Part shown: piece after piece, positions 1 through 64,000 of the stretch | Layout: each line of letters starts with the position of its first letter | Position numbering within the stretch: position 1 is the first letter of the stretch | IMG/VR virus record: IMGVR_UViG_3300031857_016023 | Span: 59,822 to 123,821 of that record | Reading direction: 5' to 3' (one strand) | Source of the DNA: a virus | DNA: 64,000 bases | Made by a program: the position numbers and the translations under genes | The notes under the pieces: generated by a model | The model's database searches: none | The model's input: only the letters and a program-made list of their open reading frames with translations | What the model was told of the DNA's origin: nothing

Positions 1-110
1 TAAACAGGATCAGAAGCACACTTAATAAACTCTTGTGCTTCTTCTTCGGTAAATGATATAGTAACTCCAACCCTTTTTAGGTTGGAATTTCCCAAATAAC
101 CATCGTTCAT
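1..110 (-). CDS. gp17: Terminase large subunit, N-terminal part (runs off the window)
   Basis: Not in ORF track. ATG at 110 reads MNDGYLGNSNLKRVGVTISFTEEEAQEFIKCASDPV, matching the YLGNxNLK...KC..DP start of T4-like gp17; downstream of gp16. Confidence 0.85.
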   Translation of the reverse strand, partial: MNDGYLGNSNLKRVGVTISFTEEEAQEFIKCASDPV

Positions 111-545
111 TTATTTTGTGATGCTACGAAGCATCCATTGGTGTTTACTATGAGTATCAATACGACCTGCAATAAAATCAGCAAGCCCTTGTTTGTCAAA
201 TTGATCTGCTAATTTAAAAGCAACATTTAAAGTGGCAAGAACTCTTTCGTTATCAGTCATTAAACGGCGAGCCATTTCTACACCTGCAGGTACAGAAGTT
301 TCATCTTCAATCTCTGATAGTTCCATAAAACGAGTGAAAGAACCTGGTGCATATGTGTCTAAAGAACGAATCTGTTCGGCAATTGGATCTACCGCACCAT
401 GCAGTTCTTCATAGAGATTACCAAAGAATTCATGGTATTGTGGAAAATTAGAACCTTCCACATTCCAATGGTAGTTGTGAGCTTTAAGGTATAATGCAAA
501 AGTATCTGCAAGAACCTTCTTCATTATTTCTTGTAAAGTTTCCAT
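111..545 (-). CDS. dps: Dps / ferritin-like DNA protection protein
   Basis: LYLKAHNYHWNVEG, HEFFGNLYEE and DPIAEQI ferroxidase-site motifs; C-terminal KHQWML. Confidence 0.93.
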   Translation of the reverse strand: METLQEIMKKVLADTFALYLKAHNYHWNVEGSNFPQYHEFFGNLYEELHGAVDPIAEQIRSLDTYAPGSFTRFMELSEIEDETSVPAGVEMARRLMTDNERVLATLNVAFKLADQFDKQGLADFIAGRIDTHSKHQWMLRSITK

Positions 546-549
546 GGTT

Positions 550-936
550 TTATTTATTTTCTTTCAATTGTTTAAGTAGTTCTGCCGTAGATCCAACAAA
601 TACAGCTTTATCTATGTTCAAATTTTGAGTATTGTTTGTGGTCTTTGGTTGTAAATCTTGTTTGCGTTTCTGTACCTCTAATAAATCTTTATTCATATCT
701 GCAAGGTTTTTCAACATACCTGCTACAACCTCAAATGCTCTTGGGTGATCAGATTGTTTGGCAACAGAAATGATATGGTCTGCTGCATCATTACCTTTTT
801 CAATTAAATCACGAAGGTTTTGTCTAGCAAACTCAGCATCATCTTCAACAGTATCTTTTACTTCTACAATTTCTGTTGTTATTGGTATTGGTTCTATCTC
901 TAATGCTTCAGATAATTTCTCATTTAATTTTTTCAT
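550..936 (-). CDS. gp16: Terminase small subunit
   Basis: DDAEFARQNL, HPRAFEV and VFVGSTAELLK motifs of T4-like gp16. Confidence 0.9.
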   Translation of the reverse strand: MKKLNEKLSEALEIEPIPITTEIVEVKDTVEDDAEFARQNLRDLIEKGNDAADHIISVAKQSDHPRAFEVVAGMLKNLADMNKDLLEVQKRKQDLQPKTTNNTQNLNIDKAVFVGSTAELLKQLKENK

Positions 937-969
937 ATTAAAGTATTATTAACTATTATGTTTTAATTT

Positions 970-3900
970 TTAATATTCTGGAAGATCATTACCATTTTCG
1001 GGATCAACATTTGCTTTTTTGATAAACAAAACTAACGATCCACCAGGCTTTATATCAACCCATTTATCATAAGGGCTAATATATCCTACTTGTACAGGAC
1101 TACTCCTATAGGCATTAGAATTGTCAACAGTATAACCATGAATTCCGACATTCCCACCCCAGGCCCACATAGTACCATTGGTTTTCATAGCTCCAGCTGC
1201 ACCGTGAGCATCAAATGTCATATGCCAATTAGTATTGGCACCAATTTGATTAGGTGAAGATCGGCTAACGCCACCCCCTTCAGAATTACCTGTGATGCCG
1301 TATAATTGACTCCCAGTCGCCCAAAGTGTTCCATCTGTTTTAACAAAAAGAAGGTTTTGGTTTAAAAGTGTAACCGATTTCCAATTAGTTTCAGTACCTA
1401 ATTGTGTTGGAGATGACCTTCTTACAACTACTCCTTCATTTAATCCAAGTTTACCGTAAGCATTTCCACCCCATAACCAAAGTGTTCCATCATCTTTTAA
1501 AGCAGCTTTGCCACCATTTCCTATTCTGTCCGAAAATAATTTTTTCCAACCAGCATATGTTCCAACTTGAGTTGGACTTGATCTATTGGCTGTATCATTA
1601 AGACCTAATTGAGCAACAGCATTTTTTCCCCAAGTCCATAAAGTTCCAGTACCTTTTAAAGCCATTACACTATCAACACTAGCTATAACATCTGTCCAAG
1701 TATTACTTGTTCCTATTTGCACAGGTGAAGAAAATGCAGCATTAAAAGCACCATCTAAACCTAATTCTCCACTTGATTGTGTGCCCCAACCCCAAAGTGT
1801 TCCATCCATCTTTAAAGCAACAGTAAAATCTAATCCTTTACTGACAGTTCTCCAACTACCACCTCCAAGGACTTGTACAGGAGAACTTATATAATTAGTT
1901 GCATTATCACCTCTTTGACCACCAGTTCCCGTTCCCCAAGACCATAAAGTGCCATCTGTTTTGATGGCTGATCCTGTTTTTATTTGGGTATAACCTGCAC
2001 CTGTAGCCAATTTTTTCCAATTTGTAGCTGTTGTAAGTTGAACTGGTGAAGAAATATTTTGGCCTGGACGTCCTAGTAAAATACCATTACTGAAACCGTC
2101 ACTACCAATTCCCCACAATTGTCTTTCAGGACCACCACTACCACTAGAAGCCGCCGCAGCTGCAGCATTGGCCGCAGCAAAGGCACCGTTAGCATATACA
2201 CCAGCAGAAGTAGCATTGACATTTGCTGAGTTAGCAGCTGTAAATGCAGCAGTAATAGAATTGTTTTGTGTTATATTTGTAGTAGTAGCTGCATTAGCAG
2301 CAGCAAAGGCACCATTAGCATAAACTCCAGCAGAAGTAGCAATGACACTTACTGTATTGGAATTAGCAAAGGCACCGTTAGCATAAACTCCAGCAGAAGT
2401 AGCAACGGCATTTGCTGAGTTAGCAGCTGTAAAAGCAGCATTAGCATGGATAAAAGAACTGTTAGCATGAATAAAAGAACTGTTAGCATGAATGAAAGCA
2501 GCATTAGCATGATTTCTAGCAAAACTATCAGAAGCGAATAAAGCTGCATTTGCAGCTGCAAAAGCACCATTAGCGTAAATACCAGCAGAATTAGCAGCTA
2601 TGAAAGCATTGTTAGCATGAATGAAAGCAGCATTAGCAACAGCAAAAGCACCAACACTATTAGCTGCATTAGCTAATGCAGAATGACTAATAATTACAAT
2701 ATTGCCATTAGAAAAATTAGCTGAAGCTCCGTTTTCATATTTGTAAATTTTACCTTCAGCTGACGTAGGAACTTTCCAATATACAGAACCAGCAAATTTA
2801 GGGGTACTGCTATAAGATGCGCCAGTTATAGAACTTGTATTAGCAGTAGAAACATAAGCTACATTTCCTGTAAATTCAGTATTACTATCATCAAGAAGTC
2901 TAAAGTAACTAGAACTTCCACTACGATCTTGGTTAAAATTAAAATCAAAAACATATGTTTGACCTGATATAACATATATTGTTGGGTAATTTCCTGAATA
3001 TTGATCTATTTGCCAATTGGCTCCACTAGCTCCTTCAGTAATTCTAAATTTTGTAGCTGCAGGTGTTAATGATCTATAAATTGCTGTGTTTGATGCGGTA
3101 TTAGCAGCACTAAATGCAAGACCACCATCAGCTGGACTTTGTACTCTAATAGAACCAAAAATTGAATTATATGTGGTATCACCGTAGCCAAGAGTGGTAT
3201 TACCAACTAAACTGGTAGGTGCGGTCCAATATAAAATACCATTTGTATATCCAGATGTTGCATTTGAAGTAACTACTCCAGAAGATGAAACGTGTGTAAC
3301 TCCTGAGAGAGCACTACCGCTTGCAAAAGGAGAAGCGGTATATAATTTAAAACCACCAAAACCAGAACCTTCTATAGCACTAACGTCAAAAGCATATGTT
3401 TGCCCAGCAATAACATTTAATGTTGGGCTATTAGCTGTTGGACCAGCAATATCAGGAAATCTATAACGAAAAGAAATTCCGCCTTCTTGGAAAACAACAA
3501 GTCTTTGTTTTGTAGCTGAAATAAAATTTGTTCTATAAGCAATATTAGCAGTATTATTGGCAGTATTTGCTGTCAAAAACGCTGCGTTAGCAGTATTTCT
3601 TGCAACTTGATCTGCTCCACTAGCATTGTTAGCAGCTAAAAATGCAGCATCAGCAGTATTTTGTGCATTGGTAATATTGGTATTCTGTGTAGCATTAACA
3701 CCAGCTTCATTGTTAGCTGCTGCAAAAGCAGCTGTAATGCTATTATTTTGTGTAGTGTTTATACCATCAATATTATTAGCAGAAGCAAAAGATGCATTTG
3801 CTGTATTATAAGCACCATCAATATATGTTTGTAAATTTTGGTTGTTTAATGTAATTAATTGAGTTTTTAAGTTAGCATTAAGAGTTGCTTTTTTGAATGA

Positions 3901-6159
3901 AGGATCTGTAATAATAACGTCATTATTCGCACCAATTTCACCTGTATAACCTTCAAACAGTTGCCACTCTTTTGTTCCGTGATCTCGAATTAAACCAGTA
4001 TGAGCATTGACACCATCGTTATAGTGTGCTGAAATACCAATATCTAATAAATCGGAAGTATAATTGCCAGCACCAAGAAGAATAACAGTATCATTAGCAA
4101 CGATTGTTGTAGCACTTATAGTAAATGTATTTCCTAAAACACTTAGGTTACCTGTAATGCTAACATCACCAGTAATTGTTCCGCCGTTGTTTGCATTGAG
4201 GGAATTATTAGCACGAATAAATGCGGCGTTTGCTGTATTAAAAGAAGGTTGTATTTGAGGAAATACATTATTAGCTGCATTGAAGGAAGCATTAGCGTGA
4301 ATAAATGCAGCATCACCGGTATTTTGAGCATTGGTAATATTGGTATTCTGTGTAGCATTTACACCAGCTTCATTGTTGGCTTTAAGGAAAGCCGCATCAC
4401 CGGTATTTTGAGCGTTGGTAATGTTTGTATTTTGTGTAGCATTAACACCAGCTTCATTATTAGCTTTGGCAAAAGCACCATTAGCCGTAGTAAAAGCTGG
4501 TTCAATTTGTGGTGCTACATTATTAGCTGAAGCAAAAGCTGCATTAGCATGATTTCTAGCATAAGGATCAATCTCATCACCAGGCACATAGGCTGTAGTT
4601 TGAACTGTGCTATCAGGAAATGTTATTGTTCCATCTTTATTAAAATTCCATTGTGAGAAGGTTGCACCACCAGTATTTGCTTGTATTATAACCTCTGTAT
4701 TTGCATATACTGTTGATACACCTGTTGCTAGAGCAATAAAACCAGAAACATCAGTATCAACATTTGCGGTAATTGCTATTTGATTTGTTGGTAAATTTAA
4801 TATTCCACCACCGCCACCAAATTTTAAATCTCCGGTCATTGTGTCGCCGGACTTACTTACTTTGGTGTTAGCAGAAGCAAAAGCTCCATTAGCAGTATCT
4901 CTTGCAACTTGATCTGAACCTGAGATTTGTGTTGGTGGTTGCCCGCCAACAGAAACAGCCAAAGTACCATTTTGATTGCTTAATACTAACCCACCTAAAT
5001 CAATTGATCCTGGCCCAACATAAAGAGAATGCCAACGATTAGAATCTGAACCAAGGTAATAAGTGTTAGTAGTGGTTGGTAATAAATTTCCACTAATTGC
5101 ACCGCCAGTATTTGCATTAAGAGAATTGTTAGCACGAATAAATGCAGCATCACCGGTATTTTGAGCGTTGGTAATGTTTGTATTTTGTGTAGCATTAACA
5201 CCAGCTTCATTGTTGGCTTTAAGGAAAGCCGCATCACCGGTATTTTGAGCATTGGTAATATTGGTATTCTGTGTTGCATTTACACCAGCTTCATTATTGG
5301 CTGCATTGAAAGAAGCATTAGCATGAACGAAACCGGCATCTGCTGTATTTTGAGCTATTGTTATATTGGTGTTTTGAGTTGCATTAACACCAGCTTCATT
5401 ATTGGCTGAAGCAAAAGCACCATTAGCATAAAATCCTGCTGAAGTACCTTTATTATCTGCTGTTGCAGCTGCTGTTCTAGCTACGTTGTCGATTGATGCA
5501 CCACCTGATATAGTATTAGCATAATCAAATGCAGCATTAGCATAATTCCAAATATACGATATATTGGTATTTTGAGTTGCATCTACTGTATTGGAATAAG
5601 CAGCTGCACTATTAGCAACATCAAATGATGCATTAGCATGGCCAAAAGAACTGTTAGCATGGTTCCTAGCAAATTGTATACTGGTATTCTGAGAATCACT
5701 TACGGTATTGGAGTAAGCAGCTGCACTATTAGCAATATCAAATGAAGCATTAGCATGGTTCCTAGCAAATTGTATACTGGTATTCTGAGAATCACTTACG
5801 GTATTGGAGTAAGCAGCTGCACTATTAGCAATATCAAATGAAGCATTAGAATGGTTTCTAGAATAAGGATCAACCTGAGTATCACTTACAATAGTATTAG
5901 CGTAATTAAAAGCAGCTTGAGCAAGAACACTAGCTGAATTAGCAGCTGTAAAAGCTCCATTAGCGTAAATACTAGAACTATTGGCTAATGCAAATCCAGC
6001 GTTAGCTTGTAAAAATGCAGCACTAATGCTATTGTTTTGTGTGCTATTTGTATTGTATAACTCAGTAAAGTTATTGTTTGTTTTGGTAAATCCAACTCTT
6101 ATTCGATCACCAGTTCCATCGTTTGCAACTGTACCAATATTAATCGATTCTTTTGCCAT
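970..6159 (-). CDS. Long fibre protein: gp9/gp10-like N-terminus, Ala/Asn coiled-coil shaft, C-terminal RCC1-like propeller
   Basis: N-terminal INIGTVANDGTGDRIRVGFTKTNNNF; many ANAAF repeats; C-terminal KTDGTLWSWG...SSPVQ repeats. Confidence 0.75.
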   Translation of the reverse strand: MAKESINIGTVANDGTGDRIRVGFTKTNNNFTELYNTNSTQNNSISAAFLQANAGFALANSSSIYANGAFTAANSASVLAQAAFNYANTIVSDTQVDPYSRNHSNASFDIANSAAAYSNTVSDSQNTSIQFARNHANASFDIANSAAAYSNTVSDSQNTSIQFARNHANSSFGHANASFDVANSAAAYSNTVDATQNTNISYIWNYANAAFDYANTISGGASIDNVARTAAATADNKGTSAGFYANGAFASANNEAGVNATQNTNITIAQNTADAGFVHANASFNAANNEAGVNATQNTNITNAQNTGDAAFLKANNEAGVNATQNTNITNAQNTGDAAFIRANNSLNANTGGAISGNLLPTTTNTYYLGSDSNRWHSLYVGPGSIDLGGLVLSNQNGTLAVSVGGQPPTQISGSDQVARDTANGAFASANTKVSKSGDTMTGDLKFGGGGGILNLPTNQIAITANVDTDVSGFIALATGVSTVYANTEVIIQANTGGATFSQWNFNKDGTITFPDSTVQTTAYVPGDEIDPYARNHANAAFASANNVAPQIEPAFTTANGAFAKANNEAGVNATQNTNITNAQNTGDAAFLKANNEAGVNATQNTNITNAQNTGDAAFIHANASFNAANNVFPQIQPSFNTANAAFIRANNSLNANNGGTITGDVSITGNLSVLGNTFTISATTIVANDTVILLGAGNYTSDLLDIGISAHYNDGVNAHTGLIRDHGTKEWQLFEGYTGEIGANNDVIITDPSFKKATLNANLKTQLITLNNQNLQTYIDGAYNTANASFASANNIDGINTTQNNSITAAFAAANNEAGVNATQNTNITNAQNTADAAFLAANNASGADQVARNTANAAFLTANTANNTANIAYRTNFISATKQRLVVFQEGGISFRYRFPDIAGPTANSPTLNVIAGQTYAFDVSAIEGSGFGGFKLYTASPFASGSALSGVTHVSSSGVVTSNATSGYTNGILYWTAPTSLVGNTTLGYGDTTYNSIFGSIRVQSPADGGLAFSAANTASNTAIYRSLTPAATKFRITEGASGANWQIDQYSGNYPTIYVISGQTYVFDFNFNQDRSGSSSYFRLLDDSNTEFTGNVAYVSTANTSSITGASYSSTPKFAGSVYWKVPTSAEGKIYKYENGASANFSNGNIVIISHSALANAANSVGAFAVANAAFIHANNAFIAANSAGIYANGAFAAANAALFASDSFARNHANAAFIHANSSFIHANSSFIHANAAFTAANSANAVATSAGVYANGAFANSNTVSVIATSAGVYANGAFAAANAATTTNITQNNSITAAFTAANSANVNATSAGVYANGAFAAANAAAAAASSGSGGPERQLWGIGSDGFSNGILLGRPGQNISSPVQLTTATNWKKLATGAGYTQIKTGSAIKTDGTLWSWGTGTGGQRGDNATNYISSPVQVLGGGSWRTVSKGLDFTVALKMDGTLWGWGTQSSGELGLDGAFNAAFSSPVQIGTSNTWTDVIASVDSVMALKGTGTLWTWGKNAVAQLGLNDTANRSSPTQVGTYAGWKKLFSDRIGNGGKAALKDDGTLWLWGGNAYGKLGLNEGVVVRRSSPTQLGTETNWKSVTLLNQNLLFVKTDGTLWATGSQLYGITGNSEGGGVSRSSPNQIGANTNWHMTFDAHGAAGAMKTNGTMWAWGGNVGIHGYTVDNSNAYRSSPVQVGYISPYDKWVDIKPGGSLVLFIKKANVDPENGNDLPEY
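4301..5850. repeat. Near-identical intragenic repeats (84-bp and 96-bp units)
   Basis: 84-bp units encoding NNEAGVNATQNTNITNAQNTGDAAF at about 4310-4460 and 5148-5300; 96-bp tandem units at about 5650-5850. Confidence 0.85.
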
Positions 6160-6161
6160 TT

Positions 6162-7283
6162 TTATTCCCTGTCTACGGTATAAATGATTGTATCTGCTCC
6201 AAATAATGTACTATCACCAAAAGGCACATATGTATCTTGAACATCTTGTTCTGGCCATTCCGCTATATCAGTTAAAAATCCAAAATCTCCATCATATTCA
6301 GCATTTCTTGGAACAGCCCTAGTCACAATTGATACTGCCTTAACTGGCAAAATATCAATCTCTGTTATTTTATAATTTGCTTTTGTATAATCACCAATTA
6401 CATTATCATTTACTTTTAGTAATTCTGTTAGTTCACCTAAAATTAAAATTCCTGAGCTAGTATTACTGAAATAAACTACTTTACCTGTAATTTCATTTGT
6501 ACCATTTCTATTTACACGAATTGTTTCGCCTGTGCTAAAGTAATTATTTCCTGTAGAATAATTTACATAAACTTTTTGAGCATCACGTTTTTGATTATCA
6601 ATAAAAATATTTGTGTTTGCAGTACCATATCGACCTGTTATTGGACTAAAGGCACCGATAATAGATGTATTACCTGTTATGTTAGGCCACAGATAACTTT
6701 TAACAGTAAACTCTAAATCCCAAACAATTAAACGAGTGGTTCCATCACTTAAACCACCTTCATAATCTGTAGTCATATTTACAGAATTTAATATAATTGG
6801 CATATCATATTTTTGATCCATACTTGGAATCATGTTTACAGTAACAGTAAAATCAGGTTTAAAAAATGGCAATATTTGTTCTACAATTTGTGTGCCATCT
6901 TCTGTGTTGCGAACAAAAATTGACATACTAAAATTGAAATCATACGGTACAGGAACATACTGAGATTCTAAACGACCACTTGAATTTTTAGAAAAATTCT
7001 TTAATAGTGATTGTTGTTTACGGCTATTGTCATAAGACATACCGGTAAGTTCAAATGAAATTCTTGGTACGGAAACAGCAATTGATTTTGTTAAAGTTGG
7101 ATCAGATTCGATAGCTGTTAACCAACGCTCTTTTGAACCATAAGTTAATGGTACTTTAAATATTTCAAAATTTGTTGCGCCGTCTTTAGATGTTCTTTGT
7201 ATTTGAAGATCATTGAAAATTGTTCCAAATGCTACAACAACCTTGCGAATTGAACGATTATAATATTGTGATTTGCCTAGCAT
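6162..7283 (-). CDS. gp15: Tail sheath stabiliser / tail terminator
   Basis: YYNRSIRKVVVAFGTIFND, VPLTYG, PRISFE, PVPY and QIVEQILPFFKP motifs. Confidence 0.92.
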   Translation of the reverse strand: MLGKSQYYNRSIRKVVVAFGTIFNDLQIQRTSKDGATNFEIFKVPLTYGSKERWLTAIESDPTLTKSIAVSVPRISFELTGMSYDNSRKQQSLLKNFSKNSSGRLESQYVPVPYDFNFSMSIFVRNTEDGTQIVEQILPFFKPDFTVTVNMIPSMDQKYDMPIILNSVNMTTDYEGGLSDGTTRLIVWDLEFTVKSYLWPNITGNTSIIGAFSPITGRYGTANTNIFIDNQKRDAQKVYVNYSTGNNYFSTGETIRVNRNGTNEITGKVVYFSNTSSGILILGELTELLKVNDNVIGDYTKANYKITEIDILPVKAVSIVTRAVPRNAEYDGDFGFLTDIAEWPEQDVQDTYVPFGDSTLFGADTIIYTVDRE

Positions 7284-8173
7284 TATGGTTCACCAAATGG
7301 GTTTGTTTCAGTAAAATCAATAATGCCATCAGATTCGGATTCAATTCTTGCGTTATCTTGTATATCTTCAAAGGCAGTATTCATGTATGCGGTATCATTT
7401 ACAGATAGAACTGTCCAATCAGCTAAACTTGTATTGCCTTTTATTGCTGCACCTGAAACAAAAGTTCCTCTTGTTAAGATTATATCTATATGAGTATTTG
7501 GAACAAAGTCATAAACTTGAGCTTGTGCTGTTGCATAAGTTAAGTTTGCGCCTTGATAGATAATCTCATCATTAACAAATTTACCATTACCACCAACACT
7601 CAAAGCAATTTTTGTTCTTGGATAGTAACTGCGAATTTGATTATCAATTTCTGGAATACCAACTTCAACAACTTCATTAGAAAATACATATTGTTTAAGT
7701 TTTAATCCATAAACATAAACATTACCACCACGACCACGACCCAAAGTATAGAACATAGCTTGATCATTTTCATGTTCTACAAATGTAATCTCAAAGAAGT
7801 TTCGTAGTAAAGGAATATAAAGCAAGTCGCCTTCTAAAGGCCTTGTCATTGGTATTACTGCTTGAAATCTTCGGCGAGAAACTAAGAATTGAACCTCATC
7901 ACGAATTTCTAAACCAAATTTAGATATAAAATCTTGTTCGCCATCCATACCCGTAACATTTTCCAAATACATTTCAATTGGGTAAGCATTTACATACTGT
8001 TTAAGTGTATCTTCTCCATATAAAAAATCAACTTCATCACGACTTGAACGTGGAAGATAGTAAACATCCATACCATATATTTGTAAAGCTTCAATAACCA
8101 AATCTTCAATGAGCAATTGCTCAGAAGTTATTTGACTAGAAGGAAAGTTATTGAAGTATAGATTGGTTGCCAT
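7283..8173 (-). CDS. gp14: Neck protein
   Basis: EQLLIEDLVIEALQIYGMDVYYLPR, SKFGLEIRD and C-terminal DFTETNPFG. Confidence 0.92.
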   Translation of the reverse strand: MATNLYFNNFPSSQITSEQLLIEDLVIEALQIYGMDVYYLPRSSRDEVDFLYGEDTLKQYVNAYPIEMYLENVTGMDGEQDFISKFGLEIRDEVQFLVSRRRFQAVIPMTRPLEGDLLYIPLLRNFFEITFVEHENDQAMFYTLGRGRGGNVYVYGLKLKQYVFSNEVVEVGIPEIDNQIRSYYPRTKIALSVGGNGKFVNDEIIYQGANLTYATAQAQVYDFVPNTHIDIILTRGTFVSGAAIKGNTSLADWTVLSVNDTAYMNTAFEDIQDNARIESESDGIIDFTETNPFGEP

Positions 8174-8178
8174 TCATT

Positions 8179-9132
8179 TTAACCTGTAATTATCTCACTT
8201 GGCAAACTGTTAAATTGATATAATTCTTCTTCTACTTCTTTGATTTCTGCTCTAGCTTCTTCTGCAATACGAACACCATCCAATGTTACACCTCCTGGCA
8301 TTTGTATACCAGAAAACTTAGAAAGGTTATTACCCCATTGAAGTTTGATTAAAGCAGTAGCATACTTTTTAAGGAATCGATCATTCCAAACATCAGAAAT
8401 GCCTGTAACTGTGGCCGTTCCACTTGCTAAATTTGAAGCAAGAGGACTTTGTAATTCTAATGTTGTTGGTGAAATAATTTTTTTAACCTGTTTTGATTCA
8501 CCATTGATATTGATGAAATCATTTTCTAATAATTCTTGGTCAAAAATGGTATTTGTTCCTGTTACAGTATTTGCGGTTGTATTTCCAGACATTGTACCGG
8601 TTAAAGTTACTGTATCTGGCCGCATAGCTCTATAGCATTTAACAATTACATAATCACCAACTTCTAAATCTCTAGACCAATCTATGTCTAAAAATACTTT
8701 ATTTTGTTTACGATTGAAACGAAATTGTGGTGTGCCAGAAAACAACAATTGTAATGAGCGAATGTGTTGCATGGTAATCTCATATGACACATACGATACC
8801 GATGTAAAGTCATAAAGATCATGCAAGCGTAATTGATACCGCAAATCAAACATATTGATTGACGAATTTGAATCATCAAATGGAAATACTGCGGTAACAA
8901 AAGTCACCGAATCAGGACAATATATCCAACCACGTTGAATATCTTCTGATGATATACGGTGTTTCATATACATTTCTTCTACACCATCAAAATGATAATC
9001 TTCAAAAAATTGAAGAGCATCATCAATACGATCATCTACTTGATCATCATCAACATTTATATCAATAACGGGCCAACCTAGACGCCGCAGGCAATAATTT
9101 TTAAATGTTGCTCTTGTTGTAGGATTAGCCAT
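8179..9132 (-). CDS. gp13: Neck protein with an inserted beta-rich domain
   Basis: YCLRRLGWPVIDINVDDDQVDDRIDDALQ, WGNNLSKF and MPGGVTLDG. Confidence 0.93.
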   Translation of the reverse strand: MANPTTRATFKNYCLRRLGWPVIDINVDDDQVDDRIDDALQFFEDYHFDGVEEMYMKHRISSEDIQRGWIYCPDSVTFVTAVFPFDDSNSSINMFDLRYQLRLHDLYDFTSVSYVSYEITMQHIRSLQLLFSGTPQFRFNRKQNKVFLDIDWSRDLEVGDYVIVKCYRAMRPDTVTLTGTMSGNTTANTVTGTNTIFDQELLENDFININGESKQVKKIISPTTLELQSPLASNLASGTATVTGISDVWNDRFLKKYATALIKLQWGNNLSKFSGIQMPGGVTLDGVRIAEEARAEIKEVEEELYQFNSLPSEIITG

Positions 9133-9159
9133 ATATTATTTGAATGTTTTTGTTTTTAA

Positions 9160-9489
9160 TTATAAAGCTGCAATTGCAGTTTTAAAATCATTATATGTTG
9201 CAGAATTAGCTACTAAAACTTTTAAATTAGCAATAGTAATTGTTGTACTATTAATACCATTAGCACGATCAAAAGAAGCATTAGCTTGATTTCTAGCATA
9301 AGTATCAACCTGTACATCACTTACTTCAAAGTTTCCAGTACTAGAATTGTATATTAATATATCACCTTCTTTAACACCACTTAAATTTACTCCACTTATA
9401 TCTGATATATCAATTTTGGCCGAATAGTTCTGTGAAACAATTGACGGCCTAGTTGCTTGCCGTATCTTTACTATGCCTACCTTGGACAC
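9160..9489 (-). CDS. Small fibre-associated hypothetical protein
   Basis: SQNY and EGDILIYNSSTGNF resemble 18030..18332; ARNQANASF repeat is shared with the fibre proteins. Confidence 0.55.
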   Translation of the reverse strand: MSKVGIVKIRQATRPSIVSQNYSAKIDISDISGVNLSGVKEGDILIYNSSTGNFEVSDVQVDTYARNQANASFDRANGINSTTITIANLKVLVANSATYNDFKTAIAAL

Positions 9490-9501
9490 TTTATTTCTTT
9501 T

Positions 9502-9696
9502 TTAAGGTAGAATAGGGGTCAACTCAGGCATATTAAATTCACGATTAGTAGTATAGATTACTCTACCACCATATTGCACAACATGCTCATCAGCGCTCGA
9601 AAGACGAGCACAAAGGTTCATGGCAGCCGTTATTGGCAAATTTACTTCATAGAAACGATGAAATCCAGGGTACATTGCTAAAAGTTCATTATACAT
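9502..9696 (-). CDS. Hypothetical protein (start moved to ATG 9696)
   Basis: AAGGA RBS before MYNELLAM; co-oriented with neighbours; late promoter-like motif upstream. Confidence 0.55.
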   Translation of the reverse strand: MYNELLAMYPGFHRFYEVNLPITAAMNLCARLSSADEHVVQYGGRVIYTTNREFNMPELTPILP

Positions 9697-9750
9697 TTGA
9701 CTGTCCTTAAAAAAATAAAAAAACAATAGTTCTTCTATTTATGCTATTTG

Positions 9751-12042
9751 TTAGTTCCAAAATTGTAATGGTTCAGACTTAACTCTAAACGCTGGATCAG
9801 CGGCAGAAAATACTCTGCCAGTTTTGGACATAATGCTAGCTATTTTACCTAAATTTGGTTGTAAGTTAAATACTGTTGATTGAAATTGATTTAATTTAAA
9901 AGGTTCAATTAAGTCTACTTTAAATACCCTTTGGTCATACTCTTTAGATACAGCATTTTTTATAACAACAATAGGTTTTGTTAATGTATTTGTATCAAAT
10001 ATTTTTTCTTCTAAAAATTTAGAAAAAGCATTTCGTACAACAAAACCTTTAGAGATAAAATTAGAATTAAATTTCTTAGTATCAAAATCTTTTGGAAAAA
10101 CATCTTTTAAAGCAATATAGGCTTTGTTTAATTGGGGTAAAGTAGTATTTAAATCAAATACTTGAGTTTTTGTAAATGGTGTTTTAAAATTACCATAAGA
10201 TACATCAAATATTTTTTCATCTAAATCTTTTGGAAAAATATTTCTGGCAACAAAACCAGATTTTAATGTGCTAACTCTATACCCCTGTTCTTCCAAAGAT
10301 TTTGGAAAAGCAGGTTTTAATCGAACTATTGGTTTTGTTAATTCAGTAACATTAAATCTATTTTGAGGAGTTGGAGTTGCAGCAAAACGGCTTCGACTAG
10401 AATATAAACCTGGTGCTATTATTGCATAATATAAATTTTCTCCTGGAGTTGTAGGAGCTGTAGTTGGGTAAACATTAGATTGAGCAATAAAATTACTTAC
10501 GTTAAGTGTATCAAGATAAACACGGTTGCTAAGTGGTGTTTTAACAATGAGTTTAGGATTGTTTAATACCGTTACAACTTTAGCTTCTAATGATTTAGGA
10601 AAAGCAGGTACTGTAGGTAATAAAGCATTACTCCATGGCCTACGAGATTTATCTGCTCTTAAACCTGGTGCTCTAGTGAAATAATAAAAGTTTTCACGGG
10701 CATTGGTTGGAGCTAAAAGTGTAATAACTGTATTTTGGCTAACATTAGAAGTTATGACTCCTCTTGCATCTTTACTAATTGTTATTGTAAGAGATTTAGA
10801 CCATGGTGCTCTAGCTTTATCTGCTCTTAAACCTGGTGCTCTAGTGAAATAATAAAAGTTTTCACGGGCATTGGTTGGCGAAACAAGTGTACTTACGGTA
10901 TTTTGGCGAACATTAGAAGATATGTTTGCTTGTCTACCATTTAATGCTGCAATGTTGATGTAAGCCGGAAATGTTTTAGACCATATTGCTCTGGCTTTAT
11001 CTGCTCTTTTACCTGGAGCTATGGTAAAATAATAAAAATTTTCACGAGCATTGGTTGGCTCTAAAAGTGTGCTTACGGTATTTTGTCGAACATTGGAAGA
11101 AACATTGGCGATAGTTGTTCCTAAAGAAAATACTTGTAATCTATCTGCTCCTTTTTTCCCAGAATAATTAACATTTGCGGAGGCATCAACCTTAATTATA
11201 ACATTCGACAGTAGACTTAATGCTGGTTGAGACCAAATATCTCTAGCTCTATCCGCTCTTTTACCTGGAGCTATTGTGAAGTAATAGAAATTCTCACGAG
11301 CATTGGTTGGAGCTAATTTTGTGCTAACATTAGCTTGTGCTACATTTGAGGTTATATTTGCTTGTCTACTAAGAGAACGTATATCAATTAAACCTGGTGT
11401 TGTTCTAAAAAATATATCTCTAGCTAGATCTTGGCGTTTACCAGGAGCTATGGTAAAGTAATAGAAGTTTTCACGAGCATTAATTGGTGCAGTAGTTGTA
11501 CTGACTGTATTTTGGCGAATATTAGAAGAAACATTAGCAATTGTTGTTTTTAAAGAAAAAATAACATCAGTTTTTACTTTACCAACAGATTTTAATTTAC
11601 CAAACAATCGATTAGGTAAAGGAGTTCGCAAAACTGTAAAAGCTTTGTTTAATTGAGTAACTATTTTATTTAAAGAAAATACCTGTGTTTGAGCAATAGG
11701 TAATTTAAAATCGCCATAAGAAACATCAAATACCTTTTCATCTAAATCTTTCGAAAAAGCATTTTTTACTACAAGACCCTTAGAAACTATATTTGATTTA
11801 AATAATGTGGATTCATAAGTTTTTGGTAAAGCACTTCGAATAACATCTCTACGGTTTACATTACCTACTTTGCGGTTGTTTACTTCATTATTTTTTGGTA
11901 AAGGATTTTTTAATTGAAGGCTAGTTTTATTGGAAATAAAACTTTTGGTTACACTAAAACCAGTAAATGAATTAGCTGTATCTGTCCATTGTGCATTGTT
12001 ATTGCCTACTGGACCTGGAGCGGGAAAAATTAAAGCTGGCAT
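9751..12042 (-). CDS. Basic repeat-containing hypothetical protein, probably virion-associated
   Basis: Five copies of P(T/I)NARENFYYFT(I/R)APG plus one degenerate copy, and a second repeat type F(S/P)KxL(D/E)EK(I/V)FD. Confidence 0.7.
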   Translation of the reverse strand: MPALIFPAPGPVGNNNAQWTDTANSFTGFSVTKSFISNKTSLQLKNPLPKNNEVNNRKVGNVNRRDVIRSALPKTYESTLFKSNIVSKGLVVKNAFSKDLDEKVFDVSYGDFKLPIAQTQVFSLNKIVTQLNKAFTVLRTPLPNRLFGKLKSVGKVKTDVIFSLKTTIANVSSNIRQNTVSTTTAPINARENFYYFTIAPGKRQDLARDIFFRTTPGLIDIRSLSRQANITSNVAQANVSTKLAPTNARENFYYFTIAPGKRADRARDIWSQPALSLLSNVIIKVDASANVNYSGKKGADRLQVFSLGTTIANVSSNVRQNTVSTLLEPTNARENFYYFTIAPGKRADKARAIWSKTFPAYINIAALNGRQANISSNVRQNTVSTLVSPTNARENFYYFTRAPGLRADKARAPWSKSLTITISKDARGVITSNVSQNTVITLLAPTNARENFYYFTRAPGLRADKSRRPWSNALLPTVPAFPKSLEAKVVTVLNNPKLIVKTPLSNRVYLDTLNVSNFIAQSNVYPTTAPTTPGENLYYAIIAPGLYSSRSRFAATPTPQNRFNVTELTKPIVRLKPAFPKSLEEQGYRVSTLKSGFVARNIFPKDLDEKIFDVSYGNFKTPFTKTQVFDLNTTLPQLNKAYIALKDVFPKDFDTKKFNSNFISKGFVVRNAFSKFLEEKIFDTNTLTKPIVVIKNAVSKEYDQRVFKVDLIEPFKLNQFQSTVFNLQPNLGKIASIMSKTGRVFSAADPAFRVKSEPLQFWN

Positions 12043-12075
12043 ATAGGCTATTTACCAAAAATTTTGTTTATTCCT

Positions 12076-12107
12076 AAAAAGAAATAGCCGTACTAGACGG
12101 CTATTTC
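12076..12107 (-). terminator. Rho-independent terminator after the 973-aa gene
   Basis: Minus strand GAAATAGCCGT-CTAGT-ACGGCTATTTC followed by TTTTT. Confidence 0.8.
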
Positions 12108-12133
12108 CAAACACTTCTAAGTTTAATTGCTGT

Positions 12134-15055
12134 TTAAGCAGGTATAGCGAATCGGAAGTTATTAGTAAATGCTGCCTGTGTATTAATTGCTTGAGGTCCA
12201 GTACCATCTTCCAAACTACGGTATGATTGAGAAATAGTTGTACCAAAGAATTGGAATCTTGTAGTGACAACTGTAGAAGTTAATACCCAATGATCAACAG
12301 CAGATTGAGTTGAATCATAGAAGAAATCACTATCAGAAGTAATGCTTACTGTATCCATTAAAGTACCAAGAGCACTTGGAATAACTTTCAATCCGTAAAA
12401 TCTACCACGAATATCTGGATCATATGTTGGTCCAAGAACAACAACTGGACTAAACATAAAGCGCTTACTGTTGTATACATTGGTTGCAACAGGTACAAGA
12501 TGACCCAAATGAGGTTGAGGAATCGTGTTAGCTGGATTAGTTGTCAGAATACCAGCAACTGGTGCGTTAGTTCCCTGATAAGCACCAGAACCACCAATTT
12601 CATACAAATGTCCCCAGCGACCAGTTGTAATTGTACAAGCACTATAAACGTGTGCATTGTGATCAACTAGGTCACCAGCGGAGTTACGAGCTCTAGGCAC
12701 AGAAAACACGCAACCATGTACCGGACTGTTTTGGAGAACAGGGAAAGTTGGGAACAATTGAGCGCCAACCGGGAATCTGTTTCCGTTAATGTGAGCATAT
12801 GTTGGCCATGGACTTATTGCAGTTGCACCAGTAATATTGTTGTTTGCAGGCGATACTGAGAAGTTAATACCTGTAACACCAAGACCTGTCGAAGCATCTT
12901 CTGGTTGAGCTCTTTCAAACTCAACGCAACCTAGCCAGTTTGTTGCTAGGTTAGCAAAAGATTTACCTTGTATGATAAAGTAACGAGGATTTCCAAAGAG
13001 ATACAAGAAACCGCCAGATGTTTGTGTTGTCGAAACAACATCGTTAGCGTTACTTGCTGGGCCAGGACCAGTAGAACCGTTAACTGTAACTGTTGTAAGT
13101 GTTTGTGAACCAGACACCGTATATGTTCCTGTGTTACCTGTACCAGTACCAAAGGCAGTTACGTTACCAATTGATGAACCCATAAATGTACCAATTCTGA
13201 TTTGGCCAGAGGTCATCGTGTTAACTGTTAACGATGTAGTTGTTTGAGAAACTTGAGCAACAATACCACCTGATTGGTCAGCGATGTTAACACCAACACC
13301 GTTTGTAGCACCATAAGAACCTAACCAACGCTCATAAACTGGTAATGAGTAAGTTGCGTTAGCAGTTGTAATGACACCAGTATTAAACAATGGGAAGTAT
13401 CTGAATCCCATGAACTTGCGGTCATTACTTGTGTTGCGTAATGTTGTGGTTGCCTCAGCTGATTTGTTTGGACAAGAATAAACGTACTCAATAAAGTCAG
13501 CACCAGCAATTGTAGCCGTTGTTAAGTTACCTGGAGTAAAGAGTTTTGGTGGGTTAGCACCAACAGAAGTTATAGTGTTTAAAAGTGGATTACCAAGTGT
13601 AAGGTTATTACCAGCAACACCAGCAAGATAAGTAAACAATGGAACTGATCTGTATAAACTAACAGGACTAGTAACAGTAATTGGCAGGTTAACCGTCAAT
13701 GTTGTGTTGTTACTGATTGCGTTAACAACTAAATGTTGACCAGCGATAACGATTTCAGCACCAACATGAAGCTCGGTTGTAAAGAGTGTTGATTGACCGT
13801 TAACTTGTGTTGTAGCTGCCGCCGTAAGAATATTACCGGTCAATCGTGTTGCTTGACCACCACCACTTTGTACTTTAACGATGTTATTTAAAGTGAAACC
13901 AGTAGCAGAAGTAACTGTTACTAATGTTGTGCCTGCCGGAAATACTGTATTAGCAGTTGCGGTCATTGTGGACTCAATACCTAATTTACCGTTAGCGTGC
14001 TGAGCTGTGTTACCACTACCTTCACGGGTTCCTTCTAGTATCCAACCATGGAGTTTTCTTTTCTTGTAGATTGCAACACCACTAAGATTGCTTACAATTG
14101 GACGATTTAATCGTATAAGAGTATCTGATAAAATTTCATTAACTGAATATTCAGAACCATCAATCATAATTTCTTCATTCACACGAAGTTCTGTTGTAAA
14201 TGTGGTTCCTGTGCCAGTCAAATAAGTTTCTTTTACACGAACTGGCATACCTAGTACGCCTTGTGTCATTGCTGCTGCTGGTTGTCCTGGTAAAGTTGTA
14301 AGCGTAGCAGCTGTTGCAGTTGTTGGAGTAAATACTCGTAATTCATCTCCAATATATACTTCTTCTCCTGAAATAATATCAGCAGTAAAGTTAGTGCCAG
14401 TACCAGTTACAGAAGCTGAACCGCCACTCACAGCAACAGTTCCTCTTGGAGTTACTCTATAGCGTAGTCCAGCATCTGTAAAGTCCATTGCTGCACCTAG
14501 GGTCATAGAGGTATTACTTGCAATAGCACTAATAACTCTGACACGACCATTAATAACAATTGTTCTACCAGCTACTCCTGCTGTATTTGCAGCATCAAAT
14601 GTAGCTTCAGTTAAAAAGAATGTTCCGTTACCTGTAACCGTTGCGGAACCGTTTGTAACAGACACAGTACCTGAAGTATTGCCAGACACGTTTGTTACAT
14701 CTGCGGTACCTGTTAAAGTGTACTGAATAAATTTAACTGCACATGCGTCTGTTGGTGTTCTTGTCCAAGGTGCAGTAACAGTAAAAGAAGTGTCAGAAGC
14801 AACTGCCGCAACAGTACGAACTTGGCCGTAGATACTAATTACATCACCTGCTCTTAATTGAGTAGTGAAAATTGTTCCAACACCCGTTACGGTTCCGGTG
14901 CCACCTGGATTAGTAATATTGACATAACCCTGTAGAGTATCATTTCTTAACCATTGATCTACTAAGGCAAAAGTTGGCCATATATCCGCACCTGTTGTAT
15001 AAGGGCCATAGGTAATAGAGGCACTATTTCTACCTAATTCATTTAGTGTTGCCAT
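12134..15055 (-). CDS. Thr/Gly-rich virion protein with tandem beta-rich repeats
   Basis: Repeated VTGxGTxFTT(E/Q)LxxG units; strong AGGAG RBS; own promoter motifs and terminator. Confidence 0.7.
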   Translation of the reverse strand: MATLNELGRNSASITYGPYTTGADIWPTFALVDQWLRNDTLQGYVNITNPGGTGTVTGVGTIFTTQLRAGDVISIYGQVRTVAAVASDTSFTVTAPWTRTPTDACAVKFIQYTLTGTADVTNVSGNTSGTVSVTNGSATVTGNGTFFLTEATFDAANTAGVAGRTIVINGRVRVISAIASNTSMTLGAAMDFTDAGLRYRVTPRGTVAVSGGSASVTGTGTNFTADIISGEEVYIGDELRVFTPTTATAATLTTLPGQPAAAMTQGVLGMPVRVKETYLTGTGTTFTTELRVNEEIMIDGSEYSVNEILSDTLIRLNRPIVSNLSGVAIYKKRKLHGWILEGTREGSGNTAQHANGKLGIESTMTATANTVFPAGTTLVTVTSATGFTLNNIVKVQSGGGQATRLTGNILTAAATTQVNGQSTLFTTELHVGAEIVIAGQHLVVNAISNNTTLTVNLPITVTSPVSLYRSVPLFTYLAGVAGNNLTLGNPLLNTITSVGANPPKLFTPGNLTTATIAGADFIEYVYSCPNKSAEATTTLRNTSNDRKFMGFRYFPLFNTGVITTANATYSLPVYERWLGSYGATNGVGVNIADQSGGIVAQVSQTTTSLTVNTMTSGQIRIGTFMGSSIGNVTAFGTGTGNTGTYTVSGSQTLTTVTVNGSTGPGPASNANDVVSTTQTSGGFLYLFGNPRYFIIQGKSFANLATNWLGCVEFERAQPEDASTGLGVTGINFSVSPANNNITGATAISPWPTYAHINGNRFPVGAQLFPTFPVLQNSPVHGCVFSVPRARNSAGDLVDHNAHVYSACTITTGRWGHLYEIGGSGAYQGTNAPVAGILTTNPANTIPQPHLGHLVPVATNVYNSKRFMFSPVVVLGPTYDPDIRGRFYGLKVIPSALGTLMDTVSITSDSDFFYDSTQSAVDHWVLTSTVVTTRFQFFGTTISQSYRSLEDGTGPQAINTQAAFTNNFRFAIPA

Positions 15056-15107
15056 TAATTATTCTCCTAGAACATGTACCGCAATTTTTACGGATTTAGT
15101 TTGTATA

Positions 15108-15145
15108 TTATTTAGTTAAAGTTGTGGATTTCCGCTTATTTAGTA
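15108..15145 (-). promoter_or_regulatory. Two late-promoter-like CTAAATA motifs
   Basis: Two TATTTAG copies on the plus strand in the gap upstream of the 973-aa gene; resemble the T4 late promoter TATAAATA. Confidence 0.6.
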
Positions 15146-15158
15146 TTTTAAACCATTA

Positions 15159-16172
15159 TCAAGTATTGAACAAGGTCATAGAAAAATTACTGCCTATTCC
15201 TTCTATGATACTAACTTTTATATAATCAGTAGTAATTATTGCATAGTCTAAATCACTATATTTGACTGTAAACTGACCCATAGGTAATGTAAAATATTGT
15301 AAAAGAATATCATTTTTATACAGGCCTGCGGTCAAATTTCTATCTACAGGACCTCCATTTGTTAAGCGAACTGAGCGAATGGTGTTTGTTGCTTCAGGTA
15401 CAAATATGGCTTTACCTGGAACTGGCGCTGAAAAATCACTTAGAACATTGAAAGTTTTAATTAAATTGCTACCTGAACCACCACCGGTATTTGCAGCATT
15501 AAATGCAGCATTAGCATGATTAAAAATTCTACCGCCATCAAAAGTAATTGACTTCGGATTGGCCAGCGTATTGCTGGTAATTGAAATACCATTAGATGCA
15601 ACAAACGCAATTGTATCTAGGCCATTCGCAATTAGATCATTTTGACCTGCAATCTTCCACGTTTTAAATGTGGAGTTCATGGCAATCTTTACATTGCCAG
15701 ATCCTAAATTCGTTACATCAAAACCTGAGTTGGCATCAAAACGAATGCCAGTTACAGCTGTTACTACATTTGTATAGTTATTTGAATCATCAGTTAGGCT
15801 TACGGTTAGTGGACTACCGCCACCTCCAGATCCAGCATTTGCAGTATATTGCCGACTACCATCACCAAACTGAATGTAATCTCTTGTAGCAACAGTATTA
15901 GCTGTTACATTACCAGTTCTAAAGAGGCCTGTTGCTTTATCAAAGGTTAATCTTGGTGAAGAACCAAGAATACCAGAATCATTGAATTGGATTTCAGTAT
16001 CTAAACCCGCCGGGCCTTCATACCTTTCAATGGTCTGGATTGTATTGGAAGGGCCACCACGATAGAAAATTTTGCCATCATATGTGTTGATGGCAATTTC
16101 ACCATTTGCTAGGCTAGTAGGAACATTCCCACTAATATAGGAATGCCGTAACTCAATGACTGTATTAGACAT
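15159..16172 (-). CDS. Fibre-like structural protein
   Basis: N-terminus VIELRHS..GNVPTSLANGEIAINTYDGKIF is a fibre anchor-type motif, paralogous to 16653..18029. Confidence 0.6.
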   Translation of the reverse strand: MSNTVIELRHSYISGNVPTSLANGEIAINTYDGKIFYRGGPSNTIQTIERYEGPAGLDTEIQFNDSGILGSSPRLTFDKATGLFRTGNVTANTVATRDYIQFGDGSRQYTANAGSGGGGSPLTVSLTDDSNNYTNVVTAVTGIRFDANSGFDVTNLGSGNVKIAMNSTFKTWKIAGQNDLIANGLDTIAFVASNGISITSNTLANPKSITFDGGRIFNHANAAFNAANTGGGSGSNLIKTFNVLSDFSAPVPGKAIFVPEATNTIRSVRLTNGGPVDRNLTAGLYKNDILLQYFTLPMGQFTVKYSDLDYAIITTDYIKVSIIEGIGSNFSMTLFNT

Positions 16173-16633
16173 TAGAACGAGCTGCCGTCATTTACCTTTA
16201 TATTAAAAAGATCAGTAACTTTTTGCTCAACCTTCTTTTCTTCCATTTTTTCTGGATTTAACTTCTTTAATTTGGAAGGTGTGGCAATGTTTTCTAATTT
16301 TTCAACGTATTCTTTTAGATTAGTAATTTCTGTTTTTTTGTTTTCTAAATCTTTTTGAAGGGCTGTATTTTTCTTCATTACATCATTTAAAGCACCTTGC
16401 AACCTAGATTTTTCCTCATGAGCAGTAGCGTTTACTTCTGCTTTCATTTTGAATTCTTTTAATTCTTCATAAGTCTTAATCAGCTCATTATATTTTTGTT
16501 CTACTTCTACTTTTGCTTTACCGGTATCTTCTGCTAATTTTAACTGAGTTTGAAATACAAAATTTTGCTTAATGATTGAAACTAAGTTATCAAGCAATAT
16601 CTCCTGGTAAGCATTTGAAAATTCTACATTCAT
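16172..16633 (-). CDS. Coiled-coil hypothetical protein, possible fibre assembly chaperone
   Basis: Lys/Glu-rich heptads; lies between two fibre genes. Confidence 0.55.
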   Translation of the reverse strand: MNVEFSNAYQEILLDNLVSIIKQNFVFQTQLKLAEDTGKAKVEVEQKYNELIKTYEELKEFKMKAEVNATAHEEKSRLQGALNDVMKKNTALQKDLENKKTEITNLKEYVEKLENIATPSKLKKLNPEKMEEKKVEQKVTDLFNIKVNDGSSF

Positions 16634-16652
16634 AACGACCCCTTATCATTGT

Positions 16653-18029
16653 TTAAAATGTTCCACCAGATAGGTGAGCAAATGTTGGAACGCCAGTATT
16701 ATTAATTGTCAAAACATGACCTTCAGTTGATGAAGATGCGGTAGTAAATGCTCCTGAACCTTGGCCAAGTAAAACACCGTTTGTTGTAAATGTTCCTGCA
16801 CCAGTACCGCCTCTTGCAACACCTAATGTACCTGAAGTAATTTGCGATGCAGAAATGCCAATAAGTGTTGAATTGGCCTGTGAGATTCGGCCATTTGCTT
16901 CTAATGTAAATGAAGCAATTGTTGCACCATTACCATAACTTCCTGCAGCCGCTGTTATTGTTGTATAATCTGTATTAGCCTGATTAAATGCCGCATTAGC
17001 ATGATTGAAAGCGGCTTGTACATATGCAGAAGAACCTGCGGCGTTTGCAGCTGCAAAAGCGGCATTAGCCTGATCAAATGCAGCAGTAATATTGGTGTTC
17101 TGTGAAAGATTTACACCATTGATATTGTTTGCAGAAATGAAAGCTGCATTAGCGGTATTATAAGAATTATAAACTAATGTCTGTAAATCTTGTCCGTTTA
17201 ATGTAATTGACTGTGATTTTAGATTAGCCCTAAGAGTTGCAATCTTAAATGAAGGATTATTAATATCGATGTTATTGTTAGCACCAATTTCTGCTGTATA
17301 ACCTTCAAAAAGTTGAAATTCTTTTGTACCTGCATCACGAATAAGACCGGTATGAGCATTGACACCATCGTTATAGTGACCTGTAAAACCAATATCAAGT
17401 ATGTCTGAAGTATAATTACCTGCAGCAAGAATAATTAAACTGTCATTAGCAACAATCTGCGAAGAACTTACAGTAAAGGTATTACCTAAAACACTTAAAT
17501 TGCCTGTAATACTTAAATCACCAGAGATTGTGCCGCCAGTATTTGCATTAATCGAATTATTAGCACGAATGAAAGCAGCAGTAGCAGTATTTTGTGCATT
17601 AGTAATATTGGTGTTCTGTGTATTATTAACACCAGCTTCATTGTTGGCCTTAGCAAAGGCGCCGTTAGCATAAATGCTTGCTGAGTTAGCTGCAGCAAAA
17701 GCGCCGTTTGCATAGATTCCAGCCGAAGTAGCAGTTACGAGAGCAGTATTTGCTTGAATGAAAGCTGCATTAGCGTGATTTCTTGCATATACATCAGCAC
17801 CAGCATTAGCAACAGTATTTGCAAGGTCATAGGCAGCATTAGCATGATTATAAGCTCTTTCAAACTTATCAATGTAAAACTTACCGCCAATTGCAATCGA
17901 ACCTGTGCCATCAGGTGAACCAATAAACAGAGTATTACTTGCATATGAATAAGCTGGTTCACCGGCAAGTAGAGAGGTTGGCGTTGCCGTTCCTGTAGAA
18001 AACTTTAATTGTATTACGGTATTAGCCAT
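16653..18029 (-). CDS. Fibre protein
   Basis: N-terminus VIQLKFS..PTSLLAGEPAYS; ANAAF repeats; central domain very similar to part of 970..6159; C-terminal GTLGVARGGTG. Confidence 0.7.
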   Translation of the reverse strand: MANTVIQLKFSTGTATPTSLLAGEPAYSYASNTLFIGSPDGTGSIAIGGKFYIDKFERAYNHANAAYDLANTVANAGADVYARNHANAAFIQANTALVTATSAGIYANGAFAAANSASIYANGAFAKANNEAGVNNTQNTNITNAQNTATAAFIRANNSINANTGGTISGDLSITGNLSVLGNTFTVSSSQIVANDSLIILAAGNYTSDILDIGFTGHYNDGVNAHTGLIRDAGTKEFQLFEGYTAEIGANNNIDINNPSFKIATLRANLKSQSITLNGQDLQTLVYNSYNTANAAFISANNINGVNLSQNTNITAAFDQANAAFAAANAAGSSAYVQAAFNHANAAFNQANTDYTTITAAAGSYGNGATIASFTLEANGRISQANSTLIGISASQITSGTLGVARGGTGAGTFTTNGVLLGQGSGAFTTASSSTEGHVLTINNTGVPTFAHLSGGTF

Positions 18030-18332
18030 TTAAAATGAGCCTCCGACTATTATTGTAACTGGTGGTTTTATTTCGTATTTTCCTGTGTCCGCATTAAACA
18101 CAACACTATCTCCATCTTCAGCTGAGCCAGTAACATCAACAAGTTCTGCTAAAGCAACATTTGGTTTTGGTCGGAAATTTTGCGAAATCATTACTGATTT
18201 GTTTGTTTGAGTAATTCGTACTTTGCCTAAAAGATTTATTTGAGGCTCAGCAACATTTGCACTTGGTGTAAAATTTTGTGATGCTAATTTAGGTTTAACA
18301 CCTGGCCGTATTCTAATTGCGCCTATATCCAT
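18030..18332 (-). CDS. Small fibre-associated hypothetical protein
   Basis: Internal duplication (SQNFTP / SQNFRP); LVDV...DGDSVVFN motif; ends in GGSF. Confidence 0.55.
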   Translation of the reverse strand: MDIGAIRIRPGVKPKLASQNFTPSANVAEPQINLLGKVRITQTNKSVMISQNFRPKPNVALAELVDVTGSAEDGDSVVFNADTGKYEIKPPVTIIVGGSF

Positions 18333-18664
18333 TATCGTGTTATTCCAGGTAGAACATTTACTATGCCTTCAACAACTCTTGTTCTTGTGGTATCTGGAGC
18401 TGTAATAACCAAATCATACAAATATCTTCCGGGAGTTATATTTGCAGTATTGGCTGCTGTCATCGTGAGAGTGATTTCACCATTTGAGATGCCCGTAACT
18501 GTTGCGGTAAAGTTATTGGCTACTGAAGAATAATATGATTTTCTTATTTGAGATGCAGCGGTATAACCTGCCAAGTTAATTGAATCACCGCCAATATCAT
18601 CAACATTAATTATGACAGAAAAAGACGCATTTTGTTCGATATTAAGTTCTGAATAAGCAGCCAC
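18332..18664 (-). CDS. Small virion adaptor-like protein
   Basis: LNIEQNASF, INLAGYTAASQIRK, GRYLYDL and TRVVEGIVNVLPGIT; a family common near fibre genes of T4-like phages; GTG start. Confidence 0.65.
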   Translation of the reverse strand: MAAYSELNIEQNASFSVIINVDDIGGDSINLAGYTAASQIRKSYYSSVANNFTATVTGISNGEITLTMTAANTANITPGRYLYDLVITAPDTTRTRVVEGIVNVLPGITR

Positions 18665-18670
18665 AAATTA

Positions 18671-18703
18671 CTCCCGTTTTATCGTCTATTTAGTTAAAAC
18701 GGG
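18671..18703 (-). promoter_or_regulatory. RBS-occluding hairpin with a late promoter in its loop
   Basis: Inverted repeat CCCGTTTTA (18673-18681) / TAAAACGGG (18695-18703); CTAAATA at 18687-18693; GGGAG RBS at 18671-18675. Confidence 0.65.
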
Positions 18704-18718
18704 TACTTACCAAAAAAT

Positions 18719-19546
18719 CTAATTTAAACCCATTTCTTGACGAATTTTAGTGGCTGATATTGAATGAATTGTATCATCAAAGGTTTCTTGTTCGATTTTA
18801 TAACCAACATCTCGTCCATAGGTTATATTGACAATATTTGGCACAAGAAGAATTTCATATTGACCTTGATAAAGGGGGTCGAGGTCTTTCTTAATGAGTT
18901 CTTTAACTTGGTTTGACGCAAAAGGATTTGATCCATTCCAACCTTGGCAATCACGAATCATAATTACAACTTGTCCTGTCTTAGAGATTGCTCTATCAAA
19001 TAAAGCCCTATGCCCTTTATGCCAAGGTTGCCATCTACCTAACATTTGAACAGTTTCTTTCTTCCAATCAAAAGTTGGCCGGCGCCGGTCAGAAAGTATA
19101 TGGTCACCAACAAATTCTACCCACTTCTCCGCATTTTGTTCTGTTATACGAAAATCATAAACCTCTGGAGGAACAAAAACTTTATTTGTATCTTCAAATC
19201 TACCTTTTTCGATTGTGTCGATCCATATGGTCCAATCTGCTTTAAAATTATGCCTCATTTCTGGTAATGGAGCTATAAAATCTGCAATAACAAAATCTTT
19301 TAAAAAAGAATCTGCTAACTCTCTCATTCTGATTGATTGACGTATTCTGCCTTCATTAGAGAAATCCCAATCATTATATTTTTTTCTTACATCGTCTGCA
19401 TTTATCCACTTAACTTTAGCTCTAGTTTCACCAACATTATCAGCCATATTAAAAAATTCTGAATGATCCTCTAGATATTTTTTTAATTTTTCTGCAAAAT
19501 ATGTTTTACCAGATCCTGGTAATCCCATTATCAATATTCTTTTCAT
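18719..19546 (-). CDS. APS-kinase-like domain fused to a HIGH-motif nucleotidyltransferase domain
   Basis: P-loop GLPGSGKT, NADDVR, GRIRQ and FIAP (CysC-like); C-terminal GRWQPWHKGH and ISATKIR. Confidence 0.8.
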   Translation of the reverse strand: MKRILIMGLPGSGKTYFAEKLKKYLEDHSEFFNMADNVGETRAKVKWINADDVRKKYNDWDFSNEGRIRQSIRMRELADSFLKDFVIADFIAPLPEMRHNFKADWTIWIDTIEKGRFEDTNKVFVPPEVYDFRITEQNAEKWVEFVGDHILSDRRRPTFDWKKETVQMLGRWQPWHKGHRALFDRAISKTGQVVIMIRDCQGWNGSNPFASNQVKELIKKDLDPLYQGQYEILLVPNIVNITYGRDVGYKIEQETFDDTIHSISATKIRQEMGLN

Positions 19547-20334
19547 ATTTTATAATCTTTCTCCATTTCAACAAAACGATTGTAAAGTTCTTCTCCTAAA
19601 ATTTCTTTTGGATCTTTAGCTGTCTTTTGTAGTTTTGGCCTAATTGTATGTAATCCTTCAATACCCCAAGCAAGTAAATCAGCATCCTGCGTATCATTTT
19701 CTATATCATCAAAATTATAATTCCATTTTGGTAGTTCTAAAAATTCTTCAATTTTTTGTATTTGTTTTATTGGTTGATTAATAAGATCATCATAATTCAC
19801 AATTACAATTTTGTTTGGCGCCTCTATTTTAATTTGTTTTAAAACTTCCATATCTTCTTTAACTATTTCATACCAGATAAATCCCATTCGAGTATCATCA
19901 TTTATTAAACAGTTATTTTCGTGTAGTATCTTATCTACATTTGAAGTTATATCTTTTTTAATTAATGAAAGCCAACTTGCCATTACACTTGGTAAATCTC
20001 TTTCTGTTACTATAGCTTTCATTTCTCTACCAAATAATTCCGAAGCATATAACATATTTTTTCCCCAAGCTCTGTCTTTATCGATTATTATTGGTTCTGA
20101 ACGATGTTTCCAAAAAGCAGGAAGTATTGCTTTTGTTATATTATTAATTTGTTCAACAAAACGATTTGCATTAACTGCTGGTTCTTTATCCCATATTTCT
20201 TGAAGTTTTGAAGTTACTTGAAGCATAGGAGAAGTTGGAGTAACATAAACATTTGGATTCTGATTTAAAATTGAAGCTAAAACAGTTGATCCTGATCTTG
20301 ATAGTCCTGCCATAAAGTGATAAGTTTTATCCAT
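19543..20334 (-). CDS. Sulfotransferase family protein
   Basis: PAPS-binding loop GLSRSGSTVLASILNQNP; RDLPSVMASW; YDDLINQP. Confidence 0.85.
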   Translation of the reverse strand: MDKTYHFMAGLSRSGSTVLASILNQNPNVYVTPTSPMLQVTSKLQEIWDKEPAVNANRFVEQINNITKAILPAFWKHRSEPIIIDKDRAWGKNMLYASELFGREMKAIVTERDLPSVMASWLSLIKKDITSNVDKILHENNCLINDDTRMGFIWYEIVKEDMEVLKQIKIEAPNKIVIVNYDDLINQPIKQIQKIEEFLELPKWNYNFDDIENDTQDADLLAWGIEGLHTIRPKLQKTAKDPKEILGEELYNRFVEMEKDYKI

Positions 20335-20693
20335 TATTTTAAAGTCATATTTGGTATATTTGGGTGATGATTTTTACGACAGTCAAATTGACGACAAGCT
20401 ATTGGCCTATCTTCATATATTGAACATTTACCATTAATGAACATACCACATCCACCTTCTTTTTTTCTATAGAGAACAATTGTTGGACCAACATTTGGGT
20501 TTATTTCTAAATGACCTTCATTTGGATTTAATAAGCTGATTGGATATTTACCAGAAGCAACTTCTTCAATTGTAAGATATGGAGATAATTTTTCACAACA
20601 AAAAGTGCAAGTACCGCAAGGCACTTCGGATATTTCTTCATCGGATCTAATTGAAGTTATATTAATATTTTTTATATCAAAGTTAATTTTCAT
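20334..20693 (-). CDS. YkgJ-like cysteine-cluster (Zn/Fe-binding) protein
   Basis: CGTCTFCC...GCGMF...CSIYEDRPIACRQFDC. Confidence 0.85.
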   Translation of the reverse strand: MKINFDIKNINITSIRSDEEISEVPCGTCTFCCEKLSPYLTIEEVASGKYPISLLNPNEGHLEINPNVGPTIVLYRKKEGGCGMFINGKCSIYEDRPIACRQFDCRKNHHPNIPNMTLK

Positions 20694-21990
20694 GTAGGTA
20701 TTCTTTAAGCTCTGCTAAAGGTAGATCCCAATTATCATATCGTTTTTGTCTAAAAATAGTAAGATTATCATTATACCATTTTGTTTTATGACCAGGTATT
20801 GCCCAAGTATAATAGTTTAAAAGTGGTGTTAAAACCACAGAAAGTTTTCCCATAGCTCCTGCTGCATGAATCAAAGAGGTGCAACTAGAAACAACTATGT
20901 CCATTTGATCGATATAGTCGAAGGTATCATCCCAATTTTTAATTTTGTCTTTTAAATTAATCACTCTTGGATGATTAAAATCTTCATCCATGTGAAAGGA
21001 ATAAATTGTATAATCTTCTGGAATACAATCTATCATTTGCTCAAAAGGAACAGTTCGATGAAGGTCTTGGTCATAGTGTGGATTTCCCATCGATTTAATA
21101 CCAATTTTTTTCTTACCTTCTAATTTTGGCGCTTTTCTGATGGGTGACAAATATGGCCCATACCATAATTCATTTTGTTCTAGTTCTAAGTAACTAGGTA
21201 CAGGCATCGAATATGTCCATAACCAATCGTCTGGTAATTGTTTGACATTTGACATGCAAGGAAAACCACATCTTTCAAATATATTAATAACGGCTTTACT
21301 GTTTGAAAACCATATAGGATTTAAACCTCTTTCTTTAAGGTGCTTCATAAACCTTACAGAGATAATCTCATCACCAATACCGCCTTCAGCGCAAACAAGT
21401 ATGGTTTTTCCTTTTGCTGGTTCTCCTTGCCAAAGATTAGTTTTTGGAAAAGGAAATTCATGCCAAGAATTAAACGCTCGACCTCCTAACAAGACTTCTC
21501 TCAAACCTTTTTTAAATAATCCATTTCTCAGATCATATGTGCCAAGATTAAATTTTACTTTTCTACCAAGTTCTTCATCGTGAGGTTTAGTTAGAATATC
21601 CCTTAAAACTTTTTCACCTAAATCTTTTCGATCTAATAAAAAATAAGTAAAAGCTTCTTCCATTCTAAGTTCTGGATCATCAGGATTATCTTTTAGAGAT
21701 AATTGTATAAATTTTAAAGCATCTTCAGGTTTGTTTAGTTGAAGGTAACCTCTTATAATATTTGTTCTTACTTTATATTTTTCTTCTGTTGGTAAAGAAA
21801 AATCATTATACATCTTTAATGCTATTTTTAATGATCCATCAAAACTTTTACATCTCACATATAATTGTCCTAATTCATCAAAATGCTCTATATTTTGAGC
21901 ATAAGGAAACATTAGATCTAAAACAATTTTAGCTTTTTCTTTTTGATTAATGTCAATAAGAAATTTAGCTGTTGATAGAGGATCATTCAT
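20683..21990 (-). CDS. TPR-like helical N-terminus plus GT-B (GT9-like) glycosyltransferase
   Basis: WQGE..KGKTILVCAEGGIGDEI and DIVVSSCTSLIHAAGAMG. Confidence 0.8.
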   Translation of the reverse strand: MNDPLSTAKFLIDINQKEKAKIVLDLMFPYAQNIEHFDELGQLYVRCKSFDGSLKIALKMYNDFSLPTEEKYKVRTNIIRGYLQLNKPEDALKFIQLSLKDNPDDPELRMEEAFTYFLLDRKDLGEKVLRDILTKPHDEELGRKVKFNLGTYDLRNGLFKKGLREVLLGGRAFNSWHEFPFPKTNLWQGEPAKGKTILVCAEGGIGDEIISVRFMKHLKERGLNPIWFSNSKAVINIFERCGFPCMSNVKQLPDDWLWTYSMPVPSYLELEQNELWYGPYLSPIRKAPKLEGKKKIGIKSMGNPHYDQDLHRTVPFEQMIDCIPEDYTIYSFHMDEDFNHPRVINLKDKIKNWDDTFDYIDQMDIVVSSCTSLIHAAGAMGKLSVVLTPLLNYYTWAIPGHKTKWYNDNLTIFRQKRYDNWDLPLAELKEYLHEN

Positions 21991-22486
21991 TTTTTTCTTC
22001 TAATCTAAAAATTTGTACTAAGCCGCCTGAAAAAGAATGAAACAACCATGGTCTAAACAAAACGCCTTGGCCTGGTTTAAAATCATAAGATACAATTAAA
22101 TCCCAATCATGTAAATTTCTATAATTCAATTTATATTCTTCTAAAGCAGTTTTAGGACCGTTTAAATTTTCATAGATGTTTAACAAAGTCCTGTCTAATG
22201 CTACAACAAAAATCCATTCGTTTAATTTTTCAAAACTTTCAAAATGAATAAAAGGAAAAGGATGCCTAAAAATTCCTGATTTTTCTTTATTGACAATAAC
22301 ATTAGTGCCTAAAACAATTTTAAATCTTTCTTCAATATCTTTAGGTATCATATTGAAATCTGGTATTTCTTTTCCAAATTCTTTATCTACAAAGCTCAAA
22401 TTGCTAGTAATATTGCCAATATTTGTAGAATCTTCTCTTGTAATAAAATCGTCTACACTAATTATTTTAACTAATCGATGTAACAT
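21983..22486 (-). CDS. Putative 2OG-Fe(II) oxygenase-like protein
   Basis: IISVDDF start, IHFE and GQGVLFRPWLFHS suggest an HxD/E...H triad. Confidence 0.5.
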   Translation of the reverse strand: MLHRLVKIISVDDFITREDSTNIGNITSNLSFVDKEFGKEIPDFNMIPKDIEERFKIVLGTNVIVNKEKSGIFRHPFPFIHFESFEKLNEWIFVVALDRTLLNIYENLNGPKTALEEYKLNYRNLHDWDLIVSYDFKPGQGVLFRPWLFHSFSGGLVQIFRLEEKNE

Positions 22487-22488
22487 CT

Positions 22489-23082
22489 TTAAGTATTAGC
22501 AACTTGATACATTATATTTTGTGGTTCATCTATTTTATGAACCGACCATGTTATTAATATTTCAGCAATAACATTATTATGTGTTCTGGAAGCATGAATA
22601 CATTGTTCATCATTATAATTTTTGAATATTTTGTCCCAATAAGGATCAAGAACAAACTTATAATCTATAACACGCATATCAACATCGTGAATTAATCCAA
22701 GAGGAGTTTCACTTCCGCCGCTTTTAATGTCTTCCTTATTTCTTTTTTTGGAAAACATATCAAGAGTGTGGCTATAGATTGCTCTTTTATGTGTGGGATC
22801 TATGAGGAAAATATCATGTCGAGGATGAGGAACTCTAATATCAATTTGAGTGCCGTGTTTACAAACACGAAAAAGTTCTTTAATGCAATGAAAAAAACCA
22901 TCACCTAAGTGTTCAAGTATGTGGTGTGCAATCACATGGTCTACACTATCATTATCAAAAGGCAAATTATCCCGTTCTAAATCTAGAACATGATCTGGTT
23001 CAGAACCAGCATAACTGTCTATATTAATATAATCGGGAATTCTTTTGTTGCCTGAACCAATATTTATTTTCATAATTATCAC
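22489..23082 (-). CDS. Class I SAM-dependent methyltransferase
   Basis: KINIGSG, LPFDNDSVD, HILEHL, ELFRVCK and DPTH motifs. Confidence 0.85.
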   Translation of the reverse strand: MIIMKINIGSGNKRIPDYINIDSYAGSEPDHVLDLERDNLPFDNDSVDHVIAHHILEHLGDGFFHCIKELFRVCKHGTQIDIRVPHPRHDIFLIDPTHKRAIYSHTLDMFSKKRNKEDIKSGGSETPLGLIHDVDMRVIDYKFVLDPYWDKIFKNYNDEQCIHASRTHNNVIAEILITWSVHKIDEPQNIMYQVANT

Positions 23083-23120
23083 CTTTAAACATGAAATTAT
23101 AACACATCTTTATTTATTTG

Positions 23121-24374
23121 TCAATAATACAAATTAGAAATAGCGGCAATTGTATTGTTTCCACTTAAATATGGTGTAAAAAGTTTTGAGCTGGAGATTG
23201 TACTCCATTTTCTGTCTGTGACTATTTGAACAGGAGAAGATACTCCTATTGCACCTCTTGTACCTTGTGGAGATTCTTGATTATTTCCAAATACTCCGGC
23301 TTCATTTCTTCCCCAAGCCCATAATGTTCCATCTTCTTTAAGAGCAAAAGAAGTATCTTGTGAAACGGAAATTTCTGTCCAATCACTTCTACTGGATATT
23401 TGTGTTGGAGAAGATCGTTGTGCTAAACCTAAGCCAGCTTCTGATCCAATTAAAGGCAAACCTAATTGTCCATAACCATTAGATCCCCAACCCCAAAGAG
23501 TTCCATCGGTTTTAATAGCTAAAAAATGTATGTCTGCTGCTAGCGAATTTGGCCCAGCAATTTTTTTCCAATTAGTTGAAGAATCGAATTGAACCGGAGA
23601 AGATCGGTCTACTTTTATTCCTAAACGCTCTTGAGTTTGGCCCCAAACCCAAAGAGTTCCGTCAACTTTAATAGCTGTCACTACATTTTGGCGTGAAGAA
23701 GGATTAACAAATTTCCAAGTCCTGTCTAATCCAATTTGAACTGGAGAAGATCGATGTAAAAGAACACCACTATTAATACCTAAAGTACCATAATCATTAG
23801 AACCCCAAGAGTATAATCTACCTTCATCTTTATCGCCTCTAATAGCAAATGTTGTATCTAATCCACAAACAACATATTTCCACCAAGTGTTTGATCCAAT
23901 TTGAACAGGAGAAGATACACTAATACTTATGCTAGTATTAGTTCCTAGTTGACCGTATTCATTTCTTCCCCAACTCCATAATGTTCCATCCGTTTTTACA
24001 GCGCTACTATGTGCATTACCAGCAGATATATGAGCCCAATTTGTATCAACTCCAATTTGAACAGGAGAAGATAAATTGATTGTTGTGCTATTTCCTAATT
24101 GGCCATATTCGTTTTTTCCCCAACTCCATAATGTTCCATCCGTTTTTAACGCTAAGGCATGACCAGATATATCAATTTCTTTCCAAAATTGGGAAGATTG
24201 TAATTGTACAGGTGATGATCTGGAAATTGTTGTTCCGTCACCAATAATACCAGATCTTCCGTCAGGTGAATTATCTCCCCAAATGAATATATGACCAAAT
24301 TTTGTTACCCTTTTTAAAATATTAGGTTTTAAAAATCTAGAAGTAACGTCTTTATTCCTCGATCTATATGTCAT
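23121..24374 (-). CDS. RCC1/BLIP-II repeat beta-propeller protein
   Basis: Repeats of KTDGTLWSWGxNEYGQLG...SSPVQIG. Confidence 0.88.
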   Translation of the reverse strand: MTYRSRNKDVTSRFLKPNILKRVTKFGHIFIWGDNSPDGRSGIIGDGTTISRSSPVQLQSSQFWKEIDISGHALALKTDGTLWSWGKNEYGQLGNSTTINLSSPVQIGVDTNWAHISAGNAHSSAVKTDGTLWSWGRNEYGQLGTNTSISISVSSPVQIGSNTWWKYVVCGLDTTFAIRGDKDEGRLYSWGSNDYGTLGINSGVLLHRSSPVQIGLDRTWKFVNPSSRQNVVTAIKVDGTLWVWGQTQERLGIKVDRSSPVQFDSSTNWKKIAGPNSLAADIHFLAIKTDGTLWGWGSNGYGQLGLPLIGSEAGLGLAQRSSPTQISSRSDWTEISVSQDTSFALKEDGTLWAWGRNEAGVFGNNQESPQGTRGAIGVSSPVQIVTDRKWSTISSSKLFTPYLSGNNTIAAISNLYY

Positions 24375-24380
24375 TTTGTT

Positions 24381-25607
24381 TTAACCAAAAAAAGTTTCAT
24401 CTTTTATACCAACAAATCCAGAAGCGACAGATGATACACTTACCCAATTATTGGCCCAATCAGTCCTGCTAGGATTCCACGAACCAAATAAAACAGGTGA
24501 ACTTTCTGGTCCTGTTACGCCGAGCCTATATCCGTTAAAAGGTACGTTACTGCCCCACCCCCAAAGAGTTCCATCCGCTTTGATAGCCATATTATAACGA
24601 AAAACTTCTACCCAATCGTTTGATGTTCCAATCTGTACCGGAGATGATTTTGCCGATCCAGTACCAGGCGGTTCATTTAAGAAACTTCCTCCCCAAGCCC
24701 ATAATGTTCCATCGGTTTTAACTGCTGTAGCGCTGATCTCTGATCTTATTACTGATTTCCAATTATTTTCTGTACCAAGTTGTACAGGTTCTCCCCGCGT
24801 ATCAGAATAACCGCTAGTAGAATTTCCAAACCCTCCGTAAAAATTTTGACCCCAAATCCAAAGAGTCCCATATCTATCAATTACAGCATAGGTGTCTACT
24901 AATTTACTCCAATCTCTGGATGATCCAATTTGGGTTGGAGAGGAAAATATTGTAATATTATTAATATCAATGCCCCATTTCCAAAGAGTTCCATCTGATT
25001 TGAGAGCAAACGCTCTGTGATTACCCTGATCAGATTTTACAGATACCCATTTATTATCTGTACCTATTTGTGTTGGAGAAGATACGTTGTTGGATAAAGA
25101 TCCAAAAGTAAAAGATGGTGGACCATAACCTAATTGGGCTCTATAATTATGCCCCCAAGACCAAAGAGTTCCATCGGTTTTAATAGCAAAGGTTGAATAT
25201 ATACTTCGTTCTACCATTAACCAGTTAGTATCTGCTCCAATTTGAGTAGGAGAAGATTTTCCTTGCAAGAAGTTTGATGTATTATCTCCAATTTGACCAT
25301 AATCGTTTGCACCCCAACCCCAAAGAGTTCCATCCGACTTAATAGCGTGAACACCTAAAGCATCACAAGAAATTGAAGCCCAACCAACTCCACTTCCAAG
25401 TAAAACGGCAGATGATCGATAAGTTTGATCATTAAGACCTAATTGGGCTCGATCATTTGCGCCTAAACCATAAAGATAACTTTGTAAAGGAAAATCTCTA
25501 ATATATCCATAGTTGTCAAATAATCTAGTCGTAGACACATATGATCCAAGTGAAGTATTGGATATATCTGTTGTGGTGCTATTTTGAGTAATGAGATAAT
25601 TAGTCAT
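24381..25607 (-). CDS. RCC1/BLIP-II repeat beta-propeller protein
   Basis: Repeats of K(S/T)DGTLWxWG...SSP(T/V)QIG. Confidence 0.88.
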   Translation of the reverse strand: MTNYLITQNSTTTDISNTSLGSYVSTTRLFDNYGYIRDFPLQSYLYGLGANDRAQLGLNDQTYRSSAVLLGSGVGWASISCDALGVHAIKSDGTLWGWGANDYGQIGDNTSNFLQGKSSPTQIGADTNWLMVERSIYSTFAIKTDGTLWSWGHNYRAQLGYGPPSFTFGSLSNNVSSPTQIGTDNKWVSVKSDQGNHRAFALKSDGTLWKWGIDINNITIFSSPTQIGSSRDWSKLVDTYAVIDRYGTLWIWGQNFYGGFGNSTSGYSDTRGEPVQLGTENNWKSVIRSEISATAVKTDGTLWAWGGSFLNEPPGTGSAKSSPVQIGTSNDWVEVFRYNMAIKADGTLWGWGSNVPFNGYRLGVTGPESSPVLFGSWNPSRTDWANNWVSVSSVASGFVGIKDETFFG

Positions 25608-25612
25608 TTGTA

Positions 25613-26830
25613 TTATTTAAAACCTGGATCTTTTAAAGCCAAAAAATTTACACTACCCGTCACGCCTGAGGCCGACTGGATTGTAGAAATCTTTCTAAAT
25701 CCAACATTTGATGTAACGGGTATTGGGGCAGTCGCATGAAGTGTCAAGAGTTGAACTGGAGATGATCGATAAGGAATCCATGTTCCGTCAGCTGTATTTG
25801 AAGGATTATAACTCCATGTGCCCCAAACCCAAAGAGTTCCATCTGATTTTATGCCCATACCGTGATTGCTACCAGAAAAAAACTTGTTTCCGCCAATTTC
25901 CACATATCTCCATGGAAGTTGACCATTACCTTGTCCAAGCACCTGAACAGGAGAGCTTCTAGAAATATTTGTACCATCACCAAGTTGTCCTACTGTATTA
26001 CTTCCCCAAGCCCATAATGTTCCATCGGTTTTAAATGCTGTAATTCCTCCAGAATTAACTGATCTCCAATTCGTGTTTGCTCCAATTTGAACGGGTGACG
26101 AATACTCTTTACCAAATGGAGAAGTTTCAGCCGGATTTAAACGAGCAGCGTTGCCCCATAACCAGAGAGTTCCATTTGATTTAATAGCTGCTCTAACAGA
26201 ACTAGAACTACTAATATATTTCCAATTTGTGTTTGTTCCAATTTGAACAGGAGAGCTTCTGGGAATTATCGTATTATCACCAACTTCACCATTAGAATTA
26301 AAGCCCCAAGACCAAAGAGTTCCATTATTTTTAAGGGCTAATCCATATTCTATTGCAAACCAATCATTTGAACTACCAATTTGAGTAGGAGAAGAACGAT
26401 CAATTAGGTCACCAAGACCTAGGCCACCAACATTATTAAGCCCCCAAGACCAAATAGTTCCATCAGTTTTAACAGCGTTAGCCACATAACTGAAAGCTGA
26501 AATTTTTTTCCAATTTCTGTTTGTTCCAATTTGAACTGGTGATGTAATATTTGTTCCTGGAGCACTTCCAGTATACCATTGTGGGTCATATCCGTAAGCC
26601 CATAATGTTCTATCCGATCTGATAAGAAAAGCATAATTTGAGCCTGGATCTCCCTCTATTTCTCTCCAAGAAGCTGAGTTTGCTGTTACATCATAAAATT
26701 TTTCTCCATTGCTATTTCTATTGTAATAATGCCATACTGTTCCACCAATGGTTATACTATCTAAAAATTCAAGATCGGTATCAATTGCATCGCTTAAAAG
26801 ATCTTGATCAGTATTAACTTTAAATACCAT
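25613..26830 (-). CDS. RCC1/BLIP-II repeat beta-propeller protein
   Basis: Repeats of KTDGT(L/I)WxWG...RSSPVQ. Confidence 0.88.
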   Translation of the reverse strand: MVFKVNTDQDLLSDAIDTDLEFLDSITIGGTVWHYYNRNSNGEKFYDVTANSASWREIEGDPGSNYAFLIRSDRTLWAYGYDPQWYTGSAPGTNITSPVQIGTNRNWKKISAFSYVANAVKTDGTIWSWGLNNVGGLGLGDLIDRSSPTQIGSSNDWFAIEYGLALKNNGTLWSWGFNSNGEVGDNTIIPRSSPVQIGTNTNWKYISSSSSVRAAIKSNGTLWLWGNAARLNPAETSPFGKEYSSPVQIGANTNWRSVNSGGITAFKTDGTLWAWGSNTVGQLGDGTNISRSSPVQVLGQGNGQLPWRYVEIGGNKFFSGSNHGMGIKSDGTLWVWGTWSYNPSNTADGTWIPYRSSPVQLLTLHATAPIPVTSNVGFRKISTIQSASGVTGSVNFLALKDPGFK

Positions 26831-27371
26831 TTTTATTTTCTAATTCTTGTACTCTATGATTTAATTCTTTAACTGTTTCTACCAAATAAGCAATAAGACC
26901 TTGATAGTTTATTGTTTTGAAACCTTGTGTTGTTTCATTTACTAAATGAGGTAAAGTTTTTTCAACATCTTGAGCAATAAAACCAGAAGCTTTTCTACCG
27001 TTATCTTTCCAATTAAATTCAACTCCAGATAATTTTGAAATCATTGAAATTGGATTTTCAATTTCTAAAATATTGTTTTTTAATGTTATATCGGATACCG
27101 TATTAAAATTAATTGAAGTAAGAGTTGCTGTATTTGGATTAAAATACAATTGAGTATTTGATATGAAAACATTTGGAGAAAGTAAACCAGTATTAGAAGA
27201 AGCCAAACAAACTGGATAATCTAAATTTGTAGAGGTGTTTACGGTAGCAATAGCCGGTACAGCTATTGAAACATTAGAAATTTGATAAACTTTACCTTGT
27301 GTGTCTACACTAACAATTGCAGTTATTAAATTACTTCCATATGTTCCTGCAGGTACGCCAAGAATAGCCAT
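26820..27371 (-). CDS. Short fibre protein with peptidase S74 intramolecular chaperone
   Basis: SDITLKNNI cleavage motif, GFIAQDVE and INYQGLIAYLVETVKEL. Confidence 0.85.
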   Translation of the reverse strand: MAILGVPAGTYGSNLITAIVSVDTQGKVYQISNVSIAVPAIATVNTSTNLDYPVCLASSNTGLLSPNVFISNTQLYFNPNTATLTSINFNTVSDITLKNNILEIENPISMISKLSGVEFNWKDNGRKASGFIAQDVEKTLPHLVNETTQGFKTINYQGLIAYLVETVKELNHRVQELENKNGI

Positions 27372-27372
27372 T

Positions 27373-27699
27373 TTATGTTATCTCCAAAGCTGAAACAACC
27401 ACATCAGCTGAACTTGCCAAAGAAGTTTGAACATTTATAAAATCTCCAGCTTCTAAAACTAATTTTTGATCTCCTCCAATTGGCACTAAAGTTTGACCTG
27501 TAGCTATGGGTGCCATGTGAGTTAAAAAGCATAATGTGCCGCCGGAATTTATCATCACATTTGCTGTAATTGCTGTTCCAGTTTTATTAGCAACAGACAT
27601 ACCAATTATTGTTGTTTGAGTTGCAGCTTGACAAATGTAAACATTTGAAGCTGAAGTACCAACCGAATTAGTTAAATTATTTTTAAAACTATTTGCCAT
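27373..27699 (-). CDS. Small conserved virion-associated protein
   Basis: MANSFKN, TTIIGMSVAN and GGDQKLVLEAGD; lies in the structural operon. Confidence 0.6.
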   Translation of the reverse strand: MANSFKNNLTNSVGTSASNVYICQAATQTTIIGMSVANKTGTAITANVMINSGGTLCFLTHMAPIATGQTLVPIGGDQKLVLEAGDFINVQTSLASSADVVVSALEIT

Positions 27700-27710
27700 T
27701 TTAGTACCTT

Positions 27711-28259
27711 TTATCCTAAAGCAATTGAAAATGCAAGAGCATCCGCACTAGCAACATTTGCCGCAGTGAAAGCTCCGTTAGCGTATACAGCAGCTGAATT
27801 CGATTTAGCTGAAGTTGTGTTTAAGAGATTACCAGCAGATCCAACCAATAAAGTCACATTTGCTATTTCGTGATTACCATATGAAACAAATGTTGTGCCA
27901 GCAAATGTTGCAGTATTTTGTATAATGGATGTTGTATTGCCAACATACAAATCTCTAGTTATATCTAAAGTTTTAAGTATGTTAACATTACCAGAAACAT
28001 TTAAATCTTCTAAAATATATCCAGAACCGTTTACATTGAGATTATCAAAACCAATAACATCTAAAGTGATATTACCACTTACTGTAAGATCTCCTCCAAT
28101 TGTAACGTCATTTTCAATATGCATGTTGGTGTTAGCAACATAAGTTTTGGTTACACCACCTTCTCTCAATAAATTTATATCATCAACTATATTTTGAGTT
28201 GTTGATAACCATTGATAAAATGTGTTAGTGGTAACTACTGCGCTTATTATATTAGCCAT
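27711..28259 (-). CDS. Fibre-like structural protein
   Basis: TNTFYQW N-terminus, GDLTVSGN beta-repeats, C-terminal ALAFSIALG. Confidence 0.55.
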   Translation of the reverse strand: MANIISAVVTTNTFYQWLSTTQNIVDDINLLREGGVTKTYVANTNMHIENDVTIGGDLTVSGNITLDVIGFDNLNVNGSGYILEDLNVSGNVNILKTLDITRDLYVGNTTSIIQNTATFAGTTFVSYGNHEIANVTLLVGSAGNLLNTTSAKSNSAAVYANGAFTAANVASADALAFSIALG

Positions 28260-28504
28260 TATTGTTTCCGGAGTGAGGCAATTTCAATGAGTAAATTTTT
28301 AATATCTTGCATATCAGATTCTAATTTTGCCAATCGTTGTTTAGTTTCACTTTCATCTTTTTTAAGTGCTTGAACGAGATTTTTTTTATTTCTATATTCT
28401 CTTAAAGCCGCTAAATTATTATTTAGAAGAGCTTTGGAATTTACATCTCTAACTAAATTTTCATCTTCAGTTTGTATTAAAATATTAGAATCTATCATTG
28501 TCAT
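28259..28504 (-). CDS. Hypothetical coiled-coil protein
   Basis: LVRDVNSKALLN motif, typical of the small gene after VrlC-like genes. Confidence 0.65.
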   Translation of the reverse strand: MTMIDSNILIQTEDENLVRDVNSKALLNNNLAALREYRNKKNLVQALKKDESETKQRLAKLESDMQDIKNLLIEIASLRKQ

Positions 28505-30087
28505 GGTGCTAATGCTATTGCTCTAAAATCTTTAATTATAGGAACATAATTTGTATCTGAAGATCTCATCACTATTTTAATTGAGAATGTTTTAAAGTTA
28601 TTGTATGTCACACCATCTGTTCCAAGGTAAGAACAGTCTAATGTTGATGGTTTAAACAAATATTCTATAAAATCTGTTTCAACTTGTGATTTAAGAGTAT
28701 TTAAAATTGATTCATTACCTTGTTGAACATTTATCATTCTAACATAAGGTCTATCTTCAAATAAAGTTTCATCTTCATCTGCTAAAACTCTGTAGTAAAC
28801 TTCAATAGTTGTTGCTGATGGTTGATAAGCAGTAAGGTAAACACGAATCATATTTGCATCAAAACCATCTGCTAAATTAACTCTACGTGTAATGTAACGA
28901 GCTGCAGCTGGTCCACCTGTTGGACTAATTTCCGATTCGCAAGATATAACAGCTCTATTTTCTGAAGTAGATTGTGGACCTCCTGCATCATAAGATAGAA
29001 ATATATTCGTATTACCTACGTAACCAGAACCTTCAGTCGTTATTTCAATTCTTTCTATTTTACCTGATGTTGTATTAGCTACTGCTTTTCCTACAAAACC
29101 TGAACCTGGATAAACATCTGAATAAGATGCTGTGCTATTAGAAACATAGAGAGTAGCATTACCTGTTTGATTTCTACCAGCATCAACAATAGTAAATTTA
29201 TTCAAAGCTAACCCACAATCATTAATTACATTTTTAACTCCAATCAAATTAACTCTAGTAGAATCAATCATGGGCGAAACTGTATTATCTGATGTTACTA
29301 AACCAGCTTTAATAAAAACTGAATTTCCACTGGTATAAACTACTTTTCTAGTATCTAAAACTAAATTTTCATCTTGTAAAAAAGAAGTATATTCAGTATC
29401 TAAAACGCCGCTAGAATTATCTCTTAATCTATACGAATAATTTGTTGAGGCTCCGTCAAATAATAACTCTTGTGTTCCAACTTTCATTAAATCAAATTCA
29501 ATATTTGAAGTTGGACTTATATTTTCAAAAACAACTTCTGTAGTTGAATTTGGTGTAAAATCACATGCGTTTAAACGAAACATTAAATCAATATCTTGAT
29601 ATGCGGTATAAGTTGATCCGTTTTGTGATTTAAAAAATGAACCCGTATAAACTTGTTTATCTACTCGGCGATCTGAACCATCAAGTCTTGTACCGCCAAC
29701 CTCTGCTATAAAAACTTCATAATTATCAGAATTGGTAAACATAACAATAGCATGCTCGCCAGGTAAAAGAAAAATTGGCGCAGGAAATTTAAATCTTGTA
29801 TAATGATTTGGATTTGAAAGATTTGGAATATTAGTACCAGAACCAGTAACAACATTAATTTTATCTGGCCTTAATGATACTTGGCCAAGAGCTGCACTAC
29901 TATGAATTAATGATGAGTGTGGGTAACCATTTATAACAGGTCTAAGTTGAACTGTAAATGGTTGATATGTTACTTGGTCTTTTTTCTTAAAAACTAAATC
30001 AACACTATGTACAAACATACCTTTTGGATATGTTGCTGCGTCAACAAAAAAAGTTTGTGCTACTGGATCAATAAACGATGTTGCCAT
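28501..30087 (-). CDS. VrlC/DUF4815-like virion protein, C-terminal part as a separate ORF
   Basis: DPVAQTFFV, GSFFKSQNGSTYTAYQDIDLMF and FKTFSIKIVMRS...DFRAIALA. Confidence 0.75.
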   Translation of the reverse strand: MATSFIDPVAQTFFVDAATYPKGMFVHSVDLVFKKKDQVTYQPFTVQLRPVINGYPHSSLIHSSAALGQVSLRPDKINVVTGSGTNIPNLSNPNHYTRFKFPAPIFLLPGEHAIVMFTNSDNYEVFIAEVGGTRLDGSDRRVDKQVYTGSFFKSQNGSTYTAYQDIDLMFRLNACDFTPNSTTEVVFENISPTSNIEFDLMKVGTQELLFDGASTNYSYRLRDNSSGVLDTEYTSFLQDENLVLDTRKVVYTSGNSVFIKAGLVTSDNTVSPMIDSTRVNLIGVKNVINDCGLALNKFTIVDAGRNQTGNATLYVSNSTASYSDVYPGSGFVGKAVANTTSGKIERIEITTEGSGYVGNTNIFLSYDAGGPQSTSENRAVISCESEISPTGGPAAARYITRRVNLADGFDANMIRVYLTAYQPSATTIEVYYRVLADEDETLFEDRPYVRMINVQQGNESILNTLKSQVETDFIEYLFKPSTLDCSYLGTDGVTYNNFKTFSIKIVMRSSDTNYVPIIKDFRAIALAP

Positions 30088-30088
30088 A

Positions 30089-33000
30089 TTAATTCCTAAT
30101 TAATTTACTTTTGAAGTATTCTTTAATTACTTTAAACGGTGAAGTTACAATATTAATTGAAGAAACTAATATGTAAAATGCTACCATGAAAGTAAAGATA
30201 GTGTAACCTTTTAATCTAGAATCTGGTTTACTTAGGTTTGGATTTGTTAAACCAACTATTGAACAAATAATTAAACCTAACCAAAACACAAGTTTACCAA
30301 CTAAAGAACCTTCGTCACGAACTCTTTCAACATATGCCATTTCATCTGACCAAGGTCTTGCAATTACTTCTGTCATATGTAGTGCTATATTTCTTTGCAT
30401 TTCGTTATTGTCTTTCATATCCCAAAGATATAAACTTGGCCCACGACCCTTTAACCATTCGACAATTGTTTTTGCCCAATACACATAACCACGATAAATG
30501 ATTGGATGATTACGTTGCAGGCGGCGACCAAATCTTTGATCGGCTTCATTTATATCTGGCGCAAAGAAACCTTGTTGTGCCATTTCAGAGCAGATAATTT
30601 TACAACCAGAACCTCCGCCACTTGGAGGTGGAGTTCTATCTCGAATTAGAGTTGATCCAAGAACTTCTCTTTGAACAACCGAACTTTTTGCAATATTATC
30701 TTGTCTTTCATAAATTGCTTGAACTTGAATAGTAGGAACACGAACAGAAACCGAAACATTTTCAACAGTATTTAAAACACCTTGAGCATACCATTGTTCT
30801 TCTGCAAAAGAACTTGTTAGTTGAGGATCATTTGTTGAAGAATTCGTTAATCTGATTAAACGAGCTCCTGTCCTGCTTCTCCATCCATTGTCATAAGCGG
30901 TTGGGCCATAATTTGGCAAATACCATCGGCCCGCCATATCGCCATGATCATCAGACTGTGGTTTACCTACAGACCAACGAGAGGTGCTATCAGGATTTAC
31001 ATCCCAATTGGAAGAAAGTGTTGCAACTTTAGTGCTTCCATTATAATTTATAATTGTTCTTTCTTGGCCAATTCCTGTACCAGCAATAATTCTTATTTTA
31101 TAAAATTGTGTTGCATCAATTGGATCTTCTAAAACTTTAGTTCCAGTAAATGGCCAAGTGACATTTGCATAGGTTGTTACAACATCAACATATGTGTTAT
31201 TATAAGGAGCTCCAGAACCAAGAGTTACTGTGTTGGCAGTAGCAGATGTTACATTACCGTTATTCCAAAACATAATATCAATTTTAGCTGTAGCTCCACT
31301 TAATGTACCTGTAATTGTATCATTTGCTGCAAAAGTTCCTCTTACATCACTTAAATAAATGACAGGTTGATCTAATGACCAAGATCTACCAGATTGTTTT
31401 ACAACAATAGCTGAACCACCACTAGAAGAAGTTACTCTTTCATAAACTCCATAACTATCATTAAAATCACTACTTACATTAGCTAACCAAGCTATAGAAG
31501 GAAATTCAATATATTTTGTTCCGTCAAGATCTCCTTGTTCTGCATACAAATAGTGATATTCATTTGGCCTTAAATTTTTTGCTACTGTAATAATCCATTG
31601 AGCTCGAATATAAGGTATAATAGAGAGATCAACTTGCCTAGCTCCAATACTTTTAGTTATTCTTTCAGGAACAAGAACCTTTTTAGTTCCTGTTCTATCT
31701 TTTGAATAATATGTTGTTGTAGTAGTTGATTTTACAGTATCATTATAATCGAGATATCCTGATGATCTTCCTTCAACCCGTGTTTGCACATCAACAGTTT
31801 GTCCAGAAACAAAAGTATTCCAAGAATTCCATTGATTACCCCAACCAGCCGCTCTAGTGTCGTGAAGTGCTTCTCCAATTTGAGCCCATGCGTCATTTTC
31901 GCCTTCTAGGTTTACAAGAACATCTGGCCGTGTTTCTTTATCGATCCAAAAATCTCCTGGCGGAGTAAAATCAAGTGTGCCAGAATAATTTGAAAGAACA
32001 AAAGGATTTACAGCAATTCCATTTGTTGCTACATTTTGACTAATTATTGATTTGATTGTATATGGACTAACTACAATTTGACCAGCTTCCACATTAGCAG
32101 TTGTAAAACTTGTATTTACAACAAAAGAAATGCTTTCATCTTCAAAATAAGGTCTAAGTTCTCCAGCTTCAAAATCCATCGCACACTTATAATCAACATT
32201 TTTAACATCGCCAACTTGATGACCTCTAAATGTATCAGTTAAAATACCATTTTTAAATCTTTCTAAACCATTATCATCAAGAACAGTTAAATCTTGAGCT
32301 GATCTTTCTAATAGATTTAGTGTAGTATAATATTCTAGATTATCAATACGTTTTTCTAATTTACCAATATCTCGCATTGTATATCGTTTGTTTTCAATAT
32401 ACTTAACCTTTGTATCAGAAGGAAAAAAAGTATACGGATTAACAAAAATAGTATACAAACTCATTGTACCATCTGGTTCAGCTGGCGTATTTGGATTTAA
32501 AGAAGAAATTCCTTTAACAACTCTAAATTTTTTATCTTCACCTAAAACAATTCTATCTATTCTTGGAATATAATAACTATAATCAGATTCTAAAGCTTCA
32601 TCTGCTCTAGGGATTGAAATACCAGAAAGAGTAAAATTTCCTGAAACAGCACTAGCATTGGTACGAATTGGCCTAAAATCAACACAATCTCTAAGTTTAT
32701 ACACTTCACCAGTTGCCGGACTTGTATAATTTGGTATTTTAGCATATCGAATATCTTCAGTTGCTCCAAGTGAAGCATTATTATATGAATCAACAGTAAA
32801 ATAACCATCTCCAGTATGAGTAAAATAATTAACTAATACTAAAAGTTGTCCTGTTGGAGGCAAAGCACCAGCTTTTAATGTAATAGAACCATGATCGTAA
32901 TAAGCATCCGTTTGACCATCATTTAAGATATACCTATCAGTAATGTCTTTTGATGTGTCGGACAAATCTGCAGCAACAACAGCAGTAGAAATATCTTTTG

Positions 33001-35377
33001 AATCAATGACTTTAAAAGAAGATTTATAACTGCGGCCTCCTGAAGTTATAGCAAAATACCCATAAGTTTCTTCAAATTTGCCTTCTAGTTTATAAATGTC
33101 AGAGATGTAAAGGCTATCTGATCTTCCAGGAATTTTATTTGGAACTGCAAGAGCAACTTGACTATCATTTAAATAAACTGTTGTATTTCCTACTGGAGAA
33201 ACTCCTCCGGTTCCTATAGAATTTGTTACAGCCGATACAAGTGTTTTTACTTTTGGAGATGTTGTATTAAAATCAACAGTTGCTATAACATCAACTGTTA
33301 TCGAATCACCAACATTATTAAAATTAAGTGTTGCAGTAGAACCGCCACCAGATATTTGAACGTATCTTCCATCAAATGGAAATGAAGGACCAAAACTACC
33401 AGAAGATCCAAAAGGAATAATTTGACCTTTTAAAAACTTTGTTGATGAAGTAACATTATTTGCAACAACTAAAAAATGTTGTGAAACTTGAGCTTCACTT
33501 AAAGTACCTGAGCCAACAAACAAATTTGTAGCAGAACCAGTAGAAAGAGAAAGTGCTCCAGTGCCTCCATTTACCGTTTGATTTCTAAATAAAACTTTAC
33601 CTCTAAAATCTTGGTCAGTCATTCCAAAACTAACGAAAGATTGAGGCACACGATATACTAGAGATTTAAAATTCGTATCAGAAATAAATGTGTTTCCAAA
33701 AGCAGCCGAAGGAGAAGAAAGTGTTTTATTAACAGAATCTACGTTTGCTGAAGAAAGAATATGTGCGCTAGAATTTGATTTAATAAAAGATTGTACATCT
33801 TTAATATTAAAATCTATTGTATAAGAAGAATTGCTTCTTGGTTGAGTTACAAACGTATCAGCAATTTTAGCTGTTTTGTTTAGGTGATCGTAAGAAACAA
33901 TTCTATGTTTTACATTATCAGCACCATAACCAGAAGAAATGCGAACAATAGCATTGTAATAAGCATTAGCAACATTTGATACTTGACCTGCGGTAGTTGA
34001 AAGGATTATGTGTGTTGAATTGCCTGATCCTCCACAATTTCCTGTTACTGTAGAAAGTCTTGTATCAAAGATATAAAAATTATATTTGTGTGTATCTGAA
34101 ATTGCAGTATTGGAAGCTGAGACAAATTCAATTTCACGAATTCTTGCTGTACCAATTTTAGTAGAACCGTAAGATGTGGTATTTGATGTACTTACATTTC
34201 CATTAGCTACACAATGTAAATCAAACCCTTCCATTGTTCCAGTATCAAACAATCCTTTAGCATTAGTTACAGTAATATAATTTCCATAGTTAGCTGCAAT
34301 ATCATAATTTTGAACAGCATATTTTTCTCTTGCTCGTTCTAATGTTATATTTGTTGGCGATATAGTTTCAATTTCAAAACCACGTACATATGCTTTTCCT
34401 GCACTCAGTTTAGCAGTAAATAAAGCTGAATTTGAAGTATTGGATGCACTATCAGGAACATGATCTTTTAAATAAATTGTAAAAGGTTGTACTGTATAGT
34501 TACCTGATTCATCATAAGTTCTTCTAGCAAAAGTTTTTTCTAATTCAGCATAAAGAGGGTAATTATTTCTTAATGTAATTGTTCCGTTTTCAATTCGAAC
34601 AATTTCAATAAATTTCGTGTCATCAGTAGAATTTAAACTCCTTGCAGTTAATACTAAATCTACTTTATAACGAGTAGCTCCTGGTGCTTGATAGTTTGAA
34701 GCATTTAAAGCAGGATCTAGTAGAGTAGTATCAGTTCTCTCATCAATAATACTCTCTTGATAAGCTAAACCAATTCGATATGATGGAGAATTATCATATT
34801 TGTTCAATACAATTGTTTGAGATGAAACTTTAACAAAAAAATCATCTATAAAATAAACACCTTCATTTACACTTGCAGTTGATCCTTTGCCCGTAGATTC
34901 TATTGGCAATAAACGAGCTTCAAATTGATCATCATCTATTGTAAAAAAAGTTTCATTGTCTACAAGAGTTAAACCTGTTTTATATTCAACAAATATTGTT
35001 GGAGGATCTGTTAATGTTCCTTCTTTTATCGCAACAACTTTTCCTAATGAACCATTTGAAGCTAAAGCGTGAGCATTACCAATATTTTTTCCAAGAAAAT
35101 TATTTACATCAATATCTTGGCCACCAACAGTTGTTGTTCTTAGTTTATGATATATTACTGAGGTAGAAACAGAAACTTCTCCTCCAGTAACAACCGATCC
35201 ATTTTTAAAAATATGTTTACCAAAACGAGAAATTTGTTTTTGAAGAATGGTTTGAAGTTGAGTTAATTCTCGAGCTTGAACAGCATAACCTGGCCGAAAA
35301 AGAACTCGAAGAAATTTTTTATCTTCATCGTAATCATCATAGTATGGATTTACATTAAAATTTTGAACTAATGCCAT
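30089..35377 (-). CDS. VrlC/DUF4815-like large virion protein, N-terminal part, with a hydrophobic C-terminal tail
   Basis: NFNVNPYYDDYD, LFRPGYAVQARELTQLQ, ARRTYDESGNY and NKRYTMRDIGKLEKRI. Confidence 0.82.
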   Translation of the reverse strand: MALVQNFNVNPYYDDYDEDKKFLRVLFRPGYAVQARELTQLQTILQKQISRFGKHIFKNGSVVTGGEVSVSTSVIYHKLRTTTVGGQDIDVNNFLGKNIGNAHALASNGSLGKVVAIKEGTLTDPPTIFVEYKTGLTLVDNETFFTIDDDQFEARLLPIESTGKGSTASVNEGVYFIDDFFVKVSSQTIVLNKYDNSPSYRIGLAYQESIIDERTDTTLLDPALNASNYQAPGATRYKVDLVLTARSLNSTDDTKFIEIVRIENGTITLRNNYPLYAELEKTFARRTYDESGNYTVQPFTIYLKDHVPDSASNTSNSALFTAKLSAGKAYVRGFEIETISPTNITLERAREKYAVQNYDIAANYGNYITVTNAKGLFDTGTMEGFDLHCVANGNVSTSNTTSYGSTKIGTARIREIEFVSASNTAISDTHKYNFYIFDTRLSTVTGNCGGSGNSTHIILSTTAGQVSNVANAYYNAIVRISSGYGADNVKHRIVSYDHLNKTAKIADTFVTQPRSNSSYTIDFNIKDVQSFIKSNSSAHILSSANVDSVNKTLSSPSAAFGNTFISDTNFKSLVYRVPQSFVSFGMTDQDFRGKVLFRNQTVNGGTGALSLSTGSATNLFVGSGTLSEAQVSQHFLVVANNVTSSTKFLKGQIIPFGSSGSFGPSFPFDGRYVQISGGGSTATLNFNNVGDSITVDVIATVDFNTTSPKVKTLVSAVTNSIGTGGVSPVGNTTVYLNDSQVALAVPNKIPGRSDSLYISDIYKLEGKFEETYGYFAITSGGRSYKSSFKVIDSKDISTAVVAADLSDTSKDITDRYILNDGQTDAYYDHGSITLKAGALPPTGQLLVLVNYFTHTGDGYFTVDSYNNASLGATEDIRYAKIPNYTSPATGEVYKLRDCVDFRPIRTNASAVSGNFTLSGISIPRADEALESDYSYYIPRIDRIVLGEDKKFRVVKGISSLNPNTPAEPDGTMSLYTIFVNPYTFFPSDTKVKYIENKRYTMRDIGKLEKRIDNLEYYTTLNLLERSAQDLTVLDDNGLERFKNGILTDTFRGHQVGDVKNVDYKCAMDFEAGELRPYFEDESISFVVNTSFTTANVEAGQIVVSPYTIKSIISQNVATNGIAVNPFVLSNYSGTLDFTPPGDFWIDKETRPDVLVNLEGENDAWAQIGEALHDTRAAGWGNQWNSWNTFVSGQTVDVQTRVEGRSSGYLDYNDTVKSTTTTTYYSKDRTGTKKVLVPERITKSIGARQVDLSIIPYIRAQWIITVAKNLRPNEYHYLYAEQGDLDGTKYIEFPSIAWLANVSSDFNDSYGVYERVTSSSGGSAIVVKQSGRSWSLDQPVIYLSDVRGTFAANDTITGTLSGATAKIDIMFWNNGNVTSATANTVTLGSGAPYNNTYVDVVTTYANVTWPFTGTKVLEDPIDATQFYKIRIIAGTGIGQERTIINYNGSTKVATLSSNWDVNPDSTSRWSVGKPQSDDHGDMAGRWYLPNYGPTAYDNGWRSRTGARLIRLTNSSTNDPQLTSSFAEEQWYAQGVLNTVENVSVSVRVPTIQVQAIYERQDNIAKSSVVQREVLGSTLIRDRTPPPSGGGSGCKIICSEMAQQGFFAPDINEADQRFGRRLQRNHPIIYRGYVYWAKTIVEWLKGRGPSLYLWDMKDNNEMQRNIALHMTEVIARPWSDEMAYVERVRDEGSLVGKLVFWLGLIICSIVGLTNPNLSKPDSRLKGYTIFTFMVAFYILVSSINIVTSPFKVIKEYFKSKLIRN

Positions 35378-35386
35378 TTTTAACCT

Positions 35387-36988
35387 TTAAAAATTAATAA
35401 TAATTTTAATATTTTCAGCTTGACCAAGTATTCTGTCTGTTTTTTGTTCATTCGTTACATATAAAAATTCACCAGAATATGGTTCAAATTCAGGATTATC
35501 AATTGTAACTATTGTTCTAGTAGCTCCAGAGGTAAAGCCAGTTATGATACCTCCAGAAGTAAATGTGCCTTTTACTTTTGTTAATTTTACAGAACTAAGT
35601 GTTTGGTCATTAACAAATCCGTAAGCAATAGGACTACTTGTATTGCCTTGGTAAACATATTCGTTTAAATTAAAACTTGCTCCAGCAATCAAAGATAAAT
35701 CTGTTGTTTGTGAAAATACTGAATTTGATGTGCTATTATTTGAAGCTAAAAGTTCTTCATATTTATGAGGATTTCTTAAAAGACTAACTTGCCTAAAACT
35801 TGTATTTGGAGAAATTAAACCACTTTCTGTGGTATCATTTTCTCCGATAGTAACAGCTATCATTACGTTATTTGCATTTAGTTCTCTTGCTGGGTTAAAA
35901 CCATGGCCGTATTTTGAAGGTAAAATTACACGGCAATTTGCTCCTGTTCCTGAACCATATATTGTTGCATTAGCATATGTGTAACCTGTACCAATACTCG
36001 TTACTGTTACTTTAGAAACATTTGCATTTGCAGCAGAAACACCTGAAGAAGTATCAGATAACAAAACATTTGCTGCTGCACCTGTGCCTGAACCATCAAT
36101 AAAAAGTCTTGTGGATATTGAAAGGTCATTTGTGTTCCCTCCAGTTCCAGTTGTTGTTGAAGAAAGATTTATAACACCAGTTGAAATTGATATATCTTCA
36201 ATATGTGTTGTTGGCGGTATTCCTGTTCCAGAAATTAACATGTTTTGTAAATTTGATAAAGTAGGAATACTAAAAACTTCTAAAACTAAAGCAGTATTTG
36301 ATAATTTTAATGTTGTTTGACCAGATGTAAAACCATTAACTTTAATATTTGAAGCTTGACGATAGTTTGTTCCTTTATCTGTTACTATAATACTTGTTAA
36401 TTCTCCATCTACAACATTTAATGAACTAACATTAAAATCTAAGGCCGATGTATTTGTTGGTGCAGGAATCCATTGATTTGTAAAAAATTTGTTAAAAGGA
36501 GTAATATTATACATGTATTTCCAAATATAACCATCAGCAGTAGCAATATTACCATTTGAAGTTACATAATCTCCAGTAGGTTCAACTGTTGATAAGGAAG
36601 AATTATTATTTGAAACACACTTGTAAACATTTCGTGCCGAAGTCATAACATACATTGGGTTTAAACTCTGAGAACTATTTGATTTAAATAATTCAGAAAA
36701 TTCTATTGTATCATCAAAAGCTCTGTATTTTACGTTTGCTGTCCAATTGTATCTAGGGATTACTAACTGCACATCATTACCTGTTATTCTTTTTCCAGCA
36801 AACATATTATCCCAAACCAATTTGTCCGCTGAAACGGTTTCAACTATTGAATCTGGAGAAGATTCGTTAGCATATACTATGTGATTTCCAATAGTGATAT
36901 AAGCAATCGTTGGAGTTTCTTCTGAAAAAGACTCCTTGAACTGCTCAGCAGCATTAAAAGACAGTTTTTTGGTTATAATTGATGGCAT
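35387..36988 (-). CDS. gp8: Baseplate wedge subunit
   Basis: VIPRYNW, NVYKCVSN, DGYIWKYMY, GHGFNPAREL and YSGEFLY. Confidence 0.88.
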   Translation of the reverse strand: MPSIITKKLSFNAAEQFKESFSEETPTIAYITIGNHIVYANESSPDSIVETVSADKLVWDNMFAGKRITGNDVQLVIPRYNWTANVKYRAFDDTIEFSELFKSNSSQSLNPMYVMTSARNVYKCVSNNNSSLSTVEPTGDYVTSNGNIATADGYIWKYMYNITPFNKFFTNQWIPAPTNTSALDFNVSSLNVVDGELTSIIVTDKGTNYRQASNIKVNGFTSGQTTLKLSNTALVLEVFSIPTLSNLQNMLISGTGIPPTTHIEDISISTGVINLSSTTTGTGGNTNDLSISTRLFIDGSGTGAAANVLLSDTSSGVSAANANVSKVTVTSIGTGYTYANATIYGSGTGANCRVILPSKYGHGFNPARELNANNVMIAVTIGENDTTESGLISPNTSFRQVSLLRNPHKYEELLASNNSTSNSVFSQTTDLSLIAGASFNLNEYVYQGNTSSPIAYGFVNDQTLSSVKLTKVKGTFTSGGIITGFTSGATRTIVTIDNPEFEPYSGEFLYVTNEQKTDRILGQAENIKIIINF

Positions 36989-36997
36989 GGATTCTAT

Positions 36998-39736
36998 TTA
37001 TGTCAATATAATTAAAGATTGATTGCTTGTATTCTTTGTAAAGGCAAGAGATACTGATAAGTTTGTGTTACTAATTATGCTGTTTATTGTTCTAATTTCA
37101 CCGTTGACTGAAACATTAGAACCAAGAGTTAAAATACCTCTATTATTTGCAACACTAAAATAAGTGTTGTTTCCAATTATGTAAATTGAATTATTTTGAG
37201 TTGTTACTAAACCAGAAATTGTATTTGTTGATTGATAAAATACTTGAGATTTTGGCGCATTTGCTTCTTTCTCCATATTAAACCAAGCAAAATTAATAAA
37301 CCCTGTTGGATGCAATAGTTGTTTTAATATATCTTTATATTTTGCAAATGAAATTGTTGATGAGGTTATGTACGCATAATCATAGTAATAATTACCTCCT
37401 TGTATGCGTCTTTCGTAACTAGAAATAATAGAATCTGTTGTTGTCCATCTTCCAGGAAAAGTTGAAAAAGAAGGTCCAATATTTGCTGTTGCGGAAGCTG
37501 AACCACTTCCTTTTTGTGTCAAATCTATTGTTGGCGCAAATCTATAATTATTTCCTGGATAAGTAATCTTAATTGTTTTAATAGCACCTTCTCTGAAGGT
37601 TACATCCGTAGATATATTATCTCCATCTCCCATCAAAGAAGTAATTGCTATTTGAGCTCCATTGCCTGTTGTTGAATAAATCGCAACATTTGGAAAATTA
37701 TTTTGTGTATAATTTGATCCTCCAACAACACCCCTCGCATAAGATCCTAACTTAGTATTAGAAAAAGAAGTTGTTCCATCAGTAAACCGGAAAGCAACAT
37801 TAACAGTAGCATGTGTGGTATTAATTACCGAATTTACATATCTTTCTTGACACCGAATAACAATTTTATCATTTACTCGTAAATCATTTGTGAAATTTGT
37901 ATTAGTTCCAATTATTAATATTGAATTATTTGTAATGGCAACATTACCATCAATTCTAGGAGGTTGAATTTGTACTGCTTGAACAAAGCCGTTTGATGCA
38001 ACATTACTTACGGCAGCTGCAGCTCCATATCCTTTAGTTCCTATAGGATTTGAATAAAAATAAACTTCATCTCCAACTTTATAATTTAAACCTCCTACAG
38101 TAGTTAAACCACTAATGCCTTTACTAACATCTATCCTGCCAATTGACCTCAAATCTTTAAGATCTTTTTCAATATAATTATCTAATTCACCAGCAGTGTA
38201 AATAGCTGCCTGATATACATCCATTTCTGCTTCTTCAACACCGGTTAAAACCCATTCTGTTTCACCTTTTTGGATTGGTCCAAGATTAATAATAATATTA
38301 GAATTAAAAGCATCCACAATTCTAGTATTTGCATTTTGTGTTCGAGTATTTACTATATTATAACTAGCGGCATTAATTGTTGTAGCAGCATATGGGCCTA
38401 TGTAACCTGAAGCTAAGACACTATAAGTATTATTAGTAAAAATAGTATTAGCTGTTTCTGTAATAACTCCTATTGTCACTACGTTAGAATTATAATAACC
38501 TCTAAAAAGACTATCTTGAGCTTTAAATCCTGCACCACCATATGATACATTTATAGAAGCAACATTTGTTCCTTGTACTTCTTCAACTTCTGCTGTTGCA
38601 ATTTCTTCAGCACCACCACCTAATACTAATATAGGGTCTCCAACATTATAAGAAAAACCTACATTATTAATTTGTATGCTATTTACAATAGAAAAAGTAT
38701 CAGCATTAAAAGTTATTAAAGAACCATCACTAGCAATAACATCAAATTTTACTATTTCTCCATTTATAAAATTACCTGCTAATGATTTACCATCAATAAA
38801 CAATTCAAAAGGTAAAGGAAAATTTGCGTTTTCAGAAATAATTGTTTCTACAGCTTTTTCAATAAGAGCTGTAGCACCAGATGTTAAACCAGTAACTTTT
38901 CTATTTTTTAAAATAGTATAGTCAAATTTATTGTAAACAATTTTTATATTATCACTAGAAGTAGGAGTTGTTGTAAAATATATTTTTTTTGATTCTCTAC
39001 GAATTTCGTAATCTACATTTTCTTGTTTTAAAGTATTATTAATGTAAACACTTATTTCGCCAGAATTAACAAATTGAGCAAGCAAAATTTCTTTATTGCT
39101 ACCATTACCAACATGAATACTTCTAACATCTTTTTCTATTTTAAGACTTTTTTCAATTATCCATTTTCCATCAGAAGCTCTCAGTATTCTACTTTTTGGA
39201 AGAATAATGTCAACATCTTCATTAAATAAAAGCTTAAACAATAATTTAAAAGATTCGTCTATACCTTTTGATAGGTAAAGTGGTAAAATATTTTTAATTA
39301 AAAAATCTTTATCTACTTGAACATCTTTAGGTATTAATGATACAAAACTATTCACAAAATTATCTTCAAATTGATCTACTGATCTATCAACATCATTAAT
39401 ATTTCGTATATCTTTGATCGAAGATGTTAAACTATTGCTTGTTGGATTAGTAAGTGTAGCTGTTCCTGTGCCTGTTCCAACACCAGTAGCGATAAAAGAA
39501 GTTCCAACTGTTGCTCCGGCTGGAGCTCCAATTGCTTGCCAATTTGTTGTTCCTAAAGTATTGATAGTATAACGAGTTCCAATAACAAAAGAACCAGCTA
39601 AAACAGGAAGTGTTGATTGATCTTGTTCTAAAAACTGATAATAAGCTTTTAAAAATTGAATGAATAATGGATATTCTTCCCGAATAAATTCAGGGACTTG
39701 TTCACTAACAAAAAGTGAAGTATTGGAAAATGACAT
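36998..39736 (-). CDS. gp7: Baseplate wedge initiator
   Basis: QVPEFIREEYPLFIQFLKAYY, KGIDESFKLLF, ILRASDGKW and LLHPTG; between gp6 and gp8. Confidence 0.8.
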   Translation of the reverse strand: MSFSNTSLFVSEQVPEFIREEYPLFIQFLKAYYQFLEQDQSTLPVLAGSFVIGTRYTINTLGTTNWQAIGAPAGATVGTSFIATGVGTGTGTATLTNPTSNSLTSSIKDIRNINDVDRSVDQFEDNFVNSFVSLIPKDVQVDKDFLIKNILPLYLSKGIDESFKLLFKLLFNEDVDIILPKSRILRASDGKWIIEKSLKIEKDVRSIHVGNGSNKEILLAQFVNSGEISVYINNTLKQENVDYEIRRESKKIYFTTTPTSSDNIKIVYNKFDYTILKNRKVTGLTSGATALIEKAVETIISENANFPLPFELFIDGKSLAGNFINGEIVKFDVIASDGSLITFNADTFSIVNSIQINNVGFSYNVGDPILVLGGGAEEIATAEVEEVQGTNVASINVSYGGAGFKAQDSLFRGYYNSNVVTIGVITETANTIFTNNTYSVLASGYIGPYAATTINAASYNIVNTRTQNANTRIVDAFNSNIIINLGPIQKGETEWVLTGVEEAEMDVYQAAIYTAGELDNYIEKDLKDLRSIGRIDVSKGISGLTTVGGLNYKVGDEVYFYSNPIGTKGYGAAAAVSNVASNGFVQAVQIQPPRIDGNVAITNNSILIIGTNTNFTNDLRVNDKIVIRCQERYVNSVINTTHATVNVAFRFTDGTTSFSNTKLGSYARGVVGGSNYTQNNFPNVAIYSTTGNGAQIAITSLMGDGDNISTDVTFREGAIKTIKITYPGNNYRFAPTIDLTQKGSGSASATANIGPSFSTFPGRWTTTDSIISSYERRIQGGNYYYDYAYITSSTISFAKYKDILKQLLHPTGFINFAWFNMEKEANAPKSQVFYQSTNTISGLVTTQNNSIYIIGNNTYFSVANNRGILTLGSNVSVNGEIRTINSIISNTNLSVSLAFTKNTSNQSLIILT

Positions 39737-41799
39737 TAGTTAGTAAGTGCAGTTAAAGTTGTTACCACAGAAGATGGATCTGTGCTATCAATTGTTAAAA
39801 TAGTATTTCTTACTGGTTCAATAATACCTTTTTCCGATTCTACGGTCAAACGCATTTGGCCGTCAGTAGAAGAAACGGTAACGATATTAATATCATTCAA
39901 TGTAATTTTACCTGTTTCGTAATTTATTTCACCAACATTTTCATCAACAACTTGCCTTTGAGCTGTAGAATCATAATAAATTGTTCTAAGAGTTCCTATC
40001 TTTGCATCAATTTGTGCGGTTGCTGTAGCTGAAATACCTCCACCACCAGATAACGTAATTATAGCCCTAGTATAATCAATACCTCTATTTGTAATCACAA
40101 TTTCTTTAACTGTTCCATTCACAAGTTTTGCTTCAGCTGAAGCGCCAGTTCCGTCACCGGTAATAACAACGGTTGGAGCAGTTATGTAATTTAAACCAGG
40201 GTTAGTAATTAATATTGAAGAAATTCCGGTAAAAGATGATGGCACTTCTTCAATCACAACCGTCCTTAACACAGAAGATGAATCTCTAGTTTGAAATTCT
40301 GTTGAAGAAAGTCTGTTCGTTGTAGTTCCTCTTTTTAAAGGAATATTAAAATTTATTTCATATGAAAAATTTTGATTTAATCTTGGCGTAAATCTTTTTT
40401 GAGCTTTTATAACTAATTGATTACCTATAATTGCATTTAAATCAACTGCATCAATTGAAGCTTCTAATTTTGAATCAACCAATCTAGAATTAAATTTATT
40501 CAAATAAGTATTTCTATATTCTAATATAGCGTTTTTAATATTATCTTTTAATCTTTGTTCAGTTACCGTTGTTTTTTTAGGATCATATCTAGCATCTACA
40601 TCAATTAAAATGTACAAATATGTTGGATCTATTATTTCTGTACTAACCGATATTACAGATTTTGGATCAATAATTTCAGAAACAATTCTTTGTTTTTCTG
40701 CTTCAGAAATATAATAATTTTCTTTTGGTTTTAAAGAAACAAATATTTTTCCGTATACAGGAGGATCATTATCTTCTCCACCCCAAACAGAAATTGATTC
40801 GATGTTTGGATAACTATTTAAAATATATGTAGCATAATCTTTATTTGTTACTAAACGATTTTGTGTAGAAAATCTGGCTGAAGCTGAAAATTTTATACTG
40901 TCAACAGATTCTCTAAGAGATCCACCTGAAGCTGAACTTTTTGGATTTATTAAAAAATTTGTTAGTGCAGCACCAGTTGAATCAACTACGGTAGAAGTAG
41001 CAATAAAAGTATTTGCTTTATTTGCTTCAGTTGCACTTGTTACAAGATATGTAGCAGTAACAATTGATCCATCTGGCAAAGATTTTCCAATAACATCGTT
41101 ACCAAAATAAATTTGATATAACCCGCCTCTTCCTTCCTGTAAAAAAAACACTTCAGAATCAGAAGTTATATCTAAAACATCAGTTACTTTTTGATAAATT
41201 TTTGCTGCACTATTAGCTGAATTTGGCGTTACACTAACCCTTAATGTTGTTGTATCGATGTTTGGATCTGGTAATTGAAAGATTGATTTTGGATTTGAAG
41301 ATTTTTCAAAAGAGAATGAATAAGAAATGAACTGACCTTCATAAATTTGTAGATCTTCAAAAATATATTTTGTATTTGATTTTGTAACAGTTGTATCTTG
41401 AACAACAACAAAGTTATAAGCTTTACTATCAATTTGGCTAGAAAGAAAAGAAAATCCTTGTGGTAATGTACATGTTCCTGATGTTGTATTGTTTGATTCA
41501 ACGGTAAAATCAATAATTGCTACCGGAGCTTTTGACGAATAAGGAATATACCCTAAAGATTTTGCGTGTGAAACAACAGAATCTCTGAGTAAGGCGGTAT
41601 CTAAAAAAGATTCATTTGCTACCATATTTAAATAGTAGGCATTATAATGAGTATTGTAAGCAAGAATGTCTAACAGAATAGAAAGTCCAGCACCATCAAA
41701 ATCATAATCTTGAAATTCTGCTTGTTGTTTTAAAAATGCTTTTAAATTTGCTTTGATAGTATCAAAGTCGAGTTCTGTTACTCTTAAACGATCTACCAT
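39736..41799 (-). CDS. gp6: Baseplate wedge subunit
   Basis: ELDFDTIKANLK, LLDILAYNTHYN, QNRLVT..DY and WGGEDNDPP. Confidence 0.93.
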   Translation of the reverse strand: MVDRLRVTELDFDTIKANLKAFLKQQAEFQDYDFDGAGLSILLDILAYNTHYNAYYLNMVANESFLDTALLRDSVVSHAKSLGYIPYSSKAPVAIIDFTVESNNTTSGTCTLPQGFSFLSSQIDSKAYNFVVVQDTTVTKSNTKYIFEDLQIYEGQFISYSFSFEKSSNPKSIFQLPDPNIDTTTLRVSVTPNSANSAAKIYQKVTDVLDITSDSEVFFLQEGRGGLYQIYFGNDVIGKSLPDGSIVTATYLVTSATEANKANTFIATSTVVDSTGAALTNFLINPKSSASGGSLRESVDSIKFSASARFSTQNRLVTNKDYATYILNSYPNIESISVWGGEDNDPPVYGKIFVSLKPKENYYISEAEKQRIVSEIIDPKSVISVSTEIIDPTYLYILIDVDARYDPKKTTVTEQRLKDNIKNAILEYRNTYLNKFNSRLVDSKLEASIDAVDLNAIIGNQLVIKAQKRFTPRLNQNFSYEINFNIPLKRGTTTNRLSSTEFQTRDSSSVLRTVVIEEVPSSFTGISSILITNPGLNYITAPTVVITGDGTGASAEAKLVNGTVKEIVITNRGIDYTRAIITLSGGGGISATATAQIDAKIGTLRTIYYDSTAQRQVVDENVGEINYETGKITLNDINIVTVSSTDGQMRLTVESEKGIIEPVRNTILTIDSTDPSSVVTTLTALTN

Positions 41800-41800
41800 T

Positions 41801-42205
41801 TTATCTAATTCGCTCTAGAAAAAAATTAATTGTGATTGGGTTTGGACTATTAATAATATAAAATTCTAAAGTTATTTTATATGTATTGTCATCTGGAGAA
41901 GCTGTAGCAATAACTTTAGAAACTTGAGCTCTAGGCTCAAAATTGCCAATTACTTCGGTTATTTCTCTTTCAATTCTTGCCGCAATTATTGAATCAACAT
42001 TTTCAAATAATAAACGCCTAACATTGCTACCTATTTCTGGTTGAAAAGGTCTTTCATAGTGATTCGTTAAAATTAAATTTTTAATTGAATTAATAATAGC
42101 ATATTCATTTACATGCGTATTTACATCTTTTTTGATTGGATGTTTTGTAAATTTTAAATCCAAATCTTTAAAGGTGCGTTGAGATTTTATGTCTATGGTG
42201 GCCAT
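41801..42205 (-). CDS. gp25: Baseplate wedge subunit
   Basis: FKDLDLKF, ERPFQPEIGS and FEPRA. Confidence 0.92.
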   Translation of the reverse strand: MATIDIKSQRTFKDLDLKFTKHPIKKDVNTHVNEYAIINSIKNLILTNHYERPFQPEIGSNVRRLLFENVDSIIAARIEREITEVIGNFEPRAQVSKVIATASPDDNTYKITLEFYIINSPNPITINFFLERIR

Positions 42206-42216
42206 TTTCTATTTAT

Positions 42217-42507
42217 TCAACCTCCAGCAAAGACGTTACCTGATCCCGCAGCCACAGATGTACATCCAGAAATTGCATCTCCAACTCTACCTGCACCCTT
42301 TGAATTAACATAAACTGTTGTTGATCCAACAGCAATTGGAGCTGCATGAGCTGGACATGGAGCTCCAGGCAATAAATGAACCGTGTTCACATCGCCTTGT
42401 CTAGACCAGGCTATACCGTTAACAAATACATCTCCTGAACCTTGAGCTCTAGTTGGTCCAGAACAATGTGTAACATCTGCATCACCAATTCTTGTTGCTG
42501 CGGGCAC
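42217..42507 (-). CDS. PAAR spike-tip protein (gp5.4-like)
   Basis: MPAATRIGD, VFVNG and GRVGD, with metal-binding His/Cys residues. Confidence 0.9.
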   Translation of the reverse strand: MPAATRIGDADVTHCSGPTRAQGSGDVFVNGIAWSRQGDVNTVHLLPGAPCPAHAAPIAVGSTTVYVNSKGAGRVGDAISGCTSVAAGSGNVFAGG

Positions 42508-42697
42508 GCTCTTTCTCCATCAGTTTTTGAAGTTTATTATTCCAACTTTCAATTTCTTCATGTTGTTCTTCAGTATGTGGTGCATCCGGCACCTCAGGTA
42601 AAAACTTAATCACATTGTCAAATTCTTCAGGTATATCTTCATACCTTGTATATGTTTCTAATTTTCCATTTACTAAAATAACAAATTCGTGTGGCAT
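42482..42697 (-). CDS. Hypothetical protein between gp5 and PAAR
   Basis: Overlaps both neighbours; DIPEEFDNVIKFLP and PHTEEQH. Confidence 0.65.
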   Translation of the reverse strand: MPHEFVILVNGKLETYTRYEDIPEEFDNVIKFLPEVPDAPHTEEQHEEIESWNNKLQKLMEKERARSNKNW

Positions 42698-43590
42698 TAT
42701 GGGTTTAAATCTATTCTTGGTGCAGTTAATGTCATATTGCCACCAGAGGTTATTTTACAAGTTCCTCCAATGTCTGCTTGAAAATTGCCTCCAATATCAG
42801 CTGTAAAATTACCGCCAACTTCCATTGTTACGTTTCCATCAACATAAACCGTCACATCACCCTTAACATAAACCTTTTCGTTTCCAACAACCACAGTAAA
42901 CTTATCTTTTTCAATTCTCTCTGATCTATCTCCATTAGCTGCCCATTCAACATAAGAACCTGAACGATGATATAGATGTATTCGTTCTGCGTCTTTTGTA
43001 TCATCAAATTCTAATGCATGTCCTGATTCAGATTCATAAACATTATTATAAGGATATTTTGCATTGTAGTAGGAAGACGGTTCTACTTTTGAAGCTTTTT
43101 TAGAAGCTTTACTTTGATTAATTGGAGAAGGATAATCAGAATCGTTTCTTGCTAAGCGTGAAGTAGAAGGTTCATCTAATCTTCTAGGATATAAAGTTGC
43201 TGATTCAGATGGTTTTACTGGAGCAGAAGATAATTGTCCACTATCTCGGTTATCATTAAAAGCTTCTTGTGCATTTCCTGCTTTTAATGGTATACTTGGA
43301 AAAACTCCAACAATAACAGGAGATTGAGCTGATTCTCCATCAGCAAAAAATCCAAAAACCATATCACTCTCTTTTGGAGCATATGGATTCGTATTGTTCA
43401 ACGGAAAAGTTGGTATTGCCCAAGGTAACATATCTGTCGGAAGATTAATTTTATTTTCAGCATGCCATCCAACACATCGAACACGAACTCGACCCATCTT
43501 TAATGGATCTTGTCTATCTTCAACAATTCCAACAAACCAAGTAAAACCATTCTTACCTGCAAAATTTTTATTATCTTGATTATCTTCCAT
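42697..43590 (-). CDS. gp5: Baseplate central spike without a lysozyme domain
   Basis: OB-fold WFVGIVEDRQDPLKMGRVRVR; YPYNNVYESESGH..EFDDT; short beta-helix repeats. Confidence 0.9.
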   Translation of the reverse strand: MEDNQDNKNFAGKNGFTWFVGIVEDRQDPLKMGRVRVRCVGWHAENKINLPTDMLPWAIPTFPLNNTNPYAPKESDMVFGFFADGESAQSPVIVGVFPSIPLKAGNAQEAFNDNRDSGQLSSAPVKPSESATLYPRRLDEPSTSRLARNDSDYPSPINQSKASKKASKVEPSSYYNAKYPYNNVYESESGHALEFDDTKDAERIHLYHRSGSYVEWAANGDRSERIEKDKFTVVVGNEKVYVKGDVTVYVDGNVTMEVGGNFTADIGGNFQADIGGTCKITSGGNMTLTAPRIDLNP

Positions 43591-43591
43591 T

Positions 43592-44926
43592 TCAATAATT
43601 TTCTATAGCTTTAGTCTGTATTGGATTACTTGCAGGTATAAATTCATTAGCTGAAGATGATGTAGCAACTTCTATAATTGTTTCGTGTTTTTCGTAACCG
43701 ATGATGTGTCTAGAAGCAACAATTAAATATTTACCACTTAAACTTGCGTCATTATTGTCATCACCTTTATCTTTTCTTCCAGAATTTGGAACAATTAAAT
43801 TAACATTAAATCCTGAAGTTAACTGAAAATTTCCAGGCATTACAATTTTAATTCTTTTTGTCATTAAATTTTTAATAATTGATTTTCTTTGTGACAACCA
43901 AGCTTCAACATTTTCTTCTTTTGAGATAGAAAAAGGATCTTTCTTTTTAATATATTCACTAAATTGTCTAGCTGCTCCAAAAATATTTACTGTTTTACTG
44001 GCATTGTATGTTTCTGTATTGTTTACACCATCACGATTTTGTATTTGCGAAAAATTTGGACTTTCATTACCGTGTTTCATATTTGAATAGTGATCGCCAT
44101 AACTTATATTCTTTGTTGCGATAGTTCTTGTTAATGGATCAAAACCAATAAACTTAGAAGCATTAACTCCCGATCTTGTTTTTTCTATTTCATTAGATTG
44201 AGAAACAACTTCAATTGATCTAGCTGTATTAATTTCACTACCTGGATTTCCTCCAGGCTGATTTTTTGGTTCGAATTTTATATCTAATATTTCAGGTAAT
44301 GTTAATAATTTTGATAAAGATGCAAAATTGTAACCTATGGAATTTTGATAAAAAACAAAATTTGGCGATTGATTAATATCAACAGAGCGTTTAGCACACC
44401 ATTCAATTGCTTCTAATGGTCTTAAATTAGGTATTACAATTTTTTTAAGACCAGAAGTTAAATCATAAATGCCTTTTAAATTATTTTTTGGAACTTTTAA
44501 ATAATTTAAAAGTATTTTTTCTACAATTTGAGCGTATGTTAATTCATAACTTTGATTAATTCTTTGTTGATCTGAATACATTAATTCATCAGAACAAAAG
44601 TGTAACGTAAACAATTCATTATTCATTCCATCATTTTGCCTATCAGATTGTTTGTATATTCTGAATGCTTTCTTATATTCAGCTATATCTGACTCATCAC
44701 TCTTTTTTATATCAATTAATAATGATTCTGAACCATCAAATAACAATTTTCCAGATAAACCAATAGAATCACGAACTACTATATTGCCATTAACTACAGG
44801 TAAAAATAAAGAATCAAAAATGTTTATTTCTTCATACAATTTAGAAATATCTAAAGGCCCAGCTTTAGTAACAACAACAAGTTCACTAAGTTTAAACTGT
44901 GTGGATTTTTTTAATTCAAAACTCAT
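43592..44926 (-). CDS. Baseplate hub protein (gp27-like)
   Basis: Located between gp53 and gp5; INIFDSLF and LSGKYLIVASRH. Confidence 0.6.
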   Translation of the reverse strand: MSFELKKSTQFKLSELVVVTKAGPLDISKLYEEINIFDSLFLPVVNGNIVVRDSIGLSGKLLFDGSESLLIDIKKSDESDIAEYKKAFRIYKQSDRQNDGMNNELFTLHFCSDELMYSDQQRINQSYELTYAQIVEKILLNYLKVPKNNLKGIYDLTSGLKKIVIPNLRPLEAIEWCAKRSVDINQSPNFVFYQNSIGYNFASLSKLLTLPEILDIKFEPKNQPGGNPGSEINTARSIEVVSQSNEIEKTRSGVNASKFIGFDPLTRTIATKNISYGDHYSNMKHGNESPNFSQIQNRDGVNNTETYNASKTVNIFGAARQFSEYIKKKDPFSISKEENVEAWLSQRKSIIKNLMTKRIKIVMPGNFQLTSGFNVNLIVPNSGRKDKGDDNNDASLSGKYLIVASRHIIGYEKHETIIEVATSSSANEFIPASNPIQTKAIENY

Positions 44927-45573
44927 ATTTTAATAATTCTCTTAAATTCTTTTTCAATATCAGGTATAAATTCTTTTTTTATAAGTTTAATTTCTCTTTT
45001 CTTTTCATTTTCTTCAACTTCATGCTCATAAAAAGAACGTGTTTCTTTTGAAACTTTTACTGTTACAATTTCATTATTTGCTGTTGTATAGGTGTTTGTT
45101 GTTGCTGCAGTATTTGCATATGTATTAGAATCAATTTGATATTTGTTTATGGTTACTATATTATCACTTGATGTTGTGGTAATAACTTTAAAATGTGCTT
45201 GAATATTATTTGTGCTCATAGCCCAAGCAAGACCAGTTTGAACAGTTGTATTTGATGATCCGTTTGCTTTATATTTTGTATCAATATAATCAACCAATAC
45301 TCTAGAATTTAAAGGCCAATCAAATTGTGGATCAATTATATCATTAAACAATAAAACTACCCAATGACGTTCTGGGCTATCATAATATTTGTCTGCAATA
45401 ATTTCTGGAGTATCAGAATCTTGTATTTGATAAGGATAAAAAGAAGTAGAATTTTCTTTTAATTCTCTTTCAAAAGCAAACCTAGAAATAATATTTGTTA
45501 CAGTATCAACACCTGTAGAACTCGTATCACTTGTATAAAAAGTTTTTGGAAAGTATTTAAAATATTTTGCCAT
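44923..45573 (-). CDS. gp53: Baseplate wedge subunit
   Basis: YFKYFP, DTPEIIADKYY, HWVVLLFNDIIDPQFDWP and ENEKKREIKL. Confidence 0.9.
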   Translation of the reverse strand: MAKYFKYFPKTFYTSDTSSTGVDTVTNIISRFAFERELKENSTSFYPYQIQDSDTPEIIADKYYDSPERHWVVLLFNDIIDPQFDWPLNSRVLVDYIDTKYKANGSSNTTVQTGLAWAMSTNNIQAHFKVITTTSSDNIVTINKYQIDSNTYANTAATTNTYTTANNEIVTVKVSKETRSFYEHEVEENEKKREIKLIKKEFIPDIEKEFKRIIKI

Positions 45574-45575
45574 TT

Positions 45576-46871
45576 TTATGCTGCCGGATTATCAAATGTT
45601 TGTCCTAAACCCTTAACTTCTTTTCTATTTTCGTTACTATTTGATTTAAAATTAGTTTTAGTGAGATAAGTTGTTTCTTTAAATTGCATTGTCATTTGAA
45701 TTGCTACTGGCATACCAGTTCTACCAAGAGAAGGTAAATTTTCACCAGGAACTTCATACGCAGAAAAACCATTTGGTGTATAGTTTACATCAATGTTCTC
45801 CAACACACAAGTTGAAAGAGGCGGTATATTTGGATTTTCGGCACCACCGTAATAAAATTTAATATCGAACTCTGAAGGAGGTATTAAAAAATTTGCTGCA
45901 CTAGCAATTTCTGGTGCCTGATGAAAACGAAACTTTTCAATAATTTGTTGTACTTCTAAAGCTTCACGTTCATCTCTTGGATAAAAAGTAAAATCAAATT
46001 GAAATGTTCTAAAATTTGGTGATTTATAAATCATCTCCAATAATGGGTTTGATACGGCACCAGTAATTGCGGTAAATGCAACCTGACCTGTAGCACCACC
46101 AAATTTATCAACCATACTTTTTACAACTCCACCTGCTGCAGCTTTTGCTAAACCACCAGCTGCACCAGAAAGATCACCTTCTTTAATTTTTTCCAATAAA
46201 GCACCACCTGCAGCAACAGCTTGACCTGTGGCTTCGCTGCCTAAACTTGGAGTATCATATGATTGTGAATATTGATATGATAATGTGTCTGGCATATATA
46301 ATGCAATCGAATCAGAAGTCAATTGCGTTGTTTTAGGAAATATACTATTACTGACAATATTTTTTATTGAAGTATCAATTATCGCTTGCGTGGCAACAGA
46401 ATTGCCTCCAATCAAATTTGTTTTTTGACCAAATAAATTTTGAACACTACTTGAAATTCCTCCAACAGCTTTACCTATTGCTGAAGTTATTCCACTTAAA
46501 GCTCCGCCAGTTGCATTGTTTATTTCGCTTAAATTATTGTTTACTTTGTTTAGTAATTCTCCACCAAGTTGAGTATTTAAACTATTCTGATTTATAGAAT
46601 TTAATTGTGATAGTGTTGATGAATTTTTTGACTGAGCTCTTTCAGCAGCTGATGCTAATTCATTTTCGCTAACTGTTGTTGTAGCAAAAGCTGTGTTTTT
46701 TTGTTGACGAATATAAAAAACCATATAATGCCCTTTGTCGGCTGAGCCAACATCTAAAGGGTATTTTAAAAGAGTGGTTTTAAATTTATTGTCAACTAAG
46801 TCTGCTAGAGGGCCTTTTCTAGCAGTTTCACCTTTGTTGAATTGTATATCGCCGAAACCAAAAAGTGGCAT
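45576..46871 (-). CDS. gp48: Baseplate tail-tube cap
   Basis: LKYPLD, IALYMP, NPLLEMIY and FRTFQFDFTFYPR. Confidence 0.85.
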   Translation of the reverse strand: MPLFGFGDIQFNKGETARKGPLADLVDNKFKTTLLKYPLDVGSADKGHYMVFYIRQQKNTAFATTTVSENELASAAERAQSKNSSTLSQLNSINQNSLNTQLGGELLNKVNNNLSEINNATGGALSGITSAIGKAVGGISSSVQNLFGQKTNLIGGNSVATQAIIDTSIKNIVSNSIFPKTTQLTSDSIALYMPDTLSYQYSQSYDTPSLGSEATGQAVAAGGALLEKIKEGDLSGAAGGLAKAAAGGVVKSMVDKFGGATGQVAFTAITGAVSNPLLEMIYKSPNFRTFQFDFTFYPRDEREALEVQQIIEKFRFHQAPEIASAANFLIPPSEFDIKFYYGGAENPNIPPLSTCVLENIDVNYTPNGFSAYEVPGENLPSLGRTGMPVAIQMTMQFKETTYLTKTNFKSNSNENRKEVKGLGQTFDNPAA

Positions 46872-46902
46872 ATGAACTTCCTATGATAGATAGATAGTAT
46901 TT

Positions 46903-47331
46903 ATGTCATATAAAGGATGGTTTACTCCTCGAAACCCACAAAAATATAAAGGCGATGCCACAAACATCGTTTACCGCTCGTCATGGGAACTTCGTGTAAT
47001 GAAGTATTTGGATGAGAATTCTGCGGTTGTGTGGTGGGCTTCTGAAGAACTCTTTATACCCTACAAGTCACCAATTGACCAAAAAGTACACCGTTACTTT
47101 CCAGACTTTATTGCAAGAATTCGTCAAGCAAATAAAGAAATAACCATGGTCATAGAAGTTAAACCATTCAAACAAACCCAAAAACCAATTCAAAAAAGAC
47201 GCACCCAAAAGTTTCTTCAGGAAGTAGCTACATATGCTATCAATCAGGAGAAGTGGCGTGCAGCCGATCTATTCTGTAAGGAACATGGTTGGCAATTCAA
47301 AATTATAACAGAAAAAGAGTTAGGACTTTGA
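46903..47331 (+). CDS. gp4: Head completion nuclease
   Basis: NPQKYKGD, IVYRSSWE, HRYFPDF and IEVKP. Confidence 0.92.
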   Translation: MSYKGWFTPRNPQKYKGDATNIVYRSSWELRVMKYLDENSAVVWWASEELFIPYKSPIDQKVHRYFPDFIARIRQANKEITMVIEVKPFKQTQKPIQKRRTQKFLQEVATYAINQEKWRAADLFCKEHGWQFKIITEKELGL

Positions 47332-47344
47332 GATAAATAGCGTA

Positions 47345-47923
47345 ATGGCTTATCTCATAGACCGAATCAAACAATCGCTTGCAAAAGAAGGTTTAGAACC
47401 AAGAACTCGTTATGCAAGGGAATGGTTAAATTCAAAATTAAAAAATTTAAATCCAAGTCCTGCGGCATTGATTATTGATAGGCAAAGATTAAGAGATAAG
47501 ACATTTATTGGAAAGATGTACTTTTACTACTATGATCCAAAGACTAAAGATTCAATGCCATATTACGACAGGTTCCCATTGGTGATTCCAATAGAACAAT
47601 ACTCAGACGGTTTCTTAGGGTTGAATTTACATTACATTCACCCAAGGCAACGAATCATATTATTGGACAAATTAAGTAAAACAGCGACCAATAAAAACTT
47701 TGATGACAAAACAAAGCTTAGGCTTAGTTATGAATATTTAAAAGCTGCTAGTTCTACATTTGAAGCAATGCCATGCATCAAGAGGTATCTTTTTACACAA
47801 ATCAATTCTCGTTTTTTAGAGATAGCTGCTGATGAGTGGGATATTGCTGCATTAATACCAACAAGTAGTTTTGTTGGTGCTACAGAAAATAAAGTTTACG
47901 CAGATTCACGAAAGAAATTTTAA
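47345..47923 (+). CDS. gp2: DNA end protector protein
   Basis: YDPKTKDSMPYYDRFPL and GFLGLNLHY. Confidence 0.92.
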   Translation: MAYLIDRIKQSLAKEGLEPRTRYAREWLNSKLKNLNPSPAALIIDRQRLRDKTFIGKMYFYYYDPKTKDSMPYYDRFPLVIPIEQYSDGFLGLNLHYIHPRQRIILLDKLSKTATNKNFDDKTKLRLSYEYLKAASSTFEAMPCIKRYLFTQINSRFLEIAADEWDIAALIPTSSFVGATENKVYADSRKKF

Positions 47924-48673
47924 ATGTCATTTTCACCAAATCTTTTTTTATCCAATATTCGTGGCAAAGATGGTTTAGCAAAACCATGCCGATTTGAAGT
48001 TATTCTTCCAATACCACCATATGTAAATCAGTTTATTGGAAATTCTGTTATTGAAAAAATATTAAATTTACCTAACTCGGTTTTCAATGATGTGTCTGAC
48101 GCAATTGGTTCTGCTTTTGGAGCAGGTGGTGCAGCTGATGAGTATTCTAAAACATCAAATTCGTCTATGTCAAGATACTTAGCACTTCAATGTGAGAACG
48201 CAGAATTGCCAGGCAGAACTACAGCAACAGCTGATGTTAAAATATATGGACCAACATTTAAAGTTCCATATCAAACGCAATACGGTGATACAACATTAAC
48301 ATTTTTGTGTACCAATGATTTTTTTGAGAGGAAACTTTTTGAGAGATGGATGGAGTGTATTCATCCTTCAGATACAAATAATGTGAGATATGCTAAAGGC
48401 GAAAAATCTAGATACCTTACAAATATTAAAATTATTCAATATGATGAATTCATTAAACAAATTTTTGCAGTTGAATTGATGGATGCTTTTCCAATAGGAA
48501 TAGCTGGACAACCTTTAAATTGGAGTGAAGAAGGTTTTCATCGTCTTTCAATTCAATTTGCATATCAAAAATATAGGCCAATTTATACTGGCACATATGA
48601 TTTGGCCGCAGCAGCCACAGCTTTATTTGGAACTGCTGCAGCGAGAGCACTACCACTTGGTCGTGCATTTTAA
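47924..48673 (+). CDS. Tail-tube-like baseplate protein (gp54/gp19 family)
   Basis: GLAKPCRFEV, CENAELPGR, ERKLFERW and DAFPIGI. Confidence 0.75.
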   Translation: MSFSPNLFLSNIRGKDGLAKPCRFEVILPIPPYVNQFIGNSVIEKILNLPNSVFNDVSDAIGSAFGAGGAADEYSKTSNSSMSRYLALQCENAELPGRTTATADVKIYGPTFKVPYQTQYGDTTLTFLCTNDFFERKLFERWMECIHPSDTNNVRYAKGEKSRYLTNIKIIQYDEFIKQIFAVELMDAFPIGIAGQPLNWSEEGFHRLSIQFAYQKYRPIYTGTYDLAAAATALFGTAAARALPLGRAF

Positions 48674-48692
48674 TTAACTAAGCGAGGTCATT

Positions 48693-49409
48693 ATGTTACC
48701 AAAGTTAGATGTTCCAATTTATTCTGTTAATCTTATATCAACAGGAAAGCCAGTTCGTTTTAGACCATTTTTGGTGAAAGAACAAAAGATGTTTTTAATG
48801 GCATCTGAGTCCGAAGATTCAAACGAAATGGTAAACATTATTCGTCAAGTATTAAAGAATTGTGTAATTGACGAAATTGATATTGATAGTTTGCCTACTT
48901 TTGATTTAGAATATTTGTTTTTAAATCTCAGAGCTAGGTCAGTTGAAGAAGTTGTGGATCTTCGTTACAAATGTAACAATGTAATAGATGAAAAAAAATG
49001 TTCAGGCGTGGTTGAATTTAAATTAAATCTTTTGCAGATTGAACCAACAAAAAACGAAAAACACAAAGACAAAATTCAAATTACAGAGAACTTAGGTATT
49101 TGTTTTAAATACCCAACTTTTGATATGCTTCAAAAGTATGAAAAGCTAAGTGAGAATGAAATTATGATTCGTATCTTGGTTGATTGTATCGATTATATTT
49201 ACGACAAAGATCAAATATATTATTCTAAAGATTCAAGTAGAGAAGAACTAGAAGAATTCATTGATAATCTACAACAAAAAGATTTAGAGAAGTTTAAAGA
49301 ATTCTTTGATACAATGCCTGAAATTAAAAAAGATGTTCAGTTTAAATGTCCAAAATGTTCTTATGAAGAAGATATTACTATAAAGGGCATTCAAAATTTT
49401 TTCGTCTAA
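48693..49409 (+). CDS. gp26: Baseplate hub assembly protein
   Basis: MLPKLDVPIY, FRPFLVKEQK, FDLEYLFLNLRARSV, FFDTMP and GIQNFF. Confidence 0.9.
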   Translation: MLPKLDVPIYSVNLISTGKPVRFRPFLVKEQKMFLMASESEDSNEMVNIIRQVLKNCVIDEIDIDSLPTFDLEYLFLNLRARSVEEVVDLRYKCNNVIDEKKCSGVVEFKLNLLQIEPTKNEKHKDKIQITENLGICFKYPTFDMLQKYEKLSENEIMIRILVDCIDYIYDKDQIYYSKDSSREELEEFIDNLQQKDLEKFKEFFDTMPEIKKDVQFKCPKCSYEEDITIKGIQNFFV

Positions 49410-49456
49410 TATTTCGTTATGATACTCTGAAGAATTACTATGAAACAAACTTTGCT

Positions 49457-49600
49457 ATGATGCAACATCACAAGTATAGTTTGTCTGAATTGGAAAATAT
49501 GCTACCTTGGGAAAGAAACATTTATGTGTCTTTGTTGGTGAAGTATTTGCAAGAAGAAAAAGAACGTATAGAACTACAGAAAGCAAGTAAGAAACGATAA
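49457..49600 (+). CDS. gp51: gp51-like hub assembly protein (possibly reached by -1 frameshift from gp26)
   Basis: Not in ORF track. MMQHHKYSLSELENMLPWERNIYVSLLVKYLQEEKERIELQKASKKR; the frame is open upstream to at least 49397. Confidence 0.85.
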   Translation: MMQHHKYSLSELENMLPWERNIYVSLLVKYLQEEKERIELQKASKKR

Positions 49601-51525
49601 TGGCATCAATAAGAAATTTAAATAGATCAGGATTCCTTGGCGGCCAAGAGGTTGGTTCCGGATTTGGTTCGGGATTAAAATCTAGGCTTGCAAAAGGACA
49701 AACAATTGGTAGTTCTTTTGGTGGCGGTATTTCTGATATGATGCAAACACTCGCACCACAAAATATTAAAAAACGAGCACTCGAAAAAGCATTTGGTGGT
49801 CCAGGTCTTGTTTCTGCATACGCTCGTGGAAAATTAAAACAAAAATATGGAACATCTCCAACAAAAGCTTCAACGACAGATCCTTCAGGTGAAACTTCTC
49901 AGGTTAGTGATTCTTCTTATTTAAAAGTTATTGCTAAAGCATCTATGTCTTTACCTGGTATGGCTAGAGATATGAATGTATTGCGGCAAAATGTTCAAAA
50001 ACTTGTAAAACTCAAAGCTGGTCCTCAAAAGAAAGGAAGTAAAGCGTATGCATCTAGCGCAGATGCTTATTTCCTTAAAGAAGATGAAAGAGAACGAGCT
50101 CTAGAAGCACAAAGACAAAAAACACCAGGCAGTAAATCAATCACGCCTACGCCAGAAAAGAAAGAAGAAGGCGGAAACATTTTAGATTCAATATCGCAAA
50201 TGTTTAGTAGAGGGTTTTTAAATGGTATAAAATCTTTGTTTAGTCCAAAAATGCTTGTCGGAATATTGAAAAAAGTATTTTTACCAATTGCAATTATTGG
50301 TACTTTGTTTAGTGGTATCACAGATGGTTTTAAGCGATATAAAGAAACCGGAAGCTTTACTGATGCAATTGTAGCTGGTCTTGGTGGAATGTTAGAATTT
50401 GTTTCTTTTGGCCTCTTTGGTGAAGATACTTTAAAATCTCTATTTTCATCCATCAGTAACTTCTTTCAACCAATTACAGATACAATATCGAGCATTTTTA
50501 CAGGCATTAAAAACTTCGTAATAGGTTTATTTGGCGGCAAAGTTGATGTAAAAGATGATGCGCCGGCAAAAGCAGATAGTGTAAAACCTACAATGCCTGA
50601 TCCAAAACAATTCGCTTTAACTTCTGCAAAAGCTTCAGGTGCGTCAGATCAAAAAGCATCAGATCTTGGTGATATGTTTGGTGCTGTTGGTAAAGGTGAT
50701 GCTCAAGGTCTATTCGACAAAGCACAAGCTTTCGCTAAAAAATATCCTGAACCGGCGCCAGCTGCAACAGCGCCTACTCCTATGGCAAGCGAAGGTGTGC
50801 CTATGGATCAGGCTCAAAGAAATTATGAATTGAATAAAAAATTAACCGGCGAAGCTTCAAAAGCCCTTGGTGTTCCTTTACAAGCACCAGCACCACCAAC
50901 ACCTGCAACACCACCAGCTCCAGTTGCTACTGCACCAACACCTGCACCTGAAATGTCTGATTCTGATAAGGTTAAACAATTAGAAGGCTACATTGAAGGC
51001 AATAAAAAACGATTTGCTAAAAGAGAAGCTGATGCAGCAAGACATATTGCTTCATTTAAAAAGCGTTATGAGAATGATCCTAGTCGTGTAAAAGAATTAG
51101 AAGATGAGTACAAACAAACACTTGACGTTGAACGAAAAGAAATGGAAGAAGCAAATGCTGGTTTCCAAAGACAAATTGATGCTCTTAAAAAATCTTCTGG
51201 TGGTAAAGTAACAGCTGGTGCTTCTTCAGCACCTGCCGTTGAAGCTGGAGGTTCTAGTGCTCCAGCATTATCTGCAAGTGGTGGTGGAGGTGGCGGCGGA
51301 GGCGGTGCTTCTGTTGCTTCTGGTTCTACCGCACCATCAGGTTCTGATATTTCTCAAACTTCGTCTACTGTAGCTGAAGCACAAAGAATGGAATCAGCCG
51401 CTGATCAAGGTTCAGTTGTAAATGCTCCAACGACAAATAATCAATCTGCTTCAGCAGGCAAAACAAAACCGCCAGCAGCAGATGTGTATAATTCAGATTT
51501 CGCTAAGATGTTAGCAACAACCTAA
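49600..51525 (+). CDS. Tape-measure-like protein, paralogue 1
   Basis: Follows gp26/gp51; helical, hydrophobic middle segments, Pro/Ala linkers, C-terminal VVNAPTTNN. Confidence 0.55.
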   Translation: MASIRNLNRSGFLGGQEVGSGFGSGLKSRLAKGQTIGSSFGGGISDMMQTLAPQNIKKRALEKAFGGPGLVSAYARGKLKQKYGTSPTKASTTDPSGETSQVSDSSYLKVIAKASMSLPGMARDMNVLRQNVQKLVKLKAGPQKKGSKAYASSADAYFLKEDERERALEAQRQKTPGSKSITPTPEKKEEGGNILDSISQMFSRGFLNGIKSLFSPKMLVGILKKVFLPIAIIGTLFSGITDGFKRYKETGSFTDAIVAGLGGMLEFVSFGLFGEDTLKSLFSSISNFFQPITDTISSIFTGIKNFVIGLFGGKVDVKDDAPAKADSVKPTMPDPKQFALTSAKASGASDQKASDLGDMFGAVGKGDAQGLFDKAQAFAKKYPEPAPAATAPTPMASEGVPMDQAQRNYELNKKLTGEASKALGVPLQAPAPPTPATPPAPVATAPTPAPEMSDSDKVKQLEGYIEGNKKRFAKREADAARHIASFKKRYENDPSRVKELEDEYKQTLDVERKEMEEANAGFQRQIDALKKSSGGKVTAGASSAPAVEAGGSSAPALSASGGGGGGGGGASVASGSTAPSGSDISQTSSTVAEAQRMESAADQGSVVNAPTTNNQSASAGKTKPPAADVYNSDFAKMLATT

Positions 51526-53441
51526 TGGCCTCAATTTCAGACATTTTAGGATCAGTTATCAAGACTAAAGTTCTTGGTTCTAAAAATCCATCCAAAGTAA
51601 GTTCAGAAAAAAATACATCAGCTCTTACAAAGGTAATTGGCAAAAACTTTATGTCTTTGCCTGGTTTTGCTCGTGATTTAAATGTTGCTAGACAAAACAT
51701 CCAAAAATTAGTAAAACTAGAAGGCGGTACGCCCGCTCGTGGCGCTGATGCCAAATTCTTAAAGGCTTCAAGTGCTGAAACGAAGTTGGATATTGAAGTT
51801 GGAAAAATAGAAAGAAGGCCTGCTCCAGAAAAATCTAAAAAAGGAATGAATGTTTTAGGAAATTTGAAGAAAACTTTTAGTGCAGGTAATATTCTAAAAT
51901 CACTTACAAAATATTTAGCTGTTGGTGCTATAGTTACTGCTATATTTGTTGCCTTCAAAGATAGTTTTGCTGAATGGGCATCTGGTCTTTGGGAAACAAT
52001 AAAAGAAGCACTTGATGAGTTTGTTGGAGGGATTAAAGATTGGTTCATAGAAAGTGTTCAACCAATCATCGATAAAGTTCAAGTAATGATTCAACCACTC
52101 ATAGATGCTATCTCTGGCCTTATAACAAAACTTGGAGATTGGTTTAAAGAGAAAATAGAATGGTTTGCAGCTGAGTTTCCACAAACATTCGCTTTCATTA
52201 AAAAAGTAATTGATAAAATTATGGAACTTATTGATAGTTTAGTTGAAAAACTTAAAGGTTGGGCAGAAAAATTATTAAGTAATAAAGCAACAGCTTGGAT
52301 GGTTCCTGATTTTGTAAAAGATATGCTGAAGATTGGCCAGAAACCAGCTCAATTACAGGCCGGTGAAACAGATGCTGAAACTAAAAAGTTTTTAAGGCAG
52401 CAGAAAGAAGCAATAGACACCGAAGAAATAAAGAAACAGGAAAAAGAAAAGCAATACACAGGCGATGATGAGATTGTCCGCCAGCGTTTAGGTTTGCCGC
52501 CAAAGACAGATAGGATGCGGCAAGAAGAAGAATATAAAAGAAAAACAATTGAAACTGCTCCGCCTCCTGAATCAATTGTTGTGCCTAGTCCTGTACCTTC
52601 AGCACCAAAAGAGGCAGCTAAACCAACACCAACTCCTGCACCAGCAGCTCCCGGTAAAGCACCGGCGGCGCCTGCCGCTCCAGGAAAAATACCAAGTGGT
52701 ACTCCTGGTTTAATCGTTCAATCTTTAAATGAAGCAGGTGTCACATCACCAAAAGCTCATGCAAATGTTTTAGCTACAGTCAAAGCAGAATCAAATTTTA
52801 AAGTACAGAGCGAGAATTTATTCTATAGCACCGCTGCAAGAATTAAACAAATCTTTGGACCTAAAAGAATTCCTTCTGAAGAATTTGCACAACAATTCGT
52901 AAACAATCCTGAAGCACTTGCTAATTATGTTTATAAAACTACTGATGGAAATTCTGCACCAGGTGATGGTTGGAAATATCGTGGCCGGGGTTTTATTCAA
53001 CATACAGGAAAAAATCAATATGCAGCTATCTCAAAAGCAACAGGTGCAGATTTACTTAGCAATCCTGATGGTTTAAATTCTCCAGAAGTTGCAGCTAAAG
53101 CGATACCTTGGTTTTTCTTAGGTTATAAGAAAATGAAACCTGAAGATATGGAAAATATGAGTAAGGTGAATAAAGCGGTTGGCTTTGCTGGTGGTGCTGA
53201 GTATGCTGCTAAAAGAGAAGCTTCAGCAGAACAAATCTATTCTGAAATGACCAGCGGTTCTGGATCACAAATGTCATCATCTTCTTCTGAAGTGGCTTCT
53301 GGCCAAAGAGCACAAGCAAAGCCACAAACACCAATGGTCGTAAATGCGCCTACAACTAATACAACAATCGTAAAGAAATCTCAAGTTGCATCAGCACCAA
53401 AACAAGATACTGGTTCAATGTTAGTTGGAATGGCCACATAA
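51525..53441 (+). CDS. Tape-measure-like protein, paralogue 2, with a GH19 lysozyme-like domain
   Basis: AESNFK, ENLFYS, NPEALANYVY and GDGWKYRGRGFIQHTGKNQY (GH19); N- and C-terminal motifs shared with the preceding gene. Confidence 0.75.
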   Translation: MASISDILGSVIKTKVLGSKNPSKVSSEKNTSALTKVIGKNFMSLPGFARDLNVARQNIQKLVKLEGGTPARGADAKFLKASSAETKLDIEVGKIERRPAPEKSKKGMNVLGNLKKTFSAGNILKSLTKYLAVGAIVTAIFVAFKDSFAEWASGLWETIKEALDEFVGGIKDWFIESVQPIIDKVQVMIQPLIDAISGLITKLGDWFKEKIEWFAAEFPQTFAFIKKVIDKIMELIDSLVEKLKGWAEKLLSNKATAWMVPDFVKDMLKIGQKPAQLQAGETDAETKKFLRQQKEAIDTEEIKKQEKEKQYTGDDEIVRQRLGLPPKTDRMRQEEEYKRKTIETAPPPESIVVPSPVPSAPKEAAKPTPTPAPAAPGKAPAAPAAPGKIPSGTPGLIVQSLNEAGVTSPKAHANVLATVKAESNFKVQSENLFYSTAARIKQIFGPKRIPSEEFAQQFVNNPEALANYVYKTTDGNSAPGDGWKYRGRGFIQHTGKNQYAAISKATGADLLSNPDGLNSPEVAAKAIPWFFLGYKKMKPEDMENMSKVNKAVGFAGGAEYAAKREASAEQIYSEMTSGSGSQMSSSSSEVASGQRAQAKPQTPMVVNAPTTNTTIVKKSQVASAPKQDTGSMLVGMAT

Positions 53442-53462
53442 AAACCCCGGCCGAAGCCGGGG
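53439..53462 (-). terminator. Terminator between convergent operons
   Basis: Minus strand CCCCGGC-TTCG-GCCGGGG followed by a T run; UUCG tetraloop typical of T4-like phages. Confidence 0.88.
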
Positions 53463-53489
53463 TAGCACTTGCATGGCATGGGTTAAGAA

Positions 53490-54374
53490 TCAGTTAGATT
53501 CCGCAAGGGATTTGAAATAATCTAAATCTTCATCATCTTCACCAACAGATTTGTCAATGATAGATGTGTCGGTTTCAGCAACAGTATCAGCTGCTTTAGA
53601 TTTAATTGCAGGTGCAGCGCCATCAAAACCTAATGCTTTATCCAATCTTTGTTTCAACTGGTCATAGGATTTGAAGTTCTTACGCTCGAGGAACTCTTTC
53701 AAACCAAACTCTGATTTCCAAAGTGCCTCAAGTTTTTCATCATCACCGTCATAGAGTGCCGATTTCTCAGCAAACTCTGATTTATCATAATTACGATAAC
53801 CCTCAACATTACGAATTTTCAATTTGAAGTTAGCGCCTTCCCACAAATCGAATGGGTTAATTGGTGTTTCATCAGCAAATTCAGGATTCATAGCCTCTGT
53901 AATCTTATCAAAGATTTTCTTGCCAAACTTAAACAGTTTAATTTGGCCTTCATTTGATTTATTTGCTGGGTCAGAAATCACAAGAATATTGGCAACATAA
54001 GATAGTTTACGCTTTTGCTTTCGTGCAATATCTTTATTGGCTTCAATGCCAGAATTCCATAATGTATTGTTATGCTCACAAACTGGACATTTCTCATTAA
54101 GTGTTGTCAAGCAATTATCAATCAACCAACCGCCAGGTCCTTGGAATCCATGTGAGAATACACGAACCCATGGCAGAGCATCATCGCCATCAGCCTGAGG
54201 TGCAGGTAGAAAACGAACAATAGCCATACCGTTACCAGCTTTATCTACTTCAGGTTGCCAAAAACGATTATCATCTTTAGAACCGGCTTCGCCAGATTGG
54301 TTTGTTGCTTCGATTGCTTTAGTGAGTTTAGAGAGGTCAGAACGACCACGCTTTAGATTTGCAAAACTACTCAT
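53490..54374 (-). CDS. gp32: Single-stranded DNA-binding protein
   Basis: DKAGNGMAIVRFLP, HGFQGPGGW, CPVCE, FDLWEGANFKLKIR and acidic tail DLDYFKSLA. Confidence 0.96.
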   Translation of the reverse strand: MSSFANLKRGRSDLSKLTKAIEATNQSGEAGSKDDNRFWQPEVDKAGNGMAIVRFLPAPQADGDDALPWVRVFSHGFQGPGGWLIDNCLTTLNEKCPVCEHNNTLWNSGIEANKDIARKQKRKLSYVANILVISDPANKSNEGQIKLFKFGKKIFDKITEAMNPEFADETPINPFDLWEGANFKLKIRNVEGYRNYDKSEFAEKSALYDGDDEKLEALWKSEFGLKEFLERKNFKSYDQLKQRLDKALGFDGAAPAIKSKAADTVAETDTSIIDKSVGEDDEDLDYFKSLAESN

Positions 54375-54434
54375 AGTATTTCCTTTCGTATAACGGAGTA
54401 TAAATTAGTATAAACGGCTTATCCACAAAATCAT

Positions 54435-54463
54435 ATTATATCATTTATTTAGTAGCGAGTCAA
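54435..54463 (-). promoter_or_regulatory. Sigma70-type promoter of gp32 with an embedded late promoter
   Basis: TTGACT (54463-54458), 17-bp spacer, TATAAT (54440-54435); CTAAATA at 54452-54446. Confidence 0.8.
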
Positions 54464-54929
54464 GCTTTTTCAAGGTATCTTTTATGTCCTTATGAAGTAT
54501 GCCTTGGCCTTCTGCTTGTGTGAAATACCTTATCACATCTTCGGTATCATCAATCAATACTGTTTCAGGTGTGGCATATTCTGCTTTTTCTTTACGACCT
54601 GTTACAATGTTTGCTTTATAATTAATGCCATGCTTACGCAGCCATTTAATTTTTTGTGCTGTAACTTCACCATGAAATTTCTTACCGCCAGCAGATGAAA
54701 GAATCTCAACTGGTAATTTGGTATTTCTAACGGCATTTAGCAACTCTTTACCGCCAGGAAACCAATCCAATTTCTCAAATCCTTTTTTATGGAGAATGAA
54801 ATCTTCCCAATCTTTAGACCATTCTTTACGATCCCTTTTGGTAAGCGACAAGAAACCATAGTATTCTGTAAACTTCTTTTCAAAGTCGCAGAGAACACCA
54901 TCCATATCTAAGTATATTTTCTTTATCAT
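54441..54929 (-). CDS. HAD-family 5'(3')-deoxyribonucleotidase
   Basis: YLDMDGVLCDF, ILSS, K..WL and LIDD motifs. Confidence 0.85.
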   Translation of the reverse strand: MIKKIYLDMDGVLCDFEKKFTEYYGFLSLTKRDRKEWSKDWEDFILHKKGFEKLDWFPGGKELLNAVRNTKLPVEILSSAGGKKFHGEVTAQKIKWLRKHGINYKANIVTGRKEKAEYATPETVLIDDTEDVIRYFTQAEGQGILHKDIKDTLKKLDSLLNK

Positions 54930-55522
54930 TTCTGTGTAATTTTTTTTAAAATCAATTTGTATTTTGTATCATCTTGTGGTAAAAACGGCATTAGTTTTTG
55001 TACCTTCATCTGAAATGTGGGCCAACGAATTGTATCGGTGATTTGTTTTGACCAACTACCCATAAACGGCAGTATTCTAGCCATCATCGCAAAACTTTCG
55101 ATATGAATTTCCTTGCGAAATGTTTTGGTGAGAAGAACGGGATAATCACCATCAATCACTTTTAACACCACATTTGGATCATCACTCCCATCAAATATCT
55201 CCTTACAATCATTCTCAAAGATATACGAAAACGATTGAAGTACCTTCTGATGACTGCGAAAATTCACTTCAGCATCTTCTGTTAACAAATCACCTACCCA
55301 CAAATTGTCTTTCACCATTAGATTAGCAACAATGAATGTAATTAATTCATCACGGTTACTAAGCTTGCGTGATAGTTTATAAAAATGATATTTGTCTTTG
55401 CGATTCTCAAAAGCCGTGATACTTATGTTTGTCTTGCCATTATATTTGAAGAAATCATAACTATCTTTAGCGAAATGAAGTTTGAGAGATTCGTAAAGAC
55501 CGAACGCCTCATAACCTGTCAT
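54926..55522 (-). CDS. gp59: Helicase loader
   Basis: LKLHF..DSYDFFKYNGK and RKDKYHFYKLS. Confidence 0.9.
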   Translation of the reverse strand: MTGYEAFGLYESLKLHFAKDSYDFFKYNGKTNISITAFENRKDKYHFYKLSRKLSNRDELITFIVANLMVKDNLWVGDLLTEDAEVNFRSHQKVLQSFSYIFENDCKEIFDGSDDPNVVLKVIDGDYPVLLTKTFRKEIHIESFAMMARILPFMGSWSKQITDTIRWPTFQMKVQKLMPFLPQDDTKYKLILKKITQK

Positions 55523-55743
55523 ATTGGTAATCTATTGCCTTTTTCTTTCAGTAAATTCAGATCAAGTGCGTCATTGGCTAATTTTGATTTAAGGTTAGAA
55601 TTAACCAATGATGCAGCCACTTCAATTTCTAATCCAGTATTTTTACAATACTCAACTATGGCCTCTATGTAATTCAAATCAGTATTTGCTACCATACCAT
55701 CAATAGCTCTGGCGAATTTAACCATTTCATCTTTTGTAGGCAT
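55519..55743 (-). CDS. gp33: Late transcription coactivator
   Basis: YIEAIVEYC, LKSKL..DALDLNLL and RLPI. Confidence 0.88.
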   Translation of the reverse strand: MPTKDEMVKFARAIDGMVANTDLNYIEAIVEYCKNTGLEIEVAASLVNSNLKSKLANDALDLNLLKEKGNRLPI

Positions 55744-56153
55744 TACTTCTCACTCGCAAAAGTAACTTTAGCACCACCTAATGTTCCAGGCATTTCAAAA
55801 TTAGACTTATTCAATTTTTCCAAATCAGCGACGGTCAATGGTTTAATTTGCTCGTTTTGAAACGGCCAGTTGTTTTGTGGAATATTTGTGAAATCAAAAT
55901 TTGGTAATTGAATATTATCCAATTCATCTTTTATTTTTTGATATTCGATTGGTTCATCATCGTCAACAATTTCTAATTGACCTTCAAAACAATATCCACA
56001 ACCACGAAGAAAATTTTGAAATTCACTTATAATATCATACAAATCATAGGTTGAAAATTCAACAGTTTTCTTTGAAGAAATACAATCATCAAATGGTATT
56101 GCTTCTTTTTGGCATACAAATGTAAATTTAGACATAATATAATTCCTTTTCAA
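55743..56153 (-). CDS. Hypothetical protein
   Basis: FQNFLRGCGY motif; coupled to gp33. Confidence 0.65.
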   Translation of the reverse strand: MKRNYIMSKFTFVCQKEAIPFDDCISSKKTVEFSTYDLYDIISEFQNFLRGCGYCFEGQLEIVDDDEPIEYQKIKDELDNIQLPNFDFTNIPQNNWPFQNEQIKPLTVADLEKLNKSNFEMPGTLGGAKVTFASEK

Positions 56154-56432
56154 TTATTCTTTACTGCGTTTTGACGATGACTGCGGTGCTACTGGATGAG
56201 ATTGTGCCGATGCTGCAAATGCTACACAAATAATATCATCACTCTTTACATATGAGCAACGAACGGCCAACGGATCAATACCTTTAGCAATTGCATTATT
56301 CATGTTTTGTGCCATTAAACTGCGGTCATGTATGTGATACCAACTAAGACATACTACAGCTGTAAAGAATAAAATTGTCACGCAAATCGCAACAACATTA
56401 TCACCTTTTAAAGCTTGTGTTAACTTATCCAC
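56154..56432 (-). CDS. Hypothetical membrane protein (GTG start proposed)
   Basis: One transmembrane segment and KGIDPLAVRCSY; AAAGGA RBS before GTG at 56432. Confidence 0.6.
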   Translation of the reverse strand: MDKLTQALKGDNVVAICVTILFFTAVVCLSWYHIHDRSLMAQNMNNAIAKGIDPLAVRCSYVKSDDIICVAFAASAQSHPVAPQSSSKRSKE

Positions 56433-56959
56433 ATTAAATCCTTTCGATTGTAAAAAATGTGTCTTCCTATTGTTGTCAAATGAACCATATTTTTCCATCT
56501 TGGATTAACATAGTCCGCATGATAGAACAAAGCGCCCTTTGATGGGTCTTCCAGTTTATCATAATTGGCATATACATAAACTGCTAAGTTTCTAACATCA
56601 TTATACACCATTTCAGCTTGACCTGTCAAGCGTCTTGTTGTATTTTCGCAATACCAAGTAAATTGGCAAACGCCTTTAAATTTTTGTTTTACCACGCCAC
56701 AAATATCATCTTCAAAGTGGCCAGATTTTACCCGATTAAGAGTAACAAAGGCAACGGCAACTTGCCCTTTTTCTGGCTCATATCCTGCCTCATAGTAAAT
56801 GTTTTGGGCAAGACATTCTACTTGTGTTTTAGCATCAGCAGACATAAAGCTGTAATATGCTTTGTACGGTAAAATTACGATGTTTGTAACTGTTAATGCG
56901 GTAAATCCTATAGTTAATGCAATCAAACTAATTGTGAAAAGCACAATTGCTCTTTTCAT
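56420..56959 (-). CDS. SleB/Hydrolase_2 cell-wall hydrolase
   Basis: CLAQNIYYEA, VAFVTLNRV, CQFTW, GALFYHADYVNPRW and IGRHIFY; N-terminal signal anchor. Confidence 0.9.
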   Translation of the reverse strand: MKRAIVLFTISLIALTIGFTALTVTNIVILPYKAYYSFMSADAKTQVECLAQNIYYEAGYEPEKGQVAVAFVTLNRVKSGHFEDDICGVVKQKFKGVCQFTWYCENTTRRLTGQAEMVYNDVRNLAVYVYANYDKLEDPSKGALFYHADYVNPRWKNMVHLTTIGRHIFYNRKDLMWIS

Positions 56960-56979
56960 TACTTCTCCTTAAAAGTTGG

Positions 56980-56999
56980 AGGATGGTCGAAACCATCCT
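56980..56999 (-). terminator. Hairpin / probable terminator
   Basis: Minus strand AGGATGGT-TTCG-ACCATCCT just after the 91-aa gene; the T run is offset by a few bases. Confidence 0.6.
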
Positions 57000-57006
57000 T
57001 TTCCCA

Positions 57007-57282
57007 TCAGGTAGATTTTTTAGTTGTTATTGGTTTATCTACGGTTATGTTGGAAACGAAATTATTCAAAGTTGCTGCTTTAGCAATAACTTCTGATTCG
57101 CTTGGGAATGGTGGAAATCCTGGGTGCTTCGGCGGATCTTCACCTTTGATTTTGGCAGTATCTATTTCTACTTGCCATTGATTGGATATTTGCTCACGTT
57201 TTCCATAATAATCATCATTAAGCATATCTCTCGCCATTTTAAGTAGCTCGAGTCGTATTTCAAAGGGTGTCATATTTGACAT
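57007..57282 (-). CDS. Conserved phage hypothetical protein
   Basis: TPFEIRLELLKMA and KAATLNNFVS; AGGAG RBS; own promoter motif and hairpin. Confidence 0.75.
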   Translation of the reverse strand: MSNMTPFEIRLELLKMARDMLNDDYYGKREQISNQWQVEIDTAKIKGEDPPKHPGFPPFPSESEVIAKAATLNNFVSNITVDKPITTKKST

Positions 57283-57353
57283 AGTAATTCTCCTGTGTGT
57301 TTGTTTGTGTGTTACCAGCGGTTGTGTGTATGCTGGTTACTTATTTAGTAAAT

Positions 57354-57932
57354 TTAATCCCACAATCCTCTATAATACTTACCAAATAAGCGAAAACCAT
57401 TGGCCATTCTAGTTTCGTGTCTTTTTAGGCCTTCTTCATCGTATCCATTGATGAAAAACTGTTCATCTGTATCATTAACCAATTGTTCAAAGGTCCAAAT
57501 CATTTCATTCATTACCCAATCCCAGCGAGCAGAACCTAAATCTTCAAATTGTTTATCCTGGTACCAATCGAAATACAATTGATTGTCATATTCTTCATGT
57601 GTAATGCTACGGAGTTCAACAGGAACATCCTCTAAATCGACAAGATGATACCCATGATTTGTTTCTTTGAGTTGCTTAAGCATTGGCAGAATAATATATG
57701 ACAATGTATGATCCATTGACCAAGTATCCCATTTATCAATCTTTACATAATTAATTCTTGGGTGAACAATTTCTAAAAACTTAAAAAGGGCCTGGCAAAA
57801 TGGTTCTAGTATATTTGCTAGTCTATCAATCTTTGGTTCATCATAATCAATTTCACGCCAAAAGAAAACCTTCTCCAAGATTGTGTAAGGAGAAAGCCAA
57901 TGATTACGGTAATTACTAAGATAAACTTTCAT
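57354..57932 (-). CDS. Conserved phage hypothetical protein
   Basis: KIDKWDTWSMDHTL, RWDWVMNEMIW and GFRLFGKYYRGLWD. Confidence 0.75.
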   Translation of the reverse strand: MKVYLSNYRNHWLSPYTILEKVFFWREIDYDEPKIDRLANILEPFCQALFKFLEIVHPRINYVKIDKWDTWSMDHTLSYIILPMLKQLKETNHGYHLVDLEDVPVELRSITHEEYDNQLYFDWYQDKQFEDLGSARWDWVMNEMIWTFEQLVNDTDEQFFINGYDEEGLKRHETRMANGFRLFGKYYRGLWD

Positions 57933-59115
57933 TATATTTTCCCATAATTAAAACAACATTACTTCCACCAAAAGCAAAAGAGTTATTTAAACACACATCT
58001 TGCTTCTTGTCAACCACTTCTCTAGGCAAATATGTGCCTTCAGGTACTTTATCATCTTGTTCACCTAAATGCCAATTCGGTATGACTTTATCTTCTTGTA
58101 AAACAGCAATACAACCCATCGATTCAATAATACCTGAAGCACCGAGTGTGTGACCATGTAATGCTTTTGTTGATGTGATTGGTATATCTTTCAGTTCATC
58201 ACCAAAAACATTTTTAATAGCTTGCAATTCAACCATATCGCCGGTTGGTGTTGCAGTTCCATGAGCAGAGATAAATGTCACTTTGCGGCCGTTAAGTTTA
58301 TCATAAGCTTTTTGTATCGCTCTCATTTCACCTTCAATACTTGGCTTAGTCATTGATTCTGTACCCCAAGAAGTACCATAACCAAGTATCTCACAATATA
58401 TCTTGGCGCCTCGAGCCTTGGCGTGTTCCAGTTCTTCTAAAAAGAATACAGCACAACCTTCTGCGACAACAACACCAGTTCTATCTTTTGAAAATGGCCT
58501 GCAAGCTTTTGGTCCTTCATCTTTAGAAGAAATAGCTCGCATTCCGTGCCATGTGGTAATACCATAATCATTTACTGACGATTCTGTTCCGCCCACAATC
58601 ATTCCATCACAATCACCACGAACAATCTTTTCATATGCTTCACCAAGAGCAAGTGTTGAAGATGAACAAGCTGTGTTGTAAGTAAAATTTGGTCCATGTA
58701 TATCTTCTTTCAATGCAATAAAGCATGCAGGAGAATTAGGACAAATATTAACCAAGGTATTTGGCCTTGATCGACCATTGTTCAAATATTCTGGAAAAGA
58801 ATTCTCAATTGTATAGCTGCCACAAAAACCAACACCAAAGAAAATGCCATCAACATCTTCTTTTGTTATACCAGCATCTTCTTTACATTTAAGATAAGAA
58901 TACCAAGCAAAGCGTGATATTCTATCGGTGATTGTTTGATCGAGCGGTGCAATCTGTGAATCAATATCAAATTCTACACGACCAAGATTTGCTTTGATGT
59001 TTTCATAATAACGAATGCCTGAGCGGCCAGAAAACATAGCATCTTTTACTTCATCATATGATATACCGATTGGTGTAACACAACCAATCCCGGTCACAAC
59101 TACTCGTCTTTTCAT
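57916..59115 (-). CDS. fabF: Beta-ketoacyl-ACP synthase (FabF/FabB family)
   Basis: RRVVVTGIG; catalytic Cys-His-His in TACSSS, AHGTAT and GHTLGASG; NSFAFGGSN. Confidence 0.93.
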   Translation of the reverse strand: MKRRVVVTGIGCVTPIGISYDEVKDAMFSGRSGIRYYENIKANLGRVEFDIDSQIAPLDQTITDRISRFAWYSYLKCKEDAGITKEDVDGIFFGVGFCGSYTIENSFPEYLNNGRSRPNTLVNICPNSPACFIALKEDIHGPNFTYNTACSSSTLALGEAYEKIVRGDCDGMIVGGTESSVNDYGITTWHGMRAISSKDEGPKACRPFSKDRTGVVVAEGCAVFFLEELEHAKARGAKIYCEILGYGTSWGTESMTKPSIEGEMRAIQKAYDKLNGRKVTFISAHGTATPTGDMVELQAIKNVFGDELKDIPITSTKALHGHTLGASGIIESMGCIAVLQEDKVIPNWHLGEQDDKVPEGTYLPREVVDKKQDVCLNNSFAFGGSNVVLIMGKYNESLS

Positions 59116-59879
59116 TTATCAGTTTTAATTAATCTAATCATTTGAGCAGGAATATCAAACTCCCACCATTTCTCTCTTTGATTCCAGAGATAACCTTTAT
59201 TGTGATGATTGTTATGCCAATCGCCAAAAAATACGCCAGTAATAAAATCATTCCGTGATGAATCTTGCGTTTCGTGATTGCGATATGAAAATGGCAACTT
59301 AGTATGATTGATAATGTTAATCACACAATATTCACAGAACATAAACAAACTAGCAACATTATACATCAATGCTAAACGAATGTCAATCAAAGCTAATACT
59401 ACCCAAAATGCAATAACAATTAAAACATAGTAATTATGTGATCTCATAATCCATGGATCATTATTTAAATTACGCATTACACTTACAGGAACGTGTTTTA
59501 AGTTCCAACGAAAAAATGCCACATTCCAACGACCAACTAAATCTAAATTCGTTGGATCTTTATCCGTATCAGAATACATATGATGCGTTCTGTGTGCCAT
59601 AGCATAACCATACGGAGAACCAGCAGATGCTAGTGGCGAAAACATGGCCATAAAAATATGCCAAAATTTATTTGTTTGAAATGACTTATGTGAAAAATAA
59701 CGGTGTAAAGCTACGTTATGAAAGAAATGGTTAAAGAAGAAAAACATAATAAACGCATACAGAATATAACTATATTGCGCTGTCACCACAAAATAAATTG
59801 AACACAAGATACCAAGAACAACTTGTGTTAAAATAACCTTCTGTGAATTTTCTGAAGTTCCTCTAAACGGATGTGCCAT
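59112..59879 (-). CDS. Membrane-bound fatty-acid desaturase (delta-9-like); start moved to ATG 59879
   Basis: His boxes HRYFSH, HRTHH and HNNHH; several transmembrane segments; KWWEFD. Confidence 0.9.
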   Translation of the reverse strand: MAHPFRGTSENSQKVILTQVVLGILCSIYFVVTAQYSYILYAFIMFFFFNHFFHNVALHRYFSHKSFQTNKFWHIFMAMFSPLASAGSPYGYAMAHRTHHMYSDTDKDPTNLDLVGRWNVAFFRWNLKHVPVSVMRNLNNDPWIMRSHNYYVLIVIAFWVVLALIDIRLALMYNVASLFMFCEYCVINIINHTKLPFSYRNHETQDSSRNDFITGVFFGDWHNNHHNKGYLWNQREKWWEFDIPAQMIRLIKTDK

Positions 59880-59880
59880 A

Positions 59881-60144
59881 TTAAGTGCCTTGTTTTTTGT
59901 TAATTGCTTCCTCAAACATATTAAACAAATCACCAAGTTTTGTTGGAACATTTCCGCCAACATCTTTCACATCAAACATATCTTCAACATCAAAAATGAA
60001 GTTCATAAATTCGATTGAATCTAACTTTTCATTTATTTCAGCAAATTTGTGAACATCAGTATCTTCTGGATAATCAGTCAATTTGATTCCATATTTTGCA
60101 TAGAACAGTTCTTCAATTTTGCTCACTACTTCTTCTCTGGTCAT
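59881..60144 (-). CDS. acpP: Acyl carrier protein
   Basis: Acidic 87-aa protein with LDSIEFMNFIFDVEDMFDV phosphopantetheine-Ser motif; between acpS and the desaturase. Confidence 0.85.
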   Translation of the reverse strand: MTREEVVSKIEELFYAKYGIKLTDYPEDTDVHKFAEINEKLDSIEFMNFIFDVEDMFDVKDVGGNVPTKLGDLFNMFEEAINKKQGT

Positions 60145-60473
60145 TTTCTTTCCTTTTTTAAAGCAACAACTGCTACATAATCGCCTTCATGTGTTAGAGA
60201 AATAACATAATCTCCACTCAACTCATTATGTGTATTTACTGCAATTGGATCTTCAGCAATACATTCTACAGTAGGCGCACAAGCTACTTTAAATACTATC
60301 TTTATTTTTCTAGGATTTATTTGTCGACCTTCAGCTTTAGTTAAAGCTTCATAAATTGCCCATATTTTAGCTGCGGTCTTTGGACTATCTAGTTCATGGC
60401 CTAGTTTTTCACCAAGCCTTTTTAAATCAATATTTTCAAATCTGGATATTCGTGTTAGATCAATACCAAGCAT
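60141..60473 (-). CDS. acpS: Holo-ACP synthase (AcpS-type phosphopantetheinyl transferase)
   Basis: GIDLTRISRF, WAIYEALTKA (canonical form is FAAKEA..KA) and ISLTHEGDY. Confidence 0.82.
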   Translation of the reverse strand: MLGIDLTRISRFENIDLKRLGEKLGHELDSPKTAAKIWAIYEALTKAEGRQINPRKIKIVFKVACAPTVECIAEDPIAVNTHNELSGDYVISLTHEGDYVAVVALKKERK

Positions 60474-60480
60474 AATTAAG

Positions 60481-60500
60481 AAGCGGGATTTCTCCCGCTT
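60481..60500. terminator. Hairpin between the small secreted-protein gene and acpS
   Basis: AAGCGGGA-TTTC-TCCCGCTT; weak T tract on the minus strand. Confidence 0.55.
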
Positions 60501-60506
60501 TCCTTT

Positions 60507-60665
60507 TTACTTCTTTTTTTCGTCTTTCTTCGCTTCAGCTTTTGGTGCATCTTTTTTAGCTTCAGCTTTTGGTGCGTCTTTCTTAGGCTCTTCTTTCTTA
60601 GCAGGTGCCTGTGCGAAAGCGGTTACTGCAAACAGCGATGCTGCGATAAGTGCTACTGACTTCAT
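60507..60665 (-). CDS. Small secreted Lys/Ala/Glu-rich protein (52 aa)
   Basis: Not in ORF track. MKSVALIAASLFAVTAFA-QAPAKKEEPKKDAPKAEAKKDAPKAEAKKDEKKK; AAGGAG RBS; AFA signal peptidase site. Confidence 0.85.
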   Translation of the reverse strand: MKSVALIAASLFAVTAFAQAPAKKEEPKKDAPKAEAKKDAPKAEAKKDEKKK

Positions 60666-60686
60666 AATATCTCCTTAATTAAGAAT

Positions 60687-60990
60687 GGTGATTGATTCTG
60701 TTGCCAAGTTCAATCACCGAAAACTCCGGTCAGCGTTTAGGCTGCCAGTGCAAATCTTTCATCGTTTGCATTTACTTATTTGATTATTACGCCTTATCTG
60801 GCGATTCTCCAATTGTCTATTTGCTACGCTGTCGAATCTATTTCAGGCCCATCAGAAGCATACTGCCTACACCCACTTACGATTGGCGTAACCAGCGGTA
60901 GTGCAAAACCTGCTCATGCGTTCTTACAGTATGCTTTTGGTGGACCTGACCGGTACTGCCCCGGTGTCCAACGCATCGTTCAACAATCTT
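60687..60990 (-). ncRNA. ssrA: Circularly permuted (two-piece) tmRNA gene; outer ends approximate
   Basis: T-arm and CAGGTCC-A-CCA end at 60938; 5' acceptor GGGCCTG...GATTCGAC starts at 60850; G3-U70 pair; tag ANDERFALAA* at 60769-60737. Confidence 0.93.
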
Positions 60991-61001
60991 CAACGAATTC
61001 T

Positions 61002-61316
61002 TTACTTCTTTGCCTTATACGGTTCCATTTTTGTGCCGGCCGCAATAACGCAATAGTTATCTTCATCAACTTTTTCAACCATAGTCCAACTTTTACTCTG
61101 AGGATTCAGAAATAGAAAAGTAGGATTATACTTCTTTCTATTGCCATCAACTCTGTGGCCTGTGGAGGTAAGAAAAGGCAATTCACCATATTCTTTTACT
61201 GTTCCGCTTATCGTTTTTAAATCAACACATAGTGCCTCAAATAAAACAATTTCACTATCACTAGCCATAGCCAACGCAGGAATAAACAATAGGGTTGACA
61301 GAAATTTGGCAAACAT
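61002..61316 (-). CDS. Hypothetical exported protein
   Basis: Signal-peptide-like N-terminus; YGELP and NPQSKSWTMVE...CVIAAG. Confidence 0.65.
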   Translation of the reverse strand: MFAKFLSTLLFIPALAMASDSEIVLFEALCVDLKTISGTVKEYGELPFLTSTGHRVDGNRKKYNPTFLFLNPQSKSWTMVEKVDEDNYCVIAAGTKMEPYKAKK

Positions 61317-61319
61317 CTA

Positions 61320-61574
61320 TTATTTATTCAGATTGTCTTGTAAAATTTTTGTCAATTTATTGTACAGACCACTCACAACACCGTATTCATCAATTTTAAA
61401 AGTGCCTCTCGAAGCAGCTGCATCTAATAGTGCTATTATAAGTTGTAGGTCATTCAAATTCAGTTCATCTGATTCGGCAGGCGGCTCAGGTTTTTCTTCA
61501 GGAACATCTTCTCGTCCTGGTATTCTTTTTGATTTCACTTCGCCTATACTCCCTGCTTTATTAGCTTCATTCAT
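61320..61574 (-). CDS. Hypothetical protein
   Basis: LNLNDL...LDAAASRGTFK...GLYNKL; co-oriented with neighbours. Confidence 0.65.
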   Translation of the reverse strand: MNEANKAGSIGEVKSKRIPGREDVPEEKPEPPAESDELNLNDLQLIIALLDAAASRGTFKIDEYGVVSGLYNKLTKILQDNLNK

Positions 61575-61594
61575 TTTATGTACCCTTAAATTAT

Positions 61595-62272
61595 TTATAT
61601 TGCACCATTATACTTCAAAATATATTGTTGAAGAGGCAAAATATGATCTGCTTTGTTCTCAATGAAAATCAAAGGTATATTTGTATCTTCTACCGCAATG
61701 GCAACCACGATTTGTTTAATTGGCTTGCCTGTTCTTTCCTCAAACATTTCAGCGTATGCCGAGCATTGCATGAAATAGTTTTGTATATATTCTTTTTCTT
61801 TTACTCTTGTTGAAGTTTTCCAATCAACTATTGATAATTCGCCTTCCCATTCGGCGATACAATCACAACGGCCGGCGATCCCTAGTTTATCACTATACAA
61901 CGGTTGTTCAATACCATATATGTCGCCAATATGACTATCGAGAAATGGTTTCACTTTGAGAAATAGCTCTTTAGTGTCAGGCATCATCGTCTGCATTTTC
62001 ATATCAGACATTTCGTTTAAAAGATATTTCTCAACAGCGTTATGCAGTTTGGTACCACGACCAGATGCTGCACGGGAAATACGATTAGCTTCTTGTTCGC
62101 CAACTCTTTGGTGCCATTCATAGATTGCTTTTTTGTTATAATTGGATAGAACGGTTGTGATGGAGGGGTAGGACTTTCCTCCCGGTGTTTTATAAGTCCT
62201 ACCCGATTCTGTTGTTTCGGATTCTAATTCAAAGTCCAATTCACTTAATTTTACATGATTAAAAAATTTCAT
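61595..62272 (-). CDS. PD-(D/E)XK (Cas4-like) exonuclease
   Basis: YPSITTVL, RGTKLH, AGRCDCIA, IVDWKTS and YFMQCSAYA. Confidence 0.88.
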   Translation of the reverse strand: MKFFNHVKLSELDFELESETTESGRTYKTPGGKSYPSITTVLSNYNKKAIYEWHQRVGEQEANRISRAASGRGTKLHNAVEKYLLNEMSDMKMQTMMPDTKELFLKVKPFLDSHIGDIYGIEQPLYSDKLGIAGRCDCIAEWEGELSIVDWKTSTRVKEKEYIQNYFMQCSAYAEMFEERTGKPIKQIVVAIAVEDTNIPLIFIENKADHILPLQQYILKYNGAI

Positions 62273-62457
62273 TATGTTTGTTGTTTATATCCTTCGTAGA
62301 TCCATGGGAAATGCTGACGAATATACCTTTCTCTATTTTTTTGTATATTTTCTTTTGACCAATCACCTAATTCATTTTCATCAGTTTCCTTCAATTCTCC
62401 CTTAAAGTGTTGTTGCAAAAGTGCTGCTTTTGTTTCAATACCTTTTCGTTTTGCCAT
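62272..62457 (-). CDS. Hypothetical protein
   Basis: AAGGAG RBS; coupled to the exonuclease gene. Confidence 0.6.
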   Translation of the reverse strand: MAKRKGIETKAALLQQHFKGELKETDENELGDWSKENIQKNRERYIRQHFPWIYEGYKQQT

Positions 62458-62490
62458 ACTATCTCCTTGGAGGATGTTGACATAACAAAG

Positions 62491-62796
62491 CTACTTCCCA
62501 TATTTTTTCTTATGTAGTGAATCGACTACTCTTTTTGTTTGTACTTCTTTTATGGATCGTTTGCCGTGTTTTTCGGCGACAGCAGAGTTCTTGTGATTCT
62601 CTGCTACTTTGGAGAGAACTTCTTTGAAACCAGCGGGGACTTTATCTTTGATTGAAACACCGCCGACAATTGCTGCGGCGGTTAGCAAGGGTTGGATGGT
62701 CGGGTTATTTTTAAGATATTCTTCACGCTCAGAAATCTTCATAAGCGCATCAAATTCTTCACCCGAATCAGTATCAATAAAACTATATGTGGGCAT
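62491..62796 (-). CDS. FmdB-like small protein lacking the zinc-ribbon cysteines
   Basis: MPTYSFIDTDSGEEF, EEYLKNNP and GFKEVLSKV. Confidence 0.6.
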   Translation of the reverse strand: MPTYSFIDTDSGEEFDALMKISEREEYLKNNPTIQPLLTAAAIVGGVSIKDKVPAGFKEVLSKVAENHKNSAVAEKHGKRSIKEVQTKRVVDSLHKKKYGK

Positions 62797-63346
62797 TATT
62801 TTTATTTATCACAGGAGAGAACCAGATAGGCACTTGTCTTTTAGTCCACTTGGCAAAATGTGCCTTCCGTTCATTATAGTATTTATGATAGGAAGCAAGA
62901 GAATCACCGGCGATTTTACATTCATCAGGCATTGCTGGTGTTGGTGGATAAAAGTCGCCGCCAGGCATTTTATTTGGCGGTATATCAAGGCAGTTTAGTA
63001 AACGGCTACAGGCGTGTTGTTTACCATAACGAAAAGTGTATTCTTTACACAAAAATTCCCACATTGTAAACAACCACCCGTAGTTCGCAACATTGGCTCG
63101 TACCCAAATACCAGATGGGTGATTCATGTGTGAGGCTTTCATTAATCTAGCTTCACGCTCATCAGGCAGACGCCAACGCTTAATTTTTCGACCATTTGCG
63201 GTCTTATCATAGTATTCGGTACCGTCAAGCACTCGGTGTGCGGTTGACATAAGTTGGGCATACTCAATAATCATTTTTACACAATGCTTATCAAGGTGCA
63301 TTTCAGCGCACTTACGAGGATCACGGTCAAGATAAAAAATATTCAT
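62783..63346 (-). CDS. Pyrimidine-dimer DNA glycosylase-like protein
   Basis: MNIFYLD, HLDKHCVKMIIEYAQLMSTAH, NHPSGIW, EYTFRYGK.H and AMPDE. Confidence 0.72.
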   Translation of the reverse strand: MNIFYLDRDPRKCAEMHLDKHCVKMIIEYAQLMSTAHRVLDGTEYYDKTANGRKIKRWRLPDEREARLMKASHMNHPSGIWVRANVANYGWLFTMWEFLCKEYTFRYGKQHACSRLLNCLDIPPNKMPGGDFYPPTPAMPDECKIAGDSLASYHKYYNERKAHFAKWTKRQVPIWFSPVINKNNAHI

Positions 63347-63531
63347 TACCAACTCCCATCATCAATCCAAATTCTTACAGTCAAAAACAAAAGTCTAATA
63401 TCTATTGAATTAGCTGGTTCGAAAGCTATCTCGGCACCAAAATGAATAACGGGAATCCAAGCCCAATGGCATGGATTCACCGTCATTGTAACACAAGCAC
63501 CGCTATATTTGAGGTATTTAATAAAAGACAT
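63346..63531 (-). CDS. Hypothetical protein
   Basis: Overlapping coupling with neighbours; ends RIWIDDGSW. Confidence 0.55.
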   Translation of the reverse strand: MSFIKYLKYSGACVTMTVNPCHWAWIPVIHFGAEIAFEPANSIDIRLLFLTVRIWIDDGSW

Positions 63532-63733
63532 ACTTATTCACAACGATATTCGATTTACTCATCTTATCCGATGGTCTATATTCACGGCACGTTAAATTCA
63601 TTTTAGAGTCGGCTTGTTTTAATGCTTTAAAAATTGTTTCTTGTTTTGCTGCACATTCTTCTACGGTTTTAAAAGTATCATATACAGCGTAATTGTTTGT
63701 TGAACCTAACCAAATTATAAGAACCCACTTCAT
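63518..63733 (-). CDS. Hypothetical small protein
   Basis: Hydrophobic N-terminus and two Cys residues; co-oriented. Confidence 0.55.
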   Translation of the reverse strand: MKWVLIIWLGSTNNYAVYDTFKTVEECAAKQETIFKALKQADSKMNLTCREYRPSDKMSKSNIVVNKYVFY

Positions 63734-64000
63734 TTAATTTACCACCTCAGAATGTTCATCGAAAATGTTAGACCACTTTTTTAATTTGATTTTCTTTTGA
63801 AGAGCTGCCATATTTGCTGACGATTCATCGATAATACCTGCTTCAAACATCAGGTCAATCATAGCAATTAAATCTCCAACTTCTTCGGTTAATCGCTGAC
63901 GGTTAGTTCTGTCATTGTATTCAGAATCATAACCAAAGCGAAAAACCTTACTAATCGCCTGTGTCACTTCAGCACATTCTTCTTGGCAGATTAGTAAGAT
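63734..64000 (-). CDS. MazG-like NTP pyrophosphohydrolase (5' end outside the window)
   Basis: Frame is open to the window edge: ICQEECAEVTQAISKVFRFG...LTEEVGDL. Confidence 0.78.
   Translation of the reverse strand: MLLICQEECAEVTQAISKVFRFGYDSEYNDRTNRQRLTEEVGDLIAMIDLMFEAGIIDESSANMAALQKKIKLKKWSNIFDEHSEVVN

Follow-up and report, generated by a model that had tools for sequence, protein, structure and literature searches.

We propose that a clade of uncultured freshwater T4-like myoviruses carries a phage-owned lipid module as one insertable block, a reading to which we give a probability of roughly 55%. Four adjacent genes encode a predicted AcpS-type activating transferase (PPTase), a divergent acyl carrier protein (ACP), an SCD/Delta9-type membrane desaturase and a FabF-like ketosynthase (KS), and the features of these genes suggest that the cassette would probably provide the infected cell with longer, unsaturated fatty chains. 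The stretch of DNA that was analysed, hereafter the window, covers 64,000 nt (positions 59,822 to 123,821) of the IMG/VR record IMGVR_UViG_3300031857_016023. The whole contig (G000) is a linear metagenome assembly of 123.8 kb that is ~69% complete. Its source is an uncultured freshwater T4-like phage (myovirus): gp32 is recognised by Pfam (E = 2.3e-45) and is 55% identical to gp32 of Pelagibacter phage HTVC008M, a putative T4-like replication gene set can be read from the list of open reading frames, and 127 of the 134 ORFs lie on the same strand.

From the sequence and the ORF list, the four genes span 60473 to 57916 and are all on the minus strand. The PPTase gene comes first (60141..60473, a trimmed AcpS-type protein of 110 aa) and its stop codon shares an ATGA overlap (60144-60141) with the start of the ACP gene (59881..60144, 87 aa). 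The TAA stop of the ACP gene (59883-59881) is separated by the single base 59880 from the ATG of the desaturase gene at 59879, and a second ATGA (59115-59112) joins the stop of the desaturase gene (59112..59879, 255 aa with its corrected start) to the start of the KS gene (57916..59115, 399 aa), the 3′ end of which shares 17 nt with the following gene (57932-57354). The coupling of the four lipid genes by ATGA, a 1-bp gap and ATGA, as described in the initial annotation, is therefore borne out by the sequence. The mechanically assigned desaturase start at 59963 (283 aa) was rejected; relatives align from residue 29, which places the true start at 59879, gives a protein of 255 aa and matches the 1-bp gap described earlier. 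A GC-rich hairpin with an 8-bp stem and a GAAA loop (60481..60500, minus strand, with a terminator-like match on both strands) is located 7 nt upstream of the PPTase start, within the inserted block delimited below. It is possibly the terminator of the upstream tmRNA/small-gene unit.

The cassette is part of a block of 2590 nt (57915..60504; 2.59 kb) that is missing from a close relative. On a contig of run X17, which is 90-95% like the flanks, position 57914 is joined to position 60505 with 63 other letters between them, and on the viral contig L183 a small Lys-rich gene is directly followed by the homologue of g192, with no block. The surrounding phage backbone consists of a PD-(D/E)XK nuclease followed by g192, g91 and a cell-wall hydrolase. 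Upstream sequence is long enough for the comparison in 39 relatives, of which 36 have no block and 3 carry it; the spacing between the nuclease and g192 is 3664-3671 nt in the three loci with the block versus 296-2350 nt in 34 loci without it. The block is a single insertion in a conserved phage backbone and constitutes an auxiliary metabolic gene island. Since 36 of the 39 relatives do without it, it is accessory.

A complete relative of 171.7 kb (G001) has all four genes in this order as well. The four proteins share 70-81% amino acid identity with their G001 counterparts, compared with 67% for the flanking PD-(D/E)XK nuclease and 48% for the cell-wall hydrolase. All four genes are under purifying selection, with dN/dS values against G001 of 0.16 for the PPTase, 0.12 for the ACP, 0.08 for the desaturase and 0.11 for the KS. 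G001 also bears a second, lone desaturase gene between ribonucleotide-reductase genes. At larger distances, the ACP-desaturase-KS order is kept at 29-46% identity in six further loci (L021-L025 and L088), whose contigs measure 22 to 364 kb, and the ACP is directly beside the desaturase in these six and in L006. The PPTase is not found in the more distant phages with ACP, desaturase and KS (0 of 3 records, with a completeness of 82%, 85% and 18%). A phage activator is thus not essential to such cassettes, and host enzymes may serve the carrier.

That the block arose during assembly, or was picked up recently from a host and has no function, is next to negligible as an explanation. At least 83% of the 5-kb stretch is present in 16 runs and, once possible source samples are left out, at least 83% of its sampled words are present in 12 runs from eight studies, one of which (P1) also includes possible source runs. 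In these 12 runs the block and both flanks are assembled independently. Contigs were aligned for two of them, the freshwater runs X6 and X8 from two other studies, and these contigs cover the block; those of X6 match 56979-58853 and 59663-60698 with 0-1 differences and so cross both junctions at near-identity. The contigs from RNA libraries that match the flanks come only from a block-less relative. With a GC content of 0.36 over 58001-60000, the block is within the 0.28-0.41 seen elsewhere in the window. The conserved order in G001 at 70-81% identity and dN/dS values of 0.08-0.16 also argue against a functionless passenger. Finally, no cellular relative was found above ~41% identity for the KS or 29% for the desaturase. 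A host-contig chimera and near-identity to a host locus, both of which the initial annotation had raised as ways in which its reading could fail, are accordingly contradicted, the first by the independent freshwater assemblies that bridge both junctions and the second by these low identities.

The identities of the four products and their catalytic motifs, proposed at the outset for the ACP serine, the three His boxes of the desaturase and the Cys-His-His triad of the KS, were confirmed by profile and fold matches and by alignments. The PPTase matches PF01648 (E = 8.6e-5, 23 bits) below the gathering cut-off of 25 and scores 17.5 against an NCBIfam cut-off of 45.35. A profile of its family (A3), which also takes in one more canonical member from L039, matches the AcpS chain 5xuk (4.5e-8) in the PDB, where more than 15 AcpS chains reach E≤0.01. 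The AlphaFold2 model (pLDDT 90.6) has as its top Foldseek matches in the PDB AcpS chains and the PPT domains of fungal fatty acid synthase, the best being 1f80_C (TM 0.75, E = 8.9e-6). In 14 sequences, E42 and K46 are invariant and S92, H95 and E96 are conserved at 90% or more; D5 (within GIDL), E42, K46 and H95-E96 fall in conserved AcpS motifs, in which we take the GxD Asp, the xEAxxKA Glu and Lys and the SxxHE residues to have the Mg- and CoA-binding roles of B. subtilis AcpS. The phage PPTase has the fold and catalytic residues in common with bacterial AcpS (e.g. 1f80), but it scores below the Pfam cut-off and as we read the alignment its 110 aa are without the helical insert of the L039 homologue (ILTESEKAELKKS) and of the aligned AcpS chains. 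Only 13 related representative clusters were found at E≤1e-3 among 1.84 billion, all of them metagenomic.

The carrier is divergent. No Pfam family matches the ACP at E≤0.01, and its NCBIfam score against PRK12449 is 26.8 bits, below the cut-off of 70. With a profile restricted to the clade (A4), all 15 of 15 PDB matches are ACPs (best 2n50, 4.9e-9) and the serine is aligned. The predicted phosphopantetheine site is Ser43 in LDSIEF, and the 25 aligned carrier proteins all have D42-S43. The 31 related clusters are all metagenomic, with a precomputed Pfam domain in none of them (0/31). This is a small acidic protein (pI 4.4; 4.37 as computed), and its acidity, its divergence from cellular ACPs and its partly conserved helix II residues are the only points that favour the decoy reading of the initial annotation: the phage ACP, with or without the KS, would sequester host FASII enzymes or acyl chains, redirecting or shutting down lipid synthesis. 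We consider such interference with the host very unlikely, as a decoy could do without Ser43 and without a PPTase to activate it, and would not call for an operon in which purifying selection maintains a KS and a desaturase with complete catalytic sites.

With 40.3 bits (E = 4.2e-10), the desaturase passes the PF00487 cut-off of 29.7, while it stays below the cut-off of the NCBIfam DesA family (42.2 bits versus 400). Its His boxes are HRYFSH (59-64), HRTHH (96-100) and HNNHH (222-226), and neither the eight box histidines nor H192 vary in any of the 29 sequences. In the PDB, its profile (A1) matches mouse SCD1 (4ymk, 3.6e-25). The model (pLDDT 95.5) has human and mouse SCD1 (4zyo and 4ymk) as its top Foldseek matches, with TM scores of 0.76-0.77. 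By sequence and predicted fold, the protein is an SCD/Delta9-type membrane fatty-acid enzyme. A tblastn search with the window desaturase against 50,697 phage records returned only three weak matches (27%).

For the KS, both PF00109 (1.8e-37) and PF02801 (9.1e-27) are above their cut-offs and in the PDB the protein matches FabF 5sxo (3.4e-76), to which Cys150, His285, His322, Lys317 and the Phe380/382 gate (NSFAFGG) align. The score against the fabF model TIGR03150 is 330.3 bits, below the equivalog cut-off of 493.75, and that against the FabB model is 244 bits for a cut-off of 630. The phage KS thus shares the fold and catalytic residues of bacterial FabF (KAS II) at 34-41% identity and is FabF-like without being a FabF equivalog. 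In the KS tree, the window clade and the KS genes of L021-L025 and L088 group together in 18 rows from phages and metagenomes, with an SH-aLRT support of 100 and a stem length of 0.92; identities are at least 45% inside the clade and at most 41% to FabF. In 185,579 species genomes, the closest cellular desaturases reach ~22-29% identity to that of the window, with an ACP nearby in 0 of their 80 loci and a KS in 2 of 80. Altogether, these comparisons place the cassette genes in virus-specific lineages.

PF00698, PF07977, PF00501, PF01553, PF03061 and PF00975 have no match on the whole 123.8-kb contig (~69% complete), and PF13561 has one weak match, which at 14.7 bits does not reach the cut-off; it falls outside the window in a 342-aa frame (336-aa ORF, MNIFITGAAGGIGS) that we take to be a sugar-epimerase-type SDR. 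FabD, FabA/Z, a thioesterase and a PlsC-type acyltransferase were detected neither in G000 nor in the complete G001, an acyl ligase (PF00501) was not found in G000, and no Fer2-type ferredoxin was found in the phage. The absence of FabD/G/Z/I, ligase and thioesterase from the window, as first annotated, is thereby upheld and widened to the whole contig, with a single match below the cut-off. As no other FASII gene was found, the cassette depends on host enzymes for chain entry, reduction and exit, and the earlier proposal that it plugs into the host FASII is supported on the same ground.

With these elements, we can propose the following pathway for the lipid module. The mini-AcpS would convert the phage apo-ACP to its holo form. 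The FabF-like KS would condense an acyl thioester with malonyl-ACP and lengthen the chain by two carbons, and the SCD-type di-iron desaturase would add a cis double bond, probably of the Delta9 type, to a saturated chain. FabD, FabG, FabZ and FabI would be borrowed from the host, as would the electron donor of the desaturase, and host acyltransferases would move the product into membrane lipid. E. coli FabF extends palmitoleate to cis-vaccenate. The net result of the phage module may be more of the longer unsaturated acyl chains during infection, by a C16:1 to C18:1 kind of step. We infer the biochemical steps, the chain length, the position of the double bond and the choice between an acyl-ACP and an acyl-lipid substrate.

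The loci of the wider desaturase family, for which 80 viral loci were fetched with up to 5 kb on each side, bear on the role of the carrier. In the fetched stretches, 66 of the 80 loci have no ACP and 68 have no KS, and 38 contain two to seven tandem desaturases. An ACP is present in 11 of 15 loci whose desaturase is at least 39% identical to that of the window and in 3 of 65 below 39%, in rows that are phylogenetically non-independent. The nearest desaturases go with a carrier, and the carrier link is not general for the desaturase family. It is therefore possible, though we hold it for clearly the less probable account, that the genes are a helper set for membrane fluidity, in which the desaturase acts on host phospholipids or acyl thioesters, the KS and ACP add capacity to the host FASII, and the carrier is not a substrate handle. 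The 66 loci without a nearby ACP, the lone second desaturase of G001 and the lack of an own thioesterase or acyltransferase in the phage and of a ligase in G000 are all consistent with this. Moreover, two reports describe DesC-like desaturases of cyanophages (vFADs) that desaturate C16 lipid chains in yeast with no phage carrier (Roitman et al. 2017, PMC5776448) and fatty acid desaturases (FADs) of cryopeg and sea-ice viruses, five copies per virus, that are read as cold and salt fluidity genes (Zhong et al. 2020, PMC7300359). A simple fluidity role, however, leaves unexplained why a divergent private ACP, which has no Pfam match and no near relative in cells, is kept under purifying selection with a 1-bp gap to the desaturase, why the ACP-desaturase-KS order survives at 29-46% identity and why the clade has added its own activator.

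The JamB-type desaturation of carrier-bound chains raised in the initial annotation finds no support in the SCD/Delta9-like sequence and fold of the enzyme, in the lack of a JamA-type ligase from G000 or in the 66 viral loci with no carrier in the fetched stretch. That the desaturase acts on chains held by the phage ACP, and forms with the KS a virus-owned acyl-ACP pathway whose product is not an ordinary membrane fatty acid, is in our opinion rather doubtful. If true, phages would have a wide class of biosynthetic clusters, as yet undescribed, with a carrier, one to seven desaturases, a KS and sometimes a halogenase-like gene; the cassette would be its simplest form, and the infected cell would be made to produce unusual unsaturated lipids or signals. 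Some related viral loci do resemble biosynthetic clusters: L088 combines an ACP with three desaturases and a KS, in L017 three desaturases go with a PPTase and an ACP, L039 has a KS and seven desaturases, and L072 a putative halogenase-like ORF (from a reading of its N-terminus), desaturases and a KS. A specialised lipid or secondary product, with a chain held on the phage ACP, desaturated there in a JamB/Ttu-like manner and extended by the KS, might for instance be an unusual unsaturated or 3-oxo acyl compound that acts as a signal, is toxic to competitors or grazers, or modifies the cell envelope. The private carrier, activator and KS fit the dedicated ACP/KS logic of NodF/NodE, and no close cellular counterpart was found. 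On the other hand, the window has a single desaturase, which is an ordinary SCD-like one by sequence and fold, neither G000 nor G001 has a thioesterase or tailoring enzyme, and G000 has no loading ligase. We regard such a product as unlikely and favour a lipid module that would feed longer unsaturated chains into the membrane of the infected cell.

Among cellular systems, NodF/NodE of rhizobia and AcpXL place a dedicated ACP beside a dedicated FabF/FabB-like KS and obtain an unusual acyl chain via the host FASII; their unsaturation comes from the elongation cycle, with no membrane desaturase and no private PPTase. As a matter of description, the phage cassette is alike in its dedicated ACP and KS and adds a desaturase and a PPTase. 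In JamA-JamB-JamC, TtuA-B-C and the polyyne clusters, a membrane desaturase beside a small carrier acts on the carrier-bound chain; these systems depend on an acyl-ACP synthetase or ligase, in most cases together with a thioesterase, and involve no KS. The phage desaturase likewise adjoins a carrier gene (1-bp gap), but it differs from JamB/TtuB in being SCD-like, in the presence of a KS and in the absence of a thioesterase from the phage and of a ligase (PF00501) from G000.

Among viruses, the closest precedent is found in the freshwater pelagimyophages PMP-D (‘fonsimyophages’), for which ‘fabF, stearoyl-CoA desaturase’ are listed as unique lipid-biosynthesis genes (Zaragoza-Solas et al. 2020, mSystems, PMC7029224). 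These are also uncultured freshwater T4-like myoviruses with fabF and a stearoyl-CoA desaturase. The main text of that article devotes one sentence to the lipid genes, contains ‘acyl carrier’ 0 times and has no carrier, activating transferase, operon coupling, virus-specific clades or insertion slot. The initial statement that no characterised phage operon of this kind is known holds as far as the literature was searched, but the pair of fabF and stearoyl-CoA desaturase was already in print (PMC7029224). The block boundaries, the cassette-less relatives and the missing entry and exit enzymes come from the present analysis. The vFADs are, like the window enzyme, phage-borne Delta9/SCD-type membrane desaturases with three His boxes (PMC5776448, PMC7300359). 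In the available text of both articles they stand alone or in arrays, with ‘acyl carrier’ occurring 0 times and no mention of an ACP, PPTase or KS; unlike them, the window desaturase has a private ACP gene on one side and a KS gene on the other, with translational coupling to both.

The four minus-strand ORFs at 60473-57916 are tightly coupled: the stop codon of the PPTase gene (60141-60473) and the start codon of the acyl carrier protein gene (ACP, 59881-60144) overlap as ATGA at 60144-60141, a single base lies between the TAA stop of ACP (59883-59881) and the desaturase start at 59879, and the desaturase stop and ketosynthase (KS, 57916-59115) start overlap again as ATGA at 59115-59112. The mechanical desaturase ORF starts at 59963, and since its relatives align only from residue 29, the desaturase gene was set at 59879-59112 (255 aa). 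Direct reading of the sequence thus bears out the coupled four-gene operon of the initial annotation. The 3′ end of KS overlaps by 17 nt the next gene, g192 (57932-57354, minus strand).

We showed that this block is not a chimera. In the public DNA run X6, contigs that cover 56979-58853 and 59663-60698, with 0-1 differences, bridge both block ends, and contigs of a second DNA run, X8, also cover the block. At least 83% of the words of a 5-kb stretch that includes both flanks were found in 16 public DNA runs; when four possible source samples are dropped, 12 runs from 8 studies remain (one study also has source candidates), with sample labels that are either freshwater or, for four runs, ‘fungus metagenome’. 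In single-protein scans, the KS was detected in seven IMG/VR loci, five being 99-100% identical, one 90% and one 81%. The last belongs to G001, a relative of 171.7 kb that is 100% complete according to CheckV and has these four genes in identical order and at the same slot. The four proteins are 70-81% identical between the two phages and show stronger conservation than the nuclease (67%) and hydrolase (48%) on the flanks; their dN/dS values of 0.08-0.16 are rough, because dS between the window and the G001 locus is 1.3-2.0, near saturation.

Each protein could be assigned to a family. The KS (399 aa) has both ketoacyl-synthase domains (1.8e-37 and 9.1e-27), and its nearest curated model is fabF, at 330 bits, under the equivalog cut-off of 493.75. 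It matches the solved FabF 5sxo at 3.4e-76, with which Cys150, His285, Lys317, His322 and the NSFAFGG gate align. The desaturase scores above the PF00487 cut-off and its family profile matches mouse and human SCD1 at about 1e-25. Its AlphaFold2 model (pLDDT 95.5) superposes on SCD1 with a TM of 0.76-0.77, the next fold, AlkB, being far behind, and the HRYFSH, HRTHH and HNNHH boxes as well as H192 are invariant in 29/29 sequences. The ACP has no Pfam match and only a sub-threshold NCBIfam match; a profile built solely from its own clade and distant phage ACPs retrieved ACPs in 15/15 PDB matches (best 4.9e-9), with the serine aligned. D42-S43 is invariant in 25/25 sequences, and the pI of the protein is 4.4. 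The ACP serine, the three His boxes and the Cys-His-His triad, which had been read as intact from the sequence, are therefore confirmed by these alignments.

The PPTase is a trimmed AcpS and is very rare. Its Pfam score (23 bits) falls narrowly under the cut-off of 25, its profile matches AcpS 5xuk at 4.5e-8, and it keeps the AcpS motifs GIDL, xEAxxKA and SxxHE. The top PDB matches of its model (pLDDT 90.6) are AcpS chains and fungal FAS PPT domains (1f80_C, TM 0.75). An exhaustive phmmer search of 1.84 billion representatives gave 13 matches at E<=1e-3, 11 of them to proteins of 81-110 aa. With the same model, a fold search of BFVD returned nothing at E<=0.001, the best match being a Megaviridae PPTase-superfamily protein (1.9e-3). 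BFVD also contains M4QPY7, from the cultured Prochlorococcus phage MED4-213, annotated as a ‘4'-phosphopantetheinyl transferase domain-containing protein’ and a weak structural match to the PPTase of the window (E 0.34, TM 0.53).

No close cellular counterpart of the block was found. A desaturase scan covering 185,579 species, with one genome per species, confirmed 93 relatives; the best 80 of these 93 are about 22-29% identical, save for one short segment at 44%, and within the stretch fetched around them (at most 5 kb per side) neither an ACP nor a PPTase was found, a KS being present near 2 of the 80. Similarly, KS identities are at least 45% inside a metagenome clade and at most 41% for FabFs. 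The relatives of the ACP form 31 clusters, all metagenomic and none with a precomputed Pfam domain. With KS and desaturase identities this low, the block is not a near-identical copy of any cellular locus found.

In viral contigs this desaturase family, with members of about 250 aa, is very common, at least 512 stretches being confirmed. We ran an HMM census on the best 80 of these loci, with up to 5 kb fetched on each side: 38/80 have two to seven desaturase ORFs, an ACP lies within the fetched stretch in 14/80, a KS in 12/80 and a mini-PPTase in 4/80, the more canonical AcpS of one locus, L039, being missed by the HMM. An ACP accompanies the desaturase in 11 of the 15 loci in which the latter is at least 39% identical to that of the window and in 3 of the 65 below this value, these rows not being independent. 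The ACP-desaturase-KS order is kept in six of the distant loci (L021-L025 and L088), on contigs of 22 to 364 kb and with identities of 29-34%, 39-41% and 41-46%, respectively; no PPTase was detected in the three records of such phages that were searched (82%, 85% and 18% complete).

In a quick maximum-likelihood tree, the window clade and the KS of those loci form one 18-row clade (SH-aLRT 100), set apart from the cellular FabFs sampled, E. coli FabB and the long branches L039, L052 and L072, whose placement is unsure. This tree, built without bootstraps, has 39 hand-picked rows: 13 of the 14 metagenome clade clusters (fragment P0129 was left out), 8 phage KS from the loci, 16 of the remaining listed FabF-like matches, E. 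coli FabB (L097) and a Salmonella secondary KS (L098). Against 50,697 phage records, blastn of the region and tblastn of ACP and PPTase gave no match; tblastn of the KS hit 29 records, all below 60% identity (near-full-length best 36.9%), which resemble FabF/FabB genes of bacteria in records labelled as phage. PPTase, ACP and KS have no match in PHROGs.

Several other arrangements were seen in these loci. Between four and seven divergent SCD-type desaturases stand in tandem in L039, L052, L038, L027/L028, L034 and L086; L039 combines seven desaturases with a KS-like gene and an AcpS, and in L052 a KS is followed by five desaturases. On a 40-kb viral contig (L072:1936-6873), two desaturases and a KS stand beside a 566-aa ORF whose start is of the dinucleotide-binding type (GGGAAG) and which reads as FAD-dependent halogenase-like. 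G001 has a second, lone desaturase (L020:4117-8176) among NrdA, an ORF of 276 aa, a thioredoxin-like ORF and NrdB, with an isocitrate-lyase-like ORF of 410 aa after it, these gene names being read from translations. The region shares synteny with L018 and lacks a counterpart in G000, the whole 123.8-kb record from which the window is taken; since G000 is only 69% complete, the phage of the window may have a second desaturase in the missing part.

The block is inserted in an otherwise conserved neighbourhood. In a contig of X17, an RNA library labelled marine that may contain DNA, sequences 90-95% like the flanks join position 57914 to 60505 with 63 other letters between them: this contig is a relative without the 2590-nt block. 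The same arrangement is seen in L183, an IMG/VR locus in which the g192 homologue comes immediately after a small Lys-rich gene. g192 (57354-57932, minus strand) lies outside the block despite its 17-nt overlap with KS. It is a common phage gene (phrog_11543, 438 confirmed relatives in viral contigs), nearly always followed downstream by g91 and then a cell-wall hydrolase. Among the best 80 of the 438 g192 loci, the upstream sequence exceeds 2.7 kb in 39; the block is present in 3 of these, each with an identity of 89% or more to the window, and absent from 36. The spacing between the PD-(D/E)XK nuclease and g192 is 3664-3671 nt with the block (3 loci) and 296-2350 nt without it (34 loci). From this spacing and this pattern of presence and absence, the block is an accessory island that occupies a variable slot within a conserved backbone. 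The four genes are virus-specific lineages that moved as a single insertable block.

G000 is a linear IMG/VR viral contig, about 69% complete according to CheckV, from a T4-like myovirus, and the window is its final 64 kb. It encodes gp32 (Pfam E 2.3e-45), about equally near to cyanomyoviruses (57% identity) and Pelagibacter phage HTVC008M (55%), and the usual T4-like replication genes could be read from ORF N-termini; the minus strand carries 127 of its 134 ORFs. ARAGORN reported neither a tRNA nor a tmRNA in the window. A permuted (two-piece) tmRNA lies directly upstream of the block at 60737-60998 (minus strand; wider match 60657-61036), with 114 bits for Rfam tmRNA_permuted (cut-off 47) and 87.7 bits for beta_tmRNA (cut-off 84). 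In X6 and X8 the depth of this stretch is 5-8 times that of its flanks, and other contigs diverge there or omit 42 nt (60782-60825). Given this excess depth and these variants, a near-identical tmRNA is common to other abundant organisms or phages of the same waters, and the shared sequence may hint at the host. A 52-aa ORF (60507-60665, minus strand) between the tmRNA and the block starts like a signal peptide and ends in a repeat tail rich in Lys/Ala/Pro/Glu; close relatives and the cassette-less L183 retain it, and a contig of the RNA library X18 covers it with a 12-nt deletion of one repeat unit. Over the block itself, judged from contigs only, cover is none in X18 and none or very low over most of it in X17, whose pieces are just 90-95% alike; such cover weighs neither for nor against expression.

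Sigma-70-like sites are not enriched in the window (21 vs 18.5 in shuffles), and NTAAATA sites around the block are unremarkable. The T4 late-promoter core TATAAATA occurs once, at 61592-61599 (minus strand), whereas shuffled sequences contain 10.2 copies on average; this depletion indicates that the late promoters of this phage probably differ from those of T4.

The initial annotation had listed no FabD, FabZ, ligase or thioesterase in the window, and this holds when extended to G000 (about 69% complete), in which FabD, FabA/Z and an AMP-binding ligase were not found. PlsC-type acyltransferase, 4HBT and type-II thioesterase were absent from the searches of G000 and G001, FabD from those of G001-G004, and no Fer2 ferredoxin scored above cut-off in five records. 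The sole SDR signal in G000 (14.7 bits) is distant from the block, in an open frame of 342 aa, entered in the ORF list with 336 aa, that we take to be a sugar-epimerase-type SDR. These absences therefore describe a module without a private entry, reduction, electron-supply or exit step.

The sequences support three components that would be produced together: a carrier that can be activated, an elongating (Cys-His-His) type of condensing enzyme and a desaturase of the O2-dependent SCD type. The most economical reading, to which we give a probability of roughly 0.55, is a phage-owned elongation and desaturation module feeding host lipid: chain extension and unsaturation would be boosted under phage control and the chains handed back to host lipid synthesis. 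In E. coli, the FabF step takes C16:1 to C18:1. The private acyl branch on host FASII proposed earlier is partly borne out, in its gene families and its dependence on the host, and desaturation on the carrier is a candidate step. Tight coupling and conserved gene order favour a chain bound to the phage ACP as the desaturase substrate. The predicted complex of desaturase and phage ACP, run without controls, has a median score of 0.16 against a mark of 0.32, a value that speaks for neither side. A lipid substrate is favoured by the many viral desaturases that have no carrier, by the lone second desaturase of G001 and by cyanophage vFAD data in yeast (PMC5776448). The same three points speak for a simple set of fluidity helper genes in which the desaturase is not tied to the carrier; this set would leave the coupling of the desaturase with the carrier and the conserved order unexplained, and we consider it unlikely. 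A specialised product made by the phage-owned module is more doubtful still, and interference and artefact jointly take up the small remainder.

Phage desaturases are prevailingly seen as lone membrane-fluidity genes. With its own carrier, activator and chain-extending synthase, a phage would steer chain length and unsaturation, beyond editing finished lipids. If the carrier is the substrate handle of the desaturase, the block would be the first acyl-ACP desaturation system from a virus, a compact tool of four genes for unsaturated chains in bacteria and an entry point to the many multi-desaturase clusters of uncultured large phages. If the set merely tops up host FASII, it would be a helper-gene island, ordinary though elaborate. 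The presence or absence of the block in close relatives offers a natural experiment on infected-cell lipids, burst size and temperature range.

The cassette is a real feature and belongs with viral lipid helper genes, an already known kind. A phage operon of ACP, AcpS, desaturase and KS is undescribed in the searchable literature (subscription journals and supplements lying outside this scope), and within it the earlier statement that none has been characterised holds. PMC5776448 and PMC7300359 present viral desaturases as established helper genes, the latter with five desaturase copies per virus, and a single sentence of PMC7029224 names ‘fabF, stearoyl-CoA desaturase’ in freshwater pelagimyophages. 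In these three texts the desaturase genes come with no mention of a carrier or an activator, whereas the block of the window has both.

What the first reader, a model, noticed from the sequence alone, without database searches (positions are those of the whole stretch)
60687..60990. Phage-borne circularly permuted tmRNA with an unusual feature mix
Seen on the minus strand, in order: T-stem ACCGG/CCGGT with loop GGCAGTA, then CAGGTCC-A-CCA; an 87-nt intervening segment; GGGCCTG...GATTCGAC (7-bp acceptor stem with the G3-U70 alanine determinant); the tag ANDERFALAA*; and a closing GGTGATTGA/TCAATCACC hairpin. Known: two-piece tmRNAs occur in Alphaproteobacteria, some marine cyanobacteria and a betaproteobacterial lineage. 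From recall, the GGCRGUA T-loop is alphaproteobacterial-like and the tag is betaproteobacterial-like. Inference: a phage lineage of compact tmRNA that sustains ribosome rescue during infection. No smpB is in the window.
Basis: partly seen in the sequence, partly recalled or inferred. Interest (0 to 1): 0.85.

Follow-up and report, generated by a model that had tools for sequence, protein, structure and literature searches.

The report
Two-piece tmRNA gene in freshwater phage
An uncultured T4-like lake phage carries a real, intact, back-to-front (two-piece) gene for tmRNA, the RNA that frees stalled ribosomes; such phage genes are already published, and this one belongs to a large phage-carried family in which its odd feature mix is common.

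Summary
Rfam's permuted-tmRNA model RF04321 scores 114.2 bits against a cut-off of 47. ARAGORN finds nothing.

The window is part of a 123.8-kb virus record with T4-type baseplate genes. The record has no SmpB and no integrase.

Phage two-piece tmRNAs are in print (Buchholz 2022, PMC9004378). Melnitz, HTVC008M and BUCT-ZZ01, the nearest cultured relatives, all carry one, and Melnitz and HTVC008M have it next to the same exonuclease gene.

The feature mix is real. The T-loop matches the alpha consensus. The tag ANDERFALAA is the tag of many Burkholderiales. The tRNA-like half scores best as alpha and the mRNA-like half as beta.

The mix is not unusual. At least 120 viral contigs carry ANDExFALAA tags, nearly all on permuted genes, with T-loops of TTC, TGC or GGC type. 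Modules recombine inside the gene.

Covariation supports every helix, and the tag changes mostly synonymously. Processing, charging and tagging are untested.

This scan has met this family before on other DNA.

Verdict: a new member of a known kind, of modest interest.

The parts
60938..60998 (-). Acceptor piece: 5' strands of the long P2 helix, the T-arm (60965-60949, loop GGCAGTA), the acceptor 3' half CAGGTCC, discriminator A and encoded CCA (60940-60938)
   Evidence: Read. RF04321 alignment model positions 1-64. T-stem and P2 pairs covary. Conservation among relatives starts near 61003.
60851..60937 (-). 87-nt intervening segment, presumably removed in maturation, closed by a 10-11 bp stem (AAGCATACTG / CAGTATGCTT)
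   Evidence: Fold (z -2.07). Helix 6 is paired in all 6 sequences, and 7 of its 10 pairs change on both sides. Its interior is replaced in L283, L387 and L285 while the stem is kept. Its length is ordinary: 4-277 nt in 117 parsed viral genes.
60685..60850 (-). Coding piece: acceptor 5' half GGGCCTG (60850-60844), D-loop-like AAATAGAT + TCGAC, 3' strands of P2, a hairpin CGCC/GGCG (60803-60790), the tag frame and the closing hairpin
   Evidence: Conservation among relatives stops just after 60687.
60737..60769 (-). Tag reading frame ANDERFALAA with stop codon
   Evidence: Relatives found without using the tag keep the peptide through mostly synonymous change. L282/L283 show 5 synonymous codon changes and one A>S. 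L084 shows 4 synonymous and one R>K. L005-7 show 2 synonymous and one R>K.
60687..60718 (-). Closing hairpin GGTGATTGA/TCAATCACC with loop ACTTGGCAACAGAA
   Evidence: Fold (z -2.55). 5 of 9 pairs change on both sides. The loop resembles ACCuGGCAACAGAA at the 3' end of the alpha_tmRNA consensus.
61592..61599 (-). TATAAATA, the only copy in the 64-kb window: candidate T4-type late promoter for the unit ORF84 - ORF104 - tmRNA - ORF52
   Evidence: 1 match, against 10.2 expected from shuffles. The position and strand fit the block. Promoter function is inferred.
60507..60665 (-). 52-codon ORF directly downstream, with an AAGGAG ribosome-binding site, a signal-peptide-like N-terminus and Lys/Ala/Glu-rich repeats. 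It is a neighbour and possibly co-transcribed, not part of the tmRNA
   Evidence: No PHROG match. The same downstream junction occurs in L285, L316, L315 and L319. Exact-match metatranscriptome contigs bridge it and the coding piece.
60481..60500 (-). Terminator-like hairpin at the end of the block
   Evidence: a consensus scan only.

Best explanation
This is a functional two-piece (circularly permuted) tmRNA gene of a lytic T4-like freshwater phage.

Proposed mechanism, all steps inferred:
1. The gene is transcribed as part of a longer RNA, probably from the late-type promoter at 61599-61592.
2. The precursor folds so that a conserved stem in the 87-nt spacer holds the two acceptor halves together.
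3. Host tRNA-processing enzymes cut 5' of G60850 and after CCA60938.
4. This leaves an acceptor piece of about 61 nt and a coding piece of about 166 nt, joined by the acceptor stem and the P2 helix.
5. Host AlaRS charges the RNA through G3-U70 and A73.
6. Host SmpB and EF-Tu deliver it to ribosomes stalled on broken mRNAs.
7. Translation resumes on GCA and adds ANDERFALAA, which marks the product for host ClpXP-type proteolysis.

Shown here: the gene's anatomy, family membership, helix covariation, coding-type selection on the tag, phage context, conserved genomic position, and membership of a large phage-borne family.

Within that family the T-loop/elbow design, the spacer, a PK1-region insert and the tag/3'-hairpin module vary and recombine. 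The window's 'alpha T-loop plus beta tag' is one state of that family.
For: **Family membership.** RF04321 scores 114.2 bits against a cut-off of 47. RF01850 scores 87.7 against 84, and RF01849 scores 74.6 against 50.

**Structure.** 94% of cells are paired, and 23 of 50 pairs change on both sides. No helix is contradicted.

**Tag selection.** Codon changes in relatives that were found by their T-arm, not by their tag, are mostly synonymous. L282/L283 have 5 synonymous and 1 A>S. L084 has 4 synonymous and R>K. L005-7 have 2 synonymous and R>K.

**Phage context.** The window holds baseplate wedge genes (phrog_219, E 1.6e-162). The nearest cultured relatives by the gp6-like protein, at 39-40% identity, are BUCT-ZZ01, HTVC008M and Melnitz. 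All three carry RF04321 matches of 111.9, 90.6 and 113.4 bits.

**Conserved position.** A homologue of the exonuclease gene at 61595-62272 lies in 11 of the 13 loci compared, including Melnitz and HTVC008M. It also lies in 61 of 123 loci of the tag family.

**Only phage contexts found.** Of 8 metagenome contigs with the identical T-arm, 4 show the same neighbour genes and a fifth the same gene. None shows a bacterial context.

**Size of the family.** ARAGORN of 123 loci permuted and 2 standard.

**Recombination inside the gene.** Spacer type and 3'-hairpin type occur in all four combinations: window S1/H1, L282 S1/H2, L283 S2/H2, L387 S2/H1.

**Weak hint of expression.** Exact-match contigs from metatranscriptome runs cover 60706-60834 (X15) and 60593-60795 (X17). 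A third run from another study covers 60520-60777 with 6 differences.

**Not an integration remnant.** The record has no integrase, and the gene is full length.
Against: - No experiment or read-level datum shows processing, charging or tagging. The RNA runs are contigs, cannot show ends, and may contain DNA.
- No SmpB is encoded in the 69%-complete record, so function depends on an unidentified host's SmpB.
- The T-loop GGCAGTA, combined with a D-loop-like segment that lacks GG (AAATAGAT), is a minority design. It occurs in 18 of 108 GGC-type genes parsed. If the host is a Burkholderiales bacterium, it differs from that host's own tmRNA: 0 of 401 sampled genomes of that order have such a T-arm.
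- No sigma-70-type promoter stands out near the gene: 5 sites found against 4.3 expected.
- ARAGORN does not recognise the gene.
- The covariation test rests on 6 sequences and a structure derived from the window.
Confidence: 0.8

Rival explanations
1. Evolutionary chimera. The gene arose by recombination between an alpha-type phage tmRNA (as in Melnitz or the L034-type, at the same genomic position) and a beta-type one. On this view the tRNA-like domain truly descends from the alphaproteobacterial lineage and the mRNA-like domain from the betaproteobacterial lineage.
For: - Half-gene scoring: the tRNA-like half 60806-61040 scores best as alpha (51.2 bits), and the mRNA-like half 60650-60805 scores best as beta (48.4 bits).
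- Controls are consistent. Accumulibacter scores beta/beta (92.5/107). L034 scores alpha/alpha (78.2/58.2). Melnitz scores alpha/alpha (64.9/34.7).
- Recombination inside the gene is demonstrated among close relatives.
- Alpha-type and beta-like genes sit at the same syntenic position.
- The 3' hairpin loop resembles the alpha consensus.
Against: - L315 has nearly the window's tRNA-like half but a TGCGATT loop, and it scores best as beta (51.4). L319 has the same loop and scores best as alpha (56.3). Scores for this half lie at 44-59 bits either way, so the half is ambiguous and the call leans on the 7-nt loop.
- The D-loop-like segment AAATAGAT is not the usual alpha-type AAATAGGA. It resembles that of the TGC-loop genes.
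- Only the best model of the clan is reported, so the margins between models are unknown.
Confidence: 0.25
2. Decoy. The RNA does not tag proteins. Instead it titrates host SmpB or otherwise blocks host trans-translation. This was proposed for the tRNA-like-domain-only molecule of mycobacteriophage DS6A (PMC4131195 and PMC11915505, passages read).
For: - The phage record has no SmpB of its own.
- The elbow design is non-canonical.
- There is a precedent in print.
Against: - The complete tag frame is kept under coding-type selection, with an Ala resume codon and an ALAA end.
- The mRNA-like domain and its closing hairpin are conserved with compensatory changes.
- A decoy would not need any of these.
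Confidence: 0.07
3. Passenger or remnant. The gene is a recently captured host gene, or a leftover of integration into a host ssrA, with no role for the phage.
For: - tmRNA genes are common integration sites, and prophages can carry fragments of them (stated in PMC9004378 and PMC4131195, passages read).
- The tag equals that of many Burkholderiales.
Against: - The gene is full length.
- No integrase is found, and the phage is of the lytic T4 type.
- No bacterial context was found for this gene.
- Bacterial genes with the same tag resemble it only across the tag region, about 45-55 nt at about 80% identity. All 101 T-loops I could parse in them are TTCRAWT.
- The gene has a conserved position across many divergent phages.
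Confidence: 0.04

Closest known systems
Two-piece tmRNA (ssrA) of Methylophilales phage Melnitz and related pelagimyophages (Buchholz et al. 2022, PMC9004378)
   Same: - T4-like aquatic myophage group, 39-40% identity in the gp6-like protein.
- A permuted tmRNA; Melnitz scores 113.4 bits on RF04321.
- The same position downstream of the exonuclease gene.
- A GGCAGTA T-loop in Melnitz.
- The paper reports 17 of 47 Melnitz-like contigs with permuted tmRNA, and an alpha-like gene in a phage whose host is not an alphaproteobacterium.
   Different: - Melnitz has a longer alpha-type tag, ANDNYVPVDYALAA.
- Its mRNA-like half scores best as alpha.
- It carries a glutamine riboswitch in its 3' part (RF01739, 52.8 bits).
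- The window has a 10-residue Burkholderiales-type tag, an mRNA-like half that scores best as beta, and no riboswitch match.
- ARAGORN finds Melnitz's gene but not this one.
Betaproteobacterial two-piece tmRNA (Rfam RF01850; Sharkady and Williams 2004, seen only as a reference cited in PMC9004378)
   Same: - Identical tag ANDERFALAA in Accumulibacter and Methyloversatilis genomes, which have permuted genes.
- The whole gene passes the RF01850 cut-off, 87.7 against 84.
- The mRNA-like half scores best as beta.
   Different: - True members score far higher: 149-156 bits on RF04321, and 92.5 and 107 bits per half on RF01850.
- They have a TTCGATT T-loop and, in the Accumulibacter gene, a 4-nt spacer.
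- The window has GGCAGTA, a D-like segment without GG, and an 87-nt stem-closed spacer.
Alphaproteobacterial two-piece tmRNA (Rfam RF01849; Keiler et al. 2000, seen only as a reference cited in PMC9004378)
   Same: - T-loop GGCRGUA.
- A 3' hairpin loop similar to ACCuGGCAACAGAA.
- The gene passes the RF01849 cut-off, 74.6 against 50.
   Different: - The score is low for a member. Alpha-type viral loci reach 129-150 bits.
- The D-like segment is AAATAGAT, not AAATAGGA.
- The tag is short and of the beta type.
- The mRNA-like half does not score best as alpha.
Unannotated permuted tmRNA of Synechococcus phage BUCT-ZZ01 (ON615601.1)
   Same: - It is the only record of the phage collection that the window's gene matches by blastn: 72% identity over the mRNA-like part.
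- It has a similar 3' hairpin loop.
- It scores 111.9 bits on RF04321.
- It is a related myophage.
   Different: - It has a standard TTCGACT T-loop and the tag ANDETFSMALAA.
- Both of its halves score best as beta.
- No feature is annotated at that place in the record.

Membership tests
tmRNA, circularly permuted (two-piece) form (Rfam RF04321) | Score at or above the family's gathering threshold | tested here: met
   114.2 bits against 47, E 1.5e-21, full model 1-213.
tmRNA, circularly permuted (two-piece) form (Rfam RF04321) | tRNA-Ala-like acceptor: 7-bp stem with G3-U70, discriminator A and CCA end | tested here: met
   GGGCCTG pairs with CAGGTCC, followed by A and CCA. The acceptor pairs are 100% paired in 6 sequences, and 2 of them change on both sides.
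tmRNA, circularly permuted (two-piece) form (Rfam RF04321) | Permuted gene order: T-arm and acceptor 3' half upstream of the acceptor 5' half, separated by an intervening segment | tested here: met
   CCA ends at 60938 and G1 is at 60850 on the minus strand. The spacer is 87 nt.
tmRNA, circularly permuted (two-piece) form (Rfam RF04321) | Tag reading frame with an Ala resume codon, a hydrophobic ALAA end and a stop, kept as a coding sequence | tested here: met
   ANDERFALAA*. Change in independently found relatives is mostly synonymous.
tmRNA, circularly permuted (two-piece) form (Rfam RF04321) | Pseudoknot PK1 upstream of the tag | tested here: inconclusive
   The hairpin CGCC/GGCG at 60803-60790 matches the model's hairpin and has counterparts in relatives. 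I did not resolve a second pseudoknot stem.
tmRNA, circularly permuted (two-piece) form (Rfam RF04321) | Maturation into two base-paired RNA pieces | tested here: inconclusive
   Only contigs of RNA runs were available, and they cannot show ends. The conserved, covarying spacer stem fits a processing substrate.
tmRNA, circularly permuted (two-piece) form (Rfam RF04321) | Alanylation, SmpB binding and trans-translation activity | not testable with these tools
   This needs biochemistry or genetics. No SmpB is encoded in the record.
Betaproteobacterial two-piece tmRNA (RF01850) | Gathering threshold, and a beta-type tRNA-like domain with a UUCGAUU T-loop | tested here: not met
   The threshold is barely passed, 87.7 against 84. 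The T-loop is GGCAGTA, and the tRNA-like half scores best as alpha. 0 of 401 sampled genomes of the order have such a T-arm.
Betaproteobacterial two-piece tmRNA (RF01850) | Beta-type mRNA-like domain and tag | tested here: met
   The mRNA-like half scores best as beta, 48.4 bits. The tag is identical to that of many Burkholderiales.
Alphaproteobacterial two-piece tmRNA (RF01849) | GGCRGUA T-loop and gathering threshold | tested here: met
   GGCAGTA against consensus GGCgGUA. 74.6 bits against 50.
Alphaproteobacterial two-piece tmRNA (RF01849) | Alpha-type D-like segment (AAATAGGA class) and alpha-type mRNA-like domain | tested here: not met
   The D-like segment is AAATAGAT. 18 of 108 GGC-type viral genes lack GG there. 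The mRNA-like half scores best as beta.
Melnitz-type phage ssrA locus (Buchholz 2022) | Permuted tmRNA in a T4-like aquatic myophage, at the position downstream of the exonuclease gene | tested here: met
Melnitz-type phage ssrA locus (Buchholz 2022) | Glutamine riboswitch in the 3' part of the gene | tested here: not met
   RF01739 is found in Melnitz at 52.8 bits. It is not found in the window at the gathering threshold, nor at E up to 1 on 60650-60805. The paper itself says the riboswitch is not a defining feature.

The most novel reading that the evidence does not exclude
The gene is one member of a large, mostly unannotated family of two-piece tmRNAs carried by freshwater phages. On this reading the family evolves by exchanging modules inside the gene: the T-arm/elbow design, the spacer, a PK1-region insert, and the tag plus 3' hairpin.

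The tag peptide ANDExFALAA stays fixed by selection and matches the degradation tag of Burkholderiales-type hosts.

The GGCAGUA loop would then not be a mark of alphaproteobacterial descent. It would be one of three interchangeable elbow designs that co-vary with the D-like segment: TTC loop with GG, TGC loop without GG, GGC loop with or without GG. If so, phages would tolerate or exploit different elbow designs with the same host SmpB.

Annotation based on ARAGORN under-counts the GGC class.
Probability: 0.35. Interest if true: 0.5.

Novelty: new member of a known kind. Interest (0 to 1): 0.33.

Why it matters
It adds a freshwater member to the published class of phage-encoded two-piece tmRNAs.

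Three points could matter to tmRNA and phage annotators if a full census confirms them:

- ARAGORN, which the published phage census used, detects only 10 of 24 family members with GGC-type T-loops. It detects 52 of 58 with TTC-type and 22 of 24 with TGC-type loops. Such genes are therefore under-counted.
- T-loop type and the D-like segment co-vary across 164 distinct viral genes. The T-loop can differ between nearly identical backbones, as in the window and L315. A lineage label drawn from the T-loop is therefore unsafe.
- Modules recombine inside the gene.

The tag alone does not name the host.

Tried and rejected
**Checks that led nowhere or went against an idea**

- ARAGORN on the window and on the whole record found 0 genes. 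It is not evidence against the gene, because ARAGORN misses most GGC-loop members of the family.
- The spacer length is not unusual. 87 nt lies inside the range of 4-277 nt.
- A protein gene inside the spacer, a lead from earlier notes, is not supported. There is a 16-codon ATG frame, but 500 of 5000 shuffles have one at least as long. L315's copy has two amino-acid changes and an early stop.
- No sigma-70 promoter stands out next to the gene: 5 sites against 4.3 expected.
- No bacterial donor was found. Bacterial genes with the same tag match only across the tag region. No bacterial context turned up in the metagenome scan.
- Host assignment was not achieved. The tag is shared by many Burkholderiales genera. 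The tags of Melnitz, HTVC008M and BUCT-ZZ01 could not be compared with their hosts' tags, because I could not fetch those hosts.
- RNA evidence: the four metatranscriptome runs laid are contigs. No exact-match contig covers the tRNA-like part, the spacer or the acceptor piece. That is no evidence about processing or expression either way. Short pieces from run X16 at 60866-60902 and 60932-60971 have 3 mismatches each and probably come from other organisms.
- Literature searches for prior descriptions of chimeric or freshwater phage two-piece tmRNAs returned nothing beyond Buchholz 2022. I looked at listings only, except for the three papers named under Papers. The library lacks most subscription journals.

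**Papers**

- PMC9004378: passages read.
- PMC11915505: passages read.
- PMC4131195: passages read.
- Supplements are closed. Table S1 of PMC9004378 (the list of 53 two-piece phage tmRNAs) and the 79 phage sequences of PMC11915505 could hold members of this family, and I could not check them.
- Keiler 2000 and Sharkady and Williams 2004 were seen only as references cited in PMC9004378.

**Limits of my own counts**

- My classification of 'permuted' genes is a parser of my own. It agrees with ARAGORN for 84 of 106 genes and has no independent check for the other 22.
- In one search the ARAGORN counts (94 standard, 13 permuted) add up to more than the 102 loci with a call, because some loci have two calls.
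- Only 80 of the 120 record titles were shown.
Full report
**1. The observation**

Read on the minus strand, the window holds these elements in order:
- a T-arm, stem ACCGG/CCGGT with loop GGCAGTA, at 60965-60949;
- CAGGTCC, A and CCA, ending at 60938;
- an 87-nt segment, 60937-60851;
- GGGCCTG at 60850-60844, which pairs with CAGGTCC over seven pairs, with G3 opposite U;
- the motif GATTCGAC;
- a frame GCA...TAA at 60769-60737 that reads ANDERFALAA*;
- a hairpin GGTGATTGA/TCAATCACC at 60718-60687.

Rfam's general model for permuted tmRNA (RF04321) matches 60998-60737 with 114.2 bits (cut-off 47, E 1.5e-21). The betaproteobacterial model RF01850 matches with 87.7 bits (cut-off 84). Scored one at a time, the alpha model gives 74.6 bits (cut-off 50) and the cyanobacterial model gives 31 (cut-off 70). 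ARAGORN reports nothing in the window or in the whole record.

**2. Context**

The window is the last 64 kb of a 123,821-b virus record, linear and 69% complete by CheckV.
- It encodes T4-type baseplate wedge proteins (phrog_219, E 1.6e-162; phrog_438).
- By its gp6-like protein, the nearest cultured phages are Synechococcus phage BUCT-ZZ01, Pelagibacter phage HTVC008M and Methylophilales phage Melnitz. Identity is only 39-40%.
- The record has no SmpB, no integrase and no tRNA gene by ARAGORN.
- DNA runs labelled freshwater, lake or aquaculture hold 90% or more of the sampled words of the stretch. There are 14 such runs, from about ten coded studies, some of which may be the source.

**3. What is in print**

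Buchholz et al. 2022 (PMC9004378, passages read) describe a two-piece tmRNA in Melnitz.
- They count 53 two-piece forms among 133 unique phage tmRNAs found with ARAGORN, 50 of them aquatic.
- They find permuted tmRNA in 17 of 47 Melnitz-like contigs.
- They note that Melnitz's gene looks alphaproteobacterial although its host is not an alphaproteobacterium.

The 2025 tmRNA database paper (PMC11915505, passages) lists 79 phage sequences and introduces RF04321. The 2014 survey (PMC4131195, passages) knew only mycobacteriophage and phage G genes. A phage-borne two-piece tmRNA is therefore a known kind.

I confirmed RF04321 matches in Melnitz (113.4 bits), BUCT-ZZ01 (111.9 bits, not annotated in the record) and HTVC008M (90.6 bits).

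**4. The gene is real and under selection**

Close relatives were found by the exact T-arm in 4 viral contigs and 8 metagenome contigs.
- Conservation starts near 61003 and stops just after 60687, while the flanks are unrelated. This delimits the gene.
- On a six-sequence alignment, my structure of 50 pairs has 94% standard pairs, against 29-42% for slid partners. 23 pairs change on both sides, and 0 of 500 shuffles reach the observed values.
- The stem that closes the spacer is paired in all six sequences, and 7 of its 10 pairs covary. The closing hairpin has 5 of 9 pairs covarying.
- The tag behaves as a coding sequence in relatives that were not found through the tag. L282/L283 have five synonymous codon changes and one A>S. 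L084 has four synonymous changes and R>K. L005-7 have two synonymous changes and R>K.

**5. Conserved position**

A homologue of the exonuclease gene at 61595-62272 (phrog_298) lies in 11 of the 13 loci compared: L008, L005-7, L084, L015, L088, L101, L040, Melnitz and HTVC008M. It also lies in 61 of 123 loci of the tag family.

Between the window and L005-7 the flanking proteins are 35-83% identical, yet the tmRNA gene is 94% identical in nucleotides, spacer included.

Of the 8 metagenome contigs, 4 share the window's neighbour genes and a fifth shares the gene. None shows a bacterial context.

**6. The 'feature mix'**

- The alpha consensus T-loop is GGCgGUA, and the beta consensus is UUCGAUU.
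Nearly all of the 80 titles shown are Burkholderiales or other betaproteobacteria.
- ARAGORN of those genes standard and 13 permuted. All 101 T-loops parsed are TTCRAWT, and the genes resemble the phage gene only across the tag.
- 0 of 401 sampled genomes of that order have the alpha-type T-arm.

Scoring the halves separately, the window's tRNA-like half is best matched by the alpha model (51.2 bits) and the mRNA-like half by the beta model (48.4 bits). The controls behave as expected: Accumulibacter beta/beta, L034 alpha/alpha, Melnitz alpha/alpha.

The same split appears in L084, L015, L088, L101, L285, L325 and L319.

L315 has almost the window's acceptor stem and spacer but a TGCGATT loop, and it flips to beta/beta. 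The tRNA-like half is therefore ambiguous, scoring 44-59 bits either way, and the label leans on the loop. The mRNA-like half is beta-best in all 10 family members tested.

**7. A large family with shuffled modules**

- ARAGORN of 123 loci permuted and 2 standard. My parser permuted.
- Their T-loops include TTCGATT (26), TTCGACT (23), TGCGAAT (17), GGCAGTG (9), GGCAGTA (8) and GGCGGTA (3).
- ARAGORN detects 52 of 58 TTC-type genes, 22 of 24 TGC-type genes and only 10 of 24 GGC-type genes. This explains why it misses the window's gene.
- Among close relatives, spacer type and 3'-hairpin type occur in all four combinations: window S1/H1, L282 S1/H2, L283 S2/H2, L387 S2/H1. L319 joins another acceptor stem and spacer to the window's tag and hairpin. 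This shows recombination inside the gene.
- Across 164 distinct viral permuted genes, T-loop class co-varies with the D-like segment. TTC loops always come with GG (39 of 39). TGC loops almost never do (1 of 17). GGC loops mostly come with GG (90 of 108).
- The window belongs to the 18 GGC-loop genes without GG (AAATAGAT), a segment like that of the TGC class.

**8. Transcription and expression**

- TATAAATA occurs once in the window, against 10.2 expected. It lies at 61599-61592 on the gene's strand, ahead of two small ORFs, the tmRNA and a 52-codon ORF.
- A terminator-like hairpin lies at 60500-60481.
- Exact-match contigs from metatranscriptome runs cover 60706-60834 and 60593-60795. They bridge the coding piece and the downstream ORF. 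These are contigs, so they show neither RNA ends nor transcription as such.

**9. Mechanism and verdict**

The best reading, at confidence 0.8, is a working two-piece tmRNA. The precursor is held together by the spacer stem, host tRNA-processing enzymes cut it, host AlaRS charges it, and host SmpB delivers it. It then adds ANDERFALAA to the products of stalled ribosomes. All of these steps are inferred from the anatomy and the family.

The rivals are a true alpha-by-beta chimera (a question of origin, 0.25), an SmpB decoy (0.07) and a captured passenger gene (0.04).

The gene is a new member of a known kind.

**10. Earlier notes of this scan**

Similar genes were noted before on other DNA. One follow-up (e1-5652319) reached the same view of a large phage-carried beta-type branch that does not name the host. 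I then tested two leads from the notes. The late-promoter lead found a candidate at 61599-61592. The spacer-gene lead found no support in this window.

Noticed in passing
window 60507-60665 (-): A 52-codon ORF lies directly after the tmRNA. It has a strong ribosome-binding site, a signal-peptide-like start and Lys/Ala/Glu-rich repeats, and no PHROG match. The same downstream junction follows the tmRNA in L285, L316, L315 and L319. RNA-run contigs bridge it and the coding piece.
   Followed up: partly
window 60851-60937 (-) compared with L005, L282, L315: The 87-nt spacer, which should be discarded, is identical or nearly so in phages whose flanking proteins are only 35-83% identical. This suggests recent exchange of the cassette or a function of its own. 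Its 16-codon frame gets no support as a gene.
   Followed up: partly
window, whole 64 kb: TATAAATA is strongly depleted: 1 copy against 10.2 expected, and all 100 shuffles have at least one. The single copy is at 61599-61592 (-). This T4-like phage may use a variant late-promoter motif.
   Followed up: no
L009 / ON615601.1 116826-117259: The public record of Synechococcus phage BUCT-ZZ01 has an unannotated permuted tmRNA (RF04321 111.9 bits, tag ANDETFSMALAA) among its tRNA genes.
   Followed up: yes
L084 2330-2420: The spacer of this relative's tmRNA contains a GGTTCGAATCC motif, a canonical tRNA T-arm-like sequence, inside the stem-closed segment.
   Followed up: no
164 viral permuted tmRNA genes (loci L005-L130, L285-L402): T-loop class co-varies with the D-loop-like segment. 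TTC loops come with GG in 39 of 39 genes, TGC loops in 1 of 17, and GGC loops in 90 of 108. This suggests alternative elbow designs.
   Followed up: partly
window 23121-26830 (-): Three consecutive genes of about 410 codons each match RCC1-repeat ('regulator of chromosome condensation') PHROGs, inside the tail-fibre region.
   Followed up: no
L260 135-183 (Melnitz, MZ577097.1): The published glutamine riboswitch in the 3' part of Melnitz's ssrA is confirmed (RF01739, 52.8 bits). The window has nothing comparable.
   Followed up: yes
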